A DNA stretch of 59,758 nucleotides, filler included, from Candidatus Babelota bacterium (GTDB lineage: Bacteria > JAGOBX01), in assembly GCA_017999075.1 (NCBI GenBank). It is 8 parts of 8 records of this genome, joined end to end, with 100 filler letters (N's around TTAATTAATTAA, not from the genome) between each part and the next. Parts side by side here need not be neighbours in the genome. Positions count along the whole stretch, not along the records: positions 7,601 to 15,053 come from JAGOBX010000164.1; 7 more parts are not named here. One strand, 5' to 3'. The notes under the pieces are model-generated. The model saw only the letters and a list, made by a program, of their open reading frames with translations. It was not told the DNA's origin and searched no databases. The position numbers and the translations under genes were made by a program. This document shows, one piece after another, positions 1 through 59,758 of the stretch (positions within the stretch are counted from its first letter, which is position 1; the number at the start of each line of letters is the position of its first letter).

Positions 1-894
1 AATGTTATAACAATTAATATAAATATGCCTTATTTAGACGGGATAAAAAGTATTCAGCTTATTATGGCAGAATGTCCTGTCCCAATAATAGTTATAAGCG
101 CTTATACTACTGATAAGGAATCTGAAAAAACAATAGCTGCGTTAAGTGCAGGGGCAGTTGATTATATAGGGAAACCTGACGGAGAAGTTTCTACAACATT
201 AAACAAGTATTCTGAGATAATAATAAATAAGATAAAGGTTGCAGCTTCAGCAAATGTTAAAAAAATTCAAATTCAGACGAAAAAAAATGTTATTAAAACA
301 GCTGTTTCAGATTACAGCGACAATATAATATTGATAGGCATATCAACCGGCGGACCGTCAACGTTAAAACAACTGTTTTCATTACTAAAACCAAATATGG
401 ATTTTACTATGGTAGTTGCGATTCATATAACGGAAATGTATTCGCAAAAATTGTGTGAATTGCTTGATGAAGTATGTCCATATAAAATTCAGCGTGCAGA
501 AGAAGGAATTAAACTGAAGAGAGGTAGTATTTATATATGCAGCGGCGGACATAATACTGAATTGACATTTGATATGAAATTAAAAAATTCCGGTGTTTTG
601 CCTAAACAGGTATATGTTCCTTCAACAGATGTTTTATTTACTTCAGCATTAAAACATGTTAAGACAAAAAAAGTGATGGGTATGGTCCTGACAGGAATGG
701 GTAACGATGGCAGTAAAGGAATGATAGAGTTGCATAACGCAGGAGCAGTTACAGTAATACAGGATGAAAAAAGCAGTGTTTTATACGGAATGCCGAAAAG
801 CGCAAAACAGACAGGAAAATATAATTATGAACTTGCGTTAACGGATATGCCTGCAATAATTGAAAAGTTTACGGTTAATAAATTGAGAGGGTGA
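1..894 (+). CDS. cheB: Chemotaxis methylesterase CheB (5' truncated; frame open from base 1)
   Basis: REC C-terminal half (PIIVIS...AGAVDYIGKP) followed by methylesterase triad motifs GISTGG, AIHI and LTGMGNDG, plus SSVLYGMP. Bases 1-24 read NVITININ in frame with the ATG at 25. Confidence 0.93.
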   Translation, partial: NVITININMPYLDGIKSIQLIMAECPVPIIVISAYTTDKESEKTIAALSAGAVDYIGKPDGEVSTTLNKYSEIIINKIKVAASANVKKIQIQTKKNVIKTAVSDYSDNIILIGISTGGPSTLKQLFSLLKPNMDFTMVVAIHITEMYSQKLCELLDEVCPYKIQRAEEGIKLKRGSIYICSGGHNTELTFDMKLKNSGVLPKQVYVPSTDVLFTSALKHVKTKKVMGMVLTGMGNDGSKGMIELHNAGAVTVIQDEKSSVLYGMPKSAKQTGKYNYELALTDMPAIIEKFTVNKLRG

Positions 895-900
895 TAAGTT

Positions 901-1296
901 ATGGCTAAAAAACCGCGTGTTATGATTGTTGACGATAATAAAACAATGCGGACAATAATCAATGAAATATTCCATACTGCAGATTTTGAAGTTGTTGCAG
1001 TTGCGGAAAACGGAAAAATTGCAGTTGAAAATTACACTAAATTTAAACCTGATATCGTTACTATGGATATACTTATGCCTGAAATGAACGGACTTGAAGC
1101 AATAAGACATATCAGGTTTTCAGATGATACAGCAAAGATAGTTGTTATTAGTTCTCTTAGTGAAAAAACTGAAATGAAAAAATGTTTGCTTGCGGGAGCC
1201 GCATATTATATGATAAAACCGTTTGAAACAGAAGAATTGATAAAAATATGTTCCGGAATAATAAGCGGTGACGTTCATATAAAAAATGTTTTATAA
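901..1296 (+). CDS. CheY-like single-domain response regulator
   Basis: VMIVDD, PDIVTMDILMP (phospho-Asp) and YMIKPF motifs; directly downstream of cheB. Confidence 0.9.
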   Translation: MAKKPRVMIVDDNKTMRTIINEIFHTADFEVVAVAENGKIAVENYTKFKPDIVTMDILMPEMNGLEAIRHIRFSDDTAKIVVISSLSEKTEMKKCLLAGAAYYMIKPFETEELIKICSGIISGDVHIKNVL

Positions 1297-1441
1297 TTAA
1301 AGCATTTATTTGATTTTGGTTGGAGCCGGGACATTTCGAAAAAGCAAAGACAGAAAATCACGGAACCCACTTTATTATAAATTGATTTATTACAAATTAT
1401 TGTTAAAGTCAAATTATTATTCCTGTTGAAGAAATGCTGAG

Positions 1442-2245
1442 GTGAAATTAATGAAAGATTCAGAATTTAGAATTCTTGTGGTTGATGATTCTGATGCTTT
1501 GCGCGGAATGCTGAAACAATTTTTTAAACAGTATACTGAATACCAGATATTTGAGGCTGCTGACGGATTGGAAGCTTTGAGTTTTCTTGAAAGTAATGAT
1601 GTTCATTTAATTATTACTGATATTGTAATGCCTCATCTTGACGGATTAAGTTTATTAAAACAAATTAAATACAAAAAACCTGAAGTTCCGATTATAGTAA
1701 TCAGCGGATATAATACTTTAGCAAATATAGAGACTGCATTTAAATATTATGCTATAAAATTTTATTCAAAACCTTTTGAATGGGATGATTTAAGCAATAC
1801 AATAAAAAAAGCAAAATCAATTTATGAAAGCACGAATGCAGCCAAACAGATGTCAGATACTGTTGATGTAAGGATAAGGGTTAAAATTGAACCGACAAAC
1901 TCAAAAATGATAAGGTATATTATAAATAAAATGATTGAAGTTATAACTAATTTGTATATGATTAATTATGAGCAGGGAACCAAGATATATGTTTTGCTTA
2001 CTGAATTTTTTCTTCTTGGAAAAAATTTTCTTAAAAGTTTGTCAAAAGACAGTTATCTGACTTTCGAATATAATCAGGAAAATTCAAAATTGGAATTTAC
2101 CATAGAAGATTCTAAAAATGAATTAAATTTTAGAAGTATTCTTGAAGCTTCGAATATAGAACTGGTTGGAGGACTGCGCGCATATGCAGATGATATACAA
2201 TTTGCGAATGACGGAAAAAAAATCATTGTAATAAAAAAATTATAA
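1442..2245 (+). CDS. Response regulator with a degenerate RsbW/HATPase-like C-terminal domain (alternative start ATG 1451)
   Basis: REC motifs LVVDDS, LIITDIVMP, SKPF. C-terminus LEFTIED...LRAYADDIQF..DGKKIIVIK resembles the anti-sigma-factor ATPase fold. Confidence 0.8.
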   Translation: MKLMKDSEFRILVVDDSDALRGMLKQFFKQYTEYQIFEAADGLEALSFLESNDVHLIITDIVMPHLDGLSLLKQIKYKKPEVPIIVISGYNTLANIETAFKYYAIKFYSKPFEWDDLSNTIKKAKSIYESTNAAKQMSDTVDVRIRVKIEPTNSKMIRYIINKMIEVITNLYMINYEQGTKIYVLLTEFFLLGKNFLKSLSKDSYLTFEYNQENSKLEFTIEDSKNELNFRSILEASNIELVGGLRAYADDIQFANDGKKIIVIKKL

Positions 2246-2265
2246 AATTGAGATGAGTTTAAATT

Positions 2266-3510
2266 ATGGAACAAGACAATATACCTGTCCAGTGTTATAA
2301 ATGTAAAAAGATTAAAGATGAAAACGATTTATGGCAATTTCATGAAGGAAAAGCAGAGCATATAGAATTTGCCAACCATACGATATGTCCTGACTGCATA
2401 GAGAAAACCCACTCCGAAATGCAGGTTAAATATATATTCAATGAATTTGCATCAAGAATTAATAATATTTTCAAAAATTTAAAAGTTTTTTGTTTCAGCA
2501 ACAATAATTCTTTGAAAAATATGATAATTTCTAATTTTAGCAAAACAGGAATAAAAGTTGATTTGTTTGAAATGAAAGATTTTGCAAATAAGAATATTGC
2601 TGCTGACGATAATCAATTATCTGTTTTTATTGCTGATATTGAAAATGAAACTGAGTTGAATCAGACTTTTGAAAAATTAAAGAATAGAGGGATTATAATA
2701 TTTATTATAGAAAAAAAACATATAAATTATTATTTAAAATTTATTGATACAGGAAATACGGATTATTTATTTAAAGATTTTTTTCCGGAAGAAATAATAT
2801 GCAAAATATATCTGCTTTTATCTCGGAAGACTGAAAAAAAAATGTTGAATTCGGAAATTAAATCTTTGAAAACGAAAAAAATAGAGTTGCTTAATCAGTT
2901 AATGCTTTTTCAGGATTCGGAATCAGCGGCAGCGCTTGATGTTTTGAAAGAATCCAACGACAAACTAAAAACAAAGCTTGAAGAATTGAAAAAAATTGTA
3001 AGTTCTAAGAATTTGCAGATTATGGATTTATCGGAAAAAATAGAAGAATCTGAAATGTTTGATAAGACCACTCGATTTAAAAATTTTTACGGTTTGTATG
3101 ATTTTTTATCTAAAGAATCAAAGAAAATGATGAAAAGCGGTTATAAATGCGTAATTGCCGAAATAAATTTTAAAGTATTAACAGATTTATCTGAACCTGT
3201 TTTATATTCGTCTGCACCGGAAGATTATTTTATGGGATATGAAGAATATTTAAAGAATGCTTCTGATATTATAAAAAAAAATGTTGGTAAAAATGATTTT
3301 GCTGTAAGAATTTCTTTCAACAAAACGATATTATTTATGATTGATAAAAATATGGAATCTGCTATACCTGTAATTGAAAAAATAGAAACAGAAATAAATA
3401 ACTGCACGGAATCAGGGTTTTCTTCGGTTATATCTCTTTTTGAACTTGACAATAATTCGAGATTGGAAAATATTTTTTTAATTTTGGATAATTCTTTGGA
3501 GGCGGAATAA
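2266..3510 (+). CDS. Signalling protein: N-terminal Cys-rich Zn module, degenerate REC, coiled coil, degenerate GGDEF-like domain
   Basis: CYKCKKIKD...W...HTICPDC; DYLFKDFFPEEI (REC end); heptad-rich middle; FDKTTRFKN...DFAVRISFNKTILF aligns by eye to GGDEF. Confidence 0.6.
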   Translation: MEQDNIPVQCYKCKKIKDENDLWQFHEGKAEHIEFANHTICPDCIEKTHSEMQVKYIFNEFASRINNIFKNLKVFCFSNNNSLKNMIISNFSKTGIKVDLFEMKDFANKNIAADDNQLSVFIADIENETELNQTFEKLKNRGIIIFIIEKKHINYYLKFIDTGNTDYLFKDFFPEEIICKIYLLLSRKTEKKMLNSEIKSLKTKKIELLNQLMLFQDSESAAALDVLKESNDKLKTKLEELKKIVSSKNLQIMDLSEKIEESEMFDKTTRFKNFYGLYDFLSKESKKMMKSGYKCVIAEINFKVLTDLSEPVLYSSAPEDYFMGYEEYLKNASDIIKKNVGKNDFAVRISFNKTILFMIDKNMESAIPVIEKIETEINNCTESGFSSVISLFELDNNSRLENIFLILDNSLEAE

Positions 3511-3511
3511 T

Positions 3512-3979
3512 ATGATTCATGAAATTGTAGAAAAGGAATCCGATGAATTTGAAAATCTGGATACTTTACATAATATTTTAAAAATTCTTTCTAAACGGGA
3601 TATAAAAAATTTACCGCCTGATTTTTTTGTGAACTTGAATATTATAGTGGAAACATATTCAAGCCAAGATAAAGGTACGGATTTTTTATTGAAATTGTTT
3701 AATGAAATGGGAGATGATGAAATAGTAGCTTTTGTATTTAATTCCGGAGAACGGAGAAACCGGCCGAAATTAATTATTGTCAACAATGATATTGAAATTG
3801 ATTTATACGGCGGATTTTTCAGAAAAATGGTTGATCATATTATTGAGATGAAACCTGAAATTGAAAAAACATTATCAAAAAAAGAAATATTTGATATTTT
3901 ACAGAATTTATTTTTGGAAAATTTGAAAGATTTTTTTGATAAGGAAAAATTATATAAAAAATTTGTTGAGAAAGTTTAA
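3512..3979 (+). CDS. Hypothetical protein
   Basis: 155-aa ORF tightly packed between same-strand genes, GGAGG upstream. Confidence 0.7.
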   Translation: MIHEIVEKESDEFENLDTLHNILKILSKRDIKNLPPDFFVNLNIIVETYSSQDKGTDFLLKLFNEMGDDEIVAFVFNSGERRNRPKLIIVNNDIEIDLYGGFFRKMVDHIIEMKPEIEKTLSKKEIFDILQNLFLENLKDFFDKEKLYKKFVEKV

Positions 3980-4000
3980 AATTTATTTTTGAGGGGAATT

Positions 4001-5596
4001 ATGAAAATTACTTTTATTGGAGCTGCAAAATGTGTAACAGGTTCTTGTTATCTTGTAGAAGCGGGAAAAACTAAATTTTTAATTGATTGCGGAATGTTTC
4101 AGGGGTTGAAAGAAGTTAAAGAACGAAATTATGGAGAATTTGATTTTAATCCTGCGGAAATAGAATTTGTGCTGCTGACTCATGCTCACATAGATCATTC
4201 CGGACTAATTCCGAAACTTTTTAAAAAAGGATTCAAGGGTAAAATTATTGCTACTTCTGCGACAGTAGAGTTGTCTGAAGTTATGCTTCCTGACAGCGGA
4301 CATATTCAGGAAACTGAATGTGAACGTAAAAATAAAAAATATTTAAGACGCGGTCAGAAATTAATAGAACCAATATATACTGCAGCTGAAGCACATAATT
4401 GTTTGAAACATTTCAAAAGGATAGATTATGATATTTTGACTGAGGTAAATGAAAATTTAAAGTTTTGTTTTAGAAATTCAGGGCATATTCTTGGATCTGC
4501 TCTTGTAGAATTATATTACAAAGATAAAGATTCAAAACTCAAAGTGGTTTTTACTGGAGATATTGGCAACAAAAATCAGCCTATAGTAAAAGATCCTCAT
4601 TTAATTGAAGAAACCGATTATTTGATAATAGAATCAACCTATGGAAATAAAATTCATGAAATCAGGGATATTACTAAAAAAAGAGAACAGTTGAAAAATA
4701 TAATACTTAATGCTTTGAAAAAAGGGGGAAATATAATTGTTCCTGCTTTTGCAGTAGAACGCACTCAGGATTTGTTGGTTGAACTTAATATTCTTTTAAA
4801 AAATAATGAGCTTCCTCAATTCCCTATAATAATTGATTCACCGCTTGCAATATCTGCTACTGAAATTTTTCAGAGACATCATCAGTATTTCAGCGATAGG
4901 GTTATGGAAATGAATAAGGATGGAGGCAAAGCTCTTATTTTTGATAAAATTAGATTTACTAAAACAGCAGAAGAATCACAGGAATTGAACAATATGAATG
5001 AACAGGCCATGATAATTTCCGCAAGCGGAATGTGCGATGCAGGTAGAATAAAACATCATTTAAAACATAATTTATGGCGTAATGAAGCTACAATACTTAT
5101 GACAGGGTATCAGGCTGAAGGAACGCTTGGAAGAAGGCTTATTGACGGAGAAAAAATTGTTCGAATACATGGCGACAGCGTGATGGTTAAAGCAGATGTT
5201 ATAAAACTTGAAGGATTTTCAGGGCATATTGACAATCCAGGAATGCTTGAGTGGCTGTCTGCTTTAAAAACTCCTCCTAAAAAAATATTTATAGTTCACG
5301 GAGAAGAAGAACAGCAGAAAGGACTTGAAAAATCAATTAGAGACAACCTGAAATTTGAAACGCTTATCCCTTCATCACTTGAAACTGTATTTCTTAAAGA
5401 CAAAGCTGTTATAGAAGAACAGGCTTTACAAATGAAATACAGAACATCAGAAGCTTATTTTGAACAGTACCGAGCAGTAAAACAAAATTTGAAAGAATTA
5501 ATGAAATTGAGATTAAATGAAAATCAGATTGAAGAATTATATGAAGATTTGAAAACTATTGAAAAAGTCAGCAGAAGGTTTCTTGCAATTAAATAA
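4001..5596 (+). CDS. Metallo-beta-lactamase / beta-CASP ribonuclease (YSH1-like)
   Basis: IDCGMFQG, THAHIDHSG, GHILGS, ESTYG, PAFAVERTQ, SASGMC, GFSGHID and VHGE motifs; GAGGGGA RBS before ATG 4001. Confidence 0.93.
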   Translation: MKITFIGAAKCVTGSCYLVEAGKTKFLIDCGMFQGLKEVKERNYGEFDFNPAEIEFVLLTHAHIDHSGLIPKLFKKGFKGKIIATSATVELSEVMLPDSGHIQETECERKNKKYLRRGQKLIEPIYTAAEAHNCLKHFKRIDYDILTEVNENLKFCFRNSGHILGSALVELYYKDKDSKLKVVFTGDIGNKNQPIVKDPHLIEETDYLIIESTYGNKIHEIRDITKKREQLKNIILNALKKGGNIIVPAFAVERTQDLLVELNILLKNNELPQFPIIIDSPLAISATEIFQRHHQYFSDRVMEMNKDGGKALIFDKIRFTKTAEESQELNNMNEQAMIISASGMCDAGRIKHHLKHNLWRNEATILMTGYQAEGTLGRRLIDGEKIVRIHGDSVMVKADVIKLEGFSGHIDNPGMLEWLSALKTPPKKIFIVHGEEEQQKGLEKSIRDNLKFETLIPSSLETVFLKDKAVIEEQALQMKYRTSEAYFEQYRAVKQNLKELMKLRLNENQIEELYEDLKTIEKVSRRFLAIK

Positions 5597-5614
5597 ATTC
5601 GAGAGGATTTTTTT

Positions 5615-6124
5615 ATGAAAAAATTGTTTTTAATTATAAATTTTATAATAACATTTTCTTTTCCATTAACAGCTGCTGTTATGTTTGCTAAAACTGATAA
5701 TGTTAAGGTTTTCAGTGTGAATAACGCTAATTCTCCGATTGTAAAGATATTAAAAAAAAATGATTCGGTAAATTTTACAGGAATGAAAAATGGAAAGTTT
5801 TTTTATGTTGAGACTTCAGATAAAAAAAAAGGATGGATATTTGAATTTAATTTGACCAATTTAAATCCTTTGCAAAAATCAAAGTCAGGGAAGCTGCTTG
5901 ACGGCTTTACTACTGATAATTATGCGAGCCGGGATTCTTCAACTAAAGCTAATGTGAGGGGGTTAACCGAAATTTCCAAAGAATATGCTAAAACAAATAA
6001 AATTTCCCAAAAGAATATTAATATTATTGAAAAAATGGAAAAATTTAAAGTAAGCGATGCTGAACTTGATAAATTTTTAAAGACAGGAAAACTTGGAGAA
6101 TATGGAGTTTCTGAATCCGAGTAA
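5615..6124 (+). CDS. Secreted SH3-like domain protein
   Basis: Signal peptide; FFYVETSDKKKGWI SH3b-type motif; adjacent to an M48 peptidase. Confidence 0.65.
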   Translation: MKKLFLIINFIITFSFPLTAAVMFAKTDNVKVFSVNNANSPIVKILKKNDSVNFTGMKNGKFFYVETSDKKKGWIFEFNLTNLNPLQKSKSGKLLDGFTTDNYASRDSSTKANVRGLTEISKEYAKTNKISQKNINIIEKMEKFKVSDAELDKFLKTGKLGEYGVSESE

Positions 6125-6175
6125 GATATTAAAAATTAACTTGATAAGTTTTATGAATTTTTGAATAGGTGAACT

Positions 6176-7228
6176 ATGAGTAGAATATTGATAGGATTTT
6201 TTATAATTTTTTTAGTTTCTTATTCTGCAGATTCGGAAAATTTTTTTAAGAAACTGGAAAAAGATTTAAAAGAAAAAATTAAAAAAGAAACAGCCAATAT
6301 TCAAAATCGGGAATATCCAAACCCGAATGAAAATCAGAATGAATCTGCAGAAAATTATAAAAATCAGGGAAAATACGATTCAGATACGACTTCCGTTTTA
6401 AATGAAAATTATTCAAATGATAAAACAGGCGGCCTGCTCGACATAGGTAAAAAGTTTGGAGTTAATGAAAAAACTCTTGATATAATAAATTCGGGATTTG
6501 GAGTTATTAAATCCCAGCAGGAAATAACTTATGAAGAAGAAAATGATATTGGAGGTTCATTAGCTCTTGAGGTTCTTCAGCGGTACAACGGGAATTATAA
6601 CAATGATATTATAAATTTATATGTAAATCTTGTAGGGCAATCAGTAGCTAAGTATTCGGATAACTCGGAGTTGAATTTTAAATTTTTAGTTCTGAATTCA
6701 AATGAAATAAATGCTTTTGCTGCTCCCGGAGGATATGTTTTTATTACAAAAGGTCTTTTTAAAATTCTTCAGGATGAATCACAACTTGCTTCTGTTCTTG
6801 CTCATGAAATTGCACATGTAACTAACCGGCATATTCTTCAAAGTTTACAGCGTGGAAAATTTTTTGAAAATTTGACAAAACTTGCCGCTGCAGCATCGAA
6901 AAAAAATACAGGTAAATATACAGCAATAATGAATGAAGTGAATAAAATTTTGTTTGAAAAAGGCGTAGATAAATCTATGGAATATGAGGCTGATGCTATA
7001 GGAATAGAATTTGCGGCAAGGACAGGATATAACCCTGGAGGTTTATTGGAATTTTTAAAAAATTTAAATTCTTATATAGGGAAATCAAAATCAATTTTTT
7101 TCTCAACTCATCCTTCTGTATTTGACAGAATTAATAAGATAAATGAAATTTTATCGTCAAACTATACTCTTCAATCAGGAATGATTCTTAAAGACAGATT
7201 TTTAAGTTATAAAAAATTTGTGAAATAA
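6176..7228 (+). CDS. Peptidase M48 family (BepA/YfgC-like) Zn metalloprotease
   Basis: INAFAAPGG, LAHEIAH (HExxH), EYEAD and FSTHP motifs; signal peptide. Confidence 0.9.
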   Translation: MSRILIGFFIIFLVSYSADSENFFKKLEKDLKEKIKKETANIQNREYPNPNENQNESAENYKNQGKYDSDTTSVLNENYSNDKTGGLLDIGKKFGVNEKTLDIINSGFGVIKSQQEITYEEENDIGGSLALEVLQRYNGNYNNDIINLYVNLVGQSVAKYSDNSELNFKFLVLNSNEINAFAAPGGYVFITKGLFKILQDESQLASVLAHEIAHVTNRHILQSLQRGKFFENLTKLAAAASKKNTGKYTAIMNEVNKILFEKGVDKSMEYEADAIGIEFAARTGYNPGGLLEFLKNLNSYIGKSKSIFFSTHPSVFDRINKINEILSSNYTLQSGMILKDRFLSYKKFVK

Positions 7229-7328
7229 TTGGTATTCATTTTATTGCTTTCGTTTTTTTGTTTTAACACATAAAAAATTATTATCTGTCGTGTCGTTTTA
7301 TTTATAAAATAAAAATAAAAAAAATAAC

Positions 7329-7357
7329 TTGACAAATATAAAAGAATATCGTATTAT
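7329..7357 (+). promoter_or_regulatory. Sigma70-type promoter
   Basis: TTGACA (7329-7334), 17 bp spacer, TATTAT (7352-7357). Confidence 0.7.
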
Positions 7358-7358
7358 A

Positions 7359-7384
7359 TAAATATATGAATATTCATATATTTA
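7359..7384. promoter_or_regulatory. Perfect 26-bp palindrome, likely ArsR/SmtB-type operator
   Basis: TAAATATATGAATATTCATATATTTA is its own reverse complement; overlaps the predicted transcription start upstream of an ArsR-like ORF start. Confidence 0.65.
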
Positions 7385-7448
7385 ATTATATCATTATTTA
7401 TATATTTTATTATTTTGATTTTTTAATCAAAAAGGATGTGTTTTGTTT

Positions 7449-7500
7449 ATGAATAAAAAAAATATTGAAAATCTTTCTGCAGCCATTAAGGGAATAGCAC
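7449..7500 (+). CDS. N-terminal fragment of a probable ArsR/SmtB-family regulator (cut by contig end)
   Basis: MNKKNIENLSAAIKGIA(H) resembles the K-A-L-A-H-P start of ArsR proteins; AAGGA RBS; only 17 full codons visible. Confidence 0.45.
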
Positions 7501-7600
7501 NNNNNNNNNNNNNNNNNNNNNNNNNNNNNNNNNNNNNNNNNNNNTTAATTAATTAANNNNNNNNNNNNNNNNNNNNNNNNNNNNNNNNNNNNNNNNNNNN
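7501..7600. other. Artificial contig linker
   Basis: N44-TTAATTAATTAA-N44, giving stops in all six frames. Confidence 0.99.
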
Positions 7601-7797
7601 ACATCGAGCATAATGTAGCCTTTGATGTTTTTGCTGTTCTTAGCGGTGTAGTATTTGAAATATTTGCGGTTGAATAATCCCGTTAATGCGTCCTTTAGTC
7701 CAACCAAGTGATGAATGTCCGTCTGTTCCAACGCTTCACTGAAAATATAAAATGAAACTCGTAATGTAATGATCATAGCTTTAAGGTATTTAACCAT
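7601..7797 (-). CDS. GGDEF-domain protein, N-terminal fragment (3' truncated)
   Basis: KDALTGLFNRKYF...GYIMLD(V) is the canonical GGDEF start; only ~35 aa precede it; CAGGAG RBS. Confidence 0.75.
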
Positions 7798-7820
7798 TGT
7801 AAATCAACTCCTGTGTTATA

Positions 7821-7859
7821 AAATAAAAAAGGCGCAGAGCTATTAAAGCGCCGCGCCTT
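7821..7859 (-). terminator. Intrinsic-terminator-like hairpin downstream of the integrase
   Basis: Minus strand AAGGCGCGG-CGCTTTAATAGCT-CTGCGCCTT followed by TTTTATTTT. Confidence 0.7.
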
Positions 7860-7936
7860 ATGTGAAAATATTCGGAAAATGTAGTAATGAGAAAAAATGC
7901 CGCTTATTTATTTGGCTTGCCTTTAAATAATGCCAA

Positions 7937-8773
7937 TTATTTATCCAATAAGCTCTTGATCTTTGAGATATGGCTCGTTGAAACCTGAGTGTAAATTGTA
8001 GTCGTGGAAATATCATTATGCCCGAGCAAAATCTGTATTGTCCTGAGATCCGTTCCAGCTTCCAATAAGTGGCTAGCCCCTGTCCGACGCAAGCCGTGAG
8101 GTGAAACTTGCTTATCAATATTACAACGCTCTAGTCCCTGTTCCATAATGTGTTCTACTGTGCGGACAGTTAAATGTGCTCCAGGCTTCTGACCCTCGAA
8201 CAACCATTCCTGCGGTTTATATTCCATGTAATATTCACGTAGCCAGCCCAGAACTTTTTCTGATAATATTGTAATGCGTTCCTTGCCACCTTTGGCCACT
8301 CGAACATTGACAATCATTTGCTTTGAATCAATGTCGCCTTTGCACTTGAGGTTAACTAACTCGTTAACTCGAAGCATTGAAGAATACAGCAGACCCAAGA
8401 TGCAACGATGTTTCAGATTATAGGTTGTCTCCAGCAAATATTGAACTTCGCTTATTGTCAGAACTTCTTTCAGCTTATGATGTTTAACTTTAATGTAATG
8501 AAGTTCATCGTTCCATTTGCGTTTCAATATAATCTCGGTGAAAAGTTTAATTGCAGAAATAGCGGAATTGTAATATTGCTCAGCTTCTGGGACACTGGTT
8601 CTTAAGTTGAGAAAATAGCTGCGTATCATCTCATCCGTCACTTGAGAAAGATCACAGTCAATCCATTTCGCTAACTGTCCAACGTATGATGTATAGGTTC
8701 CAATGGATGAATTAGCTTTACCTGACAGTAGCATTTGATCAACGAATTTAGAAATTGTTTCTTGATTAGACAT
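7937..8773 (-). CDS. Tyrosine recombinase (integron-integrase-like/XerD-like, N-terminal SAM-like domain, no IntI-specific insert)
   Basis: Full catalytic set: R (SMLRVNE), K (AKGGK), HxxR (HGLR), H (LLGH), Y (TTIYT). Likely start MSNQE at 8773 with AGGTGA RBS, overlapping the upstream gene stop. Confidence 0.93.
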   Translation of the reverse strand: MSNQETISKFVDQMLLSGKANSSIGTYTSYVGQLAKWIDCDLSQVTDEMIRSYFLNLRTSVPEAEQYYNSAISAIKLFTEIILKRKWNDELHYIKVKHHKLKEVLTISEVQYLLETTYNLKHRCILGLLYSSMLRVNELVNLKCKGDIDSKQMIVNVRVAKGGKERITILSEKVLGWLREYYMEYKPQEWLFEGQKPGAHLTVRTVEHIMEQGLERCNIDKQVSPHGLRRTGASHLLEAGTDLRTIQILLGHNDISTTTIYTQVSTSHISKIKSLLDK

Positions 8774-8966
8774 TGCGATCACCTGCCTGGATATTAAGTT
8801 TTGATATAGCATTACCAATTTTTGTTTTGTCGCTATAAAGATAATACTCGTCAATAATTTTAACGATCATTTTGGTAATTGGAATTCCTTCAGCGGTAGC
8901 CAGAATTTTAAGTTTTGTACTGGTTTCATACGGGATAGTACAGCTCCGTTCAAATGGGTATGCCAT
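8766..8966 (-). CDS. Small ribbon-helix-helix-like DNA-binding protein
   Basis: 66 aa; short strand followed by TKLKILATAEGIPITKMIVKIIDEY (CopG/RHH-like helix pair); AAGGAG RBS; overlaps the integrase start by 8 nt. Confidence 0.6.
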   Translation of the reverse strand: MAYPFERSCTIPYETSTKLKILATAEGIPITKMIVKIIDEYYLYSDKTKIGNAISKLNIQAGDRNV

Positions 8967-9025
8967 AATGACATCAACTCCTTTGTATAAAATTTAAAAT
9001 TTGTGATGAAGTGAAATGAATAAAA

Positions 9026-9061
9026 AATGGCGATATGTGCTGATGCACACAAAGCATAAAT
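9026..9061. repeat. Diverged fourth copy of the hairpin repeat
   Basis: AATGGCGATATGTGCTGATGCACACAAAGCATAAAT aligns to AATAGCGATATACTCGATGAGCATAAGGCATAAAT (9660-9694); stem 9034-9040/9045-9051 preserved. Confidence 0.65.
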
Positions 9062-9067
9062 GCGGAA

Positions 9068-9547
9068 CTATTTTTCTAAATGAAATAGCGGCAACTTTAA
9101 TTGAAGTGTGTCGTAGTCGTGTAACAGAATTGATTTGCGATATTGTGCGGCGTAATTCAGCTCGTGCGTAGTGCCCAAGCTTCTGTTTAATCTGTAGGCG
9201 TTACAGATATCGCAATCGGCCAGCATTTCCTTATTTCGACTTATAATCCCAGCTAAATATTGATTGCAATGTGATTCAATGATAATCGCGCCCATTTTTA
9301 TAGCTTGATGGATAAACGGCTTAACCACTAGCGGAATGTTATCCAGCTTCTTCGCCAGCCAAATATGAACTTTAGAGCAATCGTTTTTAGCGATAAAATA
9401 CTTTACAGCTTCAATTGAAATACCAGCGCATCCACCTGTAGAAAATACAGTTTGCTTTGATAGTGTAAGCTGATCCAATGTTGAATGCAGGTCAACTATC
9501 ATGTCATCAGTTAAAGTACGAGAACCAATTAGACAGATTTTGTTCAT
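9068..9547 (-). CDS. SLOG superfamily (DprA/Smf/YspA-like) Rossmann-fold protein, 159 aa
   Basis: ICLIGSR, STGGCAG, ISRNKEM and SLGTTHELNYA motifs; true start MNKIC at 9547 with AGGAGG RBS. The longer ORF call runs through a non-coding repeat array. Confidence 0.8.
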   Translation of the reverse strand: MNKICLIGSRTLTDDMIVDLHSTLDQLTLSKQTVFSTGGCAGISIEAVKYFIAKNDCSKVHIWLAKKLDNIPLVVKPFIHQAIKMGAIIIESHCNQYLAGIISRNKEMLADCDICNAYRLNRSLGTTHELNYAAQYRKSILLHDYDTLQLKLPLFHLEK

Positions 9548-9608
9548 AGTAAATCCTCCTGTGATAAATTTAGTATTGAAAATTAATGATAAGAAATTTG
9601 GTGTGATT

Positions 9609-9742
9609 AAGTAGCGGCCAATAATGTAGTAGCGATATGCACAATGCGCATAAGGTATAAATAGCGATATACTCGATGAGCATAAGGCATAAATAGCGGC
9701 AAAATTATAAGTAGCGATATGCACAATGCGCATAAGGCAAAT
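9609..9742. repeat. Array of 28-bp hairpin repeats interleaved with short TAGCGGC units
   Basis: AGTAGCGATATGCACAATGCGCATAAGG exact at 9628-9655 and 9710-9737; 23/28 variant at 9660-9687; TAGCG cores at 9612, 9630, 9662, 9694 and 9712. Confidence 0.9.
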
Positions 9743-9760
9743 GCTGATAATAGCTATAAA

Positions 9761-9806
9761 CACAAAAAGCCGAATACACCATGGACGGCATACTCGGCTC
9801 TTTGTG
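9761..9806 (-). other. 21-bp strand-specific hairpin (terminator, RNA or ssDNA structure)
   Basis: Minus strand CACAAAGAGCCGAGTATGCCG-TCCA-TGGTGTATTCGGCTTTTTGTG pairs at all 21 positions, five by G.T. Confidence 0.8.
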
Positions 9807-9852
9807 CGGTGAGAATAATAATGAGAGAAAATGCGCATATTCTTTTAACTGA

Positions 9853-10161
9853 TTACAGCTTGATACTAGAAAACGGCTTTACATCCCAGTAAAGATCACG
9901 GTCAACTTCAATACCTCTAACACTGATTTCAGAAAGTTCGCTTAATGAAACGTAGCCCCATTCTGCCATTTCAAGATCACCGTTCAATATGCAATAGCCG
10001 AACATCAGATCAAAATCACTGTGATCAATTTCAGCAATATACCAGTCGCAATTTCCGATGAAAAAATGCAGATAAATTAATTTGTCTTTGCAGCTTACAT
10101 TCTCAGTTGAATAAAGATCAGGCACATTTTTCAATTCGTTAATACTTGGTTTGTTCCACAT
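9853..10161 (-). CDS. DUF2958-like protein (typical of plasmids, ICEs and phages)
   Basis: PDLYSTE...HFF...DWYIAE...MFGY...EWGYVSLSEL...VDRDLYW pattern; start ATG 10161 (or GTG 10170). Confidence 0.8.
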   Translation of the reverse strand: MWNKPSINELKNVPDLYSTENVSCKDKLIYLHFFIGNCDWYIAEIDHSDFDLMFGYCILNGDLEMAEWGYVSLSELSEISVRGIEVDRDLYWDVKPFSSIKL

Positions 10162-10277
10162 AAAAAACACGCTCCATTTTTAAGATTTAAAATAAAACAC
10201 TTGCTTTTGGGTAAGCTTCGAGTAGCAGTAAATATGGCAGATTTGCAGTAAGTGCAGGGACTTTCGAGACTTTTCAT
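10131..10277 (-). CDS. Possible 48-aa double-CxxC microprotein
   Basis: MKSLESPCTYCKSAIFTATRSLPKSKCFILNLKNGACFLCGTNQVLTN; GGAGG upstream but only 2 nt from the ATG; overlaps the DUF2958 start. Confidence 0.3.
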   Translation of the reverse strand: MKSLESPCTYCKSAIFTATRSLPKSKCFILNLKNGACFLCGTNQVLTN

Positions 10278-10326
10278 CACCTCCAGTTGTTCGGATAAGT
10301 CGTTTAATGCGGGAATGTTGTAGCGG

Positions 10327-10368
10327 AAATAAAAAAGCCGCCCAAGCTTTTAAAGGCTCGAACGGCTT
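10327..10368 (-). terminator. Intrinsic-terminator-like hairpin at the head of the minus-strand gene run
   Basis: Minus strand AAGCCGTTCGAGC-CTTTAAAA-GCTTGGGCGGCTT (13 bp, 3 G.T) followed by TTTTATTT. Confidence 0.7.
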
Positions 10369-10592
10369 CCAGTGTAAAATTTGATATTGAAAGTTTAATA
10401 GGTAAGAGTACGTGGCTCGGAACTAATGGGTCCCCTCGGTATAGATATTGCCTATCTCCAGCATGAATGATTTTCTGAAATTTGCATATTAGAAATTTCT
10501 ATAATTTTTTTCTGTAAAAATTGGGCTATAAGGGAAGTATGATAGCATATTCTTTGTTATAAAATAAATTCTCGAAAATTTTCACTATTAAC

Positions 10593-10621
10593 TTGAATGT
10601 TTAAAAAAGTTATGGTATAAT
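10593..10621 (+). promoter_or_regulatory. Sigma70 promoter with extended -10 for the res-mod operon
   Basis: TTGAAT (10593-10598), 17 bp spacer, TGGTATAAT (TGnTATAAT, -10 at 10616-10621). Confidence 0.7.
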
Positions 10622-10660
10622 ATAATGAATTTTTTTATATATTTTTTTATGTAGGTATCT

Positions 10661-13648
10661 ATGGCAGATAATCCAATTTTAAATAATCCATATTTGGAAC
10701 CAAAAATATATTATAATACCGATATACAGGGAAATTTAGATTATTCGGATATAAAAAAAGGGCGGCGTATTTATTCTCACGATATAACACCGCAGCCGAC
10801 ACAAAGACCCAATACTCAACAAGGACTTTTCAATATTTCAGATATACAGGACAGATATGAAGAACATTTAATTAATGTTTTAAGAAAAGAAGTTAGTATC
10901 TGGCGAAAAAACAAATACCCGAACACTACAAGAATTACAAAATTATTACTTGACTATTGGTTTGATAGCGCCGACAGAATTGATTATCATAAATTATTTT
11001 TTGCGCAGCAGGAAGCGGTTGAGACTGCAATATTTCTAAATGAAATTGCAGATAAATCAAATTCAGGGCAAGCTATATTAAACAGATTAAGAAACGGTCA
11101 GGTTATTGTCGAAAAAAATTCTCAGTTCAATCTACCTCGCATTGCGTTCAAGATGGCGACAGGGTCTGGCAAAACTGTTGTAATGGCTATGCTGATACTT
11201 TACCATTTTTATAATCGGCTTGAATACAGAAATGATACACGCTTTGCAGATAATTTTATAATTATAGCGCCAGGTATCACTATTAAGGACCGCCTTGGCG
11301 TTTTATATGTTGATACTCAAAATAATTCTATTCAAAATATTCAGGATTATTATCGAACGCGGCGTTTGATTCCACAAAATTATGAACAGGATTTATTACA
11401 GCTTAATTCCAAACTGATAATAACAAATTACCACTCTTTCGAACAGAAAGTTTTAAAAGGAAACAAAAAAACTCCTTTTGACGGCAAAATAGGCGCGGAT
11501 GGAAAAAAGGTTAGGGAACTTGAAGATTATTCGCTTGTTTTAAAAAGAATCGTTGGCAAATTTAAAAAAGGGTCAAGAATTTTGGTTATTAATGATGAAG
11601 CGCATCATTGTTATTTGCCGAAAGTAAAAGAGAAAAACGTTAAACACGATGATTCGGAAGGGGAAAACGAACGCGCATCAATTTGGTTCAATGGTATAGT
11701 AGAACTTTCAAAACAATATCAATTACGGTATGTCTATGATTTAAGCGCAACACCATATTTTCTTCAAGGCTCTGGGTATGAATCATATTCATTATTTCCC
11801 TGGACTGTTTCTGATTTTGGTTTAATAGAAGCTATCGAATCTGGGTTGGTAAAGATTCCGTTTTTACCTGAATCAGATTCAACACAGCAAATAGAAATGC
11901 CTGTGTTACGAAATCTTTATGAACATATAAAAAAAGATTTACCTAAAAAAGGCGCGAGTTCATTAAAATTATCAGGCGCGCCTAAGTTGCCCGAACTTAT
12001 AAAAATTGCGTTGGATCAATTCTATTCGCATTATGAAAAATCATATAATGAATTTCGTGATTTATTTGGAAATCCGCCAGTATTCATAATTGTTTGTAAT
12101 AATACCAATGTGTCTTCCGAAGTATTTAAATATATAGCTGGTTATGAAATTGACCGAGAAGATAAAACCAAATTAATTATTCCAGGTAATTTTGAGTTAT
12201 TCAGCAATTACCAAAAAGATACTTTAAAACCTTTGGATAAATGTCCCACTCTTTTGATTGATTCAAATGCTCTTGAAAATTCAGAGCAAATAGATGAACA
12301 ATTTAAAAAGATTTTTACTTCGGAAATTGAAATTTTCAAAAAAGAATATCGTATAATGCATCCAGATAAATCAGCCGATAATCTTATTGACTCCGATATA
12401 TTGCGTGAAGTAGTAAATACAGTTGGCAAACAAGGAATGCTTGGCGGACATATCAGATGCGTTGTTTCTGTATCAATGCTGACCGAAGGCTGGGACGCAA
12501 ATACCGTTACGCATATAATGGGAATTCGAGCGTTCGGTTCTCAATTATTATGCGAACAGGTAGCTGGCAGAGCATTACGGCGTTCATCATATTTTTTAGG
12601 GAAAGATGGTAAATTTCCGCCTGAATATGCGCATATAATCGGCGTTCCTTTCAGATTCTTTAAGGGCGGCAAATCAGCAGCGGTTATAGTTCAGGATGAT
12701 ATTAAAATAATTAAAGCATTACAGGAAAGGGAAAAATATGAAATTATCTTTCCAAATATAACTGGATACCGCGTTGAATCCGAATCGCAAATATATGAAG
12801 CTGATTTTAGCAAAGTGGAAGATTATGTAATTGATGGTTCTGTTTTACCTGTTCAGACAGATATGAAAAATGCTTTTTCGTCTGATAAAGAAATATTAAC
12901 GCTCGAAAAATGCAAAGAAAAACGGGAACAAGAATTAATTTACCTGATTACCAAAAATTTATTGTCGTTTTACTATTCCGATATAAATGGATTTCCAGAA
13001 TTTCAATTATTCAATCAATTGAAGAAAATAGTTCACGAATGGTATGAATTCAAAATTAAGTTATCTGGACCTGCATTTAAACAGATGTTATATTATTGCG
13101 AGCCGAAAAATATTTGTAATCACATTAAACGCGGAATAGATTCTAAAAATATAAATTCTACAAAAATATTCCCAGTTTTTAATTATTATAACAAACTCGG
13201 TTCGACAAAATATGTGCACGGCGCTACTTCAAAAGAAATTTATGCGACAAAAAACAGTCATATTAATTATGTTGTCGCTGATACTAAGAGTTGGGAACAG
13301 ATTGCCGCTAAAACATTTGAAGAACTATCGGACAAAATTTATTGTTATGTAAAAAATGCTTTTCTCGGTTTTTCTATTCCTTATATAAAAGATGATAAAG
13401 ACAGGCAATATTTTCCAGATTTTATTGTAAAATGTAAGACAAAAAATAAAAAATTTATTAATTTGATTGTTGAAATTACAGGGATGAATCAGGATAAATC
13501 TGAAAAACGCTGGTATTTGTTGAATAGGTGGTTGCCAGCAGTTAACAGTGTGTCTGAAATGTATGGATATGACAAATTCGATTTTATGGAAATTTCGGAT
13601 ATAAAAAATATTAAAGAGTTATTGCGGATAAAAATTCAATCACTATAA
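10661..13648 (+). CDS. res: Type III-like restriction endonuclease subunit (SF2 helicase + PD-(D/E)xK nuclease; resembles BPTD_3080 family)
   Basis: MATGSGKT, NDEAHH, LSATP, LTEGWD, EQVAGRALRR and C-terminal YFPDFIV...VEITG motifs; followed by a DNA methyltransferase. Confidence 0.9.
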   Translation: MADNPILNNPYLEPKIYYNTDIQGNLDYSDIKKGRRIYSHDITPQPTQRPNTQQGLFNISDIQDRYEEHLINVLRKEVSIWRKNKYPNTTRITKLLLDYWFDSADRIDYHKLFFAQQEAVETAIFLNEIADKSNSGQAILNRLRNGQVIVEKNSQFNLPRIAFKMATGSGKTVVMAMLILYHFYNRLEYRNDTRFADNFIIIAPGITIKDRLGVLYVDTQNNSIQNIQDYYRTRRLIPQNYEQDLLQLNSKLIITNYHSFEQKVLKGNKKTPFDGKIGADGKKVRELEDYSLVLKRIVGKFKKGSRILVINDEAHHCYLPKVKEKNVKHDDSEGENERASIWFNGIVELSKQYQLRYVYDLSATPYFLQGSGYESYSLFPWTVSDFGLIEAIESGLVKIPFLPESDSTQQIEMPVLRNLYEHIKKDLPKKGASSLKLSGAPKLPELIKIALDQFYSHYEKSYNEFRDLFGNPPVFIIVCNNTNVSSEVFKYIAGYEIDREDKTKLIIPGNFELFSNYQKDTLKPLDKCPTLLIDSNALENSEQIDEQFKKIFTSEIEIFKKEYRIMHPDKSADNLIDSDILREVVNTVGKQGMLGGHIRCVVSVSMLTEGWDANTVTHIMGIRAFGSQLLCEQVAGRALRRSSYFLGKDGKFPPEYAHIIGVPFRFFKGGKSAAVIVQDDIKIIKALQEREKYEIIFPNITGYRVESESQIYEADFSKVEDYVIDGSVLPVQTDMKNAFSSDKEILTLEKCKEKREQELIYLITKNLLSFYYSDINGFPEFQLFNQLKKIVHEWYEFKIKLSGPAFKQMLYYCEPKNICNHIKRGIDSKNINSTKIFPVFNYYNKLGSTKYVHGATSKEIYATKNSHINYVVADTKSWEQIAAKTFEELSDKIYCYVKNAFLGFSIPYIKDDKDRQYFPDFIVKCKTKNKKFINLIVEITGMNQDKSEKRWYLLNRWLPAVNSVSEMYGYDKFDFMEISDIKNIKELLRIKIQSL

Positions 13649-13662
13649 GGAGAAATCAGTAG

Positions 13663-15053
13663 ATGACTGTCGAATCAATAAAACACAAACATAATAAACG
13701 GGCATTTATTCCTTCGGTATCTGAAGCAGGTCAGGAAACAGACAATCAAATCGTGAAGGAAAAGAAAAGTATTAAAATGGTTCGCAATCCGATTGTTCAG
13801 CGCGGTCAGGATCCCGAATTATACTGGATGAATAAATACGGCGCTGACGATACAGAAAAATTTTCTGAAGTGGATATTCGTTCGTTATACCGCATTGAAC
13901 ATATCTCGCCTGAAATGTTGATACAAAAATTATATAAAATCAAAGAAATTCCAGCTGAACAATTATCGTTAATGGATTTATTCGGTAATTCAATAAATAT
14001 CGATGAACTCGAAAAAGTCGGCGAATATTACAAACACCAGGATAACTGGACGAATAGAATGATTCTCGGCGATTCCCAGCTTGTAATGACATCGCTGTTA
14101 GAACGCGAAGGGCTTGCAGGCAAGGTTCAAACAATTTTTTTTGATCCGCCTTATGGTATTAAATACGGTTCAAACTGGCAGATTAAATTGAATAATAAAA
14201 ATGTTACAGACGGCAAAGACGAACATCTCAGCGGCGAACCAGAACAAATAAAAGCATACCGCGATACTTGGGAATTGGGAATACATTCGTATCTGAGTTA
14301 TCTGCGCGACAGATTGCTGGTAGCTCAAAAATTACTTACTGAAAGCGGAAGTTGCTTTGTCCAGATTTCTGATGAAAATGTACATCTCGTTAGATGCCTG
14401 ATGGATGAGGTTTTTGGAAGCGCAAATTTTGTGAGTTTGATTAGTTTTTCTACAACAAGCGGTTTTGAAAGTAAAACAATATCAAGAGCTGGTGATTATA
14501 TTTTATGGTATGCTAAAGATATTGAAACTGTTAAATATCGACAACTTTATTTAGAAAAACAAGATGATACAAGTGGTTATAATAAAATTGAATTAGAAAA
14601 TGGAGAACGTCGAAGTTTAACAAAAGAAGAAAAAGAAAATTCTTTACTTATTCCTAAAAATTCAAAAATATATTCTTCAGGAGCGTTATTTAGTCCAGGA
14701 GAATCACCAGAGGGATCAAAATCTTTTATTTTTAAAAATAAAGAATATAAACCTTCCAGCGGGCATTGGAAAACTACTTTAAAGGGGTTGGAAAAACTAA
14801 CTCAACTGAATAGAATTGAAGTTTCAGGAAATACTATAAGATATGTTCGATATTTTAATGATTTTCCACTTGTTCCAATAAATAATATATGGAAAGATAC
14901 ACAAACTTTTATGGATAAATATTATGTAGTTCAAACTTCTCAAAAAATCATCCAGCGCTGTCTCCTAATGACCACCGACCCAGGCGATCTTGTTCTTGAC
15001 CCGACCTGCGGCAGCGGCACGTCTGCTTATGTTGCAGAGCAATGGGGCAGACG
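13663..15053 (+). CDS. mod: Amino-DNA methyltransferase, beta class (Type III Mod-like), 3' truncated
   Basis: Motif IV DPPY precedes the variable region and motif I LDPTCGSGT; AGGAG RBS. Confidence 0.92.
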
Positions 15054-15153
15054 NNNNNNNNNNNNNNNNNNNNNNNNNNNNNNNNNNNNNNNNNNNNTTA
15101 ATTAATTAANNNNNNNNNNNNNNNNNNNNNNNNNNNNNNNNNNNNNNNNNNNN
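15054..15153. other. Artificial contig linker
   Basis: N44-TTAATTAATTAA-N44. Confidence 0.99.
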
Positions 15154-15307
15154 TATCTTCTGAAGCTGATTGAATAGTTTCTGATATTGATGACGAAAAA
15201 CTATAAGCTATATTGTTTTCGATTAATAGATAAATACTTAAAATTATAAAAAATACAGTTTTTATTATTAAATTTAATTTTTTATTATTATTAAAAATTT
15301 TTATCAT
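15154..15307 (-). CDS. N-terminal fragment of a secreted or membrane protein
   Basis: Basic N-terminus and hydrophobic stretch; TTGACA (15368-15363) promoter-like element upstream; cut by contig end. Confidence 0.45.
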
Positions 15308-15514
15308 TATTGTTTTTTATAAAAGATTAATTTTTAATAATATATAATATTTTAATCTATATTGTCAAGTAAGGCTGAATAGTAGTAAAAAAGGAGTATA
15401 ATAGTAGTTTTTTGGGAAAAATATGAAAAATTACTTAACTTTTATTAGTCTTATTTCAAAATATAAATTTTGTAAAAAATGGCAGTAACGCCATTTGGAA
15501 ACATTACCTTTATA

Positions 15515-16423
15515 TTATATGTTTAAATTATTTAAAAAATAATATAGATTAGTATCGCTGTTTGTTATATTTAATTTTTTTCTGATATTTTTACGATGAA
15601 ATTTAACTGATTCCTCGCTGATATCCAATGCATCGGAAATTTCTTTATTTGACTTCCCTTTTTTTATGAGTTCACATACGCTATATTCTTTAGGAGTGAG
15701 CTGGACTACAATATTTTTTAATATATTATTTGAAAATCCGGTTAAATTTTTTATATATTCTTTGAGTTGGTCAATGACAAGAGAAGAACTGTTATTGGGT
15801 AATCCGGTATTTTTTTCAATTTTATCAAGAGCAGGTAAAAAAACCGATTGAATATTGCTCAGAAGTTCTTGATGATATTTTTTTTTTTCTGATTCAATAT
15901 GTTTTAATACTTCCTGCAGAGCAATGTTTTTCATTTCAGTTTCTTTTTGCACTTCGATTAATTTTTGTTCATATTCTTTTTGTTTTTTGATTTCTTCCGT
16001 TAATTGAGAAGTCCGCATTTCAACCAGTTCATTAAGATGAAACTGGTAATTTTTTATTTCAAGAGTTCTTTTAATTCTTATAATAAGTTCTTTAATAATA
16101 AAAGGTTTAGTAACATAATCGTGGCCGCCTGATTGAAACCCTTTTATTATGCTTTCGGTATTGGTTTCACCTGTAACAAATATTACAGGTATGTTTTCAG
16201 TATTATTTTTAGATTTTAATTTTGAACATATTTCATAACCATTAGTAACAGGAATATTGATATCAAGCAATATACAATCAGGTAATTCTGTTTCAAGTAT
16301 TTTAAACGCAATTTCTGCGCTTTGAGCTATGCTGACTAAATACTGTTCTTTTTTTAGAATGTTTCCGAGTATTCGTATGTCGTCAGGATTATCGTCAATA
16401 ATTAAAATTCTTTCGTTTTTCAT
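15515..16423 (-). CDS. Response regulator: REC + coiled coil + LuxR-type HTH
   Basis: ILIIDD, PDCILLDINIP and DYVTKPF; C-terminal LTPKE...GKSNKEISDALDISEESVKFHRKNIRKKL. Confidence 0.9.
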   Translation of the reverse strand: MKNERILIIDDNPDDIRILGNILKKEQYLVSIAQSAEIAFKILETELPDCILLDINIPVTNGYEICSKLKSKNNTENIPVIFVTGETNTESIIKGFQSGGHDYVTKPFIIKELIIRIKRTLEIKNYQFHLNELVEMRTSQLTEEIKKQKEYEQKLIEVQKETEMKNIALQEVLKHIESEKKKYHQELLSNIQSVFLPALDKIEKNTGLPNNSSSLVIDQLKEYIKNLTGFSNNILKNIVVQLTPKEYSVCELIKKGKSNKEISDALDISEESVKFHRKNIRKKLNITNSDTNLYYFLNNLNI

Positions 16424-16439
16424 ATTCGTTTTTTATATT

Positions 16440-18593
16440 TTATTTCAAAGTATAATTTCTGCATCTTTTAAGAAGCAATTCAAACTCCTTTAAAGAATTA
16501 TTAAGATTTTTAATATCAAAAGTTTCTGTGTATTGTAAAGATTCAACTGCCCAATTTTCTAAATCGCTGTTTTTTTTGTCTTTCGACAAAATTATGATTT
16601 CTTTTAAAAATTTTTCAATTCTGTCGATTGCAAATGTCATCATTAACGATGAAAAATCATTATAAATGTTTTCATTGAATATCTGTTTTAAATCAGCAAG
16701 CCGGTTGTCAGGAATTTCATTTATACTGATTCGTGTTGACTGCTTGTTTTTTTCAGGAATATAGGAATCGTCAATTTTATAAGGAAGATGTTTTATTAAT
16801 TCATCTTTCAGGGTTTGAATCGTTAAAGGTTTTTTTAAAAAACCGTCAAATCCGAGAATTGCTGTCTTTTTGATCATTTCAGGGAAAGAATAAGCGCTTA
16901 CAGCTATTACAGGAATAGAAGATAATTCTTTTTCACTGCGTATCATTTTTATCAGTTCAAGTCCATCTATCTCAGGCATTCGGATGTCAAGAAGAATAAT
17001 ATCAGGTTTTTCCTTTAAAGCCAAGGGAATAGCCATTCTGCTGTCTCCGGTTTCATTAACGCGCAAATCTAAATTTTTCAGCATTTTTTTCAGCAATATT
17101 CGGTTGATTTCAAGATCGTCAACAACAAGGCATAAAGAATTTTTAAATTTGATTTTCTTAATATCTTCAATTGTATTAAGAATTTTTGAATGAACTCCTA
17201 TTTTAATGCAGGGAATCATAATCTTGAAAATTGTTCCACCTGCTTCCCTGTTTTCAAGATTAACTGTTCCGTGCATAAGTTCAGTCAGACTTTTTACTAT
17301 TGCCAATCCAAGTCCTACTCCGTAATTAGGAGATGAATTTTTTTCATCCTGAGAAAAAGCTTCGAATACATAATTGAATTTTTCTGGTGAAATGCCTGAT
17401 CCGCTGTCTTCTATAATGATTATTAAATCAACTGTCTCATTTTGAATATTTTCGTTTTCACTTCGGAAAACTAATTTTATATATCCTTTTTTTGTGTGTT
17501 TTACAGAGTTATTAATGAGATTGCAAATTATTTGACGCATTCTGTATTCGTCAAATATTAAAAAACTATGCATTGACTCTCCTATTTCAATGATAAATTC
17601 AAGTTTTTTTGATTTTATTTTTTCTGAATAATTAGATTCAATCCCGGTTATAAAATCTTTTATATTTACATTATTCGGATTTAATTCAAATTTTTTTGCT
17701 TCAAGTTTTGAAATATCAAGCAGATCATTTATAAATATAAGAAGATCATCACATGACCGGTTTATTATTTTTAAATAATTCTTTTGTTTGTGAGTCAGGT
17801 TATCATCGTTTATTAGTTCTGAAAAACCTATTATGGCGTTAAGAGGAGTTCTTATATCGTGGCTTACATTTGCATAAAAAACATTTTTAGCTTTATTGGC
17901 ATGTTCTGCAGTTTCTTTTTCTTTTAAATATTGGGATGTACGCAAATTTACTTCATTCTGAAGGTTATCTTTTAGGTTTAACAGCCGTTTCAATATTGTT
18001 TCAAAAAGTTTGCTGAAATAAAGAAGTATCGTAATTGCGCAAATGAAAAGAGTCAGAGGAAGAACCATATTATCAAAAAAAATTTTTTTGTTTTCATATA
18101 TAATTGCAGACATAAACGCAAGTATTACTGATACTGCTAATATAACAGTATGTTTTCTTCCTAAAAAAAATGTTGAAACCAGGCACATATAAAACTGCAG
18201 AATGCAAAACTGAAACATTAAAGCTACCTTTGTTCTTATAAATTCGTAACCGCCTTGATATTTAAATAAAATAGAATATATTATAATATTGTAAATGAAG
18301 TTTGTATAAATAATGTATAAAAAAATTTTTTTTGTTTTTTTTAAAATGAAAATAAAAAATAGTCCGATAATATTAATCATCATATTTATCAAAGAAATGT
18401 AGAACATCACAGAAGATATTCCTGTTCTGCAGAATGCTAAAAAGAAGCTTAACATTATTATGTATATGAGAGTCAGTATTATTGCTTTCCTTTTTACGGA
18501 ATTTATATAATTTTCTATGTTGTCTATATCCATTTTTTCAGGAAAAGTGTTTTGTAAATATTTACTTTTAAGGCTGGAAAATAAAGCGTTCAT
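16440..18593 (-). CDS. Membrane-bound hybrid histidine kinase (HisKA-HATPase-REC)
   Basis: About 6 TM segments; SHDIRTPLNAI H-box, NLINNSVKHT N-box, DSGSGI, GVGLGL; REC PDIILLDIRMP. Confidence 0.92.
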   Translation of the reverse strand: MNALFSSLKSKYLQNTFPEKMDIDNIENYINSVKRKAIILTLIYIIMLSFFLAFCRTGISSVMFYISLINMMINIIGLFFIFILKKTKKIFLYIIYTNFIYNIIIYSILFKYQGGYEFIRTKVALMFQFCILQFYMCLVSTFFLGRKHTVILAVSVILAFMSAIIYENKKIFFDNMVLPLTLFICAITILLYFSKLFETILKRLLNLKDNLQNEVNLRTSQYLKEKETAEHANKAKNVFYANVSHDIRTPLNAIIGFSELINDDNLTHKQKNYLKIINRSCDDLLIFINDLLDISKLEAKKFELNPNNVNIKDFITGIESNYSEKIKSKKLEFIIEIGESMHSFLIFDEYRMRQIICNLINNSVKHTKKGYIKLVFRSENENIQNETVDLIIIIEDSGSGISPEKFNYVFEAFSQDEKNSSPNYGVGLGLAIVKSLTELMHGTVNLENREAGGTIFKIMIPCIKIGVHSKILNTIEDIKKIKFKNSLCLVVDDLEINRILLKKMLKNLDLRVNETGDSRMAIPLALKEKPDIILLDIRMPEIDGLELIKMIRSEKELSSIPVIAVSAYSFPEMIKKTAILGFDGFLKKPLTIQTLKDELIKHLPYKIDDSYIPEKNKQSTRISINEIPDNRLADLKQIFNENIYNDFSSLMMTFAIDRIEKFLKEIIILSKDKKNSDLENWAVESLQYTETFDIKNLNNSLKEFELLLKRCRNYTLK

Positions 18594-18612
18594 ATTTTAT
18601 AAAAAATAAGTC

Positions 18613-20709
18613 TTATTTTTTTAAAATTAATTTTTTGAAAAACTCAGGTTCGTGAAACCAGTTTTTAGTTTTTCCGAACGCGTAAAAAGTATAAGAATCT
18701 TTGCTTTTATCTATTCTGTAAACATTGAACTTGGCGTCAGGATATTTATCATAACCTTTTGGAAAAATTGATGCTACTGGTATTTTGATTTCTGCTGAAT
18801 AACCTGAGTTATGCCTGTTTGCCCCAGTTTCAAGAAATCCGCAATTCCATAATATTGCCTTGTCGAAATTTATGTTTCCGCCGTTATAAATTATTTCTGC
18901 ATCAAATACTGTATTAATCGGACTCACTTCAAACTCGAAATATTTTTCGCCTCTGCCTTCAGGATCAATGAAAATTTCAACACAATCGTCATTATACACT
19001 TTTCCATCGCGTTTTGTTTCATCAACAGAAAAAAAATCGTCTTTACAAACAAATGAAACATATAAGTTTTCCTCGTTCAGCAATATTTTTGCCACAGTAT
19101 GATTTTCAGTAAGTTCACCTGTTTTAATGTTATAAAATTTATTTATCGGTTTGATTTTTTTCCAGACTTTTTCGTCCGGAATTCCGTCAATAACAATTTG
19201 TTCTGATTTTATAACAGTCAATTTGTAACCTGAAGAAGAAGGAGTGGAACAATTCAATATTACTGCTGCAATAACCATTAAAATTAAAGAATTAATTCCG
19301 GTACTGTTTATTTTGATATATTTTTTTGAAAATATCAATACAGAAAGACTTAGGAAAATTGCAATAATATTTATATGAAGTTTGCTTATGCCTGTAATAA
19401 TACATTTGCTTACTTCACTTACATAATCTTTGTTTTTATCTGATTTTAATAATTCTTCCAGATAAGTTTGTTCCCCGTCTTTCCAAAAAAATTTGCTTGA
19501 TTTGATTGAAGATTCAAAATATTTTTCAAGAATTTTGTTTTCATTATAGCTTACTGTTAAATAATTTTTTAAAGAGTCTTCTGATTCTTTTTTTCTTATT
19601 CCGCCAATGATTTCTTTGGCTTTGATTTTCATATCTTCAATGTATAACAGTAATGAATTGTCGTCAATAAATGTGATTTTTTTCGATTCGAGCGATTTTA
19701 AAATATATGAATAAAGATATTTATTGAATTTGATTGATTTGATCTCTTCAATATTTCCGGATGCTTTTCCGTCGGCTAAATCATTCATATATTTGTAATG
19801 CTGGTAATATGCAAGATATCTGTCTCTCCTGAAAATATGAACCCTTAATTCATGTATGAACGGAAATTCTTTTGCATTATATTTGTCAATGAAGTTTCCG
19901 TAACTTGAATCATCCGAAGTATTTATAAGAGCTGTGGTACTGATTGCTTCTGACGAATCAATTGATTTTATTTCGTTTTCTGATATTCTCGAAAAAAACG
20001 AAATGTTTTCTGAAGATATTTTATATCCGTAATCAGGTATGCAGTTTAGAAATATGGCAGAAGATATAAATGCTGTAATAATGATTATATTTGAAATCAG
20101 TAAATTCCGTTTTAATATTCTCGGTGTTAAATTAGGAGGAAAACATTTGCCGATAAGTAAAATTATGAGCCAGCACGCTGCAGCATTCCACATAACATCG
20201 TCAAACTCGCCGCTTCTGTTTGGCAGAAAATGCTGAATGGTTTCGTCTATAAGACCTATCATATAAGCAGCTGCGCATGAAATGGAATATATGGTCCTGT
20301 CAAAAACCGATTGTTTCAGTGCGGATATAATGAATAAAGACAAAAGACCGTATTCAATAAAATGAATTTTTTCCGTGGGAATTTCCATTTTTATGAGAAA
20401 ATAACCATAAACCAAAAATATCCCTGTAAACCAAAATATTTTTTTTAGTTTATTTTGAGATTTGATGATTTTTATGAATAAAAATATCAATGAAATGAAA
20501 ATTATTATAGCTGCAATCCAGCCAATCATATCGTAACCTGAAACTTTTTTTGAAATGAGTTTTTCTATTATTCCGGCTAAAATTATAGAAATTTTATTTT
20601 TATCAAGAACTCCTGAAAGCCATCGTATAACATCAGGACCATAGGGTAAAGTAAGAAATATAACTGCCGAATATAATATTACTGAAATCCATTTTATGGT
20701 TTTTTTCAT
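18613..20709 (-). CDS. VanZ-like membrane domain fused to a C-terminal CBM9/DOMON-like sugar-binding domain
   Basis: EKIHFIEYGLL...DETIQHFLPNRSGEFDDVMWN (VanZ-like); IDGIPDEKVW, DDCVEIFIDP, YFEFEVSP, YSAEIKIP and WFHEP (CBM9-like). Confidence 0.75.
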   Translation of the reverse strand: MKKTIKWISVILYSAVIFLTLPYGPDVIRWLSGVLDKNKISIILAGIIEKLISKKVSGYDMIGWIAAIIIFISLIFLFIKIIKSQNKLKKIFWFTGIFLVYGYFLIKMEIPTEKIHFIEYGLLSLFIISALKQSVFDRTIYSISCAAAYMIGLIDETIQHFLPNRSGEFDDVMWNAAACWLIILLIGKCFPPNLTPRILKRNLLISNIIIITAFISSAIFLNCIPDYGYKISSENISFFSRISENEIKSIDSSEAISTTALINTSDDSSYGNFIDKYNAKEFPFIHELRVHIFRRDRYLAYYQHYKYMNDLADGKASGNIEEIKSIKFNKYLYSYILKSLESKKITFIDDNSLLLYIEDMKIKAKEIIGGIRKKESEDSLKNYLTVSYNENKILEKYFESSIKSSKFFWKDGEQTYLEELLKSDKNKDYVSEVSKCIITGISKLHINIIAIFLSLSVLIFSKKYIKINSTGINSLILMVIAAVILNCSTPSSSGYKLTVIKSEQIVIDGIPDEKVWKKIKPINKFYNIKTGELTENHTVAKILLNEENLYVSFVCKDDFFSVDETKRDGKVYNDDCVEIFIDPEGRGEKYFEFEVSPINTVFDAEIIYNGGNINFDKAILWNCGFLETGANRHNSGYSAEIKIPVASIFPKGYDKYPDAKFNVYRIDKSKDSYTFYAFGKTKNWFHEPEFFKKLILKK

Positions 20710-22412
20710 TTGAGATTAACCTCTGTCCAATCGCTGAATTCCAAAGGGTCTTTATCAATTGAAACCCTTATTTTAAAAGGGTTTCTCACTACAAGATATG
20801 TATCCCAGTAACTCCGTGAAAATGAACCGAATTTTTTTGAGTTTCCTGTAACTTTAATTTTTCCGTCAAGATAATAATCTCCTTTACCTACTTTATATTC
20901 TATTATATATGGAACGTCATTTTTTCCTGACCATTTGAATTCAATTACTCCGTCTTTTAAATTGTTGTAATCTACATACTGACCGTTTGTTTCAGGAAAA
21001 ATAAATTGAGGAGGAGATGGAACTCCTGTAAGATCTATTTTTGTTTCGATTCCGAAAAAAGATTTTATTCTGCCGATTACGCCTAAATTTAATTTTGGTT
21101 CAGGAGGATAAATCTGTTCGCATTTCATATGCCAGTCAAATAATTGTTTTTTCAAATCTTTTACAATTTCAGGATTGCTGTCTATAACATTGTTTTGTTC
21201 TGCAGGATCTGATTTGATATTATATAATTCAAATCTGGAAGGTGTTTCTTCGTATTGGTAATGTATAAGTTTCCATTCTGAAGTTCTTACGCAGCTTATG
21301 TAATCCGTAACTTTTTCCGGATTCGGTTCGTTATATCCTGACCTCGAAGTTTCGCTGAATACTGTTCTGTCCTGTTGTTCTTTTCCTGTAATCATACTAA
21401 TCAGAGATTTGCCCCGCAGATATTCAACAGGTTTTAAATTCAGCAGTTCAAGAATTGTCGGCATAATGTCGATTCCGCTTGCTTGATAAGGTATTTTTAT
21501 ATTTTGAGGCAGTTTTTTCGGAAAAGAAATTATGAACGGAGTATGTATGATTTCATCATATAAATGTCCGGCTCCTGACGTGGAAGCGTGCCCGACAAAA
21601 TTGTGATCAAGAAGTTCTTCTCCGTGGTCTGCCCCTATGACTATTATAGTTTTATCCCGTAAATTATATTTGTCAAGCATATCAAGAAGTTTTTGGATTT
21701 GTTCGTCCATATATTTTATTTCAGCGTCATACAATGCGTCCATAGGTTCTTTATCTTCAGGTTTAAATTCTATTTTTCCTTTTAGGAGCAGGTATGTTTT
21801 GATAACTGTGTTTTTCATACGTTCTTTACTTTCACTGTTTTTATATAAATCATCTGAAACAAATTGTTTAATATGAGTATCTGTTGAATCGTAAGGAAGA
21901 TGAGGCTGCAGGAACTGATACCACAGGAAAAATGGTTTGTCATGGTTTTCTTCAATCCATTTGTCAGGTTCCATATTAATATAATCGTCAAATCCGAGAA
22001 AACTGTGGTTTTGGTCATTTTGCCACGGTTGAAGCCTGGGAATGGAGTATCCGTATGAAGCGAGTATTTCAAGAGGCAAATGCCATTTAGAATCTATATT
22101 ACGCTGTCTGCATACTACTTTATGAATCGGAGAATCGAGAGATGAAAAAATTGATACCAGATTCTGGTTTGTCCATCCTGAAGGATTTATCATCTTTTTA
22201 AATAAAACTCCTGATTTCGCTATAGAATCAATTGCAGGGCTTGTAATGCGTTTGTTGTAACCGTAACAATTCAAATGATCAGGTCTGAATGAATCGCCTG
22301 TGATATACAATATATTATATTTTTCAATTTTTTCTGCGGTTTTGAATTTTAAATGAAAATATACTGAAAATACTATAATTGCAATTATTATTGAAAAAAA
22401 TATTTTTTTCAT
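20706..22412 (-). CDS. Sulfatase / alkaline-phosphatase superfamily hydrolase or transferase
   Basis: YITGDSFRPDHL, QPHLPY, YDAEIKYMD, ADHGEE and ELYNIKSDPAE motifs; N-terminal anchor; ATGA overlap with the downstream gene. Confidence 0.88.
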   Translation of the reverse strand: MKKIFFSIIIAIIVFSVYFHLKFKTAEKIEKYNILYITGDSFRPDHLNCYGYNKRITSPAIDSIAKSGVLFKKMINPSGWTNQNLVSIFSSLDSPIHKVVCRQRNIDSKWHLPLEILASYGYSIPRLQPWQNDQNHSFLGFDDYINMEPDKWIEENHDKPFFLWYQFLQPHLPYDSTDTHIKQFVSDDLYKNSESKERMKNTVIKTYLLLKGKIEFKPEDKEPMDALYDAEIKYMDEQIQKLLDMLDKYNLRDKTIIVIGADHGEELLDHNFVGHASTSGAGHLYDEIIHTPFIISFPKKLPQNIKIPYQASGIDIMPTILELLNLKPVEYLRGKSLISMITGKEQQDRTVFSETSRSGYNEPNPEKVTDYISCVRTSEWKLIHYQYEETPSRFELYNIKSDPAEQNNVIDSNPEIVKDLKKQLFDWHMKCEQIYPPEPKLNLGVIGRIKSFFGIETKIDLTGVPSPPQFIFPETNGQYVDYNNLKDGVIEFKWSGKNDVPYIIEYKVGKGDYYLDGKIKVTGNSKKFGSFSRSYWDTYLVVRNPFKIRVSIDKDPLEFSDWTEVNLK

Positions 22413-22538
22413 AAACAGTTCCGCCTTTAAAATAATATGAAATTAATATTGTTTATAATATTTATTCTCAAAAAAAATACAAGGGATTAAAGCATTAAAC
22501 AGTAAATTAGTTCGCATTTTCAAAAAACCATGAATGAA

Positions 22539-22638
22539 NNNNNNNNNNNNNNNNNNNNNNNNNNNNNNNNNNNNNNNNNNNNTTAATTAATTAANNNNNN
22601 NNNNNNNNNNNNNNNNNNNNNNNNNNNNNNNNNNNNNN
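22539..22638. other. Artificial contig linker
   Basis: N44-TTAATTAATTAA-N44. Confidence 0.99.
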
Positions 22639-22883
22639 GAAATATACCGTTCGAGTTCAAATTCCTGTTTGAACTGTCTGATATTTTTTTTTATCCACAT
22701 AATATTTTTATTCTTATATTTTTTCAGTAAATATTTGGAAACAACATAAGAAGATAAAAATGTTTTGGTTTTAAACTTATATACTTTATTTTTTGGAGAA
22801 TTGACAATTTTTATTTTAACGATTTCTTCCCCGCCGGAAAACAAACCCCATTCTTTTGAATTATCATTATATTTCCATTCCAT
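22639..22883 (-). CDS. Hypothetical protein, 3' truncated
   Basis: ORF open to the contig end; TTGACA-like element upstream near 22914-22919. Confidence 0.45.
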
Positions 22884-23059
22884 AGTTAATATTAAATTTT
22901 AATATGTCTGATTTGTCAATAAATATTTTAAAATATTTGTAATTGAAAAATAATAATTATTATAATACAATAACAACGTAACGCAGTTATTTAGGAATTA
23001 AAAATAGAAAGAAAAGTTTTTATAAAATTAAAATAAAATTTTTCTGGTAACCAATTATT

Positions 23060-23533
23060 ATGTCTGATACTGCTAAAAATAAAGGATTCACATTACTTGA
23101 ATTATTGATAGTAATTGTTATTATAGGAATTCTTGCTGCAGCTTCTATTCCGAAATTGTTAAAGGCTATAGATAAGGCAAAAATAAGCAGGGCAATATCT
23201 GACATTGAGGCCATAAACAAATCAATAATATTTTATAAAATTGCCAATAATAAAATACCGGACAATTCGTTAACTGAACTGACGCCGACTTTTATACAGT
23301 CGATACCGAAAGATCCGTGGAATAATGATTATAAATATTATAATCACCGCACATCCGGCGGAACAGGAAAAAAAAGAATGGACGGGCCCATAGTCCCGAT
23401 AAACAAAGAATTTGATTTATACAGCGAAGGAGCTGATTTGAAATCAACACCGAGTATCAGAAGCAATCCGGCTAAAGATGATATAATTTTTGCTAACGAC
23501 GGACAATATATAGGTATTGCGGAAAATTATTAG
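23060..23533 (+). CDS. Type IV pilin-like / GspG-like pseudopilin
   Basis: Prepilin site KG/FTLLELLIVIVIIGILAA; PKDPWNNDYKY and FDLYSEGAD GspG-type motifs. Confidence 0.88.
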   Translation: MSDTAKNKGFTLLELLIVIVIIGILAAASIPKLLKAIDKAKISRAISDIEAINKSIIFYKIANNKIPDNSLTELTPTFIQSIPKDPWNNDYKYYNHRTSGGTGKKRMDGPIVPINKEFDLYSEGADLKSTPSIRSNPAKDDIIFANDGQYIGIAENY

Positions 23534-23556
23534 TTAACCTGAATTATGGAAAAATT

Positions 23557-25845
23557 ATGAAAATTCATAGTGTATTTAAAAGTAAACTTGGACGCAAATT
23601 GATTTTATATTTTTTTATTGTCGGATTGCTCCCTATGTTTTTTTTCGTTTATTTTCTGTCTGTCGAATATAAAACTGAATTTTTTAATAATATATCAAAA
23701 GATTTTAAAAAAAATACCAATATAATAAGCGCGAAAATTTTCGAAGATATATTAGAACGTAAAAATGAACTCAGGTTTATTTCAAAAACGCTTCAGTTGA
23801 AATCAATTTCCGGCAGGTCAGATAAGATAAGACTGGACAATGAGCTATCCGGATTTTTAAAAGAATTTTATAAATTTTCAAGTTTTACAGTTTATGATTA
23901 TACTTCAAAATCTTTAATATATTCGACCTGCGATTCTTCTGTTATTCAGAATGAAAACAATGTTTTTGATTTAAATTCTTCTTTACTGATTAAATATAAA
24001 ACAGATAAAGAAAAATCGGGATTTGCGGATATATTTTTATATCTGCCTGTATTCAGTAAAAATAATATTTCGCTGATTATTGAAGGAAAATTAAAAAATG
24101 AATATTTGTGGGAAGTAACTAAAAGTTTGTATCAGATAAGCAAATCAAATATTATAATATTTGATGAAAACGGGGAAATCCTTATTCATTCTTATTCAGA
24201 CGATAATTCTAAAAAAGCCGTCTCGCTTGATATTATAACTGATAAATCTAAAAATTCTGATGTATTTATTCAGGATAATAAAACACTTGGCGAGATATTT
24301 GTATGTTATTATAAACTTTATATGAAAGGTCAGTTCGGATGCGGAAACTGGACAGTTATAATAACAAAAAAATCTGACGAAGTTCTTGATTCTATAAACC
24401 GTTTGATAAATACTGTTTTTATAACTTCAGCCATTACTGTTTTATTTCTTATATTAGCGGCTTTGATATTAACTCGTCATATTTCTGAGCCGTTATCAAT
24501 ACTTGTTAGCGGTACTAAAGAAATATCAGCAGGTAATCTTGATTTTCAGGCCAATATTAAAGAGACAGAAGATGAAGTGGGTGAATTATTGAAATCTTTT
24601 AATATAATGGCGCGGAATTTAATGAAAACAACAGTTTCGAAAAATTATATTTCGAGCATTTTGAATTCTATAAACGAAGTTATTATAGTTATAAACAATG
24701 AATACATTATTGAAAGCGTTAATGAAAGCATCGGTATTTTTGGATATATTCCTCTGAATATGGAGAAAAAATCAATAGAAATGCTTTTTGGAAAAAATGA
24801 GTTTGAAGATTTTAAAACTAAATTATATGAATTTTTTAATTCTGGAAAAACAAATGGGTTTACAACAAATCTTATTGATAAGGCGGGAAATAAAATTCCT
24901 GTTGATATTCAATTTACTTTTTTTATGAACAAAAACGATAATATTGATAAAATTGTAATTGTTGTCCGTGATTTACGGGAAAAGATTAGAATGTACGATG
25001 AAAAAAATTTTTTAATAACGAATCTTCAGGAATCATATAAACAACTTCATCAAACCCAGAAACAATTAATTCATTCCGAAAAAATGGCTGCTGTGGGAAT
25101 TCTTACAGCTGGGATTACTCATGAAATAAATACTCCAATGACATATATAAATTGGAATTTAAATGCTTTGAAACGTAATTTTGATATAATATCTGATTTT
25201 GTAGAAAAAATAATTAATAAAACCGGGAACAACCTGAAAATCATTGAATCATTTGATGAAAAAGAATTATCAAAAGTGAATTCATCTGTAAAAGAATTAA
25301 AAAATATAATTGATGAAATTAAGGACGGAACTGAAAAGGTTATCAGCATTATAAAAAATTTGAAAGAATATTCTCATCCTGGAACTGAAAAAATTCAGCA
25401 GGTGAATATAAATAAAATTATTGAGAATGTTCTTTCAGTTCTTCATAATAAAACTAAAAATCAAATCAAGATTTTAAAGAATTTTAACAGGATACCAGAT
25501 ATCTATGTTAATTCTCAGCAGTTAAATCAGGTTTTTATGAATATTTTGTTGAATGCTGCTGAGTCTGTTGAATCAAATGGAATAATAGAAGTATCGACAT
25601 TTTACAATAAAGATGATAGAAATATTATGATAGTTATAACTGATAACGGAATAGGGATTCCTGAAGAAAATATTTCGAAAATTTTTGAACCTTTTTTTAC
25701 AACTAAAGATGTGGGGAAAGGTGTGGGTCTGGGATTGAGTATAGCATATAAAATTATGAAAACGCTGAATGGAAGCATATCAGTTGAAAGCAAACCGGGT
25801 TACGGCAGTAAATTCACAGTAACACTTCCCAATACAAACGAATGA
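23557..25845 (+). CDS. Sensor histidine kinase (TM-Cache-like-TM-HAMP-PAS-HisKA-HATPase)
   Basis: HAMP (EPL...GNLD...DEVGELLKSFNIM), PAS, SEKMAAVG..AGITHEINTP, QVFMNILLNA, FEPFFTTK and GVGLGL. Confidence 0.92.
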   Translation: MKIHSVFKSKLGRKLILYFFIVGLLPMFFFVYFLSVEYKTEFFNNISKDFKKNTNIISAKIFEDILERKNELRFISKTLQLKSISGRSDKIRLDNELSGFLKEFYKFSSFTVYDYTSKSLIYSTCDSSVIQNENNVFDLNSSLLIKYKTDKEKSGFADIFLYLPVFSKNNISLIIEGKLKNEYLWEVTKSLYQISKSNIIIFDENGEILIHSYSDDNSKKAVSLDIITDKSKNSDVFIQDNKTLGEIFVCYYKLYMKGQFGCGNWTVIITKKSDEVLDSINRLINTVFITSAITVLFLILAALILTRHISEPLSILVSGTKEISAGNLDFQANIKETEDEVGELLKSFNIMARNLMKTTVSKNYISSILNSINEVIIVINNEYIIESVNESIGIFGYIPLNMEKKSIEMLFGKNEFEDFKTKLYEFFNSGKTNGFTTNLIDKAGNKIPVDIQFTFFMNKNDNIDKIVIVVRDLREKIRMYDEKNFLITNLQESYKQLHQTQKQLIHSEKMAAVGILTAGITHEINTPMTYINWNLNALKRNFDIISDFVEKIINKTGNNLKIIESFDEKELSKVNSSVKELKNIIDEIKDGTEKVISIIKNLKEYSHPGTEKIQQVNINKIIENVLSVLHNKTKNQIKILKNFNRIPDIYVNSQQLNQVFMNILLNAAESVESNGIIEVSTFYNKDDRNIMIVITDNGIGIPEENISKIFEPFFTTKDVGKGVGLGLSIAYKIMKTLNGSISVESKPGYGSKFTVTLPNTNE

Positions 25846-25854
25846 GAACTGCAT

Positions 25855-27105
25855 TTAAAGTTTTGAGAAATAATCAATGTATTCCTGTTTTGCTTCAATG
25901 TCTATAATGGCGTATTCGTCCGTAAATTCAGTTTTATCAACTTGAATTTTGTCAAACATTTGAGTTATAAGATAATATTTTGAAATAGGGAGTTTTAAGG
26001 TTGTTTTTATAGTATTCATATTTAAAATATCAGAAATTTTTTCGATAAGGATATCAATATTTTTTCCTGTTTTTGCGGAACCGATAACAACATTCGGATA
26101 AAGGTTTTTATATTTGTGGATTTTTATAGGATTAACTTCGCTTATATCTGATTTATTAAAAAAAGTAATTACCGGAATGTTTTTAATTTTCAATTCGTCT
26201 AATACTGTATATACGGCATTTATATTGAATTCGAAATTAATGTTTGAAATGTCTACTATATGAACAAGTATATCTGCATATCTGGTAACATCTAAAGTGG
26301 TTTTAAACGCTTCGATTAATTGATGCGGGAGTTTGTTTATAAATCCTACTGTATCTGTTAGTATGATTTTTTTATTGTTAGGCAAAATATATTTTCTTGA
26401 CATTGAATCAAGAGTAGAAAATAAACGGTTCGCCACTAATGCATCTGCATTTGTCAGATGATTCAGAAGCGAACTTTTTCCAGCGTTTGTGTATCCGATG
26501 AAAACGATATTCGGACAATTCAATCTTTGTTTGCGCTGTGTTTCACGCTGAATTTCCACGTTTTTTAATTTATTTTTTAAAATGGAAATCCGTTTTTTTA
26601 TAGTTCTTTTATCGAGTTCAAGCTGCGTTTCTCCAGGTCCCCTTGTTCCGATCATTCCAACCTGCTGAGAGAAGCTTGTATAAATGTTCTGCAATCTTGG
26701 AAGTTCATAACTGTATTTGGCGAGTTCTATCTGAAGTTTGGCTTCATTAGAAGACGCGTGGAGCGCGAAAATATCTATTATTAAAGCAGTCCTGTCAATA
26801 ACCCTTATTTTTAAAAATGATTCAAGATTCCTTTGCTGGGAAGGAGAAATATCTTCATCGAAAATTACAAGTTCTGCCGAATGTTTATCGCATTCAAGTT
26901 TTATTTCATTAAGTTTTCCTGAACCGATATAATATTTTGAATCAATAGATTCTCTTATCTGATAAATTATTTTTACAACATTTCCGCCTGCGGTTTCGGT
27001 TAAAAATTTAAGTTCGTCAAGAGATTTCAATAAATTATTTTTTTGAGTTTCATCAATGGTCATTCCGACCAGCAGAACTTTTTCCGATTTAGTGATTTCT
27101 GTCAT
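25855..27105 (-). CDS. hflX: GTPase HflX
   Basis: GTRGPGETQLE, GYTNAGKS, LFSTLD, DTVGFI and NKSD motifs. Confidence 0.95.
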   Translation of the reverse strand: MTEITKSEKVLLVGMTIDETQKNNLLKSLDELKFLTETAGGNVVKIIYQIRESIDSKYYIGSGKLNEIKLECDKHSAELVIFDEDISPSQQRNLESFLKIRVIDRTALIIDIFALHASSNEAKLQIELAKYSYELPRLQNIYTSFSQQVGMIGTRGPGETQLELDKRTIKKRISILKNKLKNVEIQRETQRKQRLNCPNIVFIGYTNAGKSSLLNHLTNADALVANRLFSTLDSMSRKYILPNNKKIILTDTVGFINKLPHQLIEAFKTTLDVTRYADILVHIVDISNINFEFNINAVYTVLDELKIKNIPVITFFNKSDISEVNPIKIHKYKNLYPNVVIGSAKTGKNIDILIEKISDILNMNTIKTTLKLPISKYYLITQMFDKIQVDKTEFTDEYAIIDIEAKQEYIDYFSKL

Positions 27106-27132
27106 TAAAATTGAAATTAAAATTAATTTTAG

Positions 27133-28929
27133 TTATTTTTTTGTAAAACGCGATTTTGCTCTGCGTCCGTCTTTTAAAAGCAGATCCTCGTATATTTGTC
27201 CACGGCCTCTCAGATTATTTTTAATTTCATCTGAAAAAGGCATATTCAGCCAGAATATTTCACGCACTTCTTTTTTCAGTTTTAATTGTCCTTTTGATTC
27301 GCCTTTTATCCATTTGCAGTAATCAGAAACAAAACTTTCTTCAAGGCTGCTTTTAGATGAAACATAAGATTCTTTTGTTTCCGGATCAATCTTATCGCGG
27401 AATGCTTCCCAATACTGATAATAATATCCTGTAAGACCTTCCTCCATCCAGTAGATATCGGCCACTTCTTTGGCAGTACGCCAGCGTAAACTTCCAAGCG
27501 CTTCAAGAACAATTTCACTTAACGGGTTTTCAGGAAGAATAGGAATCGCAACTCTTCCCGGACTTGTTCTTTTATTGCTGTTGTGCCACGGATCCCAGCA
27601 AATAGCATTTTGCGCTGAACACGGTACAAGTATAAAATAAGGTATAATTTTGAATTCAGTAAATTTTTTCTGATCGTTAAGGCGGATTCTTACAAAAAGC
27701 TGGGGATCGATTTTTTCAACGTCGTTTATTATTTTAATTATGTCATTTTTGTTCACTATTCTTCTTTGCATATCTTCGTCTGAAAATATTGAAAGAACAG
27801 GCTGTTTGTTTCCCATGGCTCCGACGCATGTGTTGGTAAGGGCTTTGAACATTTCAAGAATTTCATTTTCGAACAGCAGCTGTTTTCCGATTTCAAGAAT
27901 TTCATTTTCTGATTTAGGAGTGTCGAAATCAATGTCTGTGTTTTTTTTTGCGTCTTTTTTAAGGTTTTCAAAATATGTGATTCCGAGAAACATTGCCAGC
28001 GAATTATAATAATTTTCTTCGGAATTTGTATTAAGATTTTTCAGGCGGTTATGAAATCCTTTTACTCTTCTGAATTCCTGAACAAGTATATCGTTATAGG
28101 TAGGCGGTATAATTCCGTTATATATGAGTTTAAGCCATTCGTCTGCATAAAACACGTTTTTCGTTTTTTCGAATTGAGCAGTTTTTTTGATATTGTCTAT
28201 TATTGCATCAAGGGCATTTATTGAAAGCCAGTCTTTGGTAAGGATTGAACGGAATCTTAAAAAAGCCAATGTTTCAATAGAATTTTCGTTGGTTTTTACA
28301 AATTTTTTTGCTATTTCAGTATAGAATTTCCAGAACCCTTTTATAAGTTTTGTTAACCTGTTTCTTTTTTCATCTTTGATTTTTTCCTGATCAGTTCCGG
28401 GAACTTCTTTATTATATTCTTCGATTAATTTTATGTATTCATTCAGTTCTTTATAATCAATATCTGATGTCAGTGTTTTTATGGGATTAACAGATAAATC
28501 CTTGACAAACCTTGAAGTTTCAGTAATTGTAATTTGTTTTCCGGCAGTTCCGCCGCTTTCAATAATATCTTTTAATATAGCGTCTATATGATGAATATTT
28601 TTTTCTGAAAAATAATAATCGCATGAATCTTTTAAGATTTTTTCAGTGGAAGCATTTATATTTTGAGTCATTCCTATAAATTTAACAGGTGCTGCAAGAA
28701 GCTGATTGTTTTTTTTTAGCTGAATAAGTATATCAATCCCCTGGATAGTTTGTTCGACAAAAAAAGGGTCAATGAAAATCATGAATGGTTTCTGCGAAAT
28801 ATATTCCTGGAGAGCCTCTGAAATCGTCAAGGGATTAGTTATCTCAAAATTATATTTCTCAATATATTCCAAAACTTTTTTTTTGAATAATTCATTGAAA
28901 CATACAATCATTATATTAATGTTATTCAT
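27133..28929 (-). CDS. REC-like N-terminus fused to an aromatic-rich domain of unknown function
   Basis: N-terminal KPFMIFID REC-like segment; C-terminal ICWDPW...GRVAIP...LRWRTAKE...YWMEEGLTGYYYQYW. Confidence 0.7.
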   Translation of the reverse strand: MNNINIMIVCFNELFKKKVLEYIEKYNFEITNPLTISEALQEYISQKPFMIFIDPFFVEQTIQGIDILIQLKKNNQLLAAPVKFIGMTQNINASTEKILKDSCDYYFSEKNIHHIDAILKDIIESGGTAGKQITITETSRFVKDLSVNPIKTLTSDIDYKELNEYIKLIEEYNKEVPGTDQEKIKDEKRNRLTKLIKGFWKFYTEIAKKFVKTNENSIETLAFLRFRSILTKDWLSINALDAIIDNIKKTAQFEKTKNVFYADEWLKLIYNGIIPPTYNDILVQEFRRVKGFHNRLKNLNTNSEENYYNSLAMFLGITYFENLKKDAKKNTDIDFDTPKSENEILEIGKQLLFENEILEMFKALTNTCVGAMGNKQPVLSIFSDEDMQRRIVNKNDIIKIINDVEKIDPQLFVRIRLNDQKKFTEFKIIPYFILVPCSAQNAICWDPWHNSNKRTSPGRVAIPILPENPLSEIVLEALGSLRWRTAKEVADIYWMEEGLTGYYYQYWEAFRDKIDPETKESYVSSKSSLEESFVSDYCKWIKGESKGQLKLKKEVREIFWLNMPFSDEIKNNLRGRGQIYEDLLLKDGRRAKSRFTKK

Positions 28930-28966
28930 ATAAAATAAGAATCTCCTTAAATTTTAATTGACTGAA

Positions 28967-29003
28967 GCGTTAACTCTGAAAGAATGTTGTGCAGAGTTAA
29001 CGC
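28967..29003. terminator. 12-bp inverted repeat downstream of the cyclase-family gene
   Basis: GCGTTAACTCTG (28967-28978) / CAGAGTTAACGC (28992-29003). Confidence 0.55.
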
Positions 29004-29021
29004 GATTTTTTAGTTGCAGAA

Positions 29022-29810
29022 TTATTTGTTGAATTCGAATGCCACAAATCTGCCTATACATGATTCGAGTTCAATCGCCCTCCATAAAAAAGCGCCGATC
29101 CATACTCTTTTATTTTTAAGTTTATCAATCTCGCCTCCAATATTTTCGGCGTGCACCAATTTTCTAGGGAATAATTTCAGATGCATAATCTGATAATATT
29201 TTTCTAATGGAAACATTTCGTCCCATGATTTGCCGTAGTTTTTTTTAAGTTTATTTTCAGCTTCTAAAAAAAGTTTCGGATGCCATGTTCTTAATATTGT
29301 GTTCATAGGATGATCAGCGCTTCCGCAATCTACCCCAATCCATTTGAATTTCATTGATAATGCCCAATCAGCGAAATCAGGAGATGGTCCCGGATGTTTG
29401 ACCATATATCTTACTTCATCTGATTCAGGCTGATCCCATCCGTATTTATGGTAACCGGTATTAATAATAAGAATATCGCCTTTTTTTATCTTCGCGCGTT
29501 TCATAAGCATTTCAGGAGTGTATAAATCATAATCTCCCACAGAATCAGATATATCAACAACAACTCCGTCGCCGCACCATTCATCAAGAGGAACATCTCC
29601 TATAGTTCTGCCGCTTGCAAAAAAATGTATTTCACCATCCATATGAGTGCCGACGTGGTTGCTTGTAGTTATTATCTGGCCATTTGCTCCTTGTCCCATA
29701 TGAGCGCCGGCCAACCTTTTAAAATACTGAATTTGAAGAGGCACATAACTTGGCCATGGCGGAGTATGAATACTTAACCGTTGAGTCAAATCATACATTT
29801 TAACTTTCAT
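29022..29810 (-). CDS. Cyclase family / kynurenine formamidase-like metal hydrolase
   Basis: HVGTHMDGEIH (HxGTHxDxxxH), GDILIINTG, IGVDCGSADH and HAENI motifs; start MKVKM at 29810 after a G-rich RBS. Confidence 0.9.
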   Translation of the reverse strand: MKVKMYDLTQRLSIHTPPWPSYVPLQIQYFKRLAGAHMGQGANGQIITTSNHVGTHMDGEIHFFASGRTIGDVPLDEWCGDGVVVDISDSVGDYDLYTPEMLMKRAKIKKGDILIINTGYHKYGWDQPESDEVRYMVKHPGPSPDFADWALSMKFKWIGVDCGSADHPMNTILRTWHPKLFLEAENKLKKNYGKSWDEMFPLEKYYQIMHLKLFPRKLVHAENIGGEIDKLKNKRVWIGAFLWRAIELESCIGRFVAFEFNK

Positions 29811-30015
29811 TATTGAATTTCCCCCTTTAATAAAATTTATGAAAAACACAAAATGCAGAATAAACTTTACAGAAATAATTATTTATTATTGCTGTATTTT
29901 TAAATAACGGGATAAACTTATCCGCTGTAAAATTTATGATTTTATTACATTTTGCATTTTTCATGAAAATTTGAGTATATTCTATTTTTATAATTCTTAT
30001 ATGTCAAGTTTGTTT

Positions 30016-30115
30016 NNNNNNNNNNNNNNNNNNNNNNNNNNNNNNNNNNNNNNNNNNNNTTAATTAATTAANNNNNNNNNNNNNNNNNNNNNNNNNNNNN
30101 NNNNNNNNNNNNNNN
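30016..30115. other. Artificial contig linker
   Basis: N44-TTAATTAATTAA-N44. Confidence 0.99.
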
Positions 30116-31200
30116 CTGTTATACATCGCGCTGATTTGTTGGCGTATTTGATTAATAATAATAAAGGCGTATCAGTTGCAGGGACTTCAGGAAAATCTAC
30201 TACCGCAGGAATAACAGGGTTTTTATTAAAAAAATGCGGAATACCAGTAAATATTATTACTGGCGCCGCAATAAAAAATATTGAAGAAAATATCGAACCT
30301 TTGAATTGTGTTACTGGAGACTCAGATGTGTTTGTTATAGAAACTGATGAAAGTGACGGAAGCATAGTAAAGTTTAAACCTCATTTCTCATTACTCACCA
30401 ACATATCAAAAGATCATAAAACAATAGAAGAACTTTTTATACTTTTTCAGGAATATATTGATAATACAAAAGAAAAAGTTTTTATAAATAAAGACGATCA
30501 GTTATCAATGAAACTTAATTTACCGAAAAAAAATGTATTCTATATAGGAACAGATAAATCATCGGATTACAATATATCTGATATAATTGAAACCAGAACA
30601 GGTTCTGAATTTAAACTTAACGGAAAATCATATAAAATTAATATTCCTGGCGTTTATAACGTTTATAATTCCGCGTTTGGAATTGCAGTAGCTCAAAATT
30701 TTAAGTTTGAATATGATGAGATCTCTTCAGTTTTAGAAAAGTTTGAAGGAGTTGAAGATAGGTTTGACTGTATTAGAAAAGAAAATCCGCTTGTAGCATT
30801 TGACTATGCGCATAATCCCGCTAAGATAAATTCGCTTCTGCAGTTTGTAATAAAATTTTACGGAAGAACATTATTTATTTATCAGCCTCACGGGTTTCAG
30901 CCGACTTTATTTTTGAAGAATGAATTGTATGATGTTTTCGGAAATTATTTTATAGGTGAAAATAAATTAATTTTGAAACCTATATTTTATGCCGGAGGTT
31001 CTGCAGAAAAAAAAATTTCTTCTGAAGAAATTGTAAAAGAGTTAAAAAATAAAGAAATTAATGTTGAATATGCGGCTGATGATAATTTTATAATTGATTA
31101 TATAAATAAAAATAAAAAATTATATGATGCTGTTATTATTGCCGGCGCCAGAGATAAGAATTTAAAACAACTGTGTGATATAATTAATAAGTTATTTTGA
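30116..31200 (+). CDS. MurC-like UDP-N-acetylmuramate--amino acid ligase (5' truncated)
   Basis: VIHRADLLA, VAGTSGKSTT, ETDESDGS, DYAHNP and YQPHG motifs. Confidence 0.85.
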
Positions 31201-31269
31201 CCGTGAAAATATCAATTTTTTCCTTGAAAAAATTTAAAAACTTGGAATCTTATATTTATTGAATATAAA

Positions 31270-31602
31270 TTAATCAAATTTTTTTCTTTTCAATTCCAGA
31301 TTTTTTGAGTAAAGCGATTCCCATTTTGATATTTTTGAGTTTATATAATCGAATTTTGTTTTTAATGACGAATCAAGATCTACGCCATATAAATTCGCAA
31401 GTTCAAATACGCAAACCATCACATCGCAAAGTTCAGCTTTTATTTTATCTGTTCCTGTATCTTGACCGTAAATTTCTTTTTCCATAATTTCTTTGCCTAA
31501 TTCACCGGTTTCCTCAGTTAGGGCAATGTATGCTCCTATACGAGGATGAGATATATTTTTGAATAATACTGATACAGTATCCTGGCATTCTTTTATGTTC
31601 AT
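31270..31602 (-). CDS. MazG-like nucleotide pyrophosphohydrolase
   Basis: LTEETGELGKE...AELCDV (EExGE...ExxD). Confidence 0.85.
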   Translation of the reverse strand: MNIKECQDTVSVLFKNISHPRIGAYIALTEETGELGKEIMEKEIYGQDTGTDKIKAELCDVMVCVFELANLYGVDLDSSLKTKFDYINSKISKWESLYSKNLELKRKKFD

Positions 31603-31701
31603 ATCAAAAACTCCTTAAAAAATACATTTATATTAATTATTGCTTGAATCCAATTATTTAAATAATTTTGAGGCTTGTTATTTTTGTTGCCTCAAAAAAA
31701 A

Positions 31702-33192
31702 TTATGAATATTCGATTTTTTTTTCTGGAAACCTTGTTTTATTATTTTTTTGGAACTGGATTCCTTTTTTAAAACTTAATTTTATACCGGAAATTAAAAA
31801 TATATTGTCACGTATTTCTAACAATTTATAACGCAGCCATAACTTGTAATTTTTGTTTTTAAACAAGAAAAAACACCTGATTTTATTTAAAAAAATCTGC
31901 AGTTTCAGGTAAGGCTGTTCTTTTAAATAAAAGGGAGAGCTTTTATCCGATACCCAGTAATTTTCTGAAATATAACCTGATTTAAGGCAGTTCTTGTATA
32001 ATTCTGTTCCAGGAAAAATTGTAAGAATACCCCATCCGCCTGAAGAAGGTTTGGCTGTTTTTAAAATGTTTAACGTTTCACTGATAGTTGTATTGTTTTC
32101 ACCTTGATTGCCTACCATCAGAAAAATGTCGGGAATAATGTTATATTTTTCTGCAGATTTCACGGCATTAATTATTTCTGACTGAGAAATATGTTTATTA
32201 ATATTTTTTAATATTACAGGAGAACCGGATTCAACTCCGTAATTAATTGCAAAACATCCGGATTTTTTCATCAATGAAAGCATTTCATCATCTATTGTTT
32301 TTACATTTGTTTCGCAAATCCAGCAGATATCCATATTTTTTTTGATTATTCCGTTGCAGATTTCCATCACCCTATTTTTGTTTATGGTAAATGCGTCGTC
32401 TATAATATTGATAAATTTCACATCGTGATTTTTATATAGATATTCAATTTCTTCGATTACATTTTCTGCGCTTCTGTATCGAACCTTATTTCCCCAGAAT
32501 GCAGAAGTTGAACAATATGAGCATTTGAAAGGACAGCCGCGGGATGTAATAATCGACATTGATTTAAGTTCGCTGATTTTTTTGCCTTTAAAGGAAAATC
32601 TATCATCGTAATGGTTAAACTTGATTAAATCGTTTGGCAATGTTTCAAATTTCGGATATGGAAATTCGTCGAGATTTAGTAATGGTTCGCGTTTTTCTGT
32701 TATTATTGTTTTACCGTTTTTTATAAAACATAACCCGTTTATTTTTTCAAAATCATCCTGATGATTTTTTAATTTGCCGAGTAGTTCAGTGAAAGTAAGT
32801 TCTCCTTCGCCTAAAACTATAAAATCAATAAAATTGTTATTTTCAATTGTTTGAACTGGCAGAGCAGTTACATGAGGTCCGCCAAGTACGGATATTATTT
32901 TAGGATTGATTGTTTTAATGGTTTTAATAAACTTATAAACAAGCGCTCTTCGGTCGGTATAACATGAAATTCCTATTAAATCAGGAGATATTGAAACAAT
33001 TTTATCTGCCGCTTCATTAAAAGTACATTTAGTTAAATTATAAACATAAATATCAATGTCATTTAATTTTTTTAAAGCATATTCTTTTAAATAATATAAT
33101 CCAAGCGATGGAAAAATAATTTCTTTGTGCAATTTTGTGTAACCGTTGTCAACATCTTCGGTTATAGGAATATCAATTAAAATAACTTTCAT
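31702..33192 (-). CDS. B12-binding radical SAM protein
   Basis: GGPHVT and LGEGE (B12 domain); TSRGCPFKCSYC (CxxxCxxC); GVESGS. Confidence 0.92.
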   Translation of the reverse strand: MKVILIDIPITEDVDNGYTKLHKEIIFPSLGLYYLKEYALKKLNDIDIYVYNLTKCTFNEAADKIVSISPDLIGISCYTDRRALVYKFIKTIKTINPKIISVLGGPHVTALPVQTIENNNFIDFIVLGEGELTFTELLGKLKNHQDDFEKINGLCFIKNGKTIITEKREPLLNLDEFPYPKFETLPNDLIKFNHYDDRFSFKGKKISELKSMSIITSRGCPFKCSYCSTSAFWGNKVRYRSAENVIEEIEYLYKNHDVKFINIIDDAFTINKNRVMEICNGIIKKNMDICWICETNVKTIDDEMLSLMKKSGCFAINYGVESGSPVILKNINKHISQSEIINAVKSAEKYNIIPDIFLMVGNQGENNTTISETLNILKTAKPSSGGWGILTIFPGTELYKNCLKSGYISENYWVSDKSSPFYLKEQPYLKLQIFLNKIRCFFLFKNKNYKLWLRYKLLEIRDNIFLISGIKLSFKKGIQFQKNNKTRFPEKKIEYS

Positions 33193-33269
33193 TCACTCTA
33201 TTTTAACTGAAATAATAAATATTTCAATTTTTATTTGCAGTTTTAAAAAAAAAAAGTAATATTTTTACA

Positions 33270-34400
33270 ATGAAAAAAATTTTTATTATTACCGGAGAAC
33301 AATCCGGAGATATGCATGGAGCAGCGTTAGTAGAATCTTTGAAAAAATTTTCAAAAGAAGAAATAGAGTTTCATTGCATAGGCGGGAATTTTTTGAAACA
33401 GCAGGGCGCTGTAATATTCAAGTCAATAGAGCAGCTCTCTGTGATAGGAATAATTGAAGTTATAAAAAAAATTTTCTTTTTCAAGAAATTATTGAATGAA
33501 ACCATAAGGTATATACTTAAGCTTCAGCCTGACGTGATTATATTTATTGATTATCCCGGATTTAACCTGAAACTTGCAGAAAAACTAAAATCATATTCTG
33601 ATATAAAATCAAAACTTGTTTATTACATTTCTCCTCAAATATGGGCGTGGCATACTTCTCGGGTATATAAAATAAATTCGTTGATGGATAAAATACTTGT
33701 GATTTTCAGGTTTGAAAAAGAATTTTATGAAAAATATGTTGTGAATAACGGTAAAATTGTTTTTGTCGGACACCCGCTTTTAAAACGTATTAATCCTGAA
33801 TTTTATTATGAAAATAAAAATATTCGTAAAAAAATTATTGCCCTGCTTCCGGGAAGCAGGGTTAATGAAATAATAAAAATTTTACCATGCATGATAGAAG
33901 TTTCAAAAAAAATACTATCGGAATTTCCAGAATATAAAATTATTGTATCTGCATCAGATATTAATAAAATAAGTTTGATAAAGAAATATTTGAAAAATGC
34001 CGGCAGTAATTTTTTTGTTATAGCTGGAAATACTTATTCTATAATTCAAAATTCGGAATGTGTAATAGTATCTTCAGGAACAGCTACTTTAGAAACAGGA
34101 ATTATCGGAGCTCCTATGATACCTGTTTATAAAGTTAATTATTTTACAGGACTTCTTGGAAAAATGGTTATAAAAATAAAGAATATTGCACTTATAAATA
34201 TTGTATTGAATAAAACTGTAGTTAAAGAATTTATACAGGATAATATGAAATCTGATTTGCTCTATCCAGAAGTGAAAAAAATTTTAACAGATAAAAAATA
34301 TGCGGAATCCATACATCATGAACTGATTAAATCAAGAGAAATTTTGAAATTGGATTCTAAAAGTTTTCCCGCATATAAAGAAATTATGGAAATTTTATAA
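33270..34400 (+). CDS. lpxB: Lipid-A-disaccharide synthase
   Basis: TGEQSGD, IDYPGFN, YYISPQIWAW, VGHPL, LLPGSR and SGTATLE motifs. Confidence 0.95.
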   Translation: MKKIFIITGEQSGDMHGAALVESLKKFSKEEIEFHCIGGNFLKQQGAVIFKSIEQLSVIGIIEVIKKIFFFKKLLNETIRYILKLQPDVIIFIDYPGFNLKLAEKLKSYSDIKSKLVYYISPQIWAWHTSRVYKINSLMDKILVIFRFEKEFYEKYVVNNGKIVFVGHPLLKRINPEFYYENKNIRKKIIALLPGSRVNEIIKILPCMIEVSKKILSEFPEYKIIVSASDINKISLIKKYLKNAGSNFFVIAGNTYSIIQNSECVIVSSGTATLETGIIGAPMIPVYKVNYFTGLLGKMVIKIKNIALINIVLNKTVVKEFIQDNMKSDLLYPEVKKILTDKKYAESIHHELIKSREILKLDSKSFPAYKEIMEIL

Positions 34401-34480
34401 TCTTAAATATATTGCAGCAGTCATTAAGAAATATAACTGAAATATGTTCAAAATTATAAAATTTCCTTGAAAATTTAAAT

Positions 34481-36376
34481 CTATTGCTTGGCATTTACAG
34501 CCATATTAACTGTTTCTTTCATTATATCCATTATTCTTGAAGTGAAATCTGCAGGCTCTATTCCTGATATACCGTCAATCATCTGAGCGCTGTCGAATAA
34601 CTGAATACATATATTTTTTAATAAATCCGATTCTTTATTCAGAATATAAAGTTTTGTCAATCCTTTTATCAATTGGTTTTTAGGATTTATTTGAAGAATT
34701 TTTTTGCTTGTTTTAAAATCTTTATTCATCATCTGAAGAATTTTTTGTATATGCGAACTCATATTATCTGGATTGACAAGGCAGCAGGGAGAATCTGTTA
34801 ATCTATCTGTTTCGATTACGGTTATAACTTTATCGCCAAGCGTATCCCTATAGAATTTAAGGAAATCTTCAAACTCATTTTTTTCTTCTTTAGAAAGTTT
34901 TTGTTCCTGGTTATCAGAATCTTCTGATTTTATATTTTTCACAAAATCAAGGTTTGAGTTATCTATAGATTTGAATTCCATATCTTCAAATTTCATAAGA
35001 GACGAAAGTATAATTTCATCGATTGGTTCGGTTAAAAATAAAACATCGACATTTTTCTTTTTAAATATTTCAAGATAAGGACTTTTTTCAATATTTTTTT
35101 TATCTGTCCCTGAAATGAAATATATTTCTTTTTGACCTTCTTTTTTAGACTCAATATATTCCTTTAATGTAATTATTTTATTGTCCGGTGCAAGCAATGT
35201 GTTGAATAATAAAAGAGCCGCAAGTTTTTCTCTGTTTGAAAAATCAGAATTAACGCCTTCTTTTAATTCTCTGCTGAATTCTTTATAGAAAATTTCATAT
35301 TTAGGTCTATCTGTATTTATCATTGAATCGAGTTCATTAATGACACTTTTAATTATTACATTTTTGATTTTCTGAACAACAGAATTGTTTTGAATAGTTT
35401 CACGAGAAATGTTTAGAGGTATATCAGGAGAATCAACAATTCCTTTTATAAACCTGAAATATGAAGGAAGTAAATCTTTGCATTCTTCCTGAATCAATAC
35501 TTTATTTGAATACAAACTTAAACCATAATCTTTTTCAGGCATACCGAAAAGATTATAATTTTTTTCAGGGCAGTATATAAGCATATAAAATTGTATAGGA
35601 GCGTCGGAATGTTTGTGAATTTTAAACATTGGAGTTTCAGAACTGTGAGATATGAATTTATAAAATTCTTTGTATTCTTCATCTTTAACCTGCGAAGCCT
35701 GTTTGGTCCATATAGCTTCAATTTCATTTGCTTTTTCATTCTCAATATAAACAGGATATCTTAAAAAATTGGAATATTTTTTTATTACATTTTTTACCCG
35801 TTCTTTTTCAAGAAATTCTTGTTCTTCATCTTTCAGATAAACAATAACTTCTGTACCTCTGTCTTTTTTTTCTGTTTCTTCAAGCGTATATGAATTTGAA
35901 CCGTCACAGCTCCATTTATACGCGGGTTCATCTTTAATGTAAGATTTTGTGATTACTTCTATTTTTTTTGCAACAATGAATGATGAATAAAACCCAACGC
36001 CGAATTGTCCTATTATGTCTTCAATATTTTTTCCTTCTTTCGACATATTTTCAATAAAAGTTTTTGTTCCTGATTTTGCTATTGTACCGATATTTTCTAT
36101 AAGTTCGGATTTTGTCATACCGATTCCGGTATCTTTGACAATTATTGATTTTTCCGATTTGTCAAATTCTATCCGCACACATAATTCTGAACCTGCTCCA
36201 TAAACTTTGTCTTCATTAGTCAGCAGTAAATAATTTATTTTATTTAATGCGTCAGAAGCGTTTGAAACAAGTTCTCTTATGAAAATCTCTTTATTGGTAT
36301 AAAGAGAATAGGCTAAGATATGAAGTAATTGTTTTACTTCCGCCTGAAATTCGAATTTTTCATTTTTTGGTTCCAT
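34481..36376 (-). CDS. htpG: Chaperone HtpG (Hsp90)
   Basis: FQAEVKQLL, FIRELVSNASDA, IGQFGVGFYS and LNISRE motifs. Confidence 0.97.
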   Translation of the reverse strand: MEPKNEKFEFQAEVKQLLHILAYSLYTNKEIFIRELVSNASDALNKINYLLLTNEDKVYGAGSELCVRIEFDKSEKSIIVKDTGIGMTKSELIENIGTIAKSGTKTFIENMSKEGKNIEDIIGQFGVGFYSSFIVAKKIEVITKSYIKDEPAYKWSCDGSNSYTLEETEKKDRGTEVIVYLKDEEQEFLEKERVKNVIKKYSNFLRYPVYIENEKANEIEAIWTKQASQVKDEEYKEFYKFISHSSETPMFKIHKHSDAPIQFYMLIYCPEKNYNLFGMPEKDYGLSLYSNKVLIQEECKDLLPSYFRFIKGIVDSPDIPLNISRETIQNNSVVQKIKNVIIKSVINELDSMINTDRPKYEIFYKEFSRELKEGVNSDFSNREKLAALLLFNTLLAPDNKIITLKEYIESKKEGQKEIYFISGTDKKNIEKSPYLEIFKKKNVDVLFLTEPIDEIILSSLMKFEDMEFKSIDNSNLDFVKNIKSEDSDNQEQKLSKEEKNEFEDFLKFYRDTLGDKVITVIETDRLTDSPCCLVNPDNMSSHIQKILQMMNKDFKTSKKILQINPKNQLIKGLTKLYILNKESDLLKNICIQLFDSAQMIDGISGIEPADFTSRIMDIMKETVNMAVNAKQ

Positions 36377-36400
36377 AATAAAATATATCTCCTTAAAAAA

Positions 36401-37462
36401 TTAAAATTGTAATCTTTCAGGATGAAATCCTGAAATTTCGTTTATTTTTTGATATAATTCTTTTTCTTTTGAACTTAAAGTTTTAGGCAGGTTTATTCTT
36501 AATTCAAGATAAATATCGCTTCTGCCTGAAACAGTATTAAACCCTTTTCCCGCCAATCTCAGCCTTTTTCCTCCTGATGAACATTCGGGAATTTTTATTT
36601 TTACTTTTCCGATAGGAAGTTCCAGAATAAGTTCAATACCAAGCGCTGCTTCTGCAGGAGTAATGTTCAGCTGTATGATTATGTCATCTCCTTCCAGTCG
36701 GAAAGTCCCATTGTTTATTATATTTACAGTCAAATATAAATCGCCTGAAATTCTGCTGTTGATTTTTTTCCCCAGACCTTTCAGCTTTATTTTCTGACAG
36801 GGTTTTACTCCAGGCGGAATTTTAACTTTTATATTTGAATTGTTTATTTCATATATTTTTTCGCATCCCATAAGAGCTTCTTTTAAGGTTATATGTATAT
36901 CCGCATAGATATCTGCTTGAGATTTATTTTGTTTTTCCGAAGCGCTGCAATAATTATTTTTGGAAGAATAGTTTTCTCCTGTGTAATCTTCTGATGAATT
37001 TCCGAAATCTCCGTAACCGCTAAAACTATCAGTGTCAGTTCCGAAAAAAGTTTTGAAAAAATCGCTGAATCCGTCAAACCCTGCATCTGAACTTGAATAA
37101 GAATATGTTTTTGAAGTTTTTTTTCTGTTCCCCTGTTTTTTTCTGCTGAAATTGAATTGGTCTCCGAATATTTCGTTTAAATCATCGTAAGAATAATATT
37201 GTCCTCCGCCCTGGTGAGAAGTTTTATGCTGCTCAACTTTATCCCAGTTCTCGCCGAGCGCGTCGTATTTTTTACGTTTATCAGCATCGCCGAGAACCTG
37301 ATAAGCTTCGTTTAATTCTTTAAATTTTTTTTCAGATTCTTTATTGTTCTGATTTTTATCAGGGTGATACTTTACCGCCAGTTTTTTAAACGCTTTTTTT
37401 ATTTCGTCCTGAGATGCGTTTTTATTTACACCCAATATCTTATAATAATCGTTAAATTGCAT
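36401..37462 (-). CDS. DnaJ class B chaperone (CbpA-like, no Zn finger)
   Basis: [13 protein letters not shown]-rich linker with FSDFF, C-terminal DnaJ domain, no CxxCxGxG repeats. Confidence 0.9.
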
Positions 37463-37478
37463 TTGTTTTACACCTTTT

Positions 37479-37578
37479 NNNNNNNNNNNNNNNNNNNNNN
37501 NNNNNNNNNNNNNNNNNNNNNNTTAATTAATTAANNNNNNNNNNNNNNNNNNNNNNNNNNNNNNNNNNNNNNNNNNNN
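37479..37578. other. Artificial contig linker
   Basis: N44-TTAATTAATTAA-N44. Confidence 0.99.
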
Positions 37579-37612
37579 TATATTTTTGATGGTTAGTCAA
37601 ACAAAATTAACT

Positions 37613-38998
37613 TTATATAAAATCTTCCTTGTAAAATGATTTGAACAGAATATATTTAAAAAATCTAAAAATAAATGAAAATGTTTGTGCCGGATAATAA
37701 AACATCCTTGCAAAAATTTTCAACATATTCAACGGCCTAATATAAAATCTGAGCAACAAATAAAATTCAAGGTTTACAGAATATTTTTCATAATTAGAAT
37801 TTTTAAAAATATTTTTATATGGATATAATGAAAAATCAATTTCATTTCTGAATTTATTAAATAAAACCGTTCCAGGATATGGAATTAATTTACATACGGA
37901 CATCAAATCAAGTTTTAATTTTAAAAATTCATTAATTTTTTTCTTTATATTTTCATAACTATCATAATCAATAATAAAAAAAGAAAACGATTCTATTCCA
38001 TTGATTTTCATCAATTTTAAAACTTCATTGGTTTTTTGAATGTCAATTTTCTTATTGAAAACGGCTTGTGTAGATTTGTCAAGAGTTTCTATTCCGGTAT
38101 AAATCCTTTTACATCCTGCTTCTGACATTTTTTTTATAAGAGTTTCGTCAAGGCAGTCTATTCTGCTAAGGCAGGACCATTGAAACCTTAATTTTTTATT
38201 AATTATCAAATCACATATATCTATAATTCTTTGTTTATTGGTAGTAAAATTATCATCCATAAATCTTATTGTGCCTGGATTGTATCTATTTACAAAATAT
38301 TCAATTTTTTTAAATGCAGCAGGCGCAGGCATTTCATAATAATTATTGCCAAACGAATGAATGCAGTATGTACACGTAAATGCGCATCCTCTAGAAGTAT
38401 ACATTGATATATATGGTTTTGGAGCAAATGGTTCACTGTAATATTTTATATTAATCAATTCATAATCCGGATACGGTTGATTTTCCAAATCAGAAATTCT
38501 GTCTAGTTTAGAATAATCAACAATTATTTCATCAAAATTATTTTTATCAATTATTCCGTTATAATTTCTTTCATTTTTCAATATACTTATTATTCTGTAT
38601 TCAGGTTCCCCGCAAACTACGTAATCTATATCTGAATGTTTTATGATATATTTATAAAACAAAGACGGATAATATCCGAACAAAATAATTTTTGAAGTTT
38701 GAAATGTTTTTTTCAATAACGTTATAGTTTCAATATCATATTGAAAAATTTCAAAACCAGGTTGGGTAATGATAAAATCAGGATTTATACCTGAAATCAA
38801 TTTTAATAAATTTTTCCTATTAATTTTTTCAGGTATACAATCCAACAATGTAACATCCTTGTATCCTTCCTTCTTTAATGAACCTGCAATATATAATAAT
38901 TCAAGTGGGGGAAAAAGAAAATTATGACTATTAAAAGAACACTGGTATCTTCTTATAACAGTTTTATTAAAAGGTAAATTCAGCAGCAATATTCTCAT
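37613..38998 (-). CDS. B12-binding radical SAM protein
   Basis: FPPLEL, CGEPE, TSRGCAFTCTYC, MDDNFT and PYPGT motifs. Confidence 0.9.
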   Translation of the reverse strand: MRILLLNLPFNKTVIRRYQCSFNSHNFLFPPLELLYIAGSLKKEGYKDVTLLDCIPEKINRKNLLKLISGINPDFIITQPGFEIFQYDIETITLLKKTFQTSKIILFGYYPSLFYKYIIKHSDIDYVVCGEPEYRIISILKNERNYNGIIDKNNFDEIIVDYSKLDRISDLENQPYPDYELINIKYYSEPFAPKPYISMYTSRGCAFTCTYCIHSFGNNYYEMPAPAAFKKIEYFVNRYNPGTIRFMDDNFTTNKQRIIDICDLIINKKLRFQWSCLSRIDCLDETLIKKMSEAGCKRIYTGIETLDKSTQAVFNKKIDIQKTNEVLKLMKINGIESFSFFIIDYDSYENIKKKINEFLKLKLDLMSVCKLIPYPGTVLFNKFRNEIDFSLYPYKNIFKNSNYEKYSVNLEFYLLLRFYIRPLNMLKIFARMFYYPAQTFSFIFRFFKYILFKSFYKEDFI

Positions 38999-39028
38999 TA
39001 TTCTTAAAAAATCGGAGTTTGTTTTATA

Positions 39029-39751
39029 TTATAAAATTATTTTGATTGCTTCTTTAAGTGTGAACCTTTTTTCATAAAGAGCCTTACCGATAATTACGCC
39101 TTTAATATTATTTCTATCAGATTGTTTTAATGCTGTTAAATCGGCGAGTGATGAAACGCCGCCCGAGGCTATAATATCGCATTTTACAGTATCGGCAAGT
39201 AATTTTATATTATTAAAATTAGGGGAAGTCATCATTCCGTCTCGGCTTATATCTGTATAAATTATTCTTTTACAACCTATTTTTTCTATATTTTGACTAA
39301 ACTGCAGATAATCCAATTCTGTGTTTTTTATCCAGCCGTCTGTTGCTATATAATTATTTTTAGCATCTATTCCTACGGTAATATTTTCCTGGTAACAAGA
39401 TATTATTTTATTTAAAAAACCGCTGTCTTTAACTGCAGCAGTACCTATAACAAGATATTTTACGCCTATACCTATAAGATATTTTACAGTTTCAATGTCC
39501 CGTATGCCGCCGCCAACTTCAACAGGAATTTTTATTGATTTGATTATTGATTCAATTATTTTATAATTTTTACCTGTACCGTCTTTAGCTCCATCAAGAT
39601 CAACTATATGTATTAATTGAGCTCCTGAATCCTGCCATTCTAAAGCCTGATCAATAGGATTTGTAAAATATTGTTTTGATTGGGAATAATCACCTTGTAA
39701 AAGACGTACACATTTACCGTCTTTTAAATCTATTGCTGGAATTATAATCAT
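39029..39751 (-). CDS. hisA: ProFAR isomerase HisA
   Basis: IIPAIDLKDGKCVRL, HIVDLDGA, VGGGIR, YTDISRDG and IASGGV motifs. Confidence 0.97.
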   Translation of the reverse strand: MIIIPAIDLKDGKCVRLLQGDYSQSKQYFTNPIDQALEWQDSGAQLIHIVDLDGAKDGTGKNYKIIESIIKSIKIPVEVGGGIRDIETVKYLIGIGVKYLVIGTAAVKDSGFLNKIISCYQENITVGIDAKNNYIATDGWIKNTELDYLQFSQNIEKIGCKRIIYTDISRDGMMTSPNFNNIKLLADTVKCDIIASGGVSSLADLTALKQSDRNNIKGVIIGKALYEKRFTLKEAIKIIL

Positions 39752-39769
39752 TTTTTTATAAAATATATT

Positions 39770-40282
39770 TTAAAAATAGTTGGATAATCTGTTAGAACCT
39801 GAATTTTCTCCGCCATTCTTAAAAAATGTTTTTAACGATATGTAATGAATTAAAGAAAGCCTCCATAATTTAGTATCTGGAGTTTTTATAACAGTCCATA
39901 TTTTATTTTCAGATTGAATATATGATTCTATAATATCAGAAGCTACATCGTTAATACTTTTTTTATATCTCTTAACAGGATGTTCGCTGAATTGAAGCTT
40001 ATAGTTATTAAAAAAAAGTATTCTCGCTTCAATTACTAAATCTTCTTCTTCTGCAAGTTCGTTCAAATTATAATTTATTTTCGGAGAAAATAATAATTGC
40101 GGTGAAACAATTACAGATCCGTCGCGGCATAAACACATGTCATCTCTGAATGGAGTTTTACCTATAACTGAAAATGCCAGTTCAGAATAATCATGTATCG
40201 CACATTTTGTAAAATTATCTTTTACAATTTCCGTATTATCAATTATATTTTTTATATCTTCGTTAGAGATTTTATTATTCAT
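39770..40282 (-). CDS. Hypothetical protein
   Basis: 170-aa ORF co-oriented with its neighbours. Confidence 0.65.
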   Translation of the reverse strand: MNNKISNEDIKNIIDNTEIVKDNFTKCAIHDYSELAFSVIGKTPFRDDMCLCRDGSVIVSPQLLFSPKINYNLNELAEEEDLVIEARILFFNNYKLQFSEHPVKRYKKSINDVASDIIESYIQSENKIWTVIKTPDTKLWRLSLIHYISLKTFFKNGGENSGSNRLSNYF

Positions 40283-40358
40283 TTATTAATAATTATACCT
40301 TAATAAAGTTCAAAATCATATATTTTTTTAATTTTAAATAAATTTATATAAAAATCAA

Positions 40359-41135
40359 CTATTTTAAATCCAAATTTAATTTTTTTTGTTTTTTGTGCAA
40401 TTCTCTCAGTTTAATATATTTTACAGTCGGATAAAATGAACATAAAAAAGACCATACAAAACCAGGATATCCGTCTAATAAACCCAATTGCAAAATATAT
40501 CTTTTAAAAAATTCTAACGGAGTTCTAAAAATAATTTTAATAACAGGAGATTTTTTGTTTTTAGCAAATAATTCTTCTGCGCCATATTCTGTATAAATAT
40601 TAAATTTCTCAAAATAATCGAATATGTCTTGATAACTGTAATGTAGTATTTCATTTTTCAAATGTTTTACTCTGCCTGTTACAATAACGCTTTCATGAAC
40701 CTTATTGGAATTAAAATTACCGTATTTTTTATTAAAAACACGAAGTTTACATTTAATGCATGAACCGCCCCATTTTAATTTTTTATCAAAAAATATAAGA
40801 GAACTTTTAACCGTAAAACCATTATAACTACTGCTGTATTCATCTATATTTTTAATAATTTCATTCTTTAATTTTTCCGTAACTACTTCATCAGCATCTA
40901 TCGAAAATATCCAATCATTAGCAGTCTTTGAAACAGCAAATTGTTTCTGTTCTCCGTATCCGAAAAATTTATTATAAAAAACTTTGCATCCGAAATCCTT
41001 GCATATTTTTACAGTATTGTCTTCGCTTCCAGAATCAACAACAATAATTTCATCACACCAATTTACAGATTTAAGAGTTTTTAAAATACGCGATTCTTCA
41101 TTTTTAGTTATAATCACAACACTTATTTTATTCAT
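40359..41135 (-). CDS. GT2 glycosyltransferase (WaaE/KdtX-like LPS beta-1,4-glucosyltransferase)
   Basis: ISVVIITKNEE, VDSGSED, SIDADE, VHE and GLLDG motifs. Confidence 0.9.
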   Translation of the reverse strand: MNKISVVIITKNEESRILKTLKSVNWCDEIIVVDSGSEDNTVKICKDFGCKVFYNKFFGYGEQKQFAVSKTANDWIFSIDADEVVTEKLKNEIIKNIDEYSSSYNGFTVKSSLIFFDKKLKWGGSCIKCKLRVFNKKYGNFNSNKVHESVIVTGRVKHLKNEILHYSYQDIFDYFEKFNIYTEYGAEELFAKNKKSPVIKIIFRTPLEFFKRYILQLGLLDGYPGFVWSFLCSFYPTVKYIKLRELHKKQKKLNLDLK

Positions 41136-41193
41136 AAATGCTTACCTTACTATTATTATATTATGGTCCAACATAATATTTATATATACAAGT

Positions 41194-41766
41194 TTATAAC
41201 AACTTAGGTATGTAATTTATAGAACTCATCAATCCGAATATCATTATTAAAACTGCAATAAAAGAAAATACCAAAAATAATGCAAATACAGGAGCCGCTA
41301 TAATCATAATACTGCGTATATATCCCGTATTATAATTAATTTTTATAATTTGAATCTTTAAAATTAATACCCATAAAACAACTAATATTATAAATATTAT
41401 TGAAAATTTGACGGACAATATTGACGCAGGTGCATATAAAATAAAAGGTGCTAATGTCATAAAAATACATTTAAAAAATATTTTGAATTTTCCTGTGCAA
41501 CCAAGTAATAATGCTGATAAATGAAAAATAATGCTTTCAAATAACACTATAAAAAACAATAAAATAAATCCTGTAAATATAAAAACAAATATTTCCTCTA
41601 TAGAACGAGGGGTGTTTTTAATGTAAAGTTTACCCGTAGAAAAACTCAATGATGATAACAAAAAAAGAAATAAAACTGATTTAAAACTTATATAATATTG
41701 AATATTATAAATATTTTTATTTTTAGAAAATAATATATAATTATAAACATAAAACAGTTTATCCAT
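41194..41766 (-). CDS. Multi-pass membrane protein (Yip1-like)
   Basis: About 5 hydrophobic segments; IFHLSALLLGCTGKF pattern. Confidence 0.55.
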   Translation of the reverse strand: MDKLFYVYNYILFSKNKNIYNIQYYISFKSVLFLFLLSSLSFSTGKLYIKNTPRSIEEIFVFIFTGFILLFFIVLFESIIFHLSALLLGCTGKFKIFFKCIFMTLAPFILYAPASILSVKFSIIFIILVVLWVLILKIQIIKINYNTGYIRSIMIIAAPVFALFLVFSFIAVLIMIFGLMSSINYIPKLL

Positions 41767-41885
41767 AAATTTATTTTACCTTTTCTTATTGATTAATTAT
41801 ATTAATGGTCTCTATCAATTCATTATGTCCCTGCAATATATTCTCTAACCACATAAAAAATCTAAAACATATCGTATTTTTAGAA

Positions 41886-42650
41886 TCATCTCAAATAAGC
41901 GCACGTCTGAGTCTGGCTGCACGCATACAATTTTATATCATTCAGATTATTGGTTTCTAAATATTTTTTCATTCTGTTGAATGCTATTTCATAAGTGTTA
42001 TGTTCCTCTGAAATATGATATAACATAATAAATTTTAATTTTGATTTATCAACGTTATCAACAAGTCTGATAGCATCATCATTAGATAAATGACCAAATC
42101 TGCTTTTAATGCGCTGTTTCAAAAATAAAGGTCTCTCGCTATGAATCAACATTTTATCGTCATAATTCGATTCTATTATAATTCCGTCTGATCCGGAAAG
42201 TTTATTTACAACAAGACCTGTTACAAATCCTAAGTCTGTAACAATTCCAACTTTATAATTATTTTTTTTTACAATTAATCCTATCGGATCAGCCGCATCA
42301 TGTGAAACTGGAAAACATTCTATTTCAAACCGTTCAATATTAAAATGTTTTTCAATTATATTAATTTGAGCTTTATTGAATTTATCCGATACTGCACATA
42401 ATGTTTTTGATTTAATATATATCGGTATCTGATATTTTCTCCCAACAATTCCTGCTCCTGTCACATGATCTGAATGTTCATGGGTTATGATAATTCCTCT
42501 GATTTTATCAGGAGATTCTCCAATTTCGTCTAACCTCCGGGCAAGTTCTTTTCCGCTAATTCCGCAATCAATTAAAATACTTGATTCATCATCGCACAAC
42601 AGTATAGAATTTCCGGAACTGCCGCTTGTCAATACAAAAACTGAAAACAT
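41886..42650 (-). CDS. MBL-fold hydrolase (YycJ/WalJ-like)
   Basis: SGSSGN, THEHSDH, SHDAADP, TDLG, IESNYD and GHLSN motifs. Confidence 0.9.
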   Translation of the reverse strand: MFSVFVLTSGSSGNSILLCDDESSILIDCGISGKELARRLDEIGESPDKIRGIIITHEHSDHVTGAGIVGRKYQIPIYIKSKTLCAVSDKFNKAQINIIEKHFNIERFEIECFPVSHDAADPIGLIVKKNNYKVGIVTDLGFVTGLVVNKLSGSDGIIIESNYDDKMLIHSERPLFLKQRIKSRFGHLSNDDAIRLVDNVDKSKLKFIMLYHISEEHNTYEIAFNRMKKYLETNNLNDIKLYACSQTQTCAYLR

Positions 42651-42687
42651 GGTGAATTATTCCAATTGTTTATAAATTTAATAATCG

Positions 42688-43710
42688 TTATTTTCCAGAG
42701 CCGGTATTTTTCTGTTCTGAAGCTTCAGCAAGTTTATTAGTAATCATTTTTATTTGTGTGAAACTTTCATTGAAAACTTCAATATATTCAGTCACTTCGT
42801 ATTCTATCAAATCAGCAAGCATTACATTATCTTTTGATTCAAATGCATCAAGAAGTTCCTGCATTAATTTTAAATAATCATTCAAATAATCTTGTAACGA
42901 TTTATCTTTAATCTTGATTGCCGAATAATCTATGCTTAATGAATTCTGAAGTTGAGAATAAAAATTTATAACAGTTTCAAGAAATAAAAATTTTTCTTTC
43001 AATTCATTCATTGCTCCTGCAGATTCTCCTATTTGAAGCTTTTCTGAAACTGCAGTCAATTCATTTTTTAAAGTTGAAAGTTTATTCTGGCAATCTCCGA
43101 TTTTTTCCAAAATTTCATCAAATGACAATAATGTTTTTTTCGATTTTAATTCTGTAAACAACAATGCCGTATTAGCTATCAGTTTTGAATTTAATTTCGA
43201 AATAGTTCCGTCTGTAAAAAATAATTTTATTTTCACAGGATCTAAAATTCCTTCCAGTTCATTCAAAGAAAATATAAAATCTCTAAAAATTTCAATGTCA
43301 TTTTTTATTTCCAGAACTTTCGCTATATTTTCAATAGCTTTAACACACCAGCCGAATCCGTCTTTCAACTGAGTAAAGATTTCCAACAACTTATTATCCG
43401 GAAATTGTTCCGGATTAATTTTGATTTTTTCAATATGTTCATCTATTCTGTCAGAATAATTTTTCAATTCAGCTATCGAATTTAATGTCAGTATTTCTAT
43501 ATGCTCACTTTCAATTTCTACTTTATTTAAATCATATACCTGCATTTTATCATGTATATTTTCCAAATACTGCTGACCATTAATCAATATCTTCAGCACA
43601 ATATGTTTTTTTTTATACAACCAGTTTCTCAAATCTTCAAGTATGCTCTTAAAATCTTCATCACCCTGAATTTCAAAATTAATTTTTTCTTTATTTATAA
43701 TTATATCCAT
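42688..43710 (-). CDS. Conserved hypothetical helical protein
   Basis: 340-aa acidic, helical ORF ending DNVMLADLIEYE; GGAGG RBS. Confidence 0.7.
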   Translation of the reverse strand: MDIIINKEKINFEIQGDEDFKSILEDLRNWLYKKKHIVLKILINGQQYLENIHDKMQVYDLNKVEIESEHIEILTLNSIAELKNYSDRIDEHIEKIKINPEQFPDNKLLEIFTQLKDGFGWCVKAIENIAKVLEIKNDIEIFRDFIFSLNELEGILDPVKIKLFFTDGTISKLNSKLIANTALLFTELKSKKTLLSFDEILEKIGDCQNKLSTLKNELTAVSEKLQIGESAGAMNELKEKFLFLETVINFYSQLQNSLSIDYSAIKIKDKSLQDYLNDYLKLMQELLDAFESKDNVMLADLIEYEVTEYIEVFNESFTQIKMITNKLAEASEQKNTGSGK

Positions 43711-43783
43711 TAAAAAAATGCCTCCTGAAAATTTTAGGTTAAAATATATGCCATTTATTTATAAATTTCTTGACTTTCATTAT

Positions 43784-44902
43784 TTATCTTTTCAATTCAC
43801 TCAATACGCAATTCAGCAGTTTATTTGCCGCATTCCACCAGAAAAACCTTTTCATTTCCACAGCAGCAGTTTGACCTTTAATTTGAGCAGCTTTATAATT
43901 TGTAAAAATTTCCCTCATAATCCGCCTTAATTCTTTTTTTTCCGGAATCCTCCAATTCCCTTTAAGCCCGGCATAACTTTTATCATCTTTTACCGGCCGT
44001 GTTTCCAAATTCTTTAATAAGTAACAATTTTTTTCATTAATAAATTCTGTTGTCATAGAATAATTTGTAGCTATGCACGGCATACCTGTTGTCATACATT
44101 CAAGCAACCGCAATCCGCTTGCTTCTGCTTTATAAGGAAATATTCCGCAATTCATATCATTATAAATACGGGCCAACTGATGAAAACTCTGAACCGGATT
44201 AACAATAAATATTGTTGAATGTTCAGGTTGATCTTTAGTATAAATCTTATGTTTGTTAGTTACAAATCTTAACAATTCAGGTAAAAAACTTCCTGTCATA
44301 AACGGATTATGCCACATACAATACAATTCTACATTTTCTTCAGGAGAAAATTCTTCGCAAAACGATTCAACAGTCAATTGCTGATTTTTTCTTGAATCCC
44401 ATTTACCGATAGAAAAAAATTTAAACTTATTTTTTGCCGTAAACTCAAAAGATTGTTGTTTTCTCGGTTTAAAAATAGAAAGATTGACTCCCGGCTGTAT
44501 TACCGCAATTTTTTTTATGTCATATTTTTTTAAAATTTCCGCCTGCCACTTTGATGGAACGCATATAATATCAAGCTGTTTTAACTGATTCACCCATGAA
44601 TTTTCAAGCTCATCGCTAAAAAAAAATGTAAACCCTATTTTTTTCCCTCCAGTAAATCTAAACATCTGGTTTCCGTTCGAAAATATTATTCCGGTATTGT
44701 CAAATCTCATTTTTTCAAGGCGGCTGAGCATTTTCTGAATTTCATCAAATTCGAGTTTCTCAACTCCAGTCAATTTATGAAAGGATGGAGCAAGACATAC
44801 TTCAAGATGTTTATTCAGTTCAAGTGATATATTTTTGCCGTATACTCCGTATGAAAAATTACTTATTTCTGTAAAAATATTTATTTGCAAAACATTATCC
44901 AT
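43784..44902 (-). CDS. GT4-like (GT-B) glycosyltransferase
   Basis: VPSKWQ, PGVN, GKWDSRKN and AEASGLRLLECMTTGMPCIAT (EX7E-type). Confidence 0.85.
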   Translation of the reverse strand: MDNVLQINIFTEISNFSYGVYGKNISLELNKHLEVCLAPSFHKLTGVEKLEFDEIQKMLSRLEKMRFDNTGIIFSNGNQMFRFTGGKKIGFTFFFSDELENSWVNQLKQLDIICVPSKWQAEILKKYDIKKIAVIQPGVNLSIFKPRKQQSFEFTAKNKFKFFSIGKWDSRKNQQLTVESFCEEFSPEENVELYCMWHNPFMTGSFLPELLRFVTNKHKIYTKDQPEHSTIFIVNPVQSFHQLARIYNDMNCGIFPYKAEASGLRLLECMTTGMPCIATNYSMTTEFINEKNCYLLKNLETRPVKDDKSYAGLKGNWRIPEKKELRRIMREIFTNYKAAQIKGQTAAVEMKRFFWWNAANKLLNCVLSELKR

Positions 44903-44914
44903 TCTAATTTTTTT

Positions 44915-45014
44915 NNNNNNNNNNNNNNNNNNNNNNNNNNNNNNNNNNNNNNNNNNNNTTAATTAATTAANNNNNNNNNNNNNNNNNNNNNNNNNNNNNN
45001 NNNNNNNNNNNNNN
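44915..45014. other. Artificial contig linker
   Basis: N44-TTAATTAATTAA-N44. Confidence 0.99.
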
Positions 45015-45957
45015 ATATGAATATTAAAAATACAGCAGTAACGCGTAAATAAGCGTTATATCCTTCGAACCCTGTTAGTTTTCTCCAAAATATACGCCAG
45101 TAATCTCTGTCAATACTTGAACCGTAAAAAAATGGCATTATTGAAACAAGTATTTTTTTTGGTTCAAATGACCAGTAAGTATAAAAATTATAATCTCCCA
45201 TTGAATCTGATCTTACTGTTAGCTTAGCAAATTCGAATACATCCTGGAAATAAGGATATATAACTGCTCCAAAAAATATAATTGAAAAACAGAACAATAT
45301 AATATATTTGATTTTTTTTTTTTGAGAAATAAATGTGAAAACAAAATATAATATTAAAACAAAAATAGTGTAGAAAACAAATTGAGGTTGACCTCCGAAA
45401 AATTGAAGGCTGAGCAGTAAGCCTATTCCTGCCGACCATCTTATTTTCAGAGTTTCATTAAGGTTAAATAAACACCAGAAAACACCGGGAAGATAAGGGA
45501 TTGAATTTATGATTGTTATGTGTCCAAGAAATACACAGGTTATGGAAAAACCGCCTAAAGCAAAAATTATGCCTGATACAAATCCTGATAAATCATCTCC
45601 TGTAATTTTTTTTATCAACAAGAACATGAATGTTCCTGCAAGAATAAAATTAAGGCATATAGATAAATTTATCCCGATAGACGGAGAAAAAATTACAGAT
45701 AAATATGTCAGTGGATATAATGGCGCATTTTGAATCATGGAATAATACGGCCTGCCTCCGAATGTATAAGGTTCCCATTGCGGAATTTTATGATACATTT
45801 GAAAATAATTATGGAGATATGTTCTGTAGAAATAAAAATATCTTGTTATGTCAGAACCTGATATAACCTTATTTTTATTTAGAAATGAAGGTATATAGAT
45901 AATAAAAATAATCAGGAAAATTATTATTAAAAAAAAATATTTGCGGAATGATATCAT
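45015..45957 (-). CDS. YfhO-like GT-C membrane protein (3' truncated)
   Basis: GSD...IPQWEPYTFGGRP...LYP and GGQPQ motifs; many TM segments. Confidence 0.75.
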
Positions 45958-48341
45958 CTGAATTTATGTTTTAGATAAATGCTGACAAACGCAGCGCAAA
46001 TATAAAAAAATGCCGCAAGAAATAATGTTATTTTAAATCCTGCATTCATTGCAAATATAAATGAGAATATTGAACCGAGAACCGAAGTTGCTCCGTTTAC
46101 GGCCCATGCCCACGGGATTATGGATTCATTTTTATAATTACCAAGGACTTTAACTGCAAGAGGAAATGGCATTCCAAGAAGAATTGAAGGCGCAGCCAAT
46201 GTGAAAACCGCAATAATTATTTTATAAATATGAGGAAGATCAATCATAGTGTGGAAAAATATATCAATAATAAAATTATATATTACTAATACTATAATAA
46301 GCAATATTATAATTTTAATAATATAATCTGAAAGCAGTTTGGCTTTGAAATAATTCGTGAAATAACTTCCGATACCTGAAAAAATAAGCATTGAAAATAA
46401 TACTACCGAAAGAGCATATATTGGGTGGCCTAAAAATAAAATATATCTTTGTATCAAGGATGTTTCAATCAGCATAAACCCCATTCCGATACATGCAAAA
46501 TAAGCGAGTATATTAAGTATCTTAAAATCATTCATATCTTTTTGAATTTTAATTATTATTGGAACAAGAACTAATGCTGTTGTTAATAATAATATTATTA
46601 AAAAAGAGATAACCAGAACAAAAACTGCAATATAATTATAAGAATGACCATCACGGATATCAAGGGCTTTTAAAAAATCTTCCGGTTTTAATAAATGAAA
46701 AAAGAACGGTTTATCGTCTGTTGTTGGAGAAATATCAAATTCATATTCTTTATAAAATTTTTCCGGCGAATCCGTAAAAATCAAATCTGAAAAATAATTA
46801 GGTTCTATTTTTCCGCTTGATGGGATGTATTCTATTTTAAAATTTAATTGTTCGGATATTTGATTTATTTTTGAGGTTTCTTCATAAGTAAATGCTGATT
46901 TTTTAAATAAGAAAGTTACAGTATTGTATTTGTTTCCGGGAATGTGTGAAATTATTATTATATTTTTATGAACTCCGTTTATTGATAAATTTTTATATGC
47001 TGCAAGTGCCAGACTTAATGCGCGAAGAGATTCTCTCGGTTTTTCGGGAAAATAAAAACGGGTAATTGTAAAAATACCATCGTCTGCAAGTTTATCAAAA
47101 TAATCCTGAAATGCTTCAACTGTATATAATGAATTTTCAGCAAGAGCCATTGCTCCGGAATTTATAGCAGCCCAGGTATCAACCATTGATAATTGTATGA
47201 TTTTAAATTTGTCTTTAAACTTTCGGATAAAACTTCTGCCGTCTTCAAGCACAAAATTAATTCCTTTTTGTTTATAGAGATAATTTGTGAATTTTCCGTA
47301 CTGTTCATTTATAATATCTCTTATAATAGGATTTATATCTACAGCATAAATTTCTGAAACACCGCAGATTTTCGCGCCAAGTACGTCTTTACCAGCTCCT
47401 GCTCCGATAACAGCCATAGGAGATTCTGGTTTAAGAAGATATGCCAGCGCGGTAATGGAATATTTTAAAAATTCTGCTTCTGAATCAGAACCGTTGTATC
47501 CTACCATCGCCATTCCTGCGCAGGCGTCTATATCAAGAGTTTTAAGATCGGGCAGATGTTTCCCTTCATAAACAGAACTTAATCCCCAATCAAGGAATCT
47601 TGTAGGATAAACTGCAACGCGTGAAAAAGCGTTCCATTTTGAGTATTCCACATCATTTTCATAATGTCCTTTTACAAATTTGATCTTAAAAAAATTTTTG
47701 AATTTGTTTTCGCTGAAATTGAAATAAAATGCTGCTGCTAAAAAAATAAAAATCAGGATTGAAAATATTTTTTTTAAAACATTTCCGTTTGAAGAAAAAA
47801 TGATAGTAATGGGAACAAGGCTCATTATGACTGCAATAAAAATTATTGAAGATTCCGCTCCGAAAATATTTATAACAGGAATAAATGTAAGACAACCTGC
47901 GGCAGCTCCGATTAAATCAAAAAAATATAATTTGCTGATATGTTCTGATTTGAAAGTTATTAAAATTGATAATCCGTATGCCGTTAGAAAGAAAGGTATC
48001 ATCATATTGAAATATATGAACCCTAAATACAAAATATCAGATAGGTTAGCCCTCAGATAAATTTTTGAGTTGAATATTATAAAAAAAGAAATTAACAGAT
48101 AAATAGGGGCTGCAATTGAAGTGAAATATATGTGATTGTCTATTTCATCGTTGGCAATATGATTTTTTCTGAAATATAAGAATAATCCTGCGCAGCTCAT
48201 TCCGAGCATAGCTATTGAAACCGCCATAAATGCAAAATGATACCATAAAATTACACTGAATAATCTGGTCATCAATAATTGCAGCATTATTATCGAACAG
48301 GATATTAAAAATGCTACAGGATAATATTTTTTTATATTCAT
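45954..48341 (-). CDS. Membrane-embedded spermidine-synthase-like / SAM-binding protein
   Basis: TM blocks flanking VIGAGAGKD, VDINP, EDGRSF, ENSLYTVEAF and TDDKPFF; C-terminal AWAVNG. Confidence 0.85.
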   Translation of the reverse strand: MNIKKYYPVAFLISCSIIMLQLLMTRLFSVILWYHFAFMAVSIAMLGMSCAGLFLYFRKNHIANDEIDNHIYFTSIAAPIYLLISFFIIFNSKIYLRANLSDILYLGFIYFNMMIPFFLTAYGLSILITFKSEHISKLYFFDLIGAAAGCLTFIPVINIFGAESSIIFIAVIMSLVPITIIFSSNGNVLKKIFSILIFIFLAAAFYFNFSENKFKNFFKIKFVKGHYENDVEYSKWNAFSRVAVYPTRFLDWGLSSVYEGKHLPDLKTLDIDACAGMAMVGYNGSDSEAEFLKYSITALAYLLKPESPMAVIGAGAGKDVLGAKICGVSEIYAVDINPIIRDIINEQYGKFTNYLYKQKGINFVLEDGRSFIRKFKDKFKIIQLSMVDTWAAINSGAMALAENSLYTVEAFQDYFDKLADDGIFTITRFYFPEKPRESLRALSLALAAYKNLSINGVHKNIIIISHIPGNKYNTVTFLFKKSAFTYEETSKINQISEQLNFKIEYIPSSGKIEPNYFSDLIFTDSPEKFYKEYEFDISPTTDDKPFFFHLLKPEDFLKALDIRDGHSYNYIAVFVLVISFLIILLLTTALVLVPIIIKIQKDMNDFKILNILAYFACIGMGFMLIETSLIQRYILFLGHPIYALSVVLFSMLIFSGIGSYFTNYFKAKLLSDYIIKIIILLIIVLVIYNFIIDIFFHTMIDLPHIYKIIIAVFTLAAPSILLGMPFPLAVKVLGNYKNESIIPWAWAVNGATSVLGSIFSFIFAMNAGFKITLFLAAFFYICAAFVSIYLKHKFR

Positions 48342-48344
48342 AAT

Positions 48345-48791
48345 TTATAAAAAATACCTCGCTACAAGTATCAACCCTGAAGTCAATAATGCTGTTCCTG
48401 TAATTCTCATAAAAACAAGCATATTGCGTAATCCTATTTTTTCTGTTAATGCAGGAGAACTATAAGGAAAAAATATAAGACCGGAACCGAAATCTATGGA
48501 TAACATAACAGTTATCCAGTAAAAATATTTTTTCATCAGAAAAAACATTACCGGATAAATAACAAGACTCATCATTACAGAGGTTCTTGAATGAGGATAA
48601 TATTTTTCTGAACGTTCTAAAAATATTTTTATATTGTCAATATGAGTTCCTTTGCATCCGTAAAAAATCGCTTTGTTGAAAAATTGATTTTTGCCGTAAA
48701 TTACGCTTAAGTCTTCTTTTTTTTTTTCCGTGTTGCACCACAGACATTTATATTTTTCATTCGTTTCCATAACACAAAACTTCTTCTGCAA
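48345..48791 (-). CDS. Hypothetical membrane protein
   Basis: N-terminal CxxC and C-terminal TM segments; co-oriented in the gene run. Confidence 0.6.
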   Translation of the reverse strand: MQKKFCVMETNEKYKCLWCNTEKKKEDLSVIYGKNQFFNKAIFYGCKGTHIDNIKIFLERSEKYYPHSRTSVMMSLVIYPVMFFLMKKYFYWITVMLSIDFGSGLIFFPYSSPALTEKIGLRNMLVFMRITGTALLTSGLILVARYFL

Positions 48792-48858
48792 AATATTTAG
48801 AGAATATGATAATAGTTTTAATTTTTATGTCAATAATAAATTGAAAACAAAATCATTA

Positions 48859-50637
48859 TTATTGAAACTGATTTTCTGCGGAAATTTGATAATTTGCCAG
48901 ATTTATAGTGTAATCTATTGATTCAAGCAGAATGTTTATTATAATATTGACTTTTTCAATTTCGCTTGCTTCTGATCTTTTTCGTACTGAAACCAGAGAT
49001 TTTGAATATGATATTGTTTTTATTAGTTCAAATAATCCTGAATTTTGAGATAATAAATTTCTAAGATCATCTAAATTCTTTATATGGAACCTATGCGCCT
49101 GAATACTTTTTTTTAAAATTGATAATCTTGAGATTATTTCAGGAAACACGTCAGGATATTTTTTTTTGCTATATGAATTTATTATTTCCTGAATAAGGGA
49201 TAAATCTAAATTTGTGTTTGTTATTTTATATTTTTCAATTGCTTCTTTAAGGTCGCAATGTTCTATACCTTCTATAAAAGCTCCGTCATACGTGCAATTA
49301 ATAATTTTGCGTTTGGAAATTTTAACTTGACTGCAGTACCATCTGTAATATTCGAGAAGCTGGCGAGTTGTAGGAACACTTACAGTTTTAATCCCTTTTA
49401 TAAAAATTTTGTTTTCAGCTGCTCCTGCGAACATATTTTCCATTGTGTTGAACTTGGACAAAACTAATGTTCCGCATTCTTCATACATAGTCGTATTACA
49501 ATGAGTTTTCATTACGGGATAACTTAGATCCTGGCCGATGAAAAATATAGGATCTGCTCCTATATATTCCGCAAACTGAAAAGCTATTGTTGAAACACTT
49601 CCTCCTGCTGTGGACAATTGACCCTTATGTGTGGTAACGCTTTCAAAATACATTGATAACGGATAGTCTGAAACAAAAAACAAACTTTTATTTTCAAGAT
49701 GTTTGACAACTTTATTTGAACATATAAGGCATGTGATGAAATAATTATGCAAATTGATATCTTTGAAATGAAAATAACTTTTGTTTTGCGGATCTATTGT
49801 TATTGTAAAATGAGGAATTATGTCATAATCAATTAATTTTTTATAAACAGTATCGACAGCAATTATGATAAATTTTTTTCTGTGTTTGTATAATTCTCCT
49901 ATATTATAATCAAGAGACGGACCTGCAGAAACAATTATTGCTGGTGCTTTTGAAAATTTATTTTTTATGTTTATTATTCCCGGCGATGCCGCAAACTGGT
50001 TGAAATTATTTATTACATTGCTGTGATATATATCCCCGAAATATGATAATGTAACTGCTTGTGCAATAATATTGTCAACTGCTTCAGATAAATAATTTTT
50101 TATGAAATTTATTTTTTCTCTGAATATTGAAATTATAGACTGCAAAATTATATAATTGATTTTTGATACAAACACGGGATTGAACATAGATGAAAAATAT
50201 GATTTTATTTCTTGTTCTGATTCGGTTGCCGCTATATTCCATTTATCAAGAGATTGCGGAAGTTTTATGGTTTGCAGCATTGAAATCAGAATATTGAAAT
50301 CAGGTTCAATTATTAAAAAATATGGATTGACAGAATCTAAGATTTTTTTTATATGATAACCTAATCCTGGTTTAATGAAAACGGCAAAATCGTTGTCAGT
50401 TATATTGTACTGAGGAACTAGCCGTTCTGCTTCTTTTTCAGGATCGTATTTTGAATGAACATGTATTTGGTTGTTTTCATAATATTCGGAATAAGTCCAA
50501 ACTCCGGATTTTGTTTTTTCAAGATTTATTTTATATTTATTTTGATTTAAATGAGATAAAATGGATGAAGCTAATTGATAATTTTTTTTTTTGATCAGAT
50601 CGAAGTTATAATCAAGGAGCTCTTTATTGAATATCAT
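48859..50637 (-). CDS. Maf / DUF115 (motility-associated factor, MptE-like) glycosyltransferase-like protein
   Basis: HSKYDPEKEA, AIIVSAGPSL, IAVDT, GGSVS and IGQDLSY motifs. Confidence 0.85.
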   Translation of the reverse strand: MIFNKELLDYNFDLIKKKNYQLASSILSHLNQNKYKINLEKTKSGVWTYSEYYENNQIHVHSKYDPEKEAERLVPQYNITDNDFAVFIKPGLGYHIKKILDSVNPYFLIIEPDFNILISMLQTIKLPQSLDKWNIAATESEQEIKSYFSSMFNPVFVSKINYIILQSIISIFREKINFIKNYLSEAVDNIIAQAVTLSYFGDIYHSNVINNFNQFAASPGIINIKNKFSKAPAIIVSAGPSLDYNIGELYKHRKKFIIIAVDTVYKKLIDYDIIPHFTITIDPQNKSYFHFKDINLHNYFITCLICSNKVVKHLENKSLFFVSDYPLSMYFESVTTHKGQLSTAGGSVSTIAFQFAEYIGADPIFFIGQDLSYPVMKTHCNTTMYEECGTLVLSKFNTMENMFAGAAENKIFIKGIKTVSVPTTRQLLEYYRWYCSQVKISKRKIINCTYDGAFIEGIEHCDLKEAIEKYKITNTNLDLSLIQEIINSYSKKKYPDVFPEIISRLSILKKSIQAHRFHIKNLDDLRNLLSQNSGLFELIKTISYSKSLVSVRKRSEASEIEKVNIIINILLESIDYTINLANYQISAENQFQ

Positions 50638-51617
50638 AATACTGAATTTATAATTGTATTCCAGGATTTAGTCCAGTCTTCGGATTCGAGTTCTGACATG
50701 GGATACCCTGCTTTATAACTCCAAAACATTATAGAATCAGGTTTTTTGCTTTTAATGAGGCGTACGGCCTCATAAATTTCGTTTTCTTTGTTTTTTATAA
50801 TTTTATAAGCTTGTACCCATATTTCAGACATTGAATTTATAGATGAAGCAAGTGTTAGAAGTTTATCGGAATAATAGCCCACATATTCGGAAACTGTTTT
50901 GTTTTTTCTTTGCCAGTACGGATCAGTTGAAATAATGTTTGTATTTGTTATATTTTTGATATAATTCCAATTTGAAAGGCCTCCCATTGAACTATCTTCT
51001 GTAGGCAGCAGGCATATGTTATTTTTTTTTTTGTTTTCATTCACATATTTACATAAGTTGTTTAAAAGATTGGTTATTGATTCGCTTCTGAAATCTGACA
51101 AATCTGTATTTATTTTTTTTTGAGGAAATTCATATCCGAATTTATTTTCAAATAACTCTCTGCAAATTTTGCATGAACATCCCCAGACTCCTGTTTCAGA
51201 CTGGAAATCTTTGAAATAAAAATGAGGTTCATCCCAAAAAATATAATCACAGTCTGTTTCAATTGCTTTTTTTAACCAGTCGAATAAAAGTTTTTCAGTT
51301 AACGGATGATTTATACAGGCATGCCCGACCCGTTTCCCGGAATTATCAGTCTGCCATATTTCAGGATAATCAATAAGCCATTTTGAAAACGCTTCTCCTC
51401 CGAAAATTCCCAGAACACCCCAAGGATTTATATATGTTGTAAAACCCGATTTTTTAGCGATTTCCACCATCTTACAAATAGTTTTATGATAAAAAAAATA
51501 ATCATTTTCACAGTATGTGATAAGTATTGTATTGAACCCGATTTTTTTCATGTTATCAAGTTCTGTTATAAAATGTTCCGGATACCTGCATCCGAAATAA
51601 CTGCAGCCTATATTCAT
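50634..51617 (-). CDS. Putative glycoside hydrolase (TIM barrel)
   Basis: NPWG..GIFGGE, FWDEPH and STDPYW motifs; ATGA overlap with the maf-like gene. Confidence 0.65.
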   Translation of the reverse strand: MNIGCSYFGCRYPEHFITELDNMKKIGFNTILITYCENDYFFYHKTICKMVEIAKKSGFTTYINPWGVLGIFGGEAFSKWLIDYPEIWQTDNSGKRVGHACINHPLTEKLLFDWLKKAIETDCDYIFWDEPHFYFKDFQSETGVWGCSCKICRELFENKFGYEFPQKKINTDLSDFRSESITNLLNNLCKYVNENKKKNNICLLPTEDSSMGGLSNWNYIKNITNTNIISTDPYWQRKNKTVSEYVGYYSDKLLTLASSINSMSEIWVQAYKIIKNKENEIYEAVRLIKSKKPDSIMFWSYKAGYPMSELESEDWTKSWNTIINSVL

Positions 51618-51643
51618 GATTTTTTAATTAAAAAAGTTTAATA

Positions 51644-52338
51644 TTATTCTTTTACTATATTTGATATATAAGATACTCCGATTATTGCATTTTCAAGTTT
51701 TGTATTGTCAAGCAAATGGCGCATATCTAAAAAATCTCCTTCTGCAAGGATTTTTTTTATTGTATCATCAATATAAATAGTTTTATCTACAGGAATATTT
51801 TTGAATACAACTCCGTGATTATGCAAGTATAATTTTTGATTCGCTTTGTTTGCAGGATGAACATAAGAAATTGAGTTTAATAAATTTTGATCAAAAAAGT
51901 TTAAATCTGAGGTTAAATCTACACCTATGCCGAAACTTATTATAGTTTCTTTATTGTATTTAGGTTCATTATTTAAATCAATCCATTCTGCAAGATTATC
52001 TCTATGCATAACCATTTCTTTGTTTTTAGGTTCATTTTTTTTTAATGGAGATTTTTTTATTCCTGAACTGTATAACCCTGAAATTTCGCCGATTATTACA
52101 GCGCTTACAACGCCTTTGAAAATGTTGCGGTTTTTTTTGGCAAATTCAAAAATAAAAGAATATATATCGCTGATTGAAATACCATTTTGGTTTTTTGCGC
52201 CTGCAAAAAATACTTCGTTGAACGGTCCATTCAGCGCTACGTTAAATCCGGTATAAATCGTTATCTGTCCTGTATCTTTTGCAGGAATCAAAAAATCAGG
52301 GGTATCATTACCATCTGTTGGAAGCCATACCATTGCTC
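51644..52338 (-). CDS. Hypothetical protein, C-terminal part (5' truncated)
   Basis: Frame open to the contig end; ~230 aa visible. Confidence 0.65.
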
Positions 52339-52438
52339 NNNNNNNNNNNNNNNNNNNNNNNNNNNNNNNNNNNNNNNNNNNNTTAATTAATTAANNNNNN
52401 NNNNNNNNNNNNNNNNNNNNNNNNNNNNNNNNNNNNNN
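52339..52438. other. Artificial contig linker
   Basis: N44-TTAATTAATTAA-N44. Confidence 0.99.
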
Positions 52439-52591
52439 TAAAATTGGTTGAAAAATATTTTTTTCAAAAAATTCCATTTTTTGCTGTTTTATGATTTTTG
52501 TAGGCGGCTTTTTTTTCTTTAAACTCTGTAATTTATCGAATGTCATGTTGAGTTCTCGAAATTGATATAAATTGTATAACAAATTTTAATG

Positions 52592-52620
52592 TTGACATAA
52601 ATTATCCGTAATATTAAAAT
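52592..52620 (+). promoter_or_regulatory. Sigma70-type promoter of the first SulP gene
   Basis: TTGACA (52592-52597), 17 bp spacer, TAAAAT (52615-52620). Confidence 0.7.
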
Positions 52621-52660
52621 ATATAAGTAATACTTAAAAAAACTTTATGAGGTAATAATT

Positions 52661-54916
52661 TTGATGAAAATATCAATAATTAATTATTTAAAAAATTTTA
52701 TTTCTTCACCTGAAGAACGTGAAAAAAGCATCTCCAACCTTACAGGAGATTTGTTTGGTGGATTAGCAGCAATGCTAGTTGCGCTTCCTTCTGCTATAGC
52801 TTTCGGATTGATTGTTTACAGCGCATTAGGCAGCGAATATTCAGGCAAAGCAGCAATTGCAGGAATATTAGGCGCAATAGCATTAGGACTAATAGCTCCT
52901 ATATTTGGAGGAACCTCTAAACTTATCACAGCTCCATGTGCACCTGCAGCTGCAGTTTTATCATTATTTGTCTCAGAAATGGTCAAACAAGGAACTATAT
53001 CTTTTGAAACAATGCCTTTTTATGTTACTTTAGTAGGTTTGCTTGCAGGAATACTACAGCTATTGATTGGTTTTATCGGCGGGGGAAAACTTATTAAATA
53101 TATTCCTTATCCGGTTATAGCTGGATATTTAAGTGCTGTGGGCATTCTCATATTTTCAGGACAATGGCCTAAATTTTTAGGTATGCCTAAAGGATCGTCA
53201 TTTTGGAAATCATGTTATTCTTTCGGCGGATGGCAATGGCAAAGTATAACAATTGGTCTGACTACTATTGTAGTTATGTTGACAGCTCCAAAAATAATAA
53301 AAAAAATTCCAGCCGCAATTGTCGCTTTAGCTTCAGGTATTGCATGTTATTTTATTTTAGCTGCTATCGACCAGTCTTTATTGAATATGGATAAAAATCC
53401 TTATATAATCGGTCAGATAAATGCAAGTGCTGGTGAAATTATAACAAGTATAAAAACCACTTGGGCAGGTGCAATGAACCTGAATATAGACGTTTTAGGA
53501 CTGTTATTAGTTCCCTTCTTAACATTAGGCGTTTTATTGTCTGTAGATACTTTGAAAACTTGCGTTGTTCTTGACGCTTTAACTCAGACAAGACATAATT
53601 CAAATAAAGAATTAATTGGACAGGGACTGGGAAATATAGGATCATCGCTTTTATGCGGACTTCCAGGTGCAGGCACTACAGGACCAACTCTTGTCAATTT
53701 TTCAAGCGGAGCTAAAACAAGATTTTCCGGATTTTTAGCCGGATTTTTCAGCATATTGGTTTTACTATTTTTTGCAAAATATGTTGCATGGATACCAGTC
53801 GCATCACTTGCTGGAATTCTTTTAGTTGTAGGATTCAGAATGGTGGACAAAAAAAGTTTCAGTCTTTTAAGACATAAATCAACAGTGCTTGATTTCATAG
53901 TAATACTCGCCGTTATTATTTCAGCCTTAACTATGAGCCTTATCACAGCAGCAGTCGTTGGTATTATTATGGCCATATTTCTTTTTATACGTGAGCAAAT
54001 GAGGTTATCTGTGGTACGCAGAAAATTCCTTGGCCATCAAAAATTTTCAAAAAAAAAAAGGCCGCTTAACGAAGCTGCGATTCTTGAAAAGGAAGGCGCT
54101 AAAACAATAATATTTGAGCTTCAAGGACAATTATTTTTCGGTACTACAGATCAGCTCCTAAATGAAATTGAACCTTTTATCAGTTCCGCAAAGTATTTTA
54201 TTCTTGAAATGCGCAGAGTTCAATCTCTTGATTTTACAGCTGCAAACAGACTTATGCAGATATTAAACAGAATAAAAAGTAAAAAAGGATTTTTAATTTT
54301 AGCTTCTGTTCCCTTAAGTTTGCCAACTGGCCAGAATGTGAAAGATTATCTATCTTTCTTAGGTTTATCTGAAACAACTGGCTTAAAATTTTTTCCTGAT
54401 CTGGACGACGCTCTTGAATGGGCTGAAGATGAGATTCTAAAAGAATCACCTATTGAATATTTTGAAACACACGAGCTTACTATTGATGAGATGGAATTTT
54501 TTAAAGAATTTTCAGCGGAAATCCTTGAGCAATTAAAAAATGTTATGGTAGAACGCCGTTTTAAAAATGAAGAATTAATTTTTAAACGCGGAGAAACAGG
54601 AGATGAAATATTTTTTATACGTAAAGGTTCAGTTAAAGTGGTTCTACCGCTTGCTGGAGGAACTGTTCATCATCTTGCTACATTCATACGAGGCGATTTT
54701 TTTGGAGATATGGCATTTCTTGATAAAGCCGAAAGATCTGCAAACGCTGTCGCATCCGGCGATACATCACTTTATTATATTTCACGGGAAAAATTTGACA
54801 AGCTTACAAAAATTCATCCTGAAATAGGCGGACATTTTTTTGAGGAATTAGCATATATTGTTTCTTACCGACTCCGTCAGACAAATATAGAATTAACTGC
54901 ATTACAAGATGGATAA
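52661..54916 (+). CDS. SulP/SLC26 anion transporter with STAS and cNMP-binding domains (start 52661 or 52664)
   Basis: VALPSAIAFG, KYIPYPVIAG, NKELIGQGLGN, LQGQLFFG (STAS) and FFGDMAFL..ERSANA (cNMP). Confidence 0.93.
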   Translation: MMKISIINYLKNFISSPEEREKSISNLTGDLFGGLAAMLVALPSAIAFGLIVYSALGSEYSGKAAIAGILGAIALGLIAPIFGGTSKLITAPCAPAAAVLSLFVSEMVKQGTISFETMPFYVTLVGLLAGILQLLIGFIGGGKLIKYIPYPVIAGYLSAVGILIFSGQWPKFLGMPKGSSFWKSCYSFGGWQWQSITIGLTTIVVMLTAPKIIKKIPAAIVALASGIACYFILAAIDQSLLNMDKNPYIIGQINASAGEIITSIKTTWAGAMNLNIDVLGLLLVPFLTLGVLLSVDTLKTCVVLDALTQTRHNSNKELIGQGLGNIGSSLLCGLPGAGTTGPTLVNFSSGAKTRFSGFLAGFFSILVLLFFAKYVAWIPVASLAGILLVVGFRMVDKKSFSLLRHKSTVLDFIVILAVIISALTMSLITAAVVGIIMAIFLFIREQMRLSVVRRKFLGHQKFSKKKRPLNEAAILEKEGAKTIIFELQGQLFFGTTDQLLNEIEPFISSAKYFILEMRRVQSLDFTAANRLMQILNRIKSKKGFLILASVPLSLPTGQNVKDYLSFLGLSETTGLKFFPDLDDALEWAEDEILKESPIEYFETHELTIDEMEFFKEFSAEILEQLKNVMVERRFKNEELIFKRGETGDEIFFIRKGSVKVVLPLAGGTVHHLATFIRGDFFGDMAFLDKAERSANAVASGDTSLYYISREKFDKLTKIHPEIGGHFFEELAYIVSYRLRQTNIELTALQDG

Positions 54917-54946
54917 AAAAATAATTTTTGTACAATTAAATCAACT

Positions 54947-54982
54947 CTAACAACCCCAAAAATTACTTTTCGGGGTTGTTAG
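54947..54982. terminator. Hairpin between the convergent SulP genes
   Basis: Minus strand CTAACAACCCCGAAAA-GTAA-TTTTTGGGGTTGTTAG: 16-bp stem with one G.T and a GNRA loop. Confidence 0.75.
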
Positions 54983-54990
54983 CAAAATAA

Positions 54991-57234
54991 TCAATTTTCC
55001 GACAGCATATTTAATTCACGAGATGTATTTCTCAGGCGTTCAGAAAAAATAAGATTTAAATTTGTTAAAACTTTATACGCCAATTTCGCATTTTCTTTCA
55101 TTATGTTAAAAAAATCTGTTTTTGAAAGAATATACAATTCTGTTTCTGATGTGGCAATTACCGTAGCTGATCTTGGTTTATTTTCAAGTATTGCCATTTC
55201 TCCAAAATGAGAACCAACGCTGTAAGTAACAATTCTTTTTACTGCGTCTTCAGAAAGTTTATGAACGATACTCACTTCACCAAGACCGATAAAATACATT
55301 TCATTCCCAGGGTCGCCTTGTTTAAAAATTATATCATTTCTATTATATTTATTTTTCTTGCAATATTTTTCAATAATTTCTATTTCGTTTTTATAAAGTC
55401 CATTCAATAAATCCATATCCTCAATATTGTAAGAACGATTTCTACTCATATCTATATTGTGTTCTCGCAATAAAGAGTCTTCGCAGTATTCAAGCGCAAA
55501 ATCATTATTAAAAAAAATCCGTTCATTAGTTATTTCTTTAATAATACCTATTTCGTTCAGGAATGTAATCATTTCTTCGCGCTCCTGATCATTGAATTTT
55601 TTCATAGAAGAAAAACATATAATTATTCCTGATTCTTTTAGTTTCTGCATTAAATCAAGAAAAAGCTGCGCGCCCGTTAAATCTATAGATAATACGTTTT
55701 TTAAATCGAAAATAATATATTTGACTTTTTTGATATGTTTTTCAATAAATACACTGAAACTGTCAGTGGTGCCAAAAAATAAAGAACCCTGCATTTCTAT
55801 TAAAACTATATCTTCTCCAAATTTTTCAAGGATTTCATTTTCCTCAGTGCTCCTTATTTTTTTCGATCTGAAAGTTTTAGCTGAAAGTATACGTTTAATA
55901 ACTGGTTGTTTAGCCTGATTTTTGATAAAGATTATACTTGCAATACCTAGACCGATTCCAACTGCTACCATTAAATCAATAACAGCTGTAACAATTGTAA
56001 CAACAATCATTACTATAACGTCAAGCCTCGCTGATTTTTTTTTTATAAGACTTACACTCCAAATATCAATCATTTTAATTGCAGTTATAAAAAGTATTCC
56101 TGATAAAACTGTCATTGGAATCCATTTTGCCCATCTTCCGAAAACCAAAACAATTAAAAGAAGTAATAATCCATGAATTATACCTGATAGATTTGTTTTA
56201 CCGCCTGCGTCAATATTAACAAGAGTCCTGACTGTTGCTCCGGCGCCTGCTATACCTCCGAAAATACCAGCCATTATATTACCTATTCCCTGACCAAACA
56301 ATTCTTTATCGCTGTTATGTCTGGTCTTTGTTTTTACATCTGCAACAACTGAAGTTAATAGAGTATCAATAGCTCCTAAAATCCCAAGCGTCAATGCAGG
56401 TCCTATAAGAATTTTAAACATATCAATATTAATATATCCTATGAATTTTTTTAATGAAAAAATAAATTCTGGTGTTGGAATTTTTGCTGGAATGTTTCCA
56501 ATTATATAAGGATTAATTGGATTTAAAAATTCAGAATATAATATTTTTCCAATTATAAAATACACTATTATTCCTACAAACATTCCGGATAACGATGTAG
56601 GAATTTTCTTTAATATTTTAGGAATATATAAAATTCCAAGTATTGTAGCTATACCTATTATCGCTATATATAAGTTCACCGAACCGAATTTTGTAAACAA
56701 ATCGTTCCATGAAGTACCTGATGAAAACCCGAAAAAGGGTTTTATTTGTCCAAAAAAAATTATTACAGCTATTCCATTCATAAAACCAGCTATTACTGAA
56801 TATGGTATATACTTTACAATTTTTCCTGCATGTACAATGCCCAGAAAAATTTCAGTCATACCTCCTAAAATAACAGTAAACCCAAACAAAAACAGTATAA
56901 CCGGTATTTTCTCCGCAGTAGTGGGAAATGCAGCCTGTAAAGACGGATTCTGCATAAGCGTTACTATAGCTGCTGTAGAAACAACTGCCATTGGTCCGGT
57001 TGGACCTGTTACCTGAGAAGGAGTTCCTCCGAAAAGAGCAGCAAATAATCCTGTAAAAATGGCGCCGTATAATCCGGCAACTGCTCCCGTCGAAACATAA
57101 TCAGGACCAAGTGAGGAAAATGAAGAAACTCCGAATGCGATTGCAAGCGGCAATGCAATAATACCGGCTACAATACCGCCGTTTAAATCGTTTTTAAAAT
57201 TTTTAAACGTAATCATTAATACACTCCTCTCCAT
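54991..57234 (-). CDS. SulP/SLC26 anion transporter with STAS and cNMP-binding domains
   Basis: IALPLAIAFG, QVTGPTGP, DKELFGQGIGN, MQGSLFFG and HFGEMAIL..PRSATV. Confidence 0.93.
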   Translation of the reverse strand: MERSVLMITFKNFKNDLNGGIVAGIIALPLAIAFGVSSFSSLGPDYVSTGAVAGLYGAIFTGLFAALFGGTPSQVTGPTGPMAVVSTAAIVTLMQNPSLQAAFPTTAEKIPVILFLFGFTVILGGMTEIFLGIVHAGKIVKYIPYSVIAGFMNGIAVIIFFGQIKPFFGFSSGTSWNDLFTKFGSVNLYIAIIGIATILGILYIPKILKKIPTSLSGMFVGIIVYFIIGKILYSEFLNPINPYIIGNIPAKIPTPEFIFSLKKFIGYINIDMFKILIGPALTLGILGAIDTLLTSVVADVKTKTRHNSDKELFGQGIGNIMAGIFGGIAGAGATVRTLVNIDAGGKTNLSGIIHGLLLLLIVLVFGRWAKWIPMTVLSGILFITAIKMIDIWSVSLIKKKSARLDVIVMIVVTIVTAVIDLMVAVGIGLGIASIIFIKNQAKQPVIKRILSAKTFRSKKIRSTEENEILEKFGEDIVLIEMQGSLFFGTTDSFSVFIEKHIKKVKYIIFDLKNVLSIDLTGAQLFLDLMQKLKESGIIICFSSMKKFNDQEREEMITFLNEIGIIKEITNERIFFNNDFALEYCEDSLLREHNIDMSRNRSYNIEDMDLLNGLYKNEIEIIEKYCKKNKYNRNDIIFKQGDPGNEMYFIGLGEVSIVHKLSEDAVKRIVTYSVGSHFGEMAILENKPRSATVIATSETELYILSKTDFFNIMKENAKLAYKVLTNLNLIFSERLRNTSRELNMLSEN

Positions 57235-57311
57235 GATAAATTTCTAAAAAATTTAATATTAATAAAATATTATTAAAATTATGTCAAAATTTAAAAAAAT
57301 TATTTATTTAT

Positions 57312-58589
57312 TTAAAAATATCTGAAAATTATATACAGATTTGATATCAAAAGAGATATAATAGTTATAATAATTCCATATTTGGCAAATGTTAAAAAAG
57401 AGATTTTATACCCGCTTTTTTCAGCTATTCCTGCTGATACCACGTTTGCTGATGCTCCTATAAGAGTTCCGTTTCCGCCAAGACACGCTCCTAATGAAAG
57501 CGCCCACCACATTGCTGAAATGTCTGAAGAACCAAGTGTATGTTTAAAATTTTCAATTAAAGGTATCATTGTTGCAACATAAGGTATATTATCAACAAGA
57601 GCAGATAAAATTCCCGAACCCCATAAAATTATATATGTTGTTAATTCTATATCTCCTTTAGTAACTGCAAGCAGATATTGTGATAATTTACCTATTATCC
57701 CTAATCTTACAAGTCCGTCTATTATAACAAACAATCCTATAAAAAAGAAAATTGTTGTCCAGTCTATATCCTTCATAACTTTTTCAAATTTATGGGAATC
57801 GGTAATAAGCATTAAAAATGCTGCTCCGCCTAAAGCTATTGTGGCTGGTTCTATACGTAAAAAACCATGAAACATAAAACCTATTATTACTATAAATAAA
57901 ATAATTAATGATTTTATAAGAAGTGGTTTGTTCTCTATTGTTTTACTTTCATCAAATTCCATTATACGCGCTTTTCGTTCATTTGTAACAACCAATTTCT
58001 TTTTAAACATAAAATATAACAAAACATTAGTCACTACCATTATTATTATTATTACAGGAGATAAATTTATTATAAAATCAAGGAAAGTAAGTTTTGCTGC
58101 GCTGCCAATCATAATATTCGGCGGATCTCCAATCAAAGTAGCAGAACCTCCTATGTTTGAAGAAATTGCTTCTGAAATAACAAATGGTTCAGGAGAAACT
58201 CCCAATTCTACTGCAATAAGAATTGTTACAGGAACAATAATCAAAACAGTAGTTACATTGTCTAAAAAAGCTGAAAAAACTGCTGTTATAACCGTAAAAA
58301 ACATTAAAATTTTTACAGGATTTCCTTTAGTCATTTTTGCAGATTTTATAGCTACATACTGAAAAATACCGGTATGTTTCATAATAGCCACTATCATCAT
58401 CATTCCTACAAGTAAAAATATTACATTCCAATCCACATCAGCAAAAGCCTTGTTTTGTTCAGTAAATCTGAATAGTATAAAAATCACTGCGCCTGTAAGA
58501 GCTATTACTGTTTTATGAATTTTTTCAGTAGAAATCAGTAAAAAAATTATTAAAAAAAGAAGTGATGCTATTACGCTCTGAATGCTCAT
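57312..58589 (-). CDS. ArsB/NhaD/SLC13 (IT superfamily) transporter
   Basis: SAFLDNVTT, SNIGGSATLIGDPPN, SALVDNIP and LGGNGTLIGASAN motifs. Confidence 0.92.
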   Translation of the reverse strand: MSIQSVIASLLFLIIFLLISTEKIHKTVIALTGAVIFILFRFTEQNKAFADVDWNVIFLLVGMMMIVAIMKHTGIFQYVAIKSAKMTKGNPVKILMFFTVITAVFSAFLDNVTTVLIIVPVTILIAVELGVSPEPFVISEAISSNIGGSATLIGDPPNIMIGSAAKLTFLDFIINLSPVIIIIMVVTNVLLYFMFKKKLVVTNERKARIMEFDESKTIENKPLLIKSLIILFIVIIGFMFHGFLRIEPATIALGGAAFLMLITDSHKFEKVMKDIDWTTIFFFIGLFVIIDGLVRLGIIGKLSQYLLAVTKGDIELTTYIILWGSGILSALVDNIPYVATMIPLIENFKHTLGSSDISAMWWALSLGACLGGNGTLIGASANVVSAGIAEKSGYKISFLTFAKYGIIITIISLLISNLYIIFRYF

Positions 58590-58591
58590 CC

Positions 58592-59494
58592 CTAACTCCT
58601 TAATACCTTCTTTAAAATATCCATATAACTTACAATGCCTATAACTTTGTCATTATTATCAACTATAGGTATATGTCTGCGGTGATTATTTGAAAATTCA
58701 AATGCAGCTTCTATTATTGAAGCATCCGGCATAAGTTTAAAATACGGTTTTTTCATAATCTCTTTAACTTTATGCTCTCTTCCTTTGGTAAGCATTTCTT
58801 CAAATGGTTCAAAATTTCTTAAAAAATTAAGATTTTTCATCATTGATGCATATGACGGTATCCCGAATTTTATTATTTCATTTACAGTAACTTCCCCTAT
58901 TAAAATTTCAGAATCATTTACCACAGGCGCATAACTTATATTTTTCATAAAAAATAAATCTATAAGTTCGTGTATACTTTGATTGGAATTTATTGTTTGA
59001 GGGGTGGGACTCATAATATCAGCTACTGTTATAGATTTTTCAATTTCTATAGATTTTTTTTCCACATATTCAATAATCTTATCTGGAGATTTTAAACTTA
59101 AAAAATCATTTGACGCATTTTTATCAAGAAATAATTTAGCTATACCGCTTACAACATTTAAATATTTTTTAGGAGATTGCAATGATGCCAAAACAACTAT
59201 TATTCCAAAAACATTATTATTATCATATTTCAAAACGTTTCGAGGTTTAGCTATACCTACAAGCAAATCATTAAAATTTTCAAGACGGGCATGCGGCATA
59301 ATTATCCCGTCAACCAGCGTGGTAATTCCCAATTTTTCCCTTTCAAAAATTTGATGAAGAACTTCACTTTTCGGTACACTGAACGAATGCTTTTTATAAA
59401 ACGCATCTATTATATCAGAAACGCATTCTTCAACTGTATTGTTATCTCCGCCAAATAAAATAAAATGTTCATCAAGCAGACTTGATAACTTCAT
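58592..59494 (-). CDS. PTS EIIA(Ntr/Fru)-like domain fused to a CBS pair
   Basis: EREKLG...GIIMPHAR (phospho-His) followed by TVADIM...PVV...VKEIM...HIPIVD; start MKLSSLL at 59494 with GGAGG RBS. Confidence 0.88.
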   Translation of the reverse strand: MKLSSLLDEHFILFGGDNNTVEECVSDIIDAFYKKHSFSVPKSEVLHQIFEREKLGITTLVDGIIMPHARLENFNDLLVGIAKPRNVLKYDNNNVFGIIVVLASLQSPKKYLNVVSGIAKLFLDKNASNDFLSLKSPDKIIEYVEKKSIEIEKSITVADIMSPTPQTINSNQSIHELIDLFFMKNISYAPVVNDSEILIGEVTVNEIIKFGIPSYASMMKNLNFLRNFEPFEEMLTKGREHKVKEIMKKPYFKLMPDASIIEAAFEFSNNHRRHIPIVDNNDKVIGIVSYMDILKKVLRS

Positions 59495-59758
59495 TTTTTT
59501 CCTCCGATTCATCGATCAGAAAAATATATTATATAAAATTATTAAAACAGAATTTTTAGATTTTTTAATATCAAAAAAATATCTATTTATAATAACAAAA
59601 TATAAGTTTTTCTTTATCTATATCTATTATTCAATAATTAAAAAATAAGTTTACAACTTACTGTATAAAAATCAAGGGTTTTATATTTTTAAAAAAAGAT
59701 TAAATTTATCTTGAAAAAAAATCAATATGAATATATATTCAATCTTCGTTCTAATATA

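What the first reader, a model, noticed from the sequence alone, without database searches (positions are those of the whole stretch)
7601..10368. Tyrosine recombinase inside a run of small genes separated by related structured spacers: candidate cassette system
Seen: five co-oriented genes (DUF2958-like > SLOG > RHH-like > recombinase > GGDEF). The non-coding gaps are built from a shared kit: a post-stop box, minus-strand hairpins, a 28-bp hairpin repeat and a common RBS leader (each reported separately). Known: the recombinase has all catalytic residues and the N-terminal layout of integron integrases, which recombine folded ssDNA sites, but it lacks the IntI insert, and no canonical attC is present. 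Inference: unrelated genes each flanked by related spacers suggest a modular array reshuffled by site-specific or homologous recombination. It could be a non-canonical integron-like system or the leading/early region of an MGE. I do not recognise this combination as a described system.
Basis: partly seen in the sequence, partly recalled or inferred. Interest (0 to 1): 0.82.

Follow-up and report, generated by a model that had tools for sequence, protein, structure and literature searches.

The report
Conserved recombinase module, not cassettes
A fixed set of small genes ending in a DNA recombinase, probably part of a mobile element of uncultured wastewater bacteria, whose spacers are mostly ordinary gene start and stop signals and not the swap sites of a gene-cassette system.

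Summary
The window is eight ~7.4-kb contigs joined by N linkers. The finding sits at the cut end of contig 7601-15053.

The five co-oriented minus-strand genes are real:
- DUF2958
- a DprA-like SLOG protein
- a small ribbon-helix-helix-like protein
- a Xer-like tyrosine recombinase that overlaps it
- the start of a small GGDEF protein

The "shared kit" is partly real. It consists of three rho-independent terminators, similar Shine-Dalgarno leaders, one 19-nt post-stop box, and a 26-nt imperfect palindrome. The palindrome has three copies in one spacer and a degenerate copy in another.

The same gene order recurs on at least four other contigs. The palindrome array is missing from the one relative I could read (L081). 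Two short contig variants also appear to lack it. No attC-like site and no IntI features were found.

Best reading (0.6): a conserved recombination-plus-accessory module of an uncharacterised mobile element. The RHH-like protein probably acts as regulator or helper of the recombinase. No recombination site or element ends were identified. Interest is low to moderate.

The parts
10254..10536 (-). Conserved non-coding block. It is the outermost part shared with the related locus L081 and contains a terminator. Candidate small RNA or DNA site.
   Evidence: 89.5% identical to L081 over 285 columns, against 82.6-83.2% for the coding stretches. No reading frame is conserved, because an indel shifts the frame. 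No Rfam match. No covariation can be seen with only 2 sequences.
10333..10370 (-). Terminator-like hairpin inside the block. The 13-15 bp stem has G-U pairs that work only on the minus strand, and a T run follows.
10179..10253 (-). Variable spacer. L081 and a Dependentiae MAG contig carry a 45-aa hydrophobic ORF here; the window lacks it.
   Evidence: Several contig joints fall in this stretch.
9853..10161 (-). DUF2958 protein, 102 aa.
   Evidence: Pfam PF11171 at 2.1e-08, 34.9 bits, above the cut-off of 21. This exact 102-aa form is in the protein collection.
9816..9834 (-). Post-stop box, copy 1. It lies about 20 nt after the DUF2958 stop codon.
   Evidence: 17 of 19 identical to 7882-7900. 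This similarity is marginal against chance.
9760..9807 (-). Strong terminator hairpin after DUF2958, with a 21-bp stem.
   Evidence: MFE -36.5 kcal/mol, z -5.83, 0 of 200 shuffles as good. Conserved in L081.
9608..9740 (-). Tandem array of three 26-nt imperfect palindromes at 9630-9655, 9662-9687 and 9712-9737. Each has a 7-bp stem when read on the minus strand. Short CGCTAYTTAT boxes lie between them.
   Evidence: Absent from L081. Apparently replaced by 31-37 other letters in two contig variants.
9068..9547 (-). DprA-like SLOG-superfamily protein, 159 aa.
   Evidence: Weak Pfam hits: DprA 0.015 and SLOG cluster4 0.02. AF2 model pLDDT 62, pTM 0.64. Foldseek hits: ShosA 3e-07 and H. pylori DprA 2.7e-06, TM about 0.70.
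9030..9055 (-). Degenerate copy of the palindrome between SLOG and RHH, with a 7-bp stem followed by a T run. It could be a weak terminator, an operator, or both.
   Evidence: (family D4). It is present in L081 but displaced by about 40 nt, and one stem pair is changed on both sides.
8766..8966 (-). Small RHH-like protein, 66 aa. Its stop codon overlaps the recombinase start by 8 nt.
   Evidence: Residues 1-35 are invariant in all 4 variants and residues 1-44 differ at only one position (K36Q in one variant).
7937..8773 (-). Xer-like tyrosine recombinase, 278 aa.
   Evidence: PF00589 at 5e-37 and PF13495 at 5.5e-09. Best NCBIfam hit is XerA_Arch at 192 bits, below its cut-off of 220. Aligns over its full length to P. 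abyssi XerA, 4a8e, at 2.2e-30.
7882..7900 (-). Post-stop box, copy 2, after the recombinase stop codon.
7829..7859 (-). Terminator hairpin after the recombinase.
7603..7797 (-). First 65 residues of a small GGDEF-domain protein, cut off by the contig end.
   Evidence: Full-length relatives of 167 aa carry PF00990. One of them lies on the 4285-base contig that also holds an 80% identical recombinase.

Best explanation
This is a conserved gene module of an uncharacterised mobile or mosaic element from uncultured bacteria of wastewater and biogas communities. It is not a cassette array.

The module, read on the minus strand, is: a conserved ~283-nt non-coding block, an optional 45-aa ORF, DUF2958, a DprA-like SLOG protein, an RHH-like protein, and a Xer-like tyrosine recombinase.

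Shown:
- The gene order is fixed across relatives.
- The recombinase has an intact catalytic set.
- Each gene except RHH has its own Shine-Dalgarno leader and terminator-type hairpin.

Inferred:
- The RHH-like protein and the recombinase are translated as a coupled pair.
- The RHH dimer binds DNA, as repressor of its own operon and/or as helper of recombination.
- The short palindromes (left half TTATGC, 7 nt, then a looser right half) are its most likely binding sites. They have expanded to three tandem copies in this strain only.
- The recombinase integrates, excises or resolves the carrier element at a site that lies outside what this contig shows.
- DUF2958 and the DprA-like protein are accessory genes of the kind carried by plasmids and phages, with possible single-strand DNA handling or establishment roles.
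For: FIXED CONTENT.
- L081 has the same four genes in the same order: DUF2958 83%, SLOG 92.5%, RHH 89%, recombinase 90%.
- A Dependentiae MAG contig of 4894 bases carries them as consecutive accessions MBP7653988 to MBP7653991.
- All four proteins are recorded on contigs whose longest is 10751 bases. SLOG, RHH and recombinase are on one of 11298 bases. SLOG and a recombinase are on one of 39366 bases.

MOSAIC OR MOBILE BEHAVIOUR.
- Homology with L081 stops at 10536, and a biogas contig diverges at 10508. That gives three different flanks.
- The SLOG protein recorded on the 39366-base contig is 91% identical to the window's, while the recombinase recorded there is only 56% identical.
- The contig's GC is 0.347, against 0.27-0.31 for the other seven.
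- DUF2958 relatives lie on 25 plasmid records, next to orphan methylases, JAB and TrfA/Par genes.

THE JUNCTION IS REAL. Exact contigs span 10492-12580 and 10425-10662.

RECOMBINASE. The R, K, H-x-x-R, H and Y motifs align with XerA and XerD.

RHH.
- The homodimer model scored 0.54, best of 3 controls 0.00. That mark was reached by 20 of 30 proteins solved as pairs of one chain and by 1 of 23 solved as single chains.
- The runs agree in at least 96% of contacts, and partner pLDDT is at least 74.
- The interface includes the N-terminal strand 5-13 of both copies. This shows likeness to solved RHH dimers, not binding.

SLOG FOLD..

ORDINARY SIGNALS. Terminators and leaders.
Against: - No replication, transfer, phage or transposase gene is on the contig, and no pair of ends or att site was found. 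The only long palindrome is a terminator.
- No DNA match and no SLOG or RHH match in 72,556 plasmid records. No DNA or SLOG match in 50,697 phage records, where RHH was not searched. None in viral contigs.
- Co-location on the 10751, 11298 and 39366 contigs is inferred from equal contig lengths, not read from DNA.
- The role of the palindromes is inference only. Their stems differ between copies while still pairing, which fits a folded strand at least as well as a fixed protein site.
- The RHH label rests on models. The monomer pLDDT is only 54.
- The 45-aa ORF and the GGDEF gene do vary between relatives, so content is not completely fixed.
Confidence: 0.6

Rival explanations
1. Plasmid or transposon resolution (or inversion) system rather than an integrase. 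The RHH-recombinase pair would resolve multimers or cointegrates. The directly repeated palindromes would be accessory binding motifs beside a core site, as in the res-type site of the TnpI recombinase of Tn4430.
For: - The recombinase has only a core-binding SAM-like domain and no arm-binding domain.
- Relatives at about 37-40% identity sit on plasmids, one of them next to ParA.
- The repeated motifs are direct repeats.
- The TnpI parallel rests on the abstract of PMC2847244 as shown in the search listing.
Against: - The array is missing from L081 and apparently from two other variants that keep the recombinase.
- No core site with arms of 9 bp or more was found.
- No plasmid backbone genes are on this contig.
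Confidence: 0.2
2. Leading or early region of a conjugative element. The co-oriented small genes would be expressed first after single-strand entry, and the minus-strand hairpins would act as single-strand promoters or priming sites.
For: - All genes point one way.
- DprA-like and DUF2958 genes occur in runs of small co-oriented plasmid genes beside orphan methylases.
- Single-strand promoters in leading regions are described in PMC11541004 (passages read).
Against: - The repeat hairpins have 7-bp stems and carry no -35/-10 mimic. The longer hairpins are followed by T runs, like terminators.
- No oriT, relaxase or SSB is on the contig.
- The main text of that paper names none of DprA, SLOG or DUF2958 (0 occurrences each). 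Its supplementary tables could not be seen.
Confidence: 0.1
3. Non-canonical integron-like cassette system. Each gene would be a cassette bounded by folded recombination sites used by the recombinase.
For: - The palindromes keep conserved flanks around a variable stem, with a both-sides change between window and L081.
- A 45-aa ORF and the GGDEF gene are present in some relatives only.
Against: - The order DUF2958-SLOG-RHH-recombinase is fixed.
- IntI models score far below cut-off: 127.7 against 265, and 76.1 against 435. IntI4 aligns only over residues 200-272.
- There are 0 RYYYAAC...GTTRRRY pairs at 50-150 nt.
- The units are 26 nt long with 7-bp stems.
- The recombinase lies downstream of the genes and in the same orientation.
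- The genes carry their own terminators.
- No joint across SLOG was listed.
Confidence: 0.04
4. Ordinary chromosomal gene cluster of one bacterial lineage with fast-evolving intergenic DNA and no mobility.
For: - No mobility genes other than the recombinase.
- One relative is binned as a Dependentiae MAG.
- Proteins are 80-94% alike, as among related strains.
Against: - Three different flanks at one boundary.
- SLOG 91% against recombinase 56% for the proteins recorded on the 39366-base contig.
- The contig's GC stands apart from the rest of the bin.
- All carriers are short contigs.
Confidence: 0.06

Closest known systems
XerA-type 'site-specific tyrosine recombinase/integron integrase' (NCBIfam NF040815), including the recombinases that accompany IS91-family transposases
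   Same: - Same two-domain layout (PF13495 + PF00589).
- Full-length alignment to P. abyssi XerA (4a8e) with the catalytic motifs in place.
- The nearest annotated relatives, at about 40% identity, bear this name.
   Different: - The score of 192 bits is below the family cut-off of 220.
- No IS91 transposase follows it, unlike in a Clostridium estertheticum plasmid. By eye only, loci L004 and L091 also look like that arrangement.
- It has an overlapping RHH-like partner that those relatives lack.
Integrons (IntI, attI, attC cassettes)
   Same: A tyrosine recombinase lies near short genes separated by small palindromic elements.
   Different: - No IntI-specific features.
- No attC-like sites.
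- The recombinase is co-oriented with the genes and downstream of them.
- The genes have their own terminators.
- Content is fixed across relatives.
Plasmid leading-region / anti-defence islands (PMC11541004)
   Same: Runs of small co-oriented genes of unknown function. DUF2958 relatives on plasmids sit beside orphan methylases and JAB proteins.
   Different: No oriT, relaxase, SSB or Frpo-like long hairpin is seen here. The link is by analogy only.
DprA and ShosA (the DprA-like partner of the ShosTA defence pair)
   Same: The predicted Rossmann-like fold matches them at TM about 0.70.
   Different: - The protein has only the 159-aa core domain.
- Sequence similarity is below family cut-offs.
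- No ShosT-like gene lies next to it.

Membership tests
Integron | IntI-type integrase (family model and the extra IntI segment) | tested here: not met
   TIGR02249 scored 127.7 bits against a cut-off of 265. PRK15417 scored 76.1 against 435. IntI4 (2a3v) aligns only to residues 200-272.
Integron | attC sites: imperfect palindromes of about 57-141 nt with inverse core and core boxes | tested here: not met
   0 RYYYAAC...GTTRRRY pairs at 50-150 nt on either strand of 7601-10660 (the box motifs are recalled). The repeats are 26 nt long with 7-bp stems.
Integron | Cassette content varies between relatives while the sites persist | tested here: not met
The array is absent from L081.
Integron | Integrase next to attI and divergent from the array | tested here: not met
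   The recombinase is the fourth of five co-oriented genes.
Tyrosine recombinase (Xer-like) | Catalytic domain above the Pfam cut-off, plus the N-terminal SAM-like domain | tested here: met
   PF00589 at 127.8 bits (cut-off 27.1) and PF13495 at 36.7 bits (cut-off 27).
Tyrosine recombinase (Xer-like) | Catalytic R, K, H-x-x-R, H/W and Y residues | tested here: met
   LRVNE, GGKER, PHGLRR, GHND and IYT align with the same motifs of XerA (4a8e) and XerD (1a0p). Which residues are catalytic is recalled knowledge.
XerC / XerD / XerA equivalogs | Score above the NCBIfam equivalog cut-off | tested here: not met
   XerA 192.3 against 220; XerD 160.7 against 329.6; XerC 156.7 against 335.
SLOG superfamily (DprA-like) | Family model above cut-off | tested here: not met
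   DNA_processg_A at 14.9 bits (cut-off 29.6) and LDcluster4 at 14.9 bits (cut-off 26.3). A 79% identical relative carries a precomputed PF18306 assignment.
SLOG superfamily (DprA-like) | Rossmann-like fold matching DprA, YpsA or LOG-type structures | tested here: met
   Model pLDDT 62.4, pTM 0.64, with the C-terminal third at low confidence. Foldseek hits: ShosA, DprA (three species), YpsA and the Moco carrier protein, all at E <= 1e-3.
Ribbon-helix-helix (Arc/MetJ/CopG) | Sequence family match | tested here: not met
   No Pfam or NCBIfam hit. PHROG Arc-like repressor at 0.035 only. Only 11 relatives at E <= 0.001 among 1.84 billion representatives, none with a family above cut-off.
Ribbon-helix-helix (Arc/MetJ/CopG) | Strand-helix-helix topology forming an intertwined dimer | tested here: inconclusive
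   Helices at 13-26 and 30-43 follow an extended N-terminus, but the monomer pLDDT is 54. The homodimer scored 0.54 against a best control of 0.00, with residues 5-13 of both copies in the interface.
DUF2958 | Pfam model above cut-off | tested here: met
   34.9 bits against a cut-off of 21.
GGDEF domain protein | GGDEF domain above cut-off | tested here: inconclusive
   The 65-aa fragment scores 13.1 bits (cut-off 23.8). Full-length relatives at 77-94% identity carry PF00990.
Conjugative leading region with single-strand promoters | oriT or relaxase nearby, and long hairpins that mimic a -35/-10 promoter | tested here: not met
   No such genes are on the contig. The hairpins are either 7-bp stems or terminator-type. 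Whether the carrier element has an oriT cannot be tested with this contig.

The most novel reading that the evidence does not exclude
The ~2.7-2.9-kb stretch from about 10536 to the terminator at 7829 may be a self-contained minimal mobile unit. It would move by a Xer-like recombinase assisted by a new RHH-type partner. The non-coding block, which is conserved more strongly than the genes, would serve as its attachment site or a regulatory RNA. The DprA-like and DUF2958 proteins would handle a single-stranded intermediate. The short palindromes with conserved flanks and variable stems would then be folded-strand binding sites, which would make it a new kind of small integrative element.
Probability: 0.1. 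Interest if true: 0.6.

Novelty: new member of a known kind. Interest (0 to 1): 0.28.

Why it matters
As an integron-like system it would have been important, but the evidence goes against that. Three things remain.

First, there is a recurrent, unannotated gene module from wastewater and biogas metagenomes. It has at least seven carrier contigs, and one is binned as Dependentiae.

Second, the module pairs a Xer-like recombinase with a tiny, nearly orphan RHH-like family. That family has 11 representatives in 1.84 billion proteins.

Third, the module includes a non-coding block that is conserved more strongly than its genes.

The module is a reasonable target for anyone cataloguing mobile elements of uncultured bacteria.

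There is also a practical lesson. Windows made of concatenated short contigs can make a contig end look like a gene boundary.

Tried and rejected
DATABASE SEARCHES WITH NO MATCH
- Megablast of 7601-10450 against plasmids and phages: no match.
- tblastn of SLOG against plasmids and phages, and of RHH against plasmids: no match.
- Viral contigs: only two recombinase relatives at 34% identity, none for SLOG, and none for a 20-nt piece of the conserved block.
- Rfam at E <= 1: only a sub-threshold L20 leader match, 21.3 bits against 58.7.
- No tRNA or tmRNA in the window.
- No whole genome is held for the window.
- Earlier findings of this scan: nothing.

RELATED LOCI
- Genome contigs gave no relative above 45% identity among the 80 loci kept.
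- Metagenome contigs gave one close locus, L081, among the 80 kept.
- None of the other 161 loci encodes DUF2958, SLOG or RHH relatives.
- The SLOG profile was not found in the 401, 232 and 401 genomes searched from three phyla reached through loci L004, L003 and L009. An empty answer there shows little.

HOST PLACEMENT
- A housekeeping protein is only about 40% identical to five genomes tried.
- The Atlas gave no clear taxon.
- I left the host unnamed.

STRUCTURE AND SITE SEARCHES
- Covariation in the conserved block: none visible with two sequences.
- Folding of the array is not better than shuffles (z -1.80 minus strand, 0.02 plus strand). The same holds for the block (z -1.54).
- Search for a Xer-type core (arms 9-12 nt, spacer 5-9 nt): only the terminator.
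- A 14-of-14 direct repeat at 7814 and 10555 looked like possible att cores. It lies 19 nt outside the homology shared with L081, so I treat it as unexplained.
- The CGCTAYTTAT box is not enriched in the whole window: 9 matches against 9.9 expected.
- Sigma-70-like sites: 8 found against 12.6 expected, none upstream of the five genes.

READS AND LITERATURE
- No RNA holder is listed among the sequencing runs.
- Stretches without contig cover are not used.
- Literature: 'DUF2958' occurs in 2 papers, both incidental (search listing).
- A search for RHH with recombination directionality factors and tyrosine recombinases listed no direct precedent among the 10 shown.

Full report
WHERE THE FINDING LIES

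The window is not one stretch of genome. Seven linkers of the form N44-TTAATTAATTAA-N44 split it into eight pieces of 7320-7500 bases. The finding occupies the left end of the piece 7601-15053. That piece has GC 0.347, against 0.272-0.310 for the other seven. The 'GGDEF gene' is therefore only the first 65 codons of a gene cut off by a contig end. Nothing to the left of 7601 is its neighbour.

To the right of the finding, on the plus strand, the same contig carries a Type III restriction enzyme: res at 10661-13648 and mod at 13663-15051, the latter cut.

The junction between the finding and the restriction genes is not an assembly artefact. Exact contigs from public runs span 10492-12580 and 10425-10662. 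One of those runs may be the window's own source.

THE GENES

All five ORFs are on the minus strand.

- DUF2958 (10161-9853) passes its Pfam cut-off.
- The next protein (9547-9068, 159 aa) has no family hit above cut-off. It has weak full-length hits to DprA (0.015) and SLOG cluster 4 (0.02) and a language-model lead to small DprA-like clusters.
  - Its AlphaFold model is of moderate confidence: pLDDT 62.4 and pTM 0.64, with the last third poor.
  - The best matches to solved structures are ShosA, DprA from three species, YpsA and the Moco carrier protein, at TM about 0.6-0.7.
- The 66-aa protein (8966-8766) has no family hit. A PHROG Arc-like repressor scores 0.035.
  - A profile of four variants finds only 11 proteins at E <= 0.001 among 1.84 billion representatives. 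Most of them are 52-68 aa long and share the start M-x-YPF.
  - As a monomer it folds poorly, pLDDT 54.
  - As a homodimer the model scored 0.54, best of 3 controls 0.00. That mark was reached by 20 of 30 proteins solved as pairs of one chain and by 1 of 23 solved as single chains. The runs agree in at least 96% of contacts, and partner pLDDT is at least 74.
  - The N-terminal residues 5-13 of both copies are in the interface. This is what an RHH dimer looks like. It shows likeness, not proof.
- The recombinase (8773-7937) overlaps the RHH stop codon by 8 nt.
  - It has both Pfam domains and aligns over its full length with P. abyssi XerA. The motifs LRVNE, GGKER, PHGLRR, GHND and IYT fall in the places of the catalytic residues.
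  - It falls below the cut-offs of XerA, XerC, XerD and, by a wide margin, the integron integrases.

THE SPACERS

Three strong stem-loops followed by T runs lie after the conserved block (10370-10333), after DUF2958 (9807-9760, z -5.83) and after the recombinase (7859-7829). They are ordinary terminator-type signals.

Three of the five genes have similar leaders. RHH and GGDEF share ATTTTATA...AGGAGTTGAT, and SLOG has a looser version.

A 19-nt box follows the stop codons of both DUF2958 and the recombinase, 17 of 19 identical.

The one feature far beyond chance is a 26-nt imperfect palindrome. It has two identical copies and one diverged copy between 9608 and 9740, and a degenerate copy at about 9030-9055.

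Across 7601-10540 there are 4 pairs matching at 17 of 20 or better, against a mean of 0.43 (max 3) in 40 shuffles. Two of the four are the array itself. The rest of the 'kit' is therefore marginal.

On the minus strand the copies form 7-bp stems whose sequences differ but still pair. The left flank TTATGC is constant (direct reading).

Close relatives of the recombinase are few: five clusters at 80-89% identity and two at 56-59%. After that comes a drop to 50% or less. Only one of them could be read as DNA, the 2511-base metagenome contig L081.

L081 has the same genes in the same order. Three things differ.
- It carries an extra 45-aa hydrophobic ORF between the conserved block and DUF2958.
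- It lacks the palindrome array entirely and keeps only the short CGCTAC boxes.
- Its copy of the palindrome upstream of RHH is shifted by about 40 nt, and one stem pair is changed on both sides (G-C to A-T).

For the other relatives I used exact look-ups of protein clusters.
- The SLOG protein (90% or more identical to its cluster representative) is recorded on contigs of 10751, 11298, 4894, 39366, 2511, 1000 and 7453 bases.
- The RHH protein is recorded on 10751, 4894 and 11298.
- DUF2958 is recorded on 4894 and 10751.
- These are the same lengths as the contigs that hold the recombinases.
- In the 4894-base contig of a Dependentiae MAG the four proteins have consecutive accession numbers.

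Two items do vary. The 45-aa ORF is present in L081 and in the 4894 contig but not in the window. The GGDEF protein is found only with the window and with the 4285-base contig.

Laying contigs of four public runs (two studies: wastewater and biogas fermenter) showed two further forms in which 9599-9756 or 9603-9752 is replaced by 37 or 31 other letters. Their shorter sides are only 26-30 letters, at 85% likeness.

No joint linking the palindrome copies across SLOG was listed. Contigs can miss rare forms.

In short, the genes are conserved and the spacers are the variable part. That is the reverse of a cassette system.

SIGNS OF A MOBILE OR MOSAIC ELEMENT

- Homology with L081 begins abruptly at 10536. 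A biogas contig leaves the window's sequence at 10508. The window continues into a restriction system that has no recorded relative. That gives three different flanks within 30 bases.
- The proteins recorded on the 39366-base contig pair a 91% identical SLOG with a 56% identical recombinase.
- The outermost shared part, 10254-10536, is non-coding. It ends in a terminator and is more conserved (89.5%) than the coding DNA (82.6-83.2%). It is therefore under selection as RNA or as a DNA site. I could not tell which.
- DUF2958 relatives occur on 25 plasmid records and one phage record. In the three contexts I opened they sit in runs of small co-oriented genes beside orphan methylases, a JAB protein, and ParA/ParB/TrfA.
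- The nearest annotated recombinase relatives, at about 40% identity, are plasmid-borne. One lies next to an IS91-family transposase and one near ParA.

WHAT I COULD NOT FIND

- No recombination site and no second end of an element were found. The only palindrome with arms of 9 nt or more is a terminator.
- No attC-type box pair exists.
- The module has no match in the plasmid, phage or viral collections.
- The SLOG profile was not found in 1034 genomes of three phyla.

VERDICT

The cassette or integron-like reading is not supported. The fallback 'part of a mobile element' is the best fit.

I commit to the following at 0.6. This is a conserved recombination-plus-accessory module. The RHH-like protein regulates or assists the Xer-like recombinase. 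The palindromes are most likely its binding sites, expanded by tandem duplication in this strain. The other spacer features are ordinary expression signals.

The boldest reading still open is that the ~2.8-kb unit is itself a minimal integrative element, with the conserved block as its site or RNA. I put that at 0.1.

Noticed in passing
window 7501-7600, 15054-15153 and five more places: The window is eight contigs of 7320-7500 bases joined by N44-TTAATTAATTAA-N44 linkers, in descending order of length. Features that touch a linker are contig ends, not gene boundaries.
   Followed up: yes
window 10661-15051 (+): Type III restriction-modification genes with res before mod. The Res protein has a weak TnsA-like endonuclease hit near its C-terminus (E 0.0054) and no recorded relative in its 90% cluster.
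   Followed up: partly
window 7814-7827 and 10555-10568: An exact 14-nt direct repeat (TGTTATAAAATAAA) brackets the module. One copy lies in the GGDEF leader. The other lies 19 nt beyond the end of the homology with L081. It could be chance in AT-rich DNA or a relic of an insertion.
   Followed up: partly
L081 100-240: Just outside the shared module, L081 has tandem GTCCAAGTCGTCCA-type direct repeats and an inverted copy about 90 nt further on. They look like protein-binding repeats of a different neighbour.
   Followed up: no
L081 655-792; absent at window 10179-10253: A 45-aa strongly hydrophobic ORF lies between the conserved block and DUF2958. It is also recorded on the Dependentiae MAG contig. 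The window has a short unrelated spacer instead.
   Followed up: partly
window 7603-7797 (-) and proteins P0143, P0146: The full-length relatives of the cut GGDEF gene are only 167 aa long. They have an N-terminal hydrophobic helix and read AGDEF where the family signature is usually GGDEF. This is an unusually small stand-alone domain protein.
   Followed up: no
loci L004, L091 and L166: Recombinase relatives at 35-40% identity are directly followed by a gene of about 390 aa. That gene is annotated as an IS91-family transposase in the plasmid record. In L004 and L091 the likeness is judged by eye only.
   Followed up: partly

Follow-up and report, generated by a model that had tools for sequence, protein, structure and literature searches.

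A strand-specific box-and-hairpin repeat array ahead of a SLOG-like, RHH-like and Xer-type recombinase gene row, possibly a locally amplified leader element

The minus strand at 9608-9742 of the 59.8-kb stretch of Candidatus Babelota DNA that we analyzed (hereafter the window) carries a real, non-random and strand-specific family of box-and-hairpin repeats. Five units on the same strand, in the order S-L-L'-S-L and with a spacing of 18/32/32/18 nt, stand between an intrinsic terminator and genes for a SLOG-like, a ribbon-helix-helix (RHH)-like and an Xer-type recombinase protein. Tentatively, and with clearly less than even confidence, we read the array as a set of locally amplified box-plus-hairpin leader elements of the gene-sense strand, with transcription assumed and RNA as the presumed form.

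A 9-nt box, CGCTAYTTA, closes every unit, and a long unit consists of this box and a 23-nt hairpin segment with a 7-pair stem and a 3-nt loop. Read on the minus strand from the side of the terminator, the units follow each other as L3 (32 nt), S2 (18 nt), L2 (32 nt), L1 (32 nt) and S1 (18 nt). A further unit, H, is placed in the spacer between the SLOG-like and RHH-like genes.

9024 to 9064, minus strand: fourth hairpin unit H; box CGCATTTA, linker TGCTT, stem TGTGTGC/GCACATA, 4-nt loop, box CGCCATTTT
9608 to 9625, minus strand: short unit S1; box CGCTACTTA (sense strand) and a 9-nt spacer, the last box before the SLOG-like gene, 69 nt from its start codon
9626 to 9657, minus strand: long unit L1; 23-nt hairpin segment with stem TATGCGC/GTGCATA and loop ATT, and box
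9658 to 9689, minus strand: long unit L2; variant hairpin with stem TATGCTC/GAGTATA and loop ATC, and box CGCTATTTA
9690 to 9707, minus strand: short unit S2; box CGCTATTTA and a 9-nt spacer
9708 to 9739, minus strand: long unit L3; its 28-nt core is the same as that of L1
9740 to 9759, minus strand: degenerate box-like stretch CAGCATTTG, with TAGCT, between the terminator and L3, read from the sequence

The 28-mer AGTAGCGATATGCACAATGCGCATAAGG occurs exactly at 9628-9655 and 9710-9737, and none of 100 dinucleotide-preserving shuffles of the window contained any match to it; the stretch at 9660-9687 differs from it at 5 of 28 positions (23/28 the same). TAGCG starts at 9612, 9630, 9662, 9694 and 9712. 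The preliminary description of this DNA had reported the copies, the variant, the spacing and the five cores, and all of them are present as it said; likewise, the two 7-bp minus-strand stems differing by pairing-preserving substitutions are seen in the sequence, as TATGCGC-ATT-GTGCATA and TATGCTC-ATC-GAGTATA, each with 7 pairs including one G.T. Tandem Repeats Finder returns a 32-nt period over 9630-9698, and a repeat search finds a 48-nt S+L module at 9608 and at 9690, 83% alike. The S2 and L3 boxes form a pair 18 nt apart, of a kind that is also found in relatives. Over the whole window RTAGCG is not enriched (22 occurrences against 21.8 expected), yet a single strand carries 5 of these inside a stretch of 105 nt. 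The array copy number comes from this assembly alone, and of the contig pieces listed from sequencing runs 0 span the array. The 28-nt cores are separated by 4 nt and 22 nt, the 22-nt gap being a repeat unit itself, whereas CRISPR repeats alternate with unique spacers of about 26-40 nt; with no such spacers, and with no Cas family in the five flanking proteins of the 7.45-kb contig, the earlier dismissal of a CRISPR array holds.

The window is composed of eight contigs in falling length (7,500 to about 7,320 bases), joined by linkers of 44 N, TTAATTAATTAA and 44 N at 7501-7600, 15054-15153, 22539-22638, 30016-30115, 37479-37578, 44915-45014 and 52339-52438, across which adjacency is artificial. 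Open reading frames are cut at the linkers, as are a GGDEF fragment (7601-7797) and a methylase (13663-15053). The array contig is the second one (7601-15053, 7.45 kb), and its left part has 38% G+C versus about 29% in the other contigs. Its minus-strand gene order is a short open frame, DUF2958, terminator, array, SLOG-like, RHH-like and Xer-type recombinase.

9853 to 10170, minus strand: DUF2958 gene, from a protein family scan
9760 to 9807, minus strand: intrinsic terminator behind the DUF2958 gene, a 21-pair stem and a U run, kept in 3 of 3 related loci
9068 to 9547, minus strand: SLOG/DprA-like gene (159 aa), the nearest gene downstream of the array, with ATG at 9547 behind GGAGG
8766 to 8966, minus strand: 66-aa RHH-like gene, overlapping the start of the recombinase gene
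7937 to 8854, minus strand: Xer-type tyrosine recombinase gene (305 aa), Phage_integrase 5.7e-37

The array lies about 20 nt behind the DUF2958 terminator and 60 nt ahead of the SLOG-like gene, and the 60 nt between array and gene are AT-rich and contain GGAGG. The SLOG-like protein matches PF18306 and PF02481 both at only E 0.02, and in a relative (P0002) PF18306 is reached at 1.6e-5. A 100-nt spacer separates it from the 66-aa gene. The recombinase gene follows about 750 nt downstream of the array and has another terminator behind it; its best NCBIfam model is XerA-type, at 191.9 bits below the cut-off of 220, and against the integron-integrase model TIGR02249 it scores 127.3 bits versus a cut-off of 265, with the match in two stretches. 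Scanned against Pfam and NCBIfam, five neighboring proteins gave DUF2958, tyrosine recombinase and type III restriction subunit families and no replication, transfer or Cas family. The restriction subunit belongs to a type III restriction-modification pair at 10661-15053 that adjoins the cassette on the opposite strand with 32-33% G+C (res 995 aa, mod cut by the contig end).

An open reading frame at 9068-9838 crosses the array. As the preliminary description had suspected, the ORF track thereby hides the array in a false N-terminal extension: the frame stays open for 99 codons in the window versus 8, 57 and 25 in three related loci, and because this frame is not conserved and the true start is the ATG at 9547 behind GGAGG, the extension through the array is false. 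A coding repeat was dropped as a candidate on the same ground. A promoter consensus scan of the minus strand at 9548-9852 found none. A sigma-70 promoter in the spacer was also rejected, with none found by scan; a perfect TATAAT follows a box in the window and in L102, a related locus introduced below, without a visible matching -35.

Relatives of the cassette show which part of the array is constant. A search of 5.8 billion proteins gave only four clusters, formed at 90% identity, that are related to the SLOG-like protein, with 72-92% identity to it, and three metagenome contigs (L102, L103 and L104) carry a relative of it with gene order and terminator as in the window; the cassette is known from four loci in different samples, from wastewater and digester metagenomes. 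In front of its SLOG-like gene, L102 (SLOG-like protein 92% identical) has two boxes 18 nt apart, the hairpin unit being absent, L103 has two degenerate boxes and likewise no hairpin, and L104 has several boxes and one hairpin unit with a different, perfect stem (TATGTACA/TGTACATA) and a 4-nt loop. Logan contigs from four wastewater/biogas runs of two studies were aligned to the array contig at 88% likeness. In three variant contigs (X1 and X3 among them), all from one study and about 90% identical to the window in the adjoining gene, the array is replaced: 31 letters stand for 9603-9752, or 37 letters for 9599-9756, with GTAGCG-type boxes present and the hairpin unit absent. Because of the identity of only about 90%, and since joints at 88% likeness may come from other organisms, we read them as related elements and not as alleles. 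The count of upstream hairpin units is therefore 3 in the window, 1 in L104 and 0 in L102, L103 and the variant contigs.

The unit in the spacer between the SLOG-like and RHH-like genes also changes place, standing directly behind the stop codon in the window versus behind a shared block, ATTTCACTTCAT, in L102. At 989-1088 of L103, ahead of the RHH-like gene, there is no hairpin unit; a 35-nt inverted repeat, 74% complementary with its arms 30 nt apart, is found there, built of 8-9-nt subrepeats of CTTTGTGCC type in both orientations, and by analogy it looks like the operator array of an RHH protein. Every relative keeps the boxes in the same position, spaced 17-18 nt apart. On this comparison the boxes are the constant component of the element, and the hairpin units come, go and change place. 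L1 and L3 are the same over 28 nt and the adjoining short units differ at 8 of 20 positions, which suggests recent copying. The nearest relatives lack hairpin units ahead of their SLOG-like gene, so the row of three in the window is an expansion specific to its lineage rather than a conserved structure. The preliminary description had weighed its reading against a one-off duplication, lacking further copies or covariation in related loci; both copies and covariation exist there, but the upstream units are missing in the nearest relatives.

Several other features of the cassette were seen. L102 has, at 100-235 and upstream of the conserved region, repeats of GTCCAAGTC with an inverted copy, CTGGACGAGTTGGACG, absent from the window. 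An 18-nt palindrome, AGAAAATGCGCATATTCT, lies at 9826-9843 between the DUF2958 stop codon and the terminator and has the 10-mer AATGCGCATA in common with the long units; its position is kept only partly in L102 and L104. The variant contigs and L102 stop resembling the window at 7911 and at about 10508-10540, and these possible borders may enclose a 2.6-kb element with the recombinase, RHH-like, SLOG-like and DUF2958 genes, whose flanks show no clear direct repeat. Junction modules of 27 nt with a ribosome-binding site occur at 7803-7829, 8973-8999 and 10544-10570, ahead of the GGDEF and RHH-like genes, 78% alike, and a 19-nt stretch recurs behind the stop codons of the recombinase and DUF2958 genes (7882-7900 with 9816-9834, 89% alike). 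L103 and L104 have similar junction stretches ending in AAGGAGCGTG ahead of their genes. Such recurring modules suggest that cassette genes may undergo modular exchange. A 200-nt non-coding stretch at 10330-10545 (minus strand) corresponds to 262-480 of L102 and 1-195 of L104, with 80% mean column identity over the three loci. It has a terminator-like hairpin at its end (10370-10333) and then the boxes CCGCTAC and CCGCATT; behind it come GGAGGTG and a short open frame starting MKSL or MIKSL, whose length differs in the three loci. As a structured RNA the conserved 10330-10540 stretch was rejected, with 0 of 39 predicted pairs covarying in three sequences and no Rfam match.

We aligned the stems of six units, all that the four available loci offered: the three array units, unit H at 9024-9064, and a single unit each from L102 and L104. 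On the gene-sense strand, 42 of 42 stem cells pair in one register across the six units, and 3 of the 7 stem pairs have double changes (6 cells). The covariation score is 0.533 versus 0.268 in shuffles, and was reached by 1 of 500 shuffles; when the partner column is slid by one, pairing falls to 2.4%. Four cells depart from Watson-Crick pairing, and each of them is G.T when read in the sense direction; the opposite strand has A.C clashes in their place, leaving 38 of 42 cells paired there. As L1 and L3 are identical, only three of these G.T events are independent, and a one-sided bias of this kind has a probability of roughly 1 in 8 by chance, counting transitions only; the strand asymmetry is thus suggestive. 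The stems have 7-8 pairs and the loops 3-4 nt; the sequence of stem top and loop is variable, and the stem base and flanks are fixed.

Folding of both strands, proposed in the preliminary description, points the same way: as RNA the sense hairpins reach -6.7 to -11.3 kcal/mol with z of -1.3 to -2.6, versus z of -0.75 to -1.24 on the opposite strand. As DNA the hairpins are weak (-2 to -5.6 kcal/mol). The box words also favor the sense strand in 12 spacers of the four loci (CGCATT 9 to 0 and CCGCTA 7 to 0, sense versus antisense), although homologous spacers are counted, so the counts are not independent. The earlier proposal that selection acts on single-stranded structure and a sequence motif is therefore borne out in part: the dyad is kept via two-sided changes, pairing is cleaner on the minus strand, and the TAGCG box recurs in all relatives, whereas the hairpin units are missing upstream in the nearest ones.

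Within the 59.8 kb searched, the unit family is local to the DUF2958/SLOG/RHH/recombinase cassette. A covariance model of the six units (R1) returned its training units at E 1e-9 to 1e-4, unit H with the top score of all, and a next match at E 0.53, with no other unit in the window or the related loci; a motif scan of the window found 0 further units outside the locus. An Rfam scan and a search of mobile-element sets had been proposed earlier, and both came back empty, with no family for the array and no blastn match for 7601-10660 among plasmids and phages. In addition, tblastn of the SLOG-like and RHH-like proteins against plasmids gave no match. Among viral contigs, the unit pattern had 8 single matches, which is the chance level, the terminator pattern had 0, and of 12 candidates from a recombinase search 0 were confirmed; one SLOG-profile match there of 30% identity (L105) was set aside, its phage-like gene row being tightly packed and free of such repeats. 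In genome contigs, a query with a single protein gave 47 matching stretches, none of which was confirmed. The SLOG profile had 0 matches in 401 genomes of one arbitrarily chosen phylum, a result with no bearing on absence. For host placement, HtpG reached best identities of 39% and 38% over five comparisons, which is uninformative. Literature on DUF2958 yielded nothing relevant to the locus, and that on SLOG nothing on the gene context of this SLOG-like family.

The reading that we tentatively prefer is a small cis-element, made of the 9-nt box with or without a 7-8-pair hairpin, that would decorate the non-coding spacers of the rare DUF2958/SLOG-like/RHH-like/Xer-type recombinase cassette and would have undergone local, lineage-specific amplification. 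It would act on the gene-sense strand, the likeliest form being RNA within the leader and the intercistronic segments of a SLOG-RHH-recombinase transcript, where the single-stranded box and the stem base might be what a protein or nuclease recognizes, and the stem top and loop would need only to pair. Extra copies could shift downstream gene expression via transcript stability, processing or read-through, and units may be gained and lost through slippage or unequal exchange between boxes. Its most likely job would be local control of the SLOG-RHH-recombinase operon. We infer that the array is transcribed and that RNA is the acting form, and infer likewise its action.

A folded sense strand would explain the complementary changes of the inner stem, the varying distance between half-sites, the one-sided mismatches and the sense-only boxes together. 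Variable stem and loop length on a fixed base also fits a folded single strand, in which it would be tolerated, as it would not by a rigid dimer on duplex DNA. RNA is the simplest such form because one unit lies inside the operon spacer, from the SLOG-like stop to the RHH-like start, and co-transcription of the genes, if it occurs, would include this unit. For the array itself transcription is an assumption, given that the scan found no promoter and that a strong terminator lies about 20 nt upstream of its start. Against RNA of the sense strand, the hairpins are short and weak, there is no Rfam family, and no RNA-binding partner has been identified. The hairpin units are also dispensable in L102, L103 and the variant contigs, where none precedes the SLOG-like gene. 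Stems could moreover stay paired in the absence of selection through template-switch correction of quasi-palindromes.

It is possible, if on balance doubtful, that the units are duplex operators instead, to which the RHH-like protein would bind at the dyad units and perhaps the boxes, so as to repress the operon it belongs to both at the array and at the unit that precedes its gene. The array is placed as an operator would be, with the terminator on one side and on the other the leading gene of an operon whose RHH-like product is the only protein of DNA-binding type nearby, another unit immediately precedes the RHH-like gene, and the 32-nt spacing is close to three helical turns; rows of short subsites are typical of RHH-class operators. 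The 66-aa protein itself, whose RHH label comes from the preliminary description, plausibly has this fold in a model from a six-row alignment, which shows an extended N-terminus and two helices at a mean pLDDT of 75; the Foldseek rows listed for the model are nearly all RHH proteins (ParG, Arc, CopG, AmrZ, MatP and antitoxins), with a best E of 0.5 and none significant. By sequence no Pfam, NCBIfam or PDB match names it, which counts against the operator reading, and a search of 1.84 billion representatives gave five true relatives, a sixth match being a low-complexity protein. The window and L102 proteins, 89% identical overall, have the first 44 residues alike and the same kind of hairpin unit, and L103, which differs at residues 6-8 (QPT for ERS), has the subrepeat inverted repeat instead; however, L102 has no hairpin unit upstream of its SLOG-like gene despite the 89% identity. 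More generally, one bound protein cannot explain inner stem bases that differ between units (CGC, CTC, TGC) and yet stay complementary, nor A.C clashes on one strand only, and the distance between the conserved outer half-sites, which varies from 9 to 12 nt, would leave two bound dimers rotated relative to each other.

That the units are instead sites of the neighboring Xer-type recombinase, bound as a duplex core or as an attC-like folded strand with recombination creating the variation in copy number and position, we consider improbable. The gene lies 750 nt downstream, the unit can be drawn as a 27-bp dyad with conserved outer arms and a variable centre, its conserved base and variable paired top of variable length recall the known attC pattern, and the relatives have units at different places or, in the variant contigs, the whole stretch replaced. 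Xer-type core sites have two 11-bp arms and a fixed, asymmetric overlap of 6-8 bp. Arms of about 10 bp, symmetric at 7 of 9 positions, can be drawn here, but with the inner arms as binding sites the centre is palindromic and measures 7, 7, 8 and 10 nt across units, unlike known core sites, and a stem of 7-8 pairs is too short for two recombinase monomers. The attC core motif is absent from the array (in 8960-9860 RYYYAAC/GTTRRRY cores occur only inside the SLOG-like gene, at 9319-9486), the recombinase stays below the integron-integrase cut-off (127 versus 265 bits), and recombination between two units would not be expected to yield relatives devoid of hairpin units. An array without a function of its own appears unlikely, though less so: units would multiply by slippage or unequal exchange between the 9-nt boxes, and the palindromes would be kept by template-switch mutation or spread as selfish units of REP kind. 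The upstream copy number of 3, 1, 0, 0 and 0 (window, L104, L102, L103, variant contigs), the different places of the spacer unit in the window and L102, the identity of L1 and L3 over 28 nt beside short units differing at 8/20, and the two boxes flanking every hairpin segment, as an insertion with duplicated target would show, all fit such turnover. However, all units point one way, mismatches are one-sided, the boxes hold a fixed position and a 17-18-nt spacing in every relative, units are not dispersed within the 59.8 kb (next best R1 match E 0.53, none by motif scan), and no REP-associated transposase was seen in the part of the genome searched. A neutral origin thus explains the turnover and the pairing, and not the strand bias or the conserved boxes. 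Least probable of all, in our view, is a miniature shape-recognized site moved between cassette spacers by the Xer-type recombinase or a host single-strand enzyme; such a module would be far below attC or REP size and could explain the shared junction sequences of the cassette.

If the units act on the sense strand, as we prefer, they would form a compact and easily tested two-part cis-element, a linear box and a shape-only hairpin, and copy number would tune its dosage before an integrase operon in an uncultured bacterium of wastewater or digesters. As operators they would instead mark what a very rare RHH-like family binds. In both cases the finding is small and local, and no long-standing question is opened by it.

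Some known systems differ plainly from the array. Iterons, direct repeats that stand beside a replication initiator gene, were rejected, as no Rep-type family was found among the scanned proteins of the partial contig; no DnaA box (TTATCCACA, at most 1 mismatch) was found in 8960-9860, and AT-rich DNA of 60 nt follows the array. Type III toxin-antitoxin loci have tandem repeats of about 36 nt, a terminator and then a ToxN-type endoribonuclease gene. They were also rejected, with a SLOG/DprA-like gene downstream, no terminator between array and gene, and the repeats absent in L102. In integrons, attC sites are imperfect palindromes of 57-141 nt with RYYYAAC/GTTRRRY cores, and the cassettes are promoterless with one site each. 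The array shares with them the conserved stem base and the variable paired top of variable length, beside an Xer/integron-like tyrosine recombinase; unlike them, its units measure 32 nt and the genes are not promoterless cassettes each with a site.

Closer parallels are found among small regulatory and extragenic elements. The operators of RHH repressors (Arc and Mnt of P22, CopG, omega of pSM19035, ParG) are several short dyad or direct repeats controlling their own operon. The array resembles them in having short dyad or direct repeats before an operon with a small RHH-type protein, at a spacing near whole helical turns, as does L103, whose RHH-like gene is preceded by 8-9-nt subrepeats lined up in both orientations; it differs in inner stems that vary but pair, in varying half-site distance, in one-sided mismatches and in a protein without a named-family match. 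Heptads of omega type (WATCACW) were rejected as a feature of the element, with 4 seen versus 2.6 expected. REP/BIME units are extragenic imperfect palindromes of 20-40 nt with a 5' tetranucleotide of GTAG type, many dispersed copies and a REP-associated tyrosine transposase. The array is similar in its imperfect 30-40-nt palindromes, placed in spacers behind terminators, and in copy number varying between close relatives; on the plus strand GTAG stands just 5' of the palindrome in L1 and L3, and ATAG in L2. Unlike REP/BIME, the units are not dispersed (0 further copies in 59.8 kb), have one orientation and are tied to one cassette in four samples.

The nut modules of lambdoid phages and rrn leaders combine a linear boxA and a boxB hairpin on the transcript. 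Here too a conserved linear box of about 9 nt and a short hairpin of variable sequence lie on the sense strand of operon leaders and spacers. From one box to the hairpin there are 5-6 nt, and from the hairpin to the following box 2 nt. The boxA consensus of gamma-proteobacteria is GYTCTTTAANA, with C at position 4 reported as critical (PMC5725501). The array boxes resemble this consensus weakly, matching at 6-8 of 11 positions and having A at the critical position 4; the host is not a known gamma-proteobacterium. Unlike nut, the modules stand behind the nearest terminator, which lies upstream of the array, another following the recombinase gene; they come in several tandem copies, and no N-like protein has been identified. 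While matching none of them fully on the features compared, the element most resembles known small cis-elements, namely operators, nut-type modules and REP units.
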